A DNA stretch of 62,938 nt, counting the filler, from Rhabdomonas costata (Eukaryota): the NCBI GenBank assembly GCA_019059605.1. It is 48 parts of 48 records of this genome, joined end to end, with 100 filler letters (N's around TTAATTAATTAA, not from the genome) between each part and the next. Parts side by side here need not be neighbours in the genome. Positions count along the whole stretch, not along the records: positions 42,038 to 43,250 come from JAHMHO010023400.1; 47 more parts are not named here. One strand, written 5' to 3'. A program made the position numbers and the translations under genes. Below, piece by piece: positions 1 through 62,938 of this stretch (its first letter is position 1; the number at the start of each line of letters is the position of its first letter). The notes under the pieces were generated by a model. It was not told the origin of the DNA and made no database searches. It saw nothing but the letters and a program-made list of their open reading frames with translations.

Positions 1-12499: not shown

Positions 12500-13035
12500 T
12501 TCTCCACAGCGTATATCAACGCGCATCGCTCATCCTTGTCTTTGATGTTGAGGTTCATCTTCTTCTCCATAACTATGTCCAGGAGAATCCGGAACATCCC
12601 CACGCGGCCGAACTGGATGGAATACATGAGCGTAGTCTTGCCGTGGGCGTCCGCGATGCCGATGTCCGCCTGGGCCTCCAGGAGCGTCTTGAAGGCATCT
12701 TCCAGGCCGGTCATAATGGTGTGAATCAAGGGGGTCCTGCCCTCCTTGTCCGCCACGTTGACCTTGACGGGGAAGGTCGTCCTGGACATGAGGTCGTTGA
12801 ACACCACCACGACGCCCCTCTCAATGGCATGGACCACCGGGGTCTTCCCGTCATCGTCCTGAGCATTCGGGTCAACCGCACCTTTCACCAAAACATGGAT
12901 GCCCCTCTCGTCGTTGATGCGCAGCAGCGGAATCAGGGACAGGGCGTTGTGGAAGGGTTTCATGGCCAGCTCCTCCATCCCTTGCCGAGCCTCCTGCTCC
13001 GTCACTTCGTGCAATTCAAAGACCTTTTTCGATGC
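12500..13035 (-). CDS. Ankyrin-repeat protein exon (at least 4 repeats; 5' truncated)
   Basis: DPNAQDDDGKTPVVHA, VNVADKEGRTPLIHT, ADAHGKTTLMYS, LNIKDKDERCALIYA. GTGCGG donor. Confidence 0.9.
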
Positions 13036-13161
13036 ACACCCACACAACCAAACAACNNNNNNNNNNNNNNNNNNNNNNNNNNNNNNNNNNNNNNNNNNNN
13101 TTAATTAATTAANNNNNNNNNNNNNNNNNNNNNNNNNNNNNNNNNNNNNNNNNNNNTTTTT

Positions 13162-14233
13162 CGCCCGTTCCTCGCTCCGCCGTCCTTGTCATCGGGGAAG
13201 TCTGGGCCTCTGACGACAGTGTCCCCCTCCTTGGGCTGCGAGAGAGAGGGACGGGCGAAAAACCAAACAAAGCTCGCGAAACAGCACCCACCGACCACAG
13301 CACAGCGCCTGAAAACCATCACATCTCATAGAACGCCGCCGAAGGAAACCAAAATACAGACTAGCCACTCCGAGCACGTGAAATTTGTGGGAACTGGCAC
13401 CTCGGAAATTGTGTGTTGCGGACACTTCTGTACCATGAGATGCGTGGCATGCGTGGCAAGCCAAAGTTTCTTAAAATATCCCAGCAAATGTATGTCGTTG
13501 GTCGCGTGCTGTTTCCCTTTCCAAGTACGTTGAGAGTTTTTGCACATCTTTGAGAGTATACGGCTGGCCGAGAAAATTGGGACGCAGCGCTGAGGAAACT
13601 GCTTTGAATGGCTGTAGTGGGTGCAATGTGTGAGCATTCAAAACTTTCCAAAATTACGGTGAACAGGTCCCATACTGTACTGTTAGGAGGTGCACAATAG
13701 GCGCTTGGAAGAAGACTAAAAACCACTCTGATGTACTACAACCTCAGCCTGAAGATTCAACCCAAACGCACGCATGTGAATACATTCAGCGCAAGAATTA
13801 CAGAAAGGCACCACACATAGACCGTTTTTAATTCCAGAGCGACTCTAGTTCCATCAATACCATTGACTTTTGCCGAGCAGGTACACCAAACGGTCGTGTA
13901 TCCCAATGCGTGTGCGGCAACACTGCAGTGAGTAAAAGCTCCGTCTCGGTGACCATTCTTGAGAGTCTGGATTTTTCCCATGACAACCTTCTCACCACCG
14001 TGAGAGTCCGCACTTTGGGTTGGTACCCCTTCTGGTGCAAAGGTCGGTCAGTGACGGAGTGAAGTGAGAGTGGAGAAGAAGGGGACGGCTGCAGGGACCT
14101 GCACTGCGTGGGCAATCACCCCGGACTCCCGAAGGGCTTTCACCATCTCAACAATCGCTGGAGGGGCCTGCCTCCACTCGAGCTTCATTGCCTGCGCCAC
14201 CGCAATGTCGAAGGGGGTGCGCCCCGAGGAGTC
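13162..14233 (-). CDS. Ankyrin-end plus MIB/HERC2-like domain protein, exons 14233-14099 and 13235-13162
   Basis: DSSGRTPFDIAVAQAMK...HAVQ joins in phase 0 to PKEGDTVVRGPDFPDDKDGGARNG (compare MIB_HERC2 G.RVVRGPDW....DGG). AG/GT boundaries. Confidence 0.55.
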
Positions 14234-14468
14234 CTAGGAGTGCGCCCACACAAAAGGCAAGGAATGCACTCGCTGTCCGAAGAGGCGAAGCGGCTGGAGT
14301 GCTTATTTAAATCAACAGCGAGACACGATACTGCGGCAGGGAGAGCGCAAGACAAAAGACACAAAAACNNNNNNNNNNNNNNNNNNNNNNNNNNNNNNNN
14401 NNNNNNNNNNNNTTAATTAATTAANNNNNNNNNNNNNNNNNNNNNNNNNNNNNNNNNNNNNNNNNNNN

Positions 14469-15071
14469 TTTGTTTTTGCGGTCTTCCCTCCACCGACTTA
14501 TGTCCTCCAGGCCATCCTTGATAGCTGCCACAAGCAGCACGAAGCAGAGTGGCATGATCGTGGTGACGGGGCTGACCGGGGTCACACTGGGAAACAAGCT
14601 GACAATCATGTTCAGCAAAAAGTAGAAGTTGGACAGCCTCCGAAACTGCTCAAAGAGGTTCAGCGGTAGGAACGTGTAGACAGTGTACTTAGTGGTACTA
14701 ATGTAGTTTGTCGGAAACCTTCGTTTGTTGTCCTCTTGTGAATTTACAGTGAAGGTGATGGGAGCTGCCGGGAGGGTGGTTGGAGTCAAGGGCGGGTTCG
14801 GAGGAGGCTCACTCATGGGGACGTTAATGGTGGGTCTGGGGCATTCCGGCGAGGAAGTTTGATCTCCCTGAGTCGACGCGTGTTCCCCCTGAGTCGAACA
14901 GCTGTTGTTCAAATGCTCCGGCGCTCCGGGCAAGGCTGAGGGGGGCGCTCCGGGGAGAACCCCTGAGGAGGACACCCCACGCGGGTACACGTCTTCGGGA
15001 GGGATGATGGGACGAGAAATGCCCTCCGTGCTTCCATTGTTGGTCATAAACGGGGGAACAGGAGGATCCAT
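14469..15071 (-). CDS. P4-type ATPase (phospholipid flippase), N-terminus
   Basis: [35 protein letters not shown]...[26 protein letters not shown] is the diagnostic P4-ATPase N-terminal motif. ATG at 15071 follows a pyrimidine-rich AG. Confidence 0.95.
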
Positions 15072-16057
15072 GGAGACACACAAAAAAAAGAGTGAACAAT
15101 GTAGATATTGACAAACTCTGCAGCCAGAAAAGAGTTTGGAGGTGGTCTTCCCTCTACGGAAGCATTCCCTGCGGACACCCGGGGCAAATGCCAACTATGA
15201 ACACAACTGGGTGATTTTGAATTCGGGGAATTATCCAGCTGAAAACCCCACCAAAGCTTCGCCTGGAGACAAGAGAAGCAAAAGAACAACACTTCAGCGT
15301 GTGGCTCTTGAAACCCGACCGAAGTCCGAGATTCTAAGCAAATCACCCTTAGCTCAGAGAAACACTGCCGAGGGCCCTGCCTTGGGCGGGCTAAGTCTAT
15401 CGCCCCCCGCCTGCAGGGATATTTTAGCTCACCAAGGTCTTTCAAAACGCGATGGTGAACACCATCAGCATTTCGGGTCACCATCGCGTTTTAATCACTA
15501 TTATCTTCTTTTAATACCCAAATGCCAAATCTTTTGGGCATCGCAGAAGAAAAGCCACCACTTGCCTTCACTCTCGCGTGCTAATAACGCCAAAAGACTG
15601 CCGAAACTCTGCCTTGACCGGTCCCGCCCCCATGGGGGCAGGATCCTGGGGAACCGCATACTCACAATGTTCCAACCCAACNNNNNNNNNNNNNNNNNNN
15701 NNNNNNNNNNNNNNNNNNNNNNNNNTTAATTAATTAANNNNNNNNNNNNNNNNNNNNNNNNNNNNNNNNNNNNNNNNNNNNGGTTGTTTTCTTGCAGGCT
15801 TTGTCTGTAGTTTTTATTGCTGGTGGAGTGGATTAAGTAAGTTTAGGTCGCTATATTAATCAGGACTGGGCACCTGTGCCCTGGGGCTGATTAATATAGC
15901 GACCTAAACTTACTTAATCCACTCCACCAGCAATAAAAACTACAGACAAAGCCTGCAAGAAAATATCTGCGCCAGAAGAATACCCAAGACTTCAATCATT
16001 GAAAACGAAAAAGGCACATTTCCCGGTCCATCTCAACGTCACAACATCACGCAAGAC

Positions 16058-16078
16058 CTGAGAAGCCGTGTTTCCCAT
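16058..16078 (-). CDS. Possible first micro-exon MGNTASQ (N-myristoylation-like)
   Basis: Polypyrimidine tract plus AG 9 nt before ATG GGA AAC ACG GCT TCT CAG|GT. Fits MGxxxS. Confidence 0.3.
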
Positions 16079-17094
16079 TTTACACAACTTGTGGGAGGGG
16101 AAGAAGAACAAGAGGAGGCTTTCTGTGATGACACGAGAAGCAGTGCCCAGAAAGCCCCTCGTTAGTGGTTGGTGTCGCCACCGTCTTTCGAAAAACGAGC
16201 GCACCAATGGAGGCAATGGACGTGGCCCCAGCAGGCACAAAACTAAGCCAATACACAAAGCCAACCGTTGAACCAGCAAAATCAAGCATTCTTCTACACC
16301 TTTCCGTAAAGATGGCAGAACAGGACCTACAATTCAACAAGAGACAGCATGAAATCACGTGAAATCACACTTGCTTTCTTTCTCTGGGGGGGGGGGCAAC
16401 TTATGTTGCTGTGGTGACATTAGGAAATGCGTAGTTAACTCCAAGGGCCACACATGTGTCGACATGCGTCGACGATAGAAAACCAGGGTTGAAGTGAATG
16501 TAAAGGAGGCCTTTTAACTCCTTGTCCCAGAGTTCCCTCGCCGTGCAGTCACAGCTGTTGGAAAACCACGCCAGCTTCGTTAAATGATATCTCATCGCTG
16601 TGCTTATTCTTTCCGCAACCGTCGGGTTCTGTCACCAGAAAACACTCGAGAACAACTACAACAAACGACAACTACAACTACGACAATTACACGAGAACAT
16701 CACTAATCCATCGAACTGCAGATGTACGCAGACACCACAAGATTACCAAAATCAAGCGTGGGGGTCTGTCCCTGCCTCAACTGTACTATCAATGCATTTC
16801 AACAGAACTCAGGAAAACCCCACAACTCAACTGTCCAAGGCAACCCCGGGCGGCTGCGAATGAAGTTCAGTACCAACACCTTCGAAGAAGACTGGGAGTT
16901 AGGGGGAGGAAGGCATCCTACCCCACACACTCTCTAAAACTGTGCAACCTCAAGCACAGAAGCAAAGTAGAGACAATATCCCCAAAACAGAAGGNNNNNN
17001 NNNNNNNNNNNNNNNNNNNNNNNNNNNNNNNNNNNNNNTTAATTAATTAANNNNNNNNNNNNNNNNNNNNNNNNNNNNNNNNNNNNNNNNNNNN

Positions 17095-17732
17095 CGCGGT
17101 GCCCCTTTCCACGCACTCCTCCACGGCTGCCCCGGCGCGATGCGCGAAGGCCGCGGTGGCGCTGCACTTCCTGGAGTGGTGCCTCGCGAACACTTCCGCC
17201 CTCACCGTGGTACGCAGTCTGCCATGTGCCATTGGACAACAACTGCATTACGTTACACACTTTGGGACTTGCGTACCGATTAAGGTAGCATTAGGGGTCA
17301 GTGCAGCGACGCGGCCGGAGAAAACGGATTAGCCCGGGATGTGCCATGGGTGGAGGGGTTAAGCAAGAACGTTTGCTTTTGTCGTATAGTATACACTGGT
17401 AAGGTAACGTGTACTCCTACCACCAGCAGATAAAATGCGATAACCCCCCCAACCAACACATCTTCTTCTGATCCTCTTCGTCTTCTCCTGTGCCCATTTC
17501 CTGTTTTACCCCTTCCCCTGTCCTATGGCTTTTCACAGGCGCGTGGCCAGAACTTCGTTCCGGTCTTCAGCGACGCGACCGATGCGGTACGGGCCCTGCT
17601 TGCCACAGTGCGGTGCGACGGGGTGGTAATGGCCCCGCTGCCCACGCCTGCCACCCTCAATGTGGTGCCGATCGTCGTCCCGTGCGCTGTGGGGATCACC
17701 TTTCTGGTCGCCGTAGCCGTTTTCTTGTACAG
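17095..17732 (+). CDS. Single-pass receptor with PstS/PBP-like ectodomain end, exons 17095-17209 and 17539-17732
   Basis: CAKAAVALHFLEWCLANTSALTV|ARGQNFVPVFSDATDAVRALLATVRCDG resembles the PstS C-terminus (FL.W.L...A....YVPL...V...L..I). A hydrophobic TM segment follows (VVPIVVPCAVGITFLVAVAVFLYR). Confidence 0.55.
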
Positions 17733-18790
17733 GTGTGCGTCGGTTGATGTGTGCTTGCAAGAGCGGCGTGTGCGTCGTGTGTGCGTGGTTGTGTGCCTGC
17801 TCCGGTGCTTCTCTTTCCCGAGTTCATTGTCTTTGTTTTGGCTACTTACATAAAAATCAAACGGCGGCCGTTCGTGTGGTCTCGTAGGCTCTTGCGATTG
17901 TGTATGTTAAGAATGTCGAGGATGTTAGTTTGAGGGAATTGAGGAAAAATGTTCATTGTGGTTTTCCCTAAACACAACCGCAAAGAAGCCTGGGACTTCT
18001 CAATTGGTTCTTGTTGACCACCAAATAGAAGCACCCATTTGCTCAATATCCCATGAGGGGGCGATGTATGCAAAACAGATCCACAGTGATGTTGAACAGA
18101 ACTTCTTGCAGGTGGTCTGGAGGGTGAACTTCGGCATTTGAGCAGGTTTTGTGGGGATGGGAGCTGCTAGCGTATTGCCGCGTATATTTCAAAGAGGGCG
18201 CAAAAGGATGGTTATCGAACCCACTACCCCTGCGAGAAAGGGCCTTCGTCGTGATCAGTAGTTAGGGTTACGTCCATGGTAGGGGTAGTGGGTTCGACAA
18301 CCACCCCNNNNNNNNNNNNNNNNNNNNNNNNNNNNNNNNNNNNNNNNNNNNTTAATTAATTAANNNNNNNNNNNNNNNNNNNNNNNNNNNNNNNNNNNNN
18401 NNNNNNNTGTGGTTGGGATTAGCCTGACCTGTCGAGCGGTGGGAAGAGAGGAGCCGAACGATTCAAGCGCACTGTGATAATGCAGGGAATTGAAGGCCGT
18501 TGGTGCACCACGCTCAGGTTGTGCCGTGCTCCTTATGGGTGCCATCCATATCCTATAACGGGCCATTTGCCCCATTGCCGCCCTGTTACTGTGTGGTGTG
18601 GCTGGCTGTTCGGTGGCATAAGCCCGCTTGCGTTTTCCCAGTTGACGTCTTTCTTTGCGCAACTTTTGCGTTTTGCGCCCTGAAAACTGCCGGCTTCCCG
18701 TCTGCCTGTGCAGTCCAGTGGACTTTGGTCCTGGGTGATGCTCTATCAACTATCACTGATTTTCAAGTGGCCATCTGCTCTGGTGTGCAG

Positions 18791-19343
18791 AAAGTGCCGG
18801 CTGGGGCTTCGGCGGCAACTACAACTCCTCCTACGCCACGCTGGTGCCTGGGTGGCACCACGTCGGCCTCGCGGTGTACCCCACGGAGGTCCACTTCGAG
18901 GTGGACGGGGTAGTGGTGGTGCAGCCATCAGCAAACTCCCCCATGCCCAGTACTCCAGTAGCGCTGGTGGTGGGAAAGTACGTCTCTGGGTTTGACGACA
19001 ACTCCATCTCTGTGGATGACTCGATCAGCTTTCGCGGGTTCTGTTTACCTTTTCGCCCTGCTTTGACAGCTCACCGTGCAGTTCTGCGGTTGGGCGTGGG
19101 TCAACCTCTCTTTAATCTGCACGGGCTGGTGGGGTGGAATGAGGGTATGCCCTTCGTTTGTTCTTTCGTGGCGCCCGGTCGTTCATGCGTGGAATGCATT
19201 GATATGGCTATCGAGCCATATACCTTAACTCTAACTTGAGGTTTTCTTTTGTTTGTTTTTTATTTTTGCAGGTTTTTGGATGAGCTCCGGATATGGTCGA
19301 TTGCCGTTCCCGACGACCAGCTGGTTGGACGGATGAGCATCAG
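18791..19343 (+). CDS. LamG/concanavalin-like jelly-roll domain protein, exons 18791-19037 and 19272-19343
   Basis: GWHHVGLAV...FEVDG...LVVG...SFRG|FLDELRIWS. Splicing restores the F.G.LDELRIW signature. Confidence 0.8.
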
Positions 19344-20227
19344 GTTCAGTGCCCAGCGAGCTCTTGTTGTGCAATGTTACAAGCACGAACGTATTCCCTT
19401 TTTTGCGAGGTCTCTTTTCCACCGTGACTTGTTCCACTGGAAAAAGTGGTTCATGCTACCACTGCGACCTGTACTGTGTCGTGGAAAACGGTGGTTCATG
19501 ATGTTATGTTTTTTCGGCGAACCTTCGGCTATCCACCCCCCCTCTCTCTACTCCGGCGATCCACACACTCCTCACGAGGACTCCAGCTATCCACCCCAAC
19601 CCCCCACCCACACCCACCACNNNNNNNNNNNNNNNNNNNNNNNNNNNNNNNNNNNNNNNNNNNNTTAATTAATTAANNNNNNNNNNNNNNNNNNNNNNNN
19701 NNNNNNNNNNNNNNNNNNNNTGTTGTGCGTGTGTATGTGTGGGTGTGTTATGGGGTTCTTTTTGACCCACGGTCTTGGATCAGTTTTTTTGAGCAGATGT
19801 CTGATCGGGTCGGTTTCACAAAGCACAGGTTAACTTTTCCCTTGGTGGTCGAGCATATGTGATTTCAACTCCTTACGCAGGATTTTTTGCACCTTGCAAA
19901 ACTCGATTGAAAACACGGTCATCACTGCGGCAACATGGACAATAATTTGCGTTCTCGCATGTGCGGAACCTCGCCTGGTGTCATTCCTCCGGTGTTAAGG
20001 CTGACTACTCTGGAATGTTTCGAAAACAGTCTACTTTACCTGAAGATGACCCTTATATCATGTTGCCTCCCGCATTTCGACTATTTTGCACCATTGCCTG
20101 ATTTTTGCCCATTTCAAAGCAACTTCGTTACCCTTTGGGGCCCAAATATTGAGAGGAGAACGAAGGCACTCAGTTTCTGAATGATCGGCTCTTTTTTTTT
20201 TCATATTGTCAATCATCTAGTTTTTCC

Positions 20228-20608
20228 GGTCCGATGCATTCTTTTTTGGGGGGGTTACACGTTTAACAACGTTAAACGTTGTTACAAAATTGTACATTCG
20301 TATCGGAGTACCTTTCCTCGGTATTTCTGGTGTCTTAGAGGCTGACTTTGGTGAATTTGCCCGGGAACGGCGATGAACGGCTCCCAGGAGTTGCCTAGCG
20401 AAAGGGACAGGATTGTTTTAGTGGCGAAGGCGAGCCGCACGGCGCGGCTGGAGCGGGCGGCTGAGGCGGGAACGTTGCCTGGGGGGACTAGGGGCCGCAA
20501 AAGCGACACATCATGACCGAGTCTAACAGCTCTGAACCTTATCGCTTAACGACGTTAAACGGTTTAACGTCGTTAAATCGTTTAACCCCTCCCCCAATGT
20601 ATCGGACC
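20228..20608. mobile_element. MITE-like element with long imperfect TIRs rich in CGTTAAAC/GTTTAAC motifs
   Basis: The left end GGTCCGATGCATT..GGGGGGGTTACACGTTTAACAACGTTAAAC mirrors the reverse complement of the right end, GGTCCGATACATTGGGGGAGGGGTTAAACGATTTAACGACGTTAAAC. Confidence 0.65.
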
Positions 20609-22362
20609 CAAGTTTCCAGATATTTCCAAATGCTCTCAATTGGATGCCAGGGAAATGAGTGAATCAACATTTTCGCAGGTTCGCGTTCATTTTTTCTCCA
20701 CAATGTCCTCAAAATCGGGCGAAATGTCACTAGTTTGGGATGAGGAGATCCTGCCGAGTCATTCGTATGACGATGACCTGCCTACTTCCTCGGCTGAACC
20801 TCTCCCTTCCGAGCAAAAGACAACATCTGCTGCGCAACTTACAAAAGAAAGTTGTGGTAATTTAAGCCCTAAATTATCTTCCATGATGGTCGGCGCTGCG
20901 AAGAATCAGAGCTCCTCAAAGTGACCCACCACANNNNNNNNNNNNNNNNNNNNNNNNNNNNNNNNNNNNNNNNNNNNTTAATTAATTAANNNNNNNNNNN
21001 NNNNNNNNNNNNNNNNNNNNNNNNNNNNNNNNNGTGTTGTGGTTTTTGAGAGAAAACAGGTCTGAAAGTTGCGACCAGAACTCGATTTCCTTGCCTAAAG
21101 CCCTCGGCACTTAACCAAACAAATGTCCAGGAATCAGAAACGCGCTGTGACTCGATGGCAGGTGCCTCCCCCTTCACGACTAATCGAGTTCTGGTCGCAA
21201 CTTTCAGACCTGTTTTCTCTCAAAAACCGCCTGCCCAAAAGCCCTGCTCAGCCTCAGATGGGCAATAAGCTGAAAGTCGACCAAATCAACTCTGGGGTAA
21301 GGTCAAGGTCTCGTCATTAGATTACTGGACCCGAGCATTCAGGCTGGGCATTACGGTTCCCATAATCACAACCAGACACACTGGGAGTTATTCAGCTGTG
21401 AGGACTTTCATTTGAAAACCGTTTTGGTCGTTTGGTGTGGGAGCTCGCTTTGTCTGTAACCTTCTGCAAAGAAATCTTTTTTACCCTATGAAAATATGTA
21501 GGAACGTAGCTGTCTCTGGTGGAGTACGTAGTACGTGGAGATGAGCGAGGCCCATAGTTGCGGTTTGGCCTGGAAGGCAGGATGACATCCTCGTCCGTAC
21601 ACAATCCCCGCCAAGTATCTCAGACTACAACAGAACTCCCCTGGTCCACTGCACAGCCATCCCCATCTGTTCAAACTTCACAATCAGGATACGCGCACTT
21701 AGTCGGGAAAAAATTGGGGGGCTACTGCATTTCTTAGGAGGGGATGGGGCATTATATGCGCTTAGCACTGCACAAGAACAACATAAACCGGAAAAAAAAA
21801 CAGCAAAAATAAACCCCCGTTGTTAAACCAACTGCATTTAGAGGTAGCTGACAGAGTTTTCCTGACCCCCCACCCCACCGAACGGAAAAAAAACTTTGCT
21901 AAAAAAATACGGTTCAGCAGTGCAAGCGGCAGGCCGAGCACAGCCCACACGACGGAACAGCCCAACACAACCGCTCGCTTCGGCAACACCGCGGATTGAC
22001 CAAAACCCGAAAAAATTCTCCGCCGCTCCTCCAAAAAATTCCAAGCAACGAGATGTCCACAGTCGAAAAAATGCCCAAAACGTTTGCTGCACACCCCCAC
22101 CCCCAGCTCAACCCATATACACTTGTTGTAAAGTGGTAGGTCTCGTTACGAGACGATGCCTACACATTAAAAATGGCGAATAATTCGGTTATACGTGATC
22201 GAGGGCGAAGCCGGAGCTTCTGTTTGTACTTTGCATGGAATTCTGNNNNNNNNNNNNNNNNNNNNNNNNNNNNNNNNNNNNNNNNNNNNTTAATTAATTA
22301 ANNNNNNNNNNNNNNNNNNNNNNNNNNNNNNNNNNNNNNNNNNNNGTGTTGGTGGCGAGTGT

Positions 22363-22408
22363 GAGTGAGTGAGTGAGTGAGTGAGTGAGTGAGTGAGTGA
22401 GTGAGTGA
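22363..22408. repeat. (GAGT)n microsatellite
   Basis: Directly visible. Confidence 0.95.
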
Positions 22409-25400
22409 ATCTGTGTGAGTATTTGATGAGCCTGTTGACTTTTTCCACCTAACAATGAATTGCTCACAACAACCAACAACTGCTGCAAACGTAGCGGGTC
22501 GGGCGTCCAAATGGTCCCCAAGAGTGGTGGAGGGAAGGGGGTTCGGTTGCTATGCGCCTTCGCAGGGCACATGTTGTTTGAACCAAATTGTTTTTTCGTG
22601 CGAAGTTGAAGGAAAGTCAGCGGAGGTCCGAGGCACGGCAGACGGATCACACACTTCTGGTCGTGTTCATTGAGCCGGACGGAGGTCAGGTGGGGGGTGT
22701 ACAGCAGGGCGTCTGGGGGGAGCTGAATCGCCTCGCCCAGGGCGGTAATCTGCTCGTGAACCCCCCCCCCACATACATCCCCCTTGAGTTAAGCCATGTG
22801 AAAGAATTACAGAAATGTTCACTGCAAACATGTGATTTTTGGTTTTGGAGTTTAGAAAACGCATCTCATCAATTCAAATCTTATAAATAATTTAGATCTC
22901 TGAGATTTACGACCGGCCTGTTACTGAGCATTGGGGACGAGATTTGGTTCAGGGTACGGAGACATGTGCCTTGGGGGCAGCCCACGGTGCATCCGAAGCT
23001 GAGATGAAAACGTGGCCTTAGCCCTGAGCCTGAAAACGCAGGACATGACGATCCTATTTCTCACGTGGTAATATCGTCATTTCTGGTTCTCAGGCGCAGA
23101 CACGGCCTGCAAACGGGAACTTTGTCATTCTTTCTTTTCTTCACGTGGAGGGGGAACAATCATAGAGTTGGGAAGCCAACAAAAGTGCGGGGCAGGAAGA
23201 GGGGTGGGGACGGCACACCGCCGCTGTGTCCATCTCCGCAGCGGTCCACACTCGGAGGCGGAGGCGGCCCGCCGCACCCCCACCGGAGGTGACCTTCAGC
23301 TCAGCTCCGTTGAGCACCGCCGCGGAGGCCTCCAGCTGCTCCCCCACGAGCATCAGCGCGGCGTTCAGGAACTTCCCTAGGGCCTCTTCCCCCGCCACGA
23401 AGGCCGAGAAGTGGCCCCCATTGATGTTCGCTGGGTTGGGGGCACATCACGGGCGGCAGAAGTGCTTCCACCTCAGGTATTATACCTCAGATACCTCAGG
23501 TATTATATGGTAGGCTTCACGTAAACTGAGACTGTTGTCAGAGCAGTTAAAACACACAANNNNNNNNNNNNNNNNNNNNNNNNNNNNNNNNNNNNNNNNN
23601 NNNTTAATTAATTAANNNNNNNNNNNNNNNNNNNNNNNNNNNNNNNNNNNNNNNNNNNNATTCGTTCGATCGGGAAATTGAACCCGAAGTTGAGTTCCTG
23701 CGAATCAAGTCAGTGAAAGCAGGGTTTTCCGACCAGAATGCCGACTTCCTTTTCCGGCGATTTTCAGTCTTGTGCACGAGTTGGAAGCGGGCGTATCCCC
23801 ATTGCTATTACAACGTGCACAAAATAATGGCACCGCTGCGCATTCTGAGAAGAATTCAATCACGCTGTGACAACCTGTGCTGGTGGCTTCGGGTTGGAAA
23901 CATGGGAAAAATTCAAAGACCTTGGAGGTGACACGTGTCTCGAGGTCTAACCGCGTGTAATTGTTGATCCAAATCACAGAGAAGACACAAAAAACACTTG
24001 AAAACAGCGGTGTTTCTTTGTAGTTAGGGCAAAATTCCATCACGCCCATTGCTACTGGCCACTTTGATGCCGGGAGGTTTTATCGCAAATGAATGCAATG
24101 AATCAGTGCAAGACACTGATCACATAACCATGCGACAAAGTGATGCAGACTGCACCATGCCGACGCAAGCAACGACATCTTCGGCCTCGGTACAATTGGG
24201 GACAATTGGAATGCACATTACCAGTACAAACTTGCCCTGAGTCCGGCCCAGTCCGGGCCGAGCTGAGCTCAGGTGAGGTCAGCGGTGGTGCCTGTGGTGG
24301 TGACCACGGCCACGTGCCTGTCGCTTGTACACATCCACATAACCCTTGAAGGGCATTCCCTTCCAGAACCGCAAGAGGCCCGCGCAGTAGTCACAGAAGT
24401 AAATCGCCGCGGTAAGTTGAGCCTCATCAATGGAGACCAGGCCCTCGCTGCATCAACCGTGCAAAACGTACAGGGAAAAGGGCAGTCGCACGGGGCGGGA
24501 CGAAACAACGACAAACAAGAACGTGTCTTCATGCCGTCCCGTCCATTCGAACAGTGTGATGTCCTTGATTGGGAATCTGGACGGATGACTTTTTGGAGAA
24601 AACAAAGCGGAAGGGCAAGTGCTGGAGAAAACAATTGTTGCAGCTACCGAGATCCCTCTTTAGTTTAAAAACCTCAGTAACGACAGGAAGGCATGGGAAT
24701 TCTTACCCTCCCCACCCCCAACAAAGGTCAAAGGACATCACCAACATCCAAAGAAATTATCGAACAAAACCTTCTGACGACACCCGGAGGAGCTAGTAGA
24801 GGAGTGTAGCACAGTCCCTGGGCCATGCTGGCATTCATCACGGCGTGATCCCACTCTCCGTACCCGAAGGCCNNNNNNNNNNNNNNNNNNNNNNNNNNNN
24901 NNNNNNNNNNNNNNNNTTAATTAATTAANNNNNNNNNNNNNNNNNNNNNNNNNNNNNNNNNNNNNNNNNNNNGTTTTGTGTTCTTTTTTTCTTCTCGGTC
25001 TCTACCACTTTCTCTTCAGTTTCTGCCTGATCTGCAGCGTGGCTCCTTGTAGAAATGCCTGGATGGTGCCACGTGGCTACATACCATACCGAAGTGTCTT
25101 CACTTACCCTGGGCCAACTTGGCTCTTTTTTTTTTAGGGTTTTCAGGTTGAATACTCTGAACCCCTTACATGGCAAGCCCCGCGGCAGAGCGCCCGATGG
25201 GCACACCGCTGCCCTGAACAACTCATTTCACTGAGTTCCCTGTAATAGGGGCTGTACCAAAGGGTCCTTTCTGCATATCTCCTCTTGGATGGCCTTCCAA
25301 TGACCGCTTGCCATTTTTTGCGTTTGAGCATTGTGTTCTGCTCTGTTTGTTTCTTTCTGCTTGGTTCTCAACACTCAGCACCCCCACTTCCCTCTCTTTC

Positions 25401-26917
25401 TCCTTGATCCTCGGTGTGGTACAAGGGGCGGTTGGAGATGGGGATATGGGCATTGGAGCATTAGGGAGAGTGTGCGTTTTTAATTGTTTTTCCCCGCCGC
25501 ATTCTGGCAGTGGTGGACGCTCATGTATGCTACGTTTCGTTTCTTTGGCGCACCGATCGGGCGGGTGCATAAGCCGTCTTGCCGTCGTTACCTGCCTATG
25601 GGCACAGAACCCACCGAAAAGTGATCGCTTACCTTGGACCACCATACCAGCCTCATCCTGTCATCATATTTTTTCTGGGTCCTTGTAATGCCTTCTTTCC
25701 ACCATCTTCTTCTCTTTTTTTTCTTTCTTCTTGTTCTTCTTCTTCTCTTCGACCTTCCTTTTACCTGTTTGTGCCCCATCAATCTCGCTCTGCACCGCTG
25801 CTTCACACCCTGCATCCCTTCACTTCCGAGCAGCCAGGCGTTTCAGCCCTAAATCCTTCGTTTTCCACCCACTTCTCCCGTTGTCAGGGTGCTTGTTTTT
25901 GTTCAGCACTGCTCGCCCATTTTTTAGGAGGGCCGTTTGCACGGGTGTAGTGGTGCCCCACCTCTTCCCTTCATTTTCCACCACAACTTTCACTCCCGCC
26001 CTTTCTGGTGCAACGTGTTGTTCCGCTGATCCTGGTTCACCCAACCACCATTACAACCGTGATCCCGTTCTTGATGGCTCCAACGCTCTCTCACAACTCT
26101 TCTTCCGTTTCCTCTCCTCTCCTTTCCTTCCTTTCCTTTCCATTTCTTTCTTTCCTTTCCATCGAATCGTCTGACCTTCGAGTTGNNNNNNNNNNNNNNN
26201 NNNNNNNNNNNNNNNNNNNNNNNNNNNNNTTAATTAATTAANNNNNNNNNNNNNNNNNNNNNNNNNNNNNNNNNNNNNNNNNNNNGGTGGGGGGGGCGTT
26301 AAAAAGTATAACTGCGTCATACGAAAAGGGGCAAAAGTCCTTTACTGCCCCTATCAAGTCCTTTACAACCCCGATGTAATTACTAGGATCTTGGGTTATG
26401 GATCTTTCTCGCCTTCTACCCCCCTGCAAAAGCTTCTAAGCCTAGTTACACCCCGAAATCGAGAACTTAGTCCGTAACGTTTCGAACTGAAGTCTTTTTG
26501 GCATGTTTTCATGCCGCTGGGCTTGGGTAGCATGCTGTCTCTTGGCGAATACGCAGGTTGCAAACTATCAATTTACGGTGTAGCCTATATTAAAATCCCA
26601 TGGGACCTGTGCGCCCCAACCATAAAAGAAGTAGTTCACCGGCTCAAATATGGTGGACCCACCGTAATGAGGGGTAGGGGGCAGTAAAGGACTAGCGCCC
26701 GGAACGGTGAAGAACAAAACCAAGCAATGGGGACCTTGCACCTGCACAACAGTCACCGGAGAGTGAAAAGTATTACTCCGGGTACTCCGGGTACCAAAAC
26801 CGGAAAGTTCAAATTCGCAACAGGGCACATCGCACCCTAAGAGCTCGCTCAGAAAAATTACCCCGTGCCCCATAGAACGACGGCAGGTTGACAGGAAAAC
26901 GTTTTTGTGAGGCAGAC

Positions 26918-27356
26918 CGTTTTGCCGTCAATGACGTGGCCCTGGGGGAACCGCACCGCACTCTCCGCCTGCACGTCGGACTCAAAGGTGACAAAGCCGA
27001 ACCCTCGGGGCCGGCCTGTGCTCTCATCGCACATCACCACCGCGTCGGTGAGCGTGCCAAAGCTCGCGAAGTGCGCCTCGAGCATCTCTGCGTGTCAGAG
27101 TTGCGAAGGACCCCAACTCTCCCTCCAGGTCTATTTACCGCAAACGTGGGTCAGGGAAGCTTCGACACTGCTGTAGCGGATACAAAAGGAAGGAACCTTT
27201 GGTGGTGTTCGGGGTGATTCCCCCAATGAACAGCTTCTTCACACCATCTGCCAGAGGGGCATAGCTCACAGGACCAGCGCCAGGGGGTCCAGCGCCCCGC
27301 CCACCGGGAGCAGGAGTGGGCATCTCTTCCACCGGGACAGCACTCTTCACATCAAC
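26918..27356 (-). CDS. Multi-RRM RNA-binding protein (hnRNP A/Musashi-like), exons 27356-27197 and 27087-26918
   Basis: RNP2 KLFIGGI and RNP1 RPRGFGFVTF. VDVKSAVP marks the end of the previous RRM. The GT-AG intron splices in frame. Confidence 0.92.
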
Positions 27357-30300
27357 CTAACCGCGCACGAATGGAACAAACTGGTGGAAATTCCCAGCTA
27401 CTGACAACCAGCTGAGAGGAAGTGGGCTTCCCTTACGGCTCACTTCCTTGTAAAAGTAAGACCTGTCGACTGACAGAATGTTCTACCAACCCCCNNNNNN
27501 NNNNNNNNNNNNNNNNNNNNNNNNNNNNNNNNNNNNNNTTAATTAATTAANNNNNNNNNNNNNNNNNNNNNNNNNNNNNNNNNNNNNNNNNNNNGGTGTG
27601 GGGTACTGCCACAACTTGCCACTTGAGCCCGCCGGTGCGTGGCATGTTGTGGCAGTACCCATGTCCCGCCATGCCGTTTTGCGGGGAGGGGGGTGGGGGC
27701 ACCGCCAATCCGGAACTGCACAACTGCAATGGAAGCCGCGACAGCAGGTACACAAGGCCTTTCGAGAACGGAGGCCCTCGCGGGAAGATCTGCTATTGGC
27801 TCACAGATTTTGTCACCTCTCCAGGTGGGCCTTCTGTGATCACTGCGGCAAAGGTGGTTGAGGTCCGATGGTCTGCGGTCTGCCTGAGGCCTAGTAAAAA
27901 AGATAAAGTAAGAAAACATACAGGGGACGGCGGCTACAGCAAAGCAAAGGAGCCACAGCAGAGATGACGAAATGCAAGATGAAGGGACCAAGCAGAAAAC
28001 TTGCAAGCCGAATCTGCAAGTCCAAAAGCACTCAAGATTCATAAGGAACCACAAAAAAGCAGCGTAGCACCAGCGATGGAAAATGGAACAACAACAATTG
28101 CGGCCAAGCGGACATCTTCCCCACGGGGATTCCCCCTGTTTCTCATCCCAGTTAGCTCCATACCCAAAGGGACGTCCTGAGATGCGATACTTCCGACACT
28201 GGGGCAGCAGTGCTAACCGTTCAAGAGAATGCCAAGATACAAGCGTAGGCGGAGTGTGGTGCACCATAAGAAGTGAATGAAAGAAGGGCTATGCAAAGAT
28301 GGACAAAAGGGATTTGTCACGTGGGTGACCGCTAACAATGGTTTCCAAGGGGAAACCGCTTTTCCCAATGCATTGTTTGCCCCCACAAATGTAAACAAAC
28401 CTGAGGCAAAGAGGCAGCGGAAGTTGGTGGCCTCGGTCCAGCCGCGGCGGAGTCCAAGTGATAGGCAGCCGGTGGGCGAGAAGCGGCCACGAGCCCCGCA
28501 CCCTGTGTGCAGGTATGTGTGAGAATCGCATCGCTTATTTCAGTTGACAAAGCTTCGAACTCGCACCCCACTCCTAGTGGCTGTGGGCGCGGGGATATTC
28601 ATCACAATTCAGCGCTTATCGTTCCAAAGCCTTTGTTCGTCGGACGAGTCCTACCGAAATGCTATTGACATTCGATGCCCACTTGAAAGAGTGCGCTGGT
28701 GCAGAAAGTCACAAAAACAAAAAGCCCCTAACATAAAAATGCACTGTGCGCTCAGACACCCTGGTGCCTCCGCACCGCAGGCAAAGCAAAGAAGAAGAAC
28801 ACAAACANNNNNNNNNNNNNNNNNNNNNNNNNNNNNNNNNNNNNNNNNNNNTTAATTAATTAANNNNNNNNNNNNNNNNNNNNNNNNNNNNNNNNNNNNN
28901 NNNNNNNGGTGTGTGTGCATCTCGCCCTGCCATACACATGCACAGAAACCCTGAAAGGCACTCCGCAGTCACACAGACATCGCTGCTGAAAGAAAGGGCG
29001 ACTGAAGATGCTTCATGGATAAATAGTTGGCCACAACCTTTGATTGGCTCACCGCACCCAGGACCTCATTCCCCTTTAGGCTTGTTTCTAAACTGTTTGA
29101 TTGAATTGCTTTCGAGTTCACACGCAAGCGCGCGAAGACAAAGGAAGACTTCTGCAGGGAAACATGCGACCATTGCAAAGACAGCTGGTTCACAATAATT
29201 TGGATCTGGAAAGATCCGTAGGAAACCTCCAGAACGCCGGAGCCTTTATTTTTTTTAGCAAAACTTTTTCGCTTTTTTCACTTTTTCACTTTTTCACTTT
29301 TTTGTTTTTTTGCCATTGCAAGAAAAAGGAATCCCTGCTGGATACATGAGCAAGAGCAGGAGTAAGGGAAACGGAGAGGCACTGCTGAACTTCTACTGAT
29401 ACGACAGGAGGAGTGCCTCTAAAAAACAATCCAGACAAAGCAAACCACAACCACACAACTGTGACACAGAGCGGCAGGTGCTTTTGACGACCAAAACACG
29501 CTGAGTGCACGAGCACAAGCCGTTGCCCTGTGTGTGGGTTTTTCTTTCTCCGGTGGGTTTGCTTTCCAGTTTCTAGTGTTCGGGTTGCCCCACTAGTGCT
29601 GGGCGCAGGTTCTTGAGAAATTAATTAAAGACAAATAAAACTGGGGTTTTAAGTGAGTATTGACGACCAAAACAACAGTCATATCCAAGAAGTTCAAATA
29701 CACACAGTCACTCTTGATTCGGTTTATAGGGACTGTCTTGCGCTGCAGCGGATTTTGGCTTTGTCCTCACGGTCCATCAGCAGCAAGACAGACCCAACCC
29801 TGCTGAGTGGGTGGATGGGCAGGTGGGTGTGGGGACCTGGTTCAGCGGCCGGAAGGGCCATGCCCTGCCAATCCCAATGCGCTGTTCCCTCTCCGTGTCC
29901 ACCAACAGCACCAAGACCTCCGCCTGTAACTCCGGAGACTCGGGGTTGGACACCATAGCGGGGAGCAGCCACCGCGGGCTGCACCCCAAGACCTGTGCCA
30001 GAGATTCCACCCACCCCCTGCCCATGTGTGCTCGAATCCAGAGGCAAAGGAACCCAAATTTGGACCCAAGAGAGCACAGTATAACTTCAAGTGTCTTGAT
30101 TATATATACACACACACACCNNNNNNNNNNNNNNNNNNNNNNNNNNNNNNNNNNNNNNNNNNNNTTAATTAATTAANNNNNNNNNNNNNNNNNNNNNNNN
30201 NNNNNNNNNNNNNNNNNNNNGGGGGGTGTTAGAAATGAGCAAGTACTACCAAGAAGGGCCAAGGCTGTTCGATGCTGAACGCTTTGCTGCGATGACCCTT

Positions 30301-30414
30301 CAGTGGATAAAGCATTGAACGATGCTTAATGATTAATGCGTAACGAATGCTTAATGATGTGTGTGGAGCGTATCCACTGAGAAGTTGTATTGCTCTTACG
30401 TTCCTGTGCGATAG

Positions 30415-30602
30415 GAGCAGCCCTGCTGTACCGGATTCCCCGTGTGGTTGTGGGAGAGGACACTACCTTCCAGGGCCCCACGGAGTACCTTCGCAGTCGG
30501 GGCGTGGAGGTTGTCGTCGTGAACGAGCCGCGGTGCGTTCAAATGATGAGCGCTTGGATCGCCCAAAACCCCACGTTGTGGAACGAGGACATTGGCGTGT
30601 AA
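30415..30602 (+). CDS. FCY1: Cytosine deaminase (fungal FCY1-type), last exon
   Basis: GAALLYRIPRVVVGEDTTFQGPTEYLRSRGVEVVVVNEPRCVQMMSAWIAQNPTLWNEDIGV* matches the Fcy1 C-terminus (IPR.VVGEN..F..GE.YL..RG.EV....W.EDIG). Confidence 0.9.
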
Positions 30603-31000
30603 CATAGTTGTGTCCATCACCCGTGTGGTCCCTGCCCGCTGTATAGGGTGTATGCACCTATCGATGAAAAACTTTTGTGGGATATTGCTTGACTGGTGTG
30701 GTTGTGGAGTTGCTAGTAATGCAGCCGGTCCCATTTTATCGACAAATGTGGCAACCTTGTTGCATTAAACGCGCCTGCTCTTGTGGGTATCCTCAATTCG
30801 ATGCCTCATTGCTCTCCAGTACGTTTCTCATTGTACCCAAACGGTGTCCTTGGTCCTGTTCTGGCTCTCTGTCTGTGTGTGCCGTCATCAAACCCAAGAA
30901 AGAAAAGCAGTTACTCTCCTGAGGAAGGACTAGAGGAAGTGGAGATAGGGATAGGGATAGGGATTGACTTATTTTCTCCTTACAGTTTCGTTTCTGGCAT

Positions 31001-31424
31001 ATGGATGTCGACCGAGGAATGCAGCGGTTGGGCCTCGCGGATCCCAAGGTCCGAGCCAAAGCTCACGAGCTGCGCCGGTCTATACCCTGCCCCCACCCTT
31101 CCCACAGTCACATACTTACGCACCCTTTGCCGGTCTTCGGTGCCACACATATGAAAAGATTTGGTCGTTATTGCCGTTGGCAGGAGGCGACCAAGCATGC
31201 TGGGAAACCCGCGACAGATGACAAATCAGTGGAACGTTCTGCCATTTTGAACAGTGCCGACTTTCTTTTTCAGCAACTTCCTCCCGAAATTGTATGTCAG
31301 GTGTTGTCTGAGTTGATGTTTGTGTATTGTTCGACACAGGCTCTTTGACGTGAAGTCCAAGACAATGCCCGTTTCCACGGCGGCAGAGCTGGCTAAACAC
31401 ATGATTTGTGTTGACTTGGCATGC
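31001..31424 (+). CDS. ORC6: Origin recognition complex subunit 6, N-terminus, exons 31001-31077 and 31340-31424
   Basis: Spliced MDVDRGMQRLGLADPKVRAKAHELRR|LFDVKSKTMPVSTAAELAKHMICVDLAC aligns by eye with plant/animal Orc6 (LGL....KA.E..RL..V......E......C.DLA). Confidence 0.7.
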
Positions 31425-31661
31425 CACCACCCANNNNNNNNNNNNNNNNNNNNNNNNNNNNNNNNNNNNNNNNNNNNTTAATTAATTAANNNNNNNNNNN
31501 NNNNNNNNNNNNNNNNNNNNNNNNNNNNNNNNNGAGCAGTGAGCGGCAGGTCATGTGGGTCTCGGGAATATTCTGCAAAGTCGATGGTTATACCTTTTTT
31601 CTGTGTTGGTGGCGCATCGGAGAGCTGTGTGTGTGTGGCATCTTTCAATCTCTGGACATAG

Positions 31662-32531
31662 GAAGTACTACCCTGCGCTGGAGCGGTTGATCCAAACGTA
31701 CATTGCCCGACGCGGCGGTGCGCTTGCCGTGGCCACCCCGAAGTGCCCCGGAGAGAACTTCGTGAACTTCGAGCACATCTGGCTGGAGAAAGGTGCGGCC
31801 TGCAGTCCATCTACCCCCATCCGCGTCGCTCGCTGCTGAACGACTGTTTGTTGCGGAAGGTGCGAACTGTATCTAGCTGGCATGTTCTTACCGAAAAGGG
31901 ATATCGATGCCCAACCTCGATCTCGATGTCATAATTTTGACTATTTTGTTGAACTGTGTTAAACGTTTAACGTCCCCCCTCCTCCAAAAAAAATACAGCA
32001 GCGCCTGAAGTTAAATGAAGGGGAGGTGACATCGGGTCTCAGATGAATAAATCGCGCAGGTACTTCCATATTTTTTGGGGGGTAATTCAGGGAGATGACA
32101 TCCATGTATCTGGATTTAATCTGAATCTGGAGAGAGAGAGAGTGTGTGTATAATTAATGTTTTTCCTGATTTGGATGGTGTGAATGACCTTGACTTGGTT
32201 CAAAGAAGAGGCGAACAGCAAGAACGGATATAAGCGCTTGGTGGCGCCAAAAGGTCTCTCAATCGCTTTCCTCGTCTTTTCTCCAGGGCCCAACGAGTGT
32301 GTGAACAACCCGCACTACATCCTGACCCCCTCGGTGCGGCAGCACCTCACCAACCTGGCCCGGATTGTGATGGCGGGGCGTCCAGTGCTGCTGCAGGGCC
32401 CCACTAGCTCCGGGAAGACCTCCATGGTGGAACACCTCGCGCAGCGCACAGGGCACCGCTTTGTGCGAATCAACAACCATCACAACACCGACCTGGCGGA
32501 GTACTTCGGGACGTACCTCAGTGACCGCAAG
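31662..32531 (+). CDS. MDN1: Midasin (Rea1) AAA+ ATPase, exons 31662-31792 and 32287-32531
   Basis: HIWLEK|GPNECVNNPHYILTPSVRQHLTNLARIVMAGRPVLLQGPTSSGKTSMVEHLAQRTGHRFVRINNHHNTDLAEYFGTY is a characteristic midasin AAA module. Confidence 0.93.
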
Positions 32532-32846
32532 GTGCGCTTTCCCACCGATGCCTTTGGTTATGCCCTCTTCAATGATTGCAGCATGAGACCTGCCACCTTT
32601 CGAGGACTTGGTACAGAGGCCTTGCACAAACCTAAATAAATAGCGATGGTTTCAACGTGTGGGCAAAGAAATCAGGGTATGTGCTATACCTCCCTGCTCC
32701 TTCCAACACAATCCTTTTTATCCAGCGCTATACAGTCCCACCACCCNNNNNNNNNNNNNNNNNNNNNNNNNNNNNNNNNNNNNNNNNNNNTTAATTAATT
32801 AANNNNNNNNNNNNNNNNNNNNNNNNNNNNNNNNNNNNNNNNNNNN

Positions 32847-33620
32847 GGGGGTGTGTGGAACACTTGATGGTTGAGGGGCTGGTCTTCTCGAGGAACCGCT
32901 CCGTCTCGGAGCCGCAGATGAGTATAGGCCTGATGGACAGCCCAGCTGCGCGATTCACACCAAGGCACGCGATCGTAAACGCATGGTGCTTCCTCACTCC
33001 GCCGTAAATGGATCGTGATGCGGCAAAGGCGGTCATCGATGTCAGCATGTCTGACAGATAAATTTCGCGGTCCACCAAGGTTGCGACTGTTCCCGGATCC
33101 CTACGCTTGGCAGCATGTATGTACAACCAGGAGTAGAGCTCGAAGTCAATCTCCAGCTCCACTAAGGTGATTTTGCGGTCCGCGAGGGACTTCTCGGAGA
33201 GAGTCAGGTGGTGCCACTCCAGCTCGTACAGGTAGGCGTACATGGCAGCGTAGTTGGCGTGCTTTATGACGCTGTACAGCTTCCGAGGAAGAGGCAGGTC
33301 CAGAAAGTCCGCCGCAAAGCGCTCGTGCGGGTCAGGAGGTCGCCAGTCCAAGGGATACCCAGAAGGCCTGGACGAAGAGGCAGCAGTGGCACGTGCGGAA
33401 CTCGAATAGGGCAGGAAGGCATGCTCGCGATCGTGACGGGCCCGGAGGATTGACGCCATAATCTTCTGCACCGCAGTAGTAACTTGTAAACGGTAGTCCG
33501 TGTCCTCGTACATTCCCGTCATCACGATGCCGCAGATGGCAAGACACAGATTCCAGGATGGACGCCATCCAGCAAATACATCAGGGGCTCGGTATTAAGC
33601 ACCTGGCCGAGGGCGAAGTG
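32847..33620 (-). mobile_element. Probable 3' coding fragment of a non-LTR retrotransposon (interrupted)
   Basis: Long intronless frame with YLYELEW...ITLVELEIDFE, which I recall from C-termini of protist LINE-like polyproteins. An in-frame stop lies upstream. No RT motifs are inside the contig. Confidence 0.4.
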
Positions 33621-34291
33621 TGACGGCCCGGAGGCAGAAGAGCCCGCGCCCTCAGCGCCAGAGGTTAGTTCGGGGCCGTGGGTGACTGGAGGTCGCCCGG
33701 CCCAGCGGTGTGCTTGGAGCCCGCCGTTCCCGCCATTGGGGAATGGGACCGAGAGAGGAGTGGTCCGTCCCATGCTGCGCCTGGTGCCGACAATGACGAA
33801 ACTGGTGGTGGCGGAAGAGGAGGAGGAAGCGGAAGCGGAGACCGTGAGCGGTCGGTAAAGAGCGAGGAAGGCCGAGGCTGGGGGAGGAGGCAGTAAGTGC
33901 GTGGCGCGGAGTGGAAGGTAGTCCGGAGCCATCTACAAGGACCGCCTGGGAGACGAGGGCGGCGCAAAGGCACTTGACACGTTCCTCACAGGTGTGGTAT
34001 GGTGGAGGAGGGGCGTCCTTGCGCGGGCGCTTGGTGCTCGCCAGGACGCCCCACCACCCNNNNNNNNNNNNNNNNNNNNNNNNNNNNNNNNNNNNNNNNN
34101 NNNTTAATTAATTAANNNNNNNNNNNNNNNNNNNNNNNNNNNNNNNNNNNNNNNNNNNNGTGTTGGCTGTGTTTGGGGTTTTGTGGGGATGGATTGTCAT
34201 CCTTTCGACCAGGTTGACCAGGTGATGAGCCAGCGCATTCTACCGCCTCGCACCTGGCGGCACCATTTAGGACAAAACGCAATGCGCACAC

Positions 34292-34363
34292 CGTGCGAGT
34301 CACGATCTGCTCCACAGGGACTGGCACCTGCACGGGCTCCGGGATCACCACATCGTAGGGCAC
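34292..34363 (-). CDS. Articulin-like (VPV repeat) pellicle protein exon
   Basis: 72-bp phase-0 exon VPYDVVIPEPVQVPVPVEQIVTRT between cag and GTGTGC. VPVPVE repeats typify euglenid articulins. Confidence 0.7.
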
Positions 34364-34888
34364 CTGAGCCCCAACGAAAACAGAGGGGACAAAAACCACA
34401 AGACCCGAAGGATCATTATTCCACTGCTTTTTGGTCCTCCTCCCTTCACTTTCGAAACGCCACAGAAGGAGGAGCCGGGGGTGTCGATGAAGGTCTTTAT
34501 GTTTTTCTGCTAGCAATCCTAAAAGCAGGTGGTCGAGCATCACTTTCAACTTTTCAGGACTATTCATTGTTCAAGAACCCCTTTTTACATTTCTCTCAGC
34601 TTCCTATGTCCAGGTGCCATTACATGTGGTTTACGTTGGCTGCCTTGTATTTAGCATGGATTCCTTTCTTTGGGACGAATGTGGACCTGTTGCAATACTG
34701 CGCCCGCTTCGTTGTCTTTTCTTTCTATTCTGTGGGTCATTCCAGTTTCATTACAGTTTGGCTCTTTGCTTCTCCCGTACCTGACAAACAGTGGCGCAGC
34801 TTTACCTCAGTGCAGCTGTTCGTCCGCAGTCCTTCTCTGCGGAATGCATGCATGCACTACCCTAGCACCCTGCAATTTTTGTGGCAGG

Positions 34889-35026
34889 CACTGATCCAGA
34901 AGAGGATTCTGTGGGTTTCCGTCCCTGTGCACAAGATCCCCGAGAAGTTCCTCAACGTGGACTGCACCCCGACCCACTTTCATATGGATACCCGTGGTTG
35001 GACCACGAACCTCGAGATTCACCGTG
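34889..35026 (+). CDS. Probable exon of unknown protein (possibly CS/p23-like beta domain)
   Basis: ggcag acceptor, then GC3-rich ALIQKRILWVSVPVHKIPEKFLNVDCTPTHFHMDTRGWTTNLEIHR, then a GT donor. Confidence 0.4.
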
Positions 35027-38000
35027 GTATGCTGCTGCTTTTCATTGTCTTGCGGATGCTGCCTCTGATTATGCGTTTGTTTTATTACGTTTGCAGCTGT
35101 ATTGAAGGTGCACCCCGTAGCCTAAGAGGTCTTTCAGAGTGCAAGCCTTTCACTTCTCAGCATCCCGTACACTTTCCATTGTGGTCAGTGTCTTGCAGTG
35201 AGTAAGGTTTCCGTTTTTATAGGTGGTCTATGTGTGTTATGTGGATCGTTCAAAACCCTGATCCTGTGTATGCTGAGCCGTCTGCTGAAATTGTATTGCG
35301 CCTTTTGGGGGTCAGAGTACATCGACGGGATTCGGGTTTTGAACGATCCACATAACACACATAGACCACCCCNNNNNNNNNNNNNNNNNNNNNNNNNNNN
35401 NNNNNNNNNNNNNNNNTTAATTAATTAANNNNNNNNNNNNNNNNNNNNNNNNNNNNNNNNNNNNNNNNNNNNGGTTGTGTGGAACCTCAGGCTTTGTCGA
35501 GTAGACCGCTTGGGCTTCCTTCTCGGAGCCGAAGGTCAGGCCTACCTCCATAAGACGGCCAAGCTGGACCGTCTCCGTGGCCGTGGGGAACACCTCCTTG
35601 GCCAGACGCGTGACCAGCGACGGGATGTCACCGTGCAGCCGCAGCGTCGTGGGCACTGCGATTTTGGGGGTTTTAAGAGAATGGATGGGTGGATGGATGG
35701 ATGGATGGATGGATTGCGGTGCCGAACATGCAGTTTTCCGGAAATTACAAGAAACAACGCCAGCACGGAAAATGAAGAGCAGTAACCGATCAGCAACGTT
35801 GACCCTTTTTGCACCAAATTGGGATCCTTCCCTGTTGGCTTTTTTTTACGGTTTCCACTGAAACCGTCGGAATCACAACCCACACAAAGAACCATTGTGA
35901 GGAAGGCAACTCTGGAGCAGGCAACAGTGAGAGAAATGCAGTACCGAGAACTTTTTCAACACAAACATGCATAAAATTAAGGCCAGCAATAAAGCCGGAG
36001 GGAACCAGCGCGTCGAGCAAAGTTAGTCCTGCCTCAGGATACCTCCCTTTTGTGCTGTTATTTTGCGGTGGTTTCTACTGACCGGCCCTCAGCTCTGGCA
36101 TTACAATGCGCGCGCAGAACAGTTTTTGGCAAAGTCATCTCTTGGACAGCCAACACTGAAAGGAGGGCAGTGGTCGCAAGGGCAGTACATCGAAAATATG
36201 GGATAGTGAGATGGCTAGGCCCAAGCAGGCCTGGGGGTCTATTATATGCACGGCAGCACTTCCGAAGTGCTGCCTGGCCGGTTCTTGGGGTCAGCATTTC
36301 CTGACCATTCCCTTTGAAGTACGAGTTAGTGGTGGCGATGACAGCTTTGAATGACTCGTTTTGGTGGGTAGACACGAGAATTGCACCGAACTGCTTACCT
36401 GACACTGACATGAAAATACATTTTTTGTGAGCGAGTTTTGGTGTGTTGCAGAGGCATCACCAAGTCCAAGTCGGGCAGAGCTCTTGTCTAGCAACTGGAT
36501 GAGTGCCTCGGCCAGAAATGGTGCCCCTTGGCGGCTTCGTATCGTGTATCCCTACTGTGCCACTTTTTGCCCCACGCAGCTGCGAGTTGACGACAGCATC
36601 CACCAATGTATTTCCAGAAAAAAACCCACGAGCACTTGTGGCCGCGTACCGCCCGTGTTGAGCAGCCGGACGTCCACCCCTGCGANNNNNNNNNNNNNNN
36701 NNNNNNNNNNNNNNNNNNNNNNNNNNNNNTTAATTAATTAANNNNNNNNNNNNNNNNNNNNNNNNNNNNNNNNNNNNNNNNNNNNTGTGGGTTGGGTCCC
36801 ACTTCTTGAGTGCAGGGATCCCCAAACTTTGGTCCGTAATTTTTTTATCAAGACCATTCGGAATTTTCAGATTCAAAGAAAACGGACCAAAGTTTGGGGA
36901 TCCCTGCACTCAAGAAGTGGGACCCTGCCCACCCATAGTTTCAAGCCCTCCGGCACCATCCTTCAATTTATTCATTCAGGGATACCGCAGATATGAGCCC
37001 CGTTTCGACTCCAAGTGCCCCGAACTTGCGGAGTACTCCGATAAGCTGCTGCATTTGGCTGATACTGTGGGATTACGGTTCCAGCTTGGGGCGGGAAAAG
37101 GTCTGCTGCCTACACTCACTTATACACACACAGACGCAAGGCGGACCATTGAGTTTCGCAAGAAATCAGAGCCGTTACGCTAACACCAACGGGAATCCAA
37201 AGCACTCGCAGACGCACCAGGGCAAAGAGTCAGTGAGGCAACCCCGAGGTACAGGAGGTTCGGCGGAAGAGGGCAGAAATGGCCCGCAGCGCAGCTATAC
37301 GGCGATGTGCTGGGGCGACAATGCCTGTAGATAACGCTGCCCGTTCACCCATCCGAAAGAAAAGCTCCAAGGGTCGTTCCCGCGAGAAAAGGCCCCAGCC
37401 CCCTTAGAAAGGAGTGCAGAGTCTCAGAGACCTAAGCAGCAATGGCAATGGAGCAATGCAGGTAGCCGCTGGAAAAGGACAGCTGCGCGACAGAAGCCCG
37501 GGACCCGTGGGGCAGAAAGGAGGTTACCAGATGTGGAACGTTCGGCGGTGAGCGGGTTCCGGTTCCCCACGTCACCGTTCGCTCTAAGGGCACCTCTCGC
37601 GAGCACCCGTGGTCAACAGCGCGCAATGCACCCGTGAGTCCACAGTGGTCACCGAGCAACCAGCCAACCAGGCAACAGCCAGCGCGCAATGCGCTCCCCC
37701 CCCCCACGCCTCACATACATCTGCACTAAATTTACTCCAGTGGTCCACGGGCATCGCTCACTTCCCAATGGCCAAGTTCTATCCTGGGTCCCGACGTCAC
37801 TGCTTGTGCGCATCTCGGATATTCATTTTTTGTATTTTTTATTCTCTTCCCTTCTTAATTTCACCAGGCCAGCGGGCACATGCTGGAATGAGCGGCGTGG
37901 GATTTTGGCGTTAGGGCTGCCTACGAGACTGGAATATGCACTGCATGCGACGGGTTCACAGATGCGGGACATTTCCAGTCTCGTAGGCACCCCCACACNN

Positions 38001-38523
38001 NNNNNNNNNNNNNNNNNNNNNNNNNNNNNNNNNNNNNNNNNNTTAATTAATTAANNNNNNNNNNNNNNNNNNNNNNNNNNNNNNNNNNNNNNNNNNNNAC
38101 ACAATTTCGCACGCACGCCATACAGAGGTATCAAACCGGCATCACTGCAATCAAGCATCCAGAGTAAGAAGTCGAACAGAAAAGCATACAGTGCGGAACC
38201 AGGAGAAAGCCGGACGCATTAAACAGTAACCATTAACCAGAGAGGTGGCCAGCCGGAAGGAAGAAGGTGCAGGGAAAACAGGTGAGGGAAAGCAAAGGTG
38301 TAAATTTAACTGCATGGGCACGCAGTGCGCTGGCTGTTGCTGACTGACTGCTGGTGACCACTGCGGACTGACGGGCGCACGAGCTGTTGGTCACGTGTTC
38401 GCAAGAGGCAACTTCGGAACGAAAGGTGTTGTGGCGTGGGATACCCGCTAACCGCCGAGCCTTTCACAACTTTCCTAGTACGTTGGTGTGTGTGTGTGTG
38501 TGTGTGCAGTTGGGGAGGCGCAC

Positions 38524-39230
38524 TCGAAGTGCCACTCGTAGCTGAGCTGCAGCCGCAGTCTTGCGTGATCCGCGGTCTCCACCTCCAGCACGTCGCTGAG
38601 GGTGTCTGGGCCCAGAAAGAGGTACAGCGAGCGGATCCGCCCCTCCACCTTCGGCATCACCATGTTTGGCCGCTCCGGCACCCACTCCGAGCCCGACAGC
38701 GACAGCACTGGGCATACAAACACCGCTTCATAAATCATAAATGACAGGAAACCATTATCGTGACGAAAAACAACAGTGTTGTTTACCACCATGTCGTGCG
38801 AGTGTCGTGGGAAGCAGGCAGAATGCATCTACCGTGGAGAGCTAACGGAACAAAAAAGTGAATCGACGCAATGTATAGAAAATATGGCTGTGCATATAAG
38901 GATGCAAGAAGAGGGCGACAGAGTAGCACCCATGAAGGAGAGGTGAGGGGGGTAACATAAAAATAAAATCGTGCGACCGCTATTATTGTAGCGCAGAGGT
39001 GGTGGGTGGACTACAATATCCTGTGAGGTGCTGTAGAGGAAGGCCAGGGCCCCAAGGCCGCAGAAGAGCGCACCTGTGAACTCCTCGTCCGGGCCCAGAT
39101 CGACCCGGTCAGGGCCAAAGAGTACTCGCTGGGTGCGCTGACGGAAGTCGTAGACCTGGCAGATCGTGTTGTGGGGGAGGTTGTAGGTCACCAGCCGGGT
39201 CTTGTCCCGCTTGGACTTCCCACTCCAGCC
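38524..39230 (-). CDS. MVP: Major vault protein, exons 39230-39074 and 38707-38524
   Basis: [51 protein letters not shown]...[34 protein letters not shown] is the MVP repeat-to-shoulder signature. Confidence 0.95.
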
Positions 39231-40205
39231 CTGTGGAAGCAGCATCACCCAAATCCCATCGCTGGGGCAGAGAAACAAAAAACGAATGGACGGCAGCGAA
39301 GGGGGACGAGGNNNNNNNNNNNNNNNNNNNNNNNNNNNNNNNNNNNNNNNNNNNNTTAATTAATTAANNNNNNNNNNNNNNNNNNNNNNNNNNNNNNNNN
39401 NNNNNNNNNNNTTTTGGGTGTTTATGCATGCCTCGTCTGCTCTGAAAAGAAATAGATGGCTGTCCGCACAGCATGCATTCAATGTGTAGAGTTTGAATCA
39501 GCAGATCCTTTGCAAACTTTGTAAACCTCTCCGTACCTCATCGACCCAAAAAAAATGTATGAGCTTGGTAGCATTAAACATCGGAGGGACCAAGGGAAAC
39601 AAGCACGATTGTCTAAGACAGACAAAAGCGCTCCAGCAGACCTGGAGATTATTTTCAAGGGAGAGCTTCTCACGGCCGTTGGGATAGGGAAGGACCTGCC
39701 TGCAAATGAAAAATTGCACAAAAATTGCAAAAAGTGGACCTGGGTTTTGTAAACGAAAATTACGAAAAAAATTTTCCTGCTTCGGCTTAGCCCCCTACAA
39801 CCATGGTTCAATTTTCCACAAACTGCAAAAACTTTCGAAAAAAATCGCGTAAAGATATGGCGCAAACAACAAATGACACCGAATGAATCTGGCTGTATGT
39901 CTTAGTGTGCGAGGACTCACGCACGCACCCACGCTGTACGTACCCTGTACCGCCGTAGGCCAAGCTGCGCTTGGGGGGGGGGGACCGGAATGTGTTTTGA
40001 GCATTCCTTCGATAGCTTGGGTATCTCAGCGAAAGTACCCACGGTGGCCTTTTGCTCTTGCGGACGCTCCTTTTGTTTCCCTCGGGACTTTGGGGAGGTG
40101 GCAAGTGCTCCTAACGAACATCTCCCTCCCGCAGTCCCGAGCAGTTGTCATAAGCGTTTACGCTTGAGCCTTTTGCGCTTGCAGGGTTTTGCTCCGGTCT
40201 CTTCG

Positions 40206-40605
40206 ATGGCTGGTACGAGTGCGCTTCACAATCCCCGATTCAAAATGGAAAGCTTTACCCTGCACCACCTTCACATGAAGGTACTCGTTCGGGATCCAGA
40301 CCAGTGCTTCGAGGGCGATGAGGCACGGTTTGAGGCTTTCTGGGATGCCGACATCCTGGGCCATGTCATTGTACGCCTGGGCCTCTTCCCCTCCTATTTT
40401 CTCTCGTGAAGTGCGTTCCTTCCGTTGACTCGCGCGTCCTTCGCCGTATCGTCGTGGCTCGAGGCTCACACTCACTCACCTGACTTTGTCAGTGTTGTTC
40501 GTTCACTGCAGTGGATTGCCTCCCGAGTGCTGTGCCACTACATTCTCCACAAAGAGGCTTCAGTCAAAGGCAAGACGGTGATTGAGCTGGGCGCTGGCCT
40601 TGGGG
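40206..40605 (+). CDS. METTL21/Methyltransf_16-family protein methyltransferase, exons 40206-40370 and 40512-40605
   Basis: Spliced ...ILGHVI|WIASRVLCHYI...VKGKTVIELGAGLG matches G..IW.AS..L..Y plus SAM motif I. Confidence 0.85.
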
Positions 40606-40959
40606 TTTGTCCCCCCCCCACACCNNNNNNNNNNNNNNNNNNNNNNNNNNNNNNNNNNNNNNNNNNNNTTAATTAATTAANNNNNNNNNNNNNNNNNNNN
40701 NNNNNNNNNNNNNNNNNNNNNNNNTTGTGTGGGGAAGTTCTCGATGACATCACTGCTCCTAATGGGTTGGATTGAAAAATTACGAAGGTAGGTATTGATA
40801 GGAAAACGGCAGTGTGAGTTATTAGATAGCTTGACCTGGTATCAGTTTTGTACAGGTTGGCTGCGTTATTCTAATTAGCACTGTTTTTGTGTTGAGGCAC
40901 TGTTTTGTGCCCTTACAAACAGCCTAGCTTTGCTGATAACCCCCACACCCCGCCAAAAA

Positions 40960-41861
40960 GAGAGACGGTGGCCACCGTGGTGGCGCGAATAAAGACCGCG
41001 CCGCCGGAGCAGAAGCTTCCGGTGTGGTACCTAGTGGACAGCATTCTGAAGCGTCTTGGGGGGGAGTTCGTGGTGCATCTGGAGCCTCACCTATGCGCCT
41101 TGGCGCAGCTGCACATGCCCTGCGAGGTCGAACACGCCCCGATCCGTGTGTGTGGTTGTATGATGCTGGATAGCTGGTGCTCCAGGCCTCTCTTTGTCTG
41201 CTCAGCTGCGGCTGGACATGGACCTTTTTGAATGAATTGACGATTTTTTGCGAGTCTATGCTGTTTCCGGGTATCACATGTTCTTCTTGGGGTGATCGTG
41301 GGACGTGGGAGGTGTGGGAGATTATTTGGAAATTACTTGTTTCTTGCCTAGTATTGGCTTTCTTTGTCTCTTTTGAGATGGCGGTGTATTCGAGCAAACT
41401 ATATTGGCCTTCAACCTTAAGATCTTAACGTAAAGTGGAACTTCGTGTGCTTTTCAACTTCCAAAGCGAGTATTTTCATGGGGCGTGCACGCGTAATTCT
41501 GTGTGAATTAACAACAAACAGCGAACGAGGACACGGCGAGTGCACAGGAGAAAAAATTTCGTCTGGTTTTTCCCTGCTGTCGAACTATGTCTCTAATGGC
41601 TATGGTTTCTAAATAAAAGGAGCTCCAGTGTACTGGCTAAGTTGAAGCGGAAACGCTCGTTTTGCGTTTTTCTTTGCTTGCTTCTCCGGGGCCACAGCTG
41701 GTGCTGTATCATTTTATTTTATTTACTTCATTTTATCCCTGTTCTGTCTTCGCATGCTTCAGAGCCCATCACTGGGTGCTAAGTTCAGTGAGATGATTGC
41801 CACCTGGGAGCCCGCCCTTGCAGTGGAAACGTTCCAGAGCTTGAGGGAAATATTTGAGCAG
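40960..41861 (+). CDS. CID (RNA Pol II CTD-interacting) domain protein, Pcf11-like, exons about 40960-41126 and 41763-41861
   Basis: VARIKTAPPEQKLPVWYLVDSILKRLGGEFV matches Pcf11 CID KLP..YL.DSI.K..G..Y. The next exon carries MIATW. Confidence 0.8.
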
Positions 41862-42037
41862 GTTTATCTTCAGATTTTTGTGAGATTTTCTCGTGAAGAT
41901 GAGGGTCTCATCTTCACGAGAAAATCTCACAAAAACCNNNNNNNNNNNNNNNNNNNNNNNNNNNNNNNNNNNNNNNNNNNNTTAATTAATTAANNNNNNN
42001 NNNNNNNNNNNNNNNNNNNNNNNNNNNNNNNNNNNNN

Positions 42038-42905
42038 GTTTGTTATATTTATAATATCTAATTCTTTTTTTTGAGAATCATAACGTAATATATTTATATT
42101 TACATCTAATAATAAACTAAGTATTGATATGTCTGTATCTGGACTATATATTGCATATGAATTTAATTTATATTTATTTAATGATTTAATGTGATCAAAT
42201 ATTTTTTTTCTCCTTCATTTGGTACATATTGATCTGAACAAATATATGTTTTTAGATTTTTACATATTTTCTTTAAATTATTCACAAAAGATACAGATGT
42301 TAAATAAGTTGTTAACAAATCCATAAAATCAGTAGATGGTGATATATTTACTTTAAAACTATCTGAATCAAATTTATATTTTTCATATAAATATCTATTT
42401 TCATCTGTTTTAATATTTTCTTTATATTTAACTAATAAATAATGTTTTAATTCACTTATGAATGTACCCATATAACGACGTTTTTGTTGTTGTATCATTT
42501 TAGATTTTGAAGGTACACCGTCTATAGATATATAAATAAGATGAATATCATTAACAACAAAACATTTTATAATAGTATTCATAATATATGAAAGTATTTC
42601 AAGAATAATAATTTTATTACAATCAAGTAAAATAAAATTTTTAATTGATGCTGTATTTTTTTTGTAAGATTATATTTTTTAAAAATAAGAGTTGTTTCAG
42701 TATCTATATTATCCGAAATAATATGAAATAAAGCATAATTTAATTCAGATAAAACAACAGAACTGATATCATGAATAATAGAATTAAAATCAAAATAAAT
42801 ATGTGAGATAGAAAGTAAAGAAGAAGAAGATAAAGATTTTGTAAATGGATCAATTAAATTGATAGAACTTTTTCTAATACTATTAAAAAATTGTTCAATT
42901 CCCAT
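42038..42905 (-). CDS. XRN-family 5'-3' exonuclease of giant-virus type, frameshifted twice (error or pseudogene), 3' truncated
   Basis: Across three frames: MGIEQFF, YFDFNSIIH, ISIDGVPSKSKMIQQQKRRY, ISPSTDFM, SD...PNEGEKKI, IYSPDTDI.ILSL are the XRN_N motifs in order. Intronless and extremely AT-rich. Confidence 0.85.
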
Positions 42906-42989
42906 TGACTAAATTTGATATACATATATATAAAAAAGTTTAAAAATTATTAAAATAAAAATTATGTTGTAATATAATATATTAAACTA

Positions 42990-43250
42990 ATGGAATATTC
43001 TCAAAAACCAGGAGGTTTAGGTAATGCTATGAGAGCTATGACAGATAAGGTACAATCAACAGTATCAAGTACTGCAAAAGCTGCTTTATCAAGTTTAAAA
43101 GATAAGGCAAGTTCTGCAGCACAACAACTTACTAAACCACAAGGACAAGTACAAGCACCAGTTCAACAAGTACAAGCACCAGTACAACAAGCACCAGTAC
43201 AACAAGCACCAGTACAAGCTCCAGTACAACAAGCACCAGCCCACAAACCC
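42990..43250 (+). CDS. Hypothetical protein with (Q)QAPV repeats, divergent from the XRN gene, 3' truncated
   Basis: ATG after an 84-bp AT-rich intergenic region. A/T-ending codons and tandem caagcaccagta repeats. Confidence 0.75.
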
Positions 43251-43919
43251 NNNNNNNNNNNNNNNNNNNNNNNNNNNNNNNNNNNNNNNNNNNNTTAATT
43301 AATTAANNNNNNNNNNNNNNNNNNNNNNNNNNNNNNNNNNNNNNNNNNNNCCCACCGCAACGGACTCTGCCACCGCGGAGGCCGTCGAGCAGGCCTCCCC
43401 CTCAGAGGCCAACGGGTCGGGAGACGGGATAGTGGCTGCAGGGACGTCAGAAGAGGTGTGGGCTTCCAGGCGGACGGTTGAGGGAAGGGAAGGGGCGGGG
43501 AGCGCAGGCTGGGAAAGGCTCAGGAAAAGCTGCAGGAGTTCCCACTTCGATTCCAGAGAGGCGCACAGCGCTGGGGTGCGGCCGTGGAGATCCTGACGTG
43601 GGCATCAGAAGGAAAGAGGGTCAGAAAAACAGAGATATTCAGCCAACACCCGATACTATACGCAGGCGACGCGCTGCAATGGGATCGGTGTGCGGAAGGA
43701 ATGCAGGCAGTCACTCCCAAGCAATCTCACTGTGATCAACCCTTTGCGCAAGGCCCCAGCCTCTTCCCGAGCCCAGTCTGCGTCTTTCCACTGCAATACA
43801 CTGTCTTCCGTGATGATGACTAAGCTCACTTCAGATTGCGGCGGGTGGATTCCGGTGCAGAGGCTTTCAAAAACACCATTCTGCTGTGAGAGCTGTGAGC
43901 ATTTAGCACCGCGGTGCAC

Positions 43920-44018
43920 CTGAAGGTTCAGATTCGCGCCTGCCTTGGCCAGGGCTCTCAAGGCCTCTACATTGCCGCATTGCACGGCGCAGTGCGCTGG
44001 AGTCCTCCCCTCGGAGTC
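43920..44018 (-). CDS. Single ankyrin-repeat exon (99 bp, phase 0-0)
   Basis: DSEGRTPAHCAVQCGNVEALRALAKAGANLNLQ between ttcag and GTGCAC. Confidence 0.88.
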
Positions 44019-46564
44019 CTGAACACAGAAAAAACATAACCGCCTGTCCAATGAGCCAGAAAAAAGCGCTTAGGGTGCGGGCGCAGCTCTAAAAGACTCG
44101 CGAAGTCAACCGCATTTCACGTTTTATTTCAGGGTAAAACGCCACAGCGTACCCTCACAGCGTCTCCGGATAATTTGTTGGCTCTCTGAGGGAAGGCGCC
44201 TTTACGACCGGTTTGCATTTTTCGGGGGTTTTCCCTACATGTTTCCGTACTTCCAAGACTGAATATCTCTGTAGTGCTATGAACGCACCCACCCTCTTGA
44301 AGACCTTTCTGCAGCGAAGAAGCTTTTATTTAAAGGGACGCGGTTCCTCCGCAAAGTTACTACCTCCCCCCCCTACACACAGACAAAAGACAGGAATTTT
44401 CCGAGTTGAGGGCGGTGAAGGGTTCTAGCAAAGGCCTTTGGAGAGGAATGCTAAGGGCCAAGGAATCCTAAGGGCAATGTTTCCGACTTTCAAATCGAGC
44501 TTTTGCTCTGGTCCCTTTGTGACTTTTCGGCTGAAAGGCAATTTTGGGCCGGCGTGCTTCATTNNNNNNNNNNNNNNNNNNNNNNNNNNNNNNNNNNNNN
44601 NNNNNNNTTAATTAATTAANNNNNNNNNNNNNNNNNNNNNNNNNNNNNNNNNNNNNNNNNNNNTGTTTGTTTGCAAAGGCTCTGAAACGCATGTCCCGGC
44701 CGCCAACCGCGGAGGCAGTTCGAGCCGGCCTGGACAACGTCGGTCACGCAGTCCTCAGGCTTAAGATATGTAGCTCGCACGCATTACTACACTTCATCTA
44801 CCTCCATCCTCAGGTCTCTTCACGCTCATCACCGCCCACTTCTCGCCGTTTTTTCAGAGCCTTTGTAAACAACAGCTTCTCTTCCATCACACACGTGGCA
44901 GTAGGCAGCTACAACATTTCTCATTCACAAGACGCAAACAAAAGTTCGCCTCATCTGTGATCTGCGCTCCTTAAACGCCCACTTCCACACACCTTTTGCA
45001 GAGCCCCACAAATTCCGATTGTTGTAGTGAATAGAGGGAATGACGATGGCTGAATTGTGTCCGCTCCGTTTAAATTGGTCTTTCGTTGACTGGAGCAGAA
45101 TTCATAAATTTTCGATTGTACCGGTTGTCCCCGCCTTTGTATTGCCAATTATTTTAGCACTTTGTTGTTTTTGATTATTTGTATGCTGGTCAAGTGAAGC
45201 GATTTGACTTTTCGTGTGCGAAACAGAAGTTTGCAAAGCAAAAATTAAATTATTGCCATACGAAAAATATGAAACCATCGGAAAGAAATAAGGTCGATTT
45301 ACCCCTTGAAGAATTGGGAAGTATGGAAAATTTGAAAGTTATTTTTATAATTCCGGTCTGGTCTTTGGACGAGAAGTCAAAGCAAGTCTTGGTTGCTGGT
45401 GGCTAACAATGTGTGACTCCACTACTATGTCCGCATTTTTTCGTCATCTCATTCGTTTTCTTCAACAGGTGTCATGTCCCTTCGATCGTGTCAGCAAAAC
45501 ACAACCTGCACAAGTACAACTGCCGTGAAAAATATGCCGTCGTGTTTGCCCCGGGTTTCTACAAGGAGAGACGCAAAAGAAAAAATTCGCCCATTCCCGA
45601 AAACGTCTGTCCCCAAAAAAAACACCTCGTGCTCTCCCTCTGATTACATTTGGAGAAAATGTAAAATGTGGGGTATTCCAAGCGAAGATATGGGCCCTGT
45701 GAGTTCACCACGTGTCGATTGGAGCGGCCAATGATCGCTGAAGCTCAACCCATCCGCGAAACGCGTAGCACCTAGCCACTGCTGAGCACGAGAATGCCTT
45801 GCGAAGGGCAGGAGGCGTGTAATTCACTGCACTCCCGAATGGTAGAACGCCGAACACGGAGAAATCAACACAAAACNNNNNNNNNNNNNNNNNNNNNNNN
45901 NNNNNNNNNNNNNNNNNNNNTTAATTAATTAANNNNNNNNNNNNNNNNNNNNNNNNNNNNNNNNNNNNNNNNNNNNTTGTGGTTTGAGGTATTTTTCTCC
46001 TCCAATGTTAACATCCACCGAAACTCTTTTTGTAACGGTGGATGTTAACATTGGAGGAGAAAAATACCTCAAAGCAAAAACAAAACTTCCCAGAGATCAG
46101 GGTACATATAGTTCCGAAATTTTTTTCTAAAAATTGAGTAGATGGATTGATTTATTGTCACAACAGTTACAATGGTGGATTGATATTATGAAAGTAAAGA
46201 ATTTCTAGGTAGTACGGTCTAACGTCAGTAAATGTTAGGATACTTACGGCAAGTGGCTAAAAATGAAAATAGCGTATGGTTACTCATCACAAAATACACG
46301 CTAAAATATTTGGTGTTTTGCATCCTTTTATTTCTTTTCGTTTCCGTGCTTATGCATGACGAATTAACTTAAGTCTCCCTTTCCCAACACCTGTGGTTAA
46401 GGGGGGTGTTTTTTTTGCCCCGTTTTCCCTTTGCAGGCGTTGGAATGGTTTTAGCTTGTTCTAGTTCTTTCCGCGGTGAGTATCTTGTCGGTTGTTGATG
46501 TTATGGTTGTAACGTGGCATGTGAAGGAGTCGTAAAAGAGACAGTTTGAAGTTCCCATTGCAAC

Positions 46565-46720
46565 CCCTGACAATGAGTTCAACGCTCTTCCACTACCGCT
46601 ACGTGAGAGACCAAAAGCATAAAGAGGGTGACGCTGTGACCCTGTGAAGCTGACGAAAGGAATGGGTTGACAGCGCAACGGAGAGTCTTAAGCCCGTCTT
46701 AAGCGTCTTTAAACGTACGG
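46565..46720 (-). pseudogene. Possible decayed tyrosine recombinase C-terminus (DIRS/Crypton-like element)
   Basis: LSTHSFRQ...(other frame LYAFGLS)...R*WKS resembles HSFR.G.A..L...G....GRWKS. Stops and a frameshift are present. Confidence 0.3.
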
Positions 46721-49700
46721 AGGCCCAAGAATCCGAGGCCGGTTCCGAGGATGTAGCTTGAAGGGCATCAGCCCGCCATAAGCTGCGGAGTGGCGTTTTC
46801 GGGAGCGGAACCCCAAAGATAGTCCAGAGTTGGCGTGGTCGGGTCCAAACGGGTCCAGCACAACCTCAGAGGCGCCAAGACAGCTGTCAAAAACGTTAGC
46901 GGCAGCCGTCACCTTAGCACTGCATAGCCCGGCCCACAAGGGTGCCCAGAATCTTCACCCCGGAAGCCCTAGGAACCCTCGGCCTGGAGAAGGCGACCTG
47001 GCGTAACCAAAACCTCTGCCCCGTCCACCGAAGTTCCCTCGCCTCTTCCATGATCGCCTCTTCCATGGAAGGACCTCCCATCTGGTGAAAGTGTCCTCCC
47101 GGCGTTAATGCGACTGCGGTGTGGCGGTAATCACACTTCTCGCTGGAACTGCATAAGCAGGCGGCCGAGAAGTGTGATTACCACCCCACNNNNNNNNNNN
47201 NNNNNNNNNNNNNNNNNNNNNNNNNNNNNNNNNTTAATTAATTAANNNNNNNNNNNNNNNNNNNNNNNNNNNNNNNNNNNNNNNNNNNNGGGGTTTTGGG
47301 ATAATAAAAATGCCTGGTATTCAGGCTCAGGCCACCCTTTGTAGGATGAAACGTAGCTGAGGTAATTTTAGCTTCTCCTTGACATAGCACGCACCATGTA
47401 GGGTGCTTATAGCGCTTGGACCACTGTCATCTTCGTCCACCTCGGAGCTTCTGGGCACTGTAATATGGGTGCCCATGGTGGTCTCTCAACGTGTGGTATT
47501 CATTATATGGACTTTGCAGTCTATTATTTTATGACTGGAAGAAGACTTCACTCTCAGGTATCAGTCCTCATCTATCAAGGTCTCGCTGCAATTCGTGTAG
47601 GTTGCTGTTGCTCAGGTAGCCTGAGCACACCTATATATTCGCACGCCTCCTTACGTTCTGAAATTGTTTTGTTTGATTTTGCGGTTTCCCGTTGTGTACT
47701 GGAATATTCTTGTGAATGTTCTTGTTTGTTTGGATATTTATTTGCGCGGCAACATTTGTTCCCGGCCTGTGGTTTTAGTGAATGCTTGCGCGTGTCCCAT
47801 TAGCTATTTCAGTTTCAGTTTCAGTTTCAATCCACTTGTCAAAGTAATTCCCGGAACCGAAAGCCGCTGGAAAGGTTGCGCAATGTTTTCCGTTGGACTG
47901 TATTCATCAGGAGTGTCATTATGGACTTGGCTTGAACTATATGGGCTCTCGCGCGCGAATGTGGTAAGAGGGCCTATGCTGTTCCACAAGTCGCATCCGC
48001 ATCCGCGTCCGCGTTGGGCCCTATGCGTCACCGGTGGGCCGTCTCCTTCCTGCAGCCACCGCGAGTCAGAACACAATCATTTTCCATTGGGCATTTCCCC
48101 TCCGTTTTGTGGGTGTAATACAGCGTGCATAGCTTGCATGTTCCTCCTCTTTCAGCTTGTTTTCTCACCATGTCTGGTTTTGGTTGAAAGTGGAAATGGC
48201 CGCTGGGTTTCGATGGGAATCCAGCTTACTGTCCTTCGCCACTCGCGGTGTGCCGGTGGAGGCGGCTTTGTTGTGGTGGTGGCAGAGAGGGTGGGTCTGC
48301 ATCCCCCCCCCCCCCTCTGCTGGGATGCACAGGATGCACAGGGGGGGGGCGTCCTCTAACGGGTGTTAGACGTTAAACACACGTTCTCCCTGGGATTCCA
48401 ACAGAATCTTTGCAGGGGTTAGGAAGGTGACACACATGTCCCCTGGGATTCCAACAGAAGGGTTGCGTGTTACACGGGTGTTAGACGTCTGACACCCCAC
48501 CCNNNNNNNNNNNNNNNNNNNNNNNNNNNNNNNNNNNNNNNNNNNNTTAATTAATTAANNNNNNNNNNNNNNNNNNNNNNNNNNNNNNNNNNNNNNNNNN
48601 NNGTGGTGGGTGTGTTTGGGTGGGTTTTTTTCTTACGGCTTCAGTGGAGATTTAAGACTTGCCCCTGTTTATTATAGAATTAGATAGTACGCTCACCGTC
48701 AACACAGAACCCCGACACACAACTTGCCTGTGACCATCTAACCTATGCATTTCCCCACATCTCACACCCCCTCCTCAGACATTGCTTGGAATTGCACTGC
48801 ACCATCATTGCATCGCCCACATTTGGAAAAGCAGAAAAAACGTTGGGGCACGTTGTTGTTGATCAGCACCAGTAGTAACCGCGCCAAAAGTCGTAGACAC
48901 TTTCCGAAACGACTCCAGGTACCACAAAAAACCTTCCCCAATCGGAAGAAAGAAAGAAAGGTTCTCTTCAGGAAGATGCAGGAAGAGAGTAGTCAGAGTG
49001 TACCCGCAGGAAAAAGTTCCGTCTCCACATCCTACACTCCTCAGAACAAGATTTGTGTATTTCCAAAAAGGCTGGAAAAAAACGACAATGTTGTTAAGTG
49101 GCCTTTCCGACAAAGCACACTGTCACTAACCACACCCTTTGCTCCCATCTGCTCGCAACATCGTACCTCGCCATAAAGCCCCACAGGGAACACCGAGCTC
49201 TGGTTTTGGTGGGAGTAGACCATAAGGTAGGAGGGGTCGGCCACCTTTTCAAACACCCAGCCGGCAAAGAAAATAGGAAACCCGCGACTGACCACGCGGT
49301 GTGGGGCACAAGTTTCAGTGAAAGCACAGTTCTTCCGGGTTATGGCTGAGGATCAGCCATTTTCCGACACATACACAATACACACTACTGGCACACTACT
49401 GGCATCGATACACCCTGCCCTGGTCGAATGGCATAGGCACAAGCTGCGGCCCTCCATCCTTTTTATTTTAAGTCTTGGCTGGTAGTCTAAAGTCCCAATG
49501 CGGAACGCTCCGGTAAGGCACTGACAGCCACAACAGGAGACCCGGCGAGACCCGGAGTGAGTTGAGAGACGGGAGGTTCAAAGGCATCTGCCCTTCTGAG
49601 CAGTGAAACATGGACCCAAGTGGTCCCAAGTGGTAAATGCCTACAGTGTTAACAAAAAACCGCGTGAATTACTTTTTGAAACGCTGGAAGGGGTTACACA

Positions 49701-50019
49701 ACTGACGCCAGCACCCTCAAAATGATTCGATTTGATGCAAGGGGGGTCAGAATTCCTGCATGAGTATTTTTTATTAGCAACCCAAAGGCTAAGGATAACC
49801 CGTTGCTGTGATATGNNNNNNNNNNNNNNNNNNNNNNNNNNNNNNNNNNNNNNNNNNNNTTAATTAATTAANNNNNNNNNNNNNNNNNNNNNNNNNNNNN
49901 NNNNNNNNNNNNNNNTGTGTGGTTTACTATTCCTCCAAAGTGCCAGCTTATTACAGGGTATCCCACGAAGCGCGATACTCTGTAATAAGCTGGCACTTTG
50001 GAGGAATAGTAAACCATAA

Positions 50020-50600
50020 GATCTGGAATGATAACCTTCAACAACGTCTGGAGCCTGTTAGTTTCATTCAGCAACTGCTGTTCCTTCACTCCAATGGAAC
50101 TCAGCGAATCCAACAGCGCTCTCAGCTCAACTGCTGTGGCTAGAAACGACTCTGCATTGATCTCTGTAGGGACTGCGCTTTCTCCTCAGAAACGCCTTAG
50201 TCTGGAAATATGATGATGGGTATTCAAACCATTCAACACTATAAAACGCCTCTCAACCTCGTACTTGATCTGTGGAGGAAGATAGAGACTAACCAACGCA
50301 AAGCCTCCCAATACTCTTCATCCTTAGTTCTGGGTATCTCCCTCTGGAAGTGGTCTGCTGTACTTCCCCTTTACCATTGGGTCTGAATCTGGAACTGTGG
50401 GTTGTTTTGGCTTCGCAAACACTTCGCTGGGTACTGAGATGGGCGATTTAGAGGGTCCGGCATGTGAAACTGTGGAAGAAGTGGCTGGTGATGTTGCTCC
50501 ACACCCTGGTCCACCCGTCTGCCTGGCTTCCTTTCCACCACTTCCCCAACACCAACTTACCTCTTCGTGGTCGCAAACCACTACAGTCCGAGTCTTCTCA
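50020..50600 (-). mobile_element. Possible decayed LTR-retrotransposon gag/protease remnant
   Basis: ELRALLDSLSS (aspartic-protease-like) lies downstream of CWGSGGK (degenerate Zn knuckle). Many stops. Confidence 0.3.

Positions 50601-62938: not shown

Follow-up and report, generated by a model that had tools for sequence, protein, structure and literature searches.

The question raised by this locus is whether a single, extremely AT-rich contig, assembled together with DNA of the eukaryote Rhabdomonas costata, belongs to that organism or to a giant virus. The window, by which we mean the whole stretch of 62,938 bases that was analysed, comprises 48 contigs of 1209 to 1238 bp each, ordered by size and joined via artificial spacers of 100 bases (an N run, TTAATTAATTAA and a second N run); adjacency in the window does not amount to adjacency in the genome. 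Positions 42038 to 43250 hold a separate contig of 1213 bp, with artificial spacers at its sides (41938-42037 and 43251-43350) and with genes cut at both ends. Its GC content is 0.232, compared to 0.462 to 0.610 for the other 47 contigs (mean 0.521, SD 0.031), which corresponds to a z-score of −9.2, and no other contig among the 48 is low in GC. The abrupt drop from about 50% to about 20% GC that the first-pass annotation had pointed out is thereby borne out. In our interpretation, the contig is very probably a fragment of a giant-virus genome (Nucleocytoviricota, most likely related to Imitervirales/Mimiviridae) that was assembled with eukaryotic DNA of about 52% GC. It carries the first ~290 codons of a viral-type XRN exonuclease and, on the opposite strand and 84 bp apart, the beginning of what is probably a lineage-specific repeat protein.

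The companion contigs are eukaryotic, as seen from the N-terminal domain of a P4-ATPase (E = 1.3e-25), ankyrin repeats and a weak CID domain. Eukaryotic gene fragments with a GC3 of about 0.65 are found at 14469-15194 (−), 12094-13056 (−), 43659-44069 (−) and 40896-41228 (+). Rfam gave no match over the whole window. Four of the 48 contigs bear near-terminal palindromes with arms of 29 to 38 nt, located at the 3' end of 34160-35372 and 40725-41937 and at the 5' end of 45977-47189 and 49916-51128; they are absent from the AT-rich contig and look like an artefact of assembly or library, for example hairpin or chimeric ends.

Translation of the AT-rich contig in three frames revealed an XRN-type exonuclease on the minus strand, distributed over three pieces. 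Segment 1 (42664-42905) starts at 42905 with MGIEQFF and contains FDFNSIIH with the first catalytic Asp, equivalent to D35; it covers positions 1-49 of the Pfam domain XRN_N (PF03159, 241 positions) with E = 7.7e-5. Segment 2 (42210-42655) contains the stretch ISIDGVPSKSKMIQQQKRRY, which holds the second catalytic Asp and the K/Q/R/R residues of the 5'-phosphate pocket, as well as EGEKK, and corresponds to XRN_N positions 67-196 (E = 2e-16). Segment 3 (42038-42201), with two catalytic Asp in YSPDTD, aligns with positions 193-240 (E = 7.4e-3). All three pieces match the domain in collinear order, with 22.7, 60.6 and 16.2 bits for segments 1, 2 and 3, respectively, at a cut-off of 22.9, and none of them contains a stop in the three-frame translation. 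The motifs that had initially been read as FNSIIH, GEKKI and YSPD.D are present as FDFNSIIH, as EGEKK followed by I past the frame change, and as YSPDTD. The reading frame leaves the contig at residue ~290, so that the N-terminal part is present and about 500 of the ~790 residues expected from the length of the relatives are missing.

The two frame changes on the minus strand were located by the three-frame translation and a list of homopolymer runs. The first, at 42656-42663, and the second, at 42202-42209, each lie within an 8-base homopolymer run. The contig contains three runs of this length, two of which coincide with the frame changes; the third (42065-42072) is not associated with a break. 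The absence of introns holds insofar as the three XRN pieces abut, parted by these two frame changes.

As had been noticed at first, the contig carries two divergent genes 84 bp apart: the XRN gene starts at 42905 (−) and a second open reading frame, ORF2, at 42990 (+). The region between them (42906-42989) has a GC content of 9.5% and presumably carries the promoters of both genes. ORF2 (42990-43250, +) spans 87 codons and is open at the contig end; an N-terminal part rich in Ala, Ser and Lys is followed by Q-A-P-V repeats, and the QAPVQ repeats go back to a tandem repeat in the DNA (43136-43246, +) with periods of 12, 15, 21 and 27. Nothing in Pfam scored above the cut-off for ORF2 (best match 13 bits versus 28.4), tblastn against the 81 related loci described below retrieved no relative but low-complexity matches at E = 0.58, and none of 79 pattern matches in IMG/VR was confirmed as a relative. 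ORF2 is probably a lineage-specific repeat protein and probably disordered. Having no relatives in the 81 loci or in IMG/VR, it adds no viral signal beyond its codon bias.

This codon bias is informative on the unity of the contig. The GC content differs between its parts (19.1% in the XRN gene, 9.5% in the intergenic region and 41.4% in ORF2), and the 41% of ORF2 suggested a chimera of host and viral DNA. The chimera was ruled out by the third codon positions: GC3 is 8.1% in ORF2, which matches the XRN gene with 6.2 to 7.4% in its pieces, compared to 64 to 66% in the three Pfam-supported host ORFs of the window. The higher overall GC of ORF2 is due to its Ala/Pro/Gln/Val-rich repeats, which stem from the tandem repeat. 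Since the XRN gene and ORF2 have an equally low GC3, we consider the contig to be one foreign piece derived from one extremely AT-biased genome. It is AT-rich, intron-free and closely packed (GC 0.232, GC3 0.06-0.08, spacer of 84 bp).

To find relatives of the XRN fragment, 5.8 billion clusters were queried with segment 2 (163 aa) in a word-indexed search. Nine matches were obtained, the best of which, P0001-P0003, are proteins of 787 to 795 aa that scored 144-151 bits and share 52-55% identity with the window XRN over the matched part (54-55% over 85% of the query); for the nearest ~790-residue metagenomic proteins overall, identity is 49-55%. All are metagenomic and come from contigs of up to 73 kb. 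An exhaustive phmmer search of 1.84 billion representatives yielded 354 matches at E ≤ 1e-3, of which 147 reached E ≤ 1e-10; the best 150 of the 354 are mostly about 700 to 870 aa long. No relative more than 55% identical to the window XRN was present in the roughly 15 billion public proteins searched, and environmental metagenomes are the source of all its closest relatives. An identity of 45-55% to P0001-P0003 indicates that the window XRN derives from an unsampled lineage.

Among solved structures, the best phmmer match in the entire PDB was Rat1/XRN2 of S. pombe (3fqd) with 35.5 bits and E = 1.1e-7; XRN1 scored lower. The gap between this score and the 144-151 bits of the viral type bears on the alternative that the contig is nuclear DNA of an AT-rich eukaryote present as a contaminant, in which case the gene would be that organism's own cellular XRN. 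AT-rich eukaryotes do exist and eukaryotes all encode XRN_N proteins, but the solved XRN2 and XRN1 chains did not exceed 35.5 bits. A neighbouring divergent gene at a distance of merely 84 bp and the lack of any detectable intron also speak against a nuclear gene.

The same alternative was confronted with the residues of the active site, for which the window was aligned with human, Drosophila and fission-yeast XRN1. At the motif columns these three enzymes read DMNGI(I/V/L)H, GEGEHKI and GLDAD, whereas the window has DFNS, EGEKKI and SPD.D; the columns DFNS(I), EGEKKI and SPD.D are invariant across the eight viral-type sequences of alignment A1. Some tens of residues are inserted between the first two catalytic Asp in the window, P0001, P0004 and L029 but not in XRN1, and L064 shows only a few additional ones at this site. 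Both the invariant motifs and the insert argue against a cellular XRN. The catalytic equipment itself is common to the window, XRN2/Rat1 (PDB 3fqd) and XRN1/Pacman (PDB 2y35), in that the Pfam XRN_N domain, the six acidic residues covered by the contig and the K/Q/R/R pocket are alike, although the overall similarity to these enzymes is weak (at most 35.5 bits) and the window is placed outside the XRN1 clade. The domain architecture of the relatives differs as well; in its complete form the viral type consists of XRN_N and XRN_M and measures about 700-930 aa. Of eight close relatives listed, six combine XRN_N with XRN_M and two (P0003 and P0004) have XRN_N only. The C-terminal domains of XRN1 (PF18332, PF18334 and PF18129) occur in none of these eight, in contrast to the listed long XRN1-type proteins, all of which except P0401 possess them.

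For phylogenetic analysis, the three window pieces were joined with an X at each break and the first 330 to 360 residues were aligned. A careful maximum-likelihood tree (LG+C20+F+G4) was calculated from 61 rows and 324 columns. In addition to the window, the rows comprised 16 proteins of ~790 aa, 27 translated IMG/VR loci, seven members of a ~600-aa family and ten cellular XRN1 from animals, fungi, oomycetes, a brown alga, Blastocystis and an opisthokont protist. The window, all sequences from viral contigs and the ~790-aa proteins form a clade of 44 rows (100/100), set apart by a branch length of about 1.1 changes per site. The XRN1 rows constitute a clade of their own (100/100), as does the ~600-aa family (93/93). 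Within the viral-type clade, the window belongs to a subset of 17 rows (99/96, starred) together with the giant-virus loci L001 and L002, both named GVMAG, and the sister group of this subset consists of six loci taken from large records, two of which bear capsid genes (23 rows, 96/85, starred). The rows nearest to the window, P0001-P0003 and P0019 (89/96, not starred), share 45% identity with it across 273 columns. An earlier quick tree of 95 rows was in agreement with the 61-row tree; P0351, a fusion with non-XRN sequence over its first 360 residues that was misplaced in the quick tree on a branch of 5.21, was excluded from the later trees, for which 61 of the 95 rows were selected.

The phylogeny of the frame-corrected XRN, which had been proposed as a check, thus speaks against a grouping with cellular XRN: for XRN1 by the tree (100/100), and for XRN2 by the score gap only. 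In the tree the window is contrasted with XRN1 and the ~600-aa family, which leaves some room for a cellular XRN of the XRN2 type. With the window inside the 100/100 viral-type clade, and in view of the scores, motifs, insert and gene spacing given above, we regard the nuclear gene of a contaminating eukaryote as highly improbable and retain the giant-virus origin. The XRN tree further suggests Imitervirales as the viral lineage of the contig, one gene fragment not being able to classify a virus. The 1213-bp contig itself contains none of the hallmark giant-virus genes for capsid, PolB, A32 and VLTF3.

The gene type is also found in viral records. An IMG/VR scan with an alignment of eight ~790-aa proteins as query confirmed a viral-type XRN at 64 loci, 41 of which are named GVMAG (giant-virus MAG) and 23 of which lie on other viral contigs; the contigs reach 1.26 Mb. 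The best tblastn segments among the IMG/VR loci showed 35-36% identity to P0001 as query, and a scan of JGI metagenomes returned 17 loci with at best 40-41% identity to the window piece. P0001 as single query gave 18 pattern matches in IMG/VR, none of which was confirmed, and a 26-nt probe from the start of the XRN gene matched no stretch of IMG/VR. The NCLDV major capsid protein (PF04451) was detected above its curated cut-off in both of the two large XRN-bearing records searched and in none of 14 control genomes. Finally, in the ESM Atlas the three clusters that lie closest to P0001 consist of Viruses to 96-100%, with Nucleocytoviricota as the commonest group. The view of the first-pass annotation that this is a giant-virus rather than a cellular XRN is therefore upheld by the search, the tree, the 64 IMG/VR loci (41 of them GVMAG) and the capsids in two of two records.

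The 81 related loci are AT-rich without exception (GC 0.163-0.340, median 0.234), and three annotated ones are 80-88% coding and contain photolyase, ankyrin, AP endonuclease, SF1 helicase and sugar epimerase genes. The AT-rich, gene-dense setting is common to the window and to the ~790-aa giant-virus XRN type, as are the 100/100 clade, the motifs DFNSI, EGEKKI and SPD.D and the insert after the first catalytic Asp found in the window, P0001, P0004 and L029. The window differs from this type in its identity of 45-55% to its nearest members P0001-P0003, in that the gene is limited to its first third and spread over three frames, and in its neighbour gene ORF2, which has a counterpart in none of the 81 related loci.

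The upstream regions of the related XRN genes were compared with respect to AAAATTGA, a promoter motif typical of Mimivirus. Of 43 related loci, 9 have an exact copy no further than 120 nt ahead of XRN. Four of them (L011, L020, L028 and L029), which belong to the clade that is sister to the 17-row subset of the window, have it 56 to 75 nt upstream of the XRN start. No exact copy was found in the 84-bp spacer of the window, which is uninformative for the window. Downstream of XRN, at a distance of 0.4 to 2.4 kb, two loci encode a class I-type DNA photolyase (PF00875 and PF03441, E = 1e-72; L001:9556-10932 and L003:4552-5931). The pairing of photolyase and XRN in L001 and L003 may represent a conserved neighbourhood.

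If the contig is of giant-virus origin, its relation to the eukaryote has to be considered. With a length of 1.2 kb it is too short to tell whether the virus infected the organism, was eaten by it or is built into it; infection, ingestion, integration and unrelated carry-over are all possible. The two frame changes bear on one of these alternatives, namely that the contig represents an endogenous giant-virus element in the chromosomes of the eukaryote, a decaying copy in which the frame changes would be real inactivating mutations. There is precedent for such elements: excerpts from PMC4083422 describe integrated exoribonuclease genes of NCLDV type in Selaginella, with eight copies that were judged viral in origin. 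The double interruption of the XRN gene and its co-assembly with host DNA in the same size class would fit an insertion of this kind. Both breaks, however, occur at two of the three eight-base runs, which is also the pattern of run-length miscalls, no stops are present besides these two homopolymer sites, and 10 of 10 testable functional residues are kept. Moreover, the contig shows no host junction, as both of its ends lie within AT-rich genes, and no compositional shift towards the host (GC3 0.06-0.08 versus 0.64-0.66), which is mildly against an old insertion. Overall we consider an endogenous element unlikely.

That both breaks lie in homopolymer runs while the gene is intact elsewhere favours a miscall. 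Judged from the assembled sequence, the frame changes are considerably more likely to be run-length errors of the assembly than signs of decay, although real slippage mutations give the same pattern of homopolymer breaks. On a bolder reading, the frame changes in long A-runs would be real and would be tolerated via slippage during transcription. Slippage of this kind at A-runs has been reported for the AT-rich genomes of endosymbionts.

Another alternative is a viral contig unrelated to the sequenced organism, which would then derive from a free particle, from a virus whose host was some other organism of the culture or sample, or from carry-over between libraries. This would agree with its being the sole low-GC contig among the 48 of the window, with the high fragmentation of the assembly and the artefact-like terminal palindromes on four of the 48 contigs, and with closest relatives that all come from environmental metagenomes. 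No result speaks directly against such an unrelated virus, and we regard it as a real possibility, while on balance not expecting it. That the contig is the tip of an unsampled Imitervirales lineage truly infecting, or endogenised in, this eukaryote is possible but somewhat doubtful, and we put it forward tentatively. If so, it would establish a new pair of giant virus and host.

As to the function of the encoded enzyme, excerpts from PMC5499597 list D35, D86, E176, E178, D206, D208 and D292 as the metal-binding acidic residues of XRN1 and describe a basic 5'-phosphate pocket. The window conserves the equivalents of six of the seven acidic residues (D35, D86, E176, E178, D206 and D208), D292 lying beyond the contig end. 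The pocket residues K93, Q97, R100 and R101 are likewise kept, by the window as well as by each of the eight sequences compared. Given the conserved acidic site and K/Q/R/R pocket, the enzyme is predicted to work in the same way as cellular XRN; to judge from these residues, it is probably a metal-dependent, 5'-monophosphate-dependent, processive 5'-3' exoribonuclease.

A biological role can be proposed by analogy with the poxviruses. According to excerpts from PMC8478210, decapping by the poxvirus enzymes D9 and D10 and 5'-3' decay by host Xrn1 lead to faster mRNA turnover and less dsRNA, and L375 of Mimivirus is a Nudix decapping enzyme. Poxviruses thus use the Xrn1 of their host, whereas the giant-virus type encodes its own XRN. 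By this analogy, with which Mimivirus L375 fits, the viral XRN would degrade decapped or cleaved RNA, both viral and host mRNA, in the infected cell; it could thereby hasten the turnover of mRNA from one temporal gene class to the next and limit dsRNA. Excerpts from PMC5499597 state that the function of viral XRN homologues is not known, and no enzymatic assay of any viral XRN was found in the literature searched.

Giant-virus fragments in eukaryotic assemblies and XRN genes in NCLDV are both already known; the XRN of this contig is new and divergent. As hosts are known for few giant viruses, any assembly in which viral DNA turns up offers a starting point for finding a virus-host pair or an endogenous viral element. 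The contig at 42038-43250 offers one, and it adds a new, divergent member to the sequences of the viral XRN type. As a 1.2-kb fragment with neither junction nor hallmark gene, it shows only that giant-virus DNA was present in the sample. It is flagged here as non-host and should stay out of the annotated gene set of the organism.

The searches also brought up a second large metagenomic family of XRN proteins (P0009 and P0166-P0284). These proteins of about 600 aa are short and AT-rich, like the viral type, consist of XRN_N and XRN_M and are encoded on contigs of up to 457 kb. They have an SPDAD motif and keep GEGEHK, and their group (93/93) is apart from the clade of the window. One member of the family, P0246, is fused to ubiquitin.
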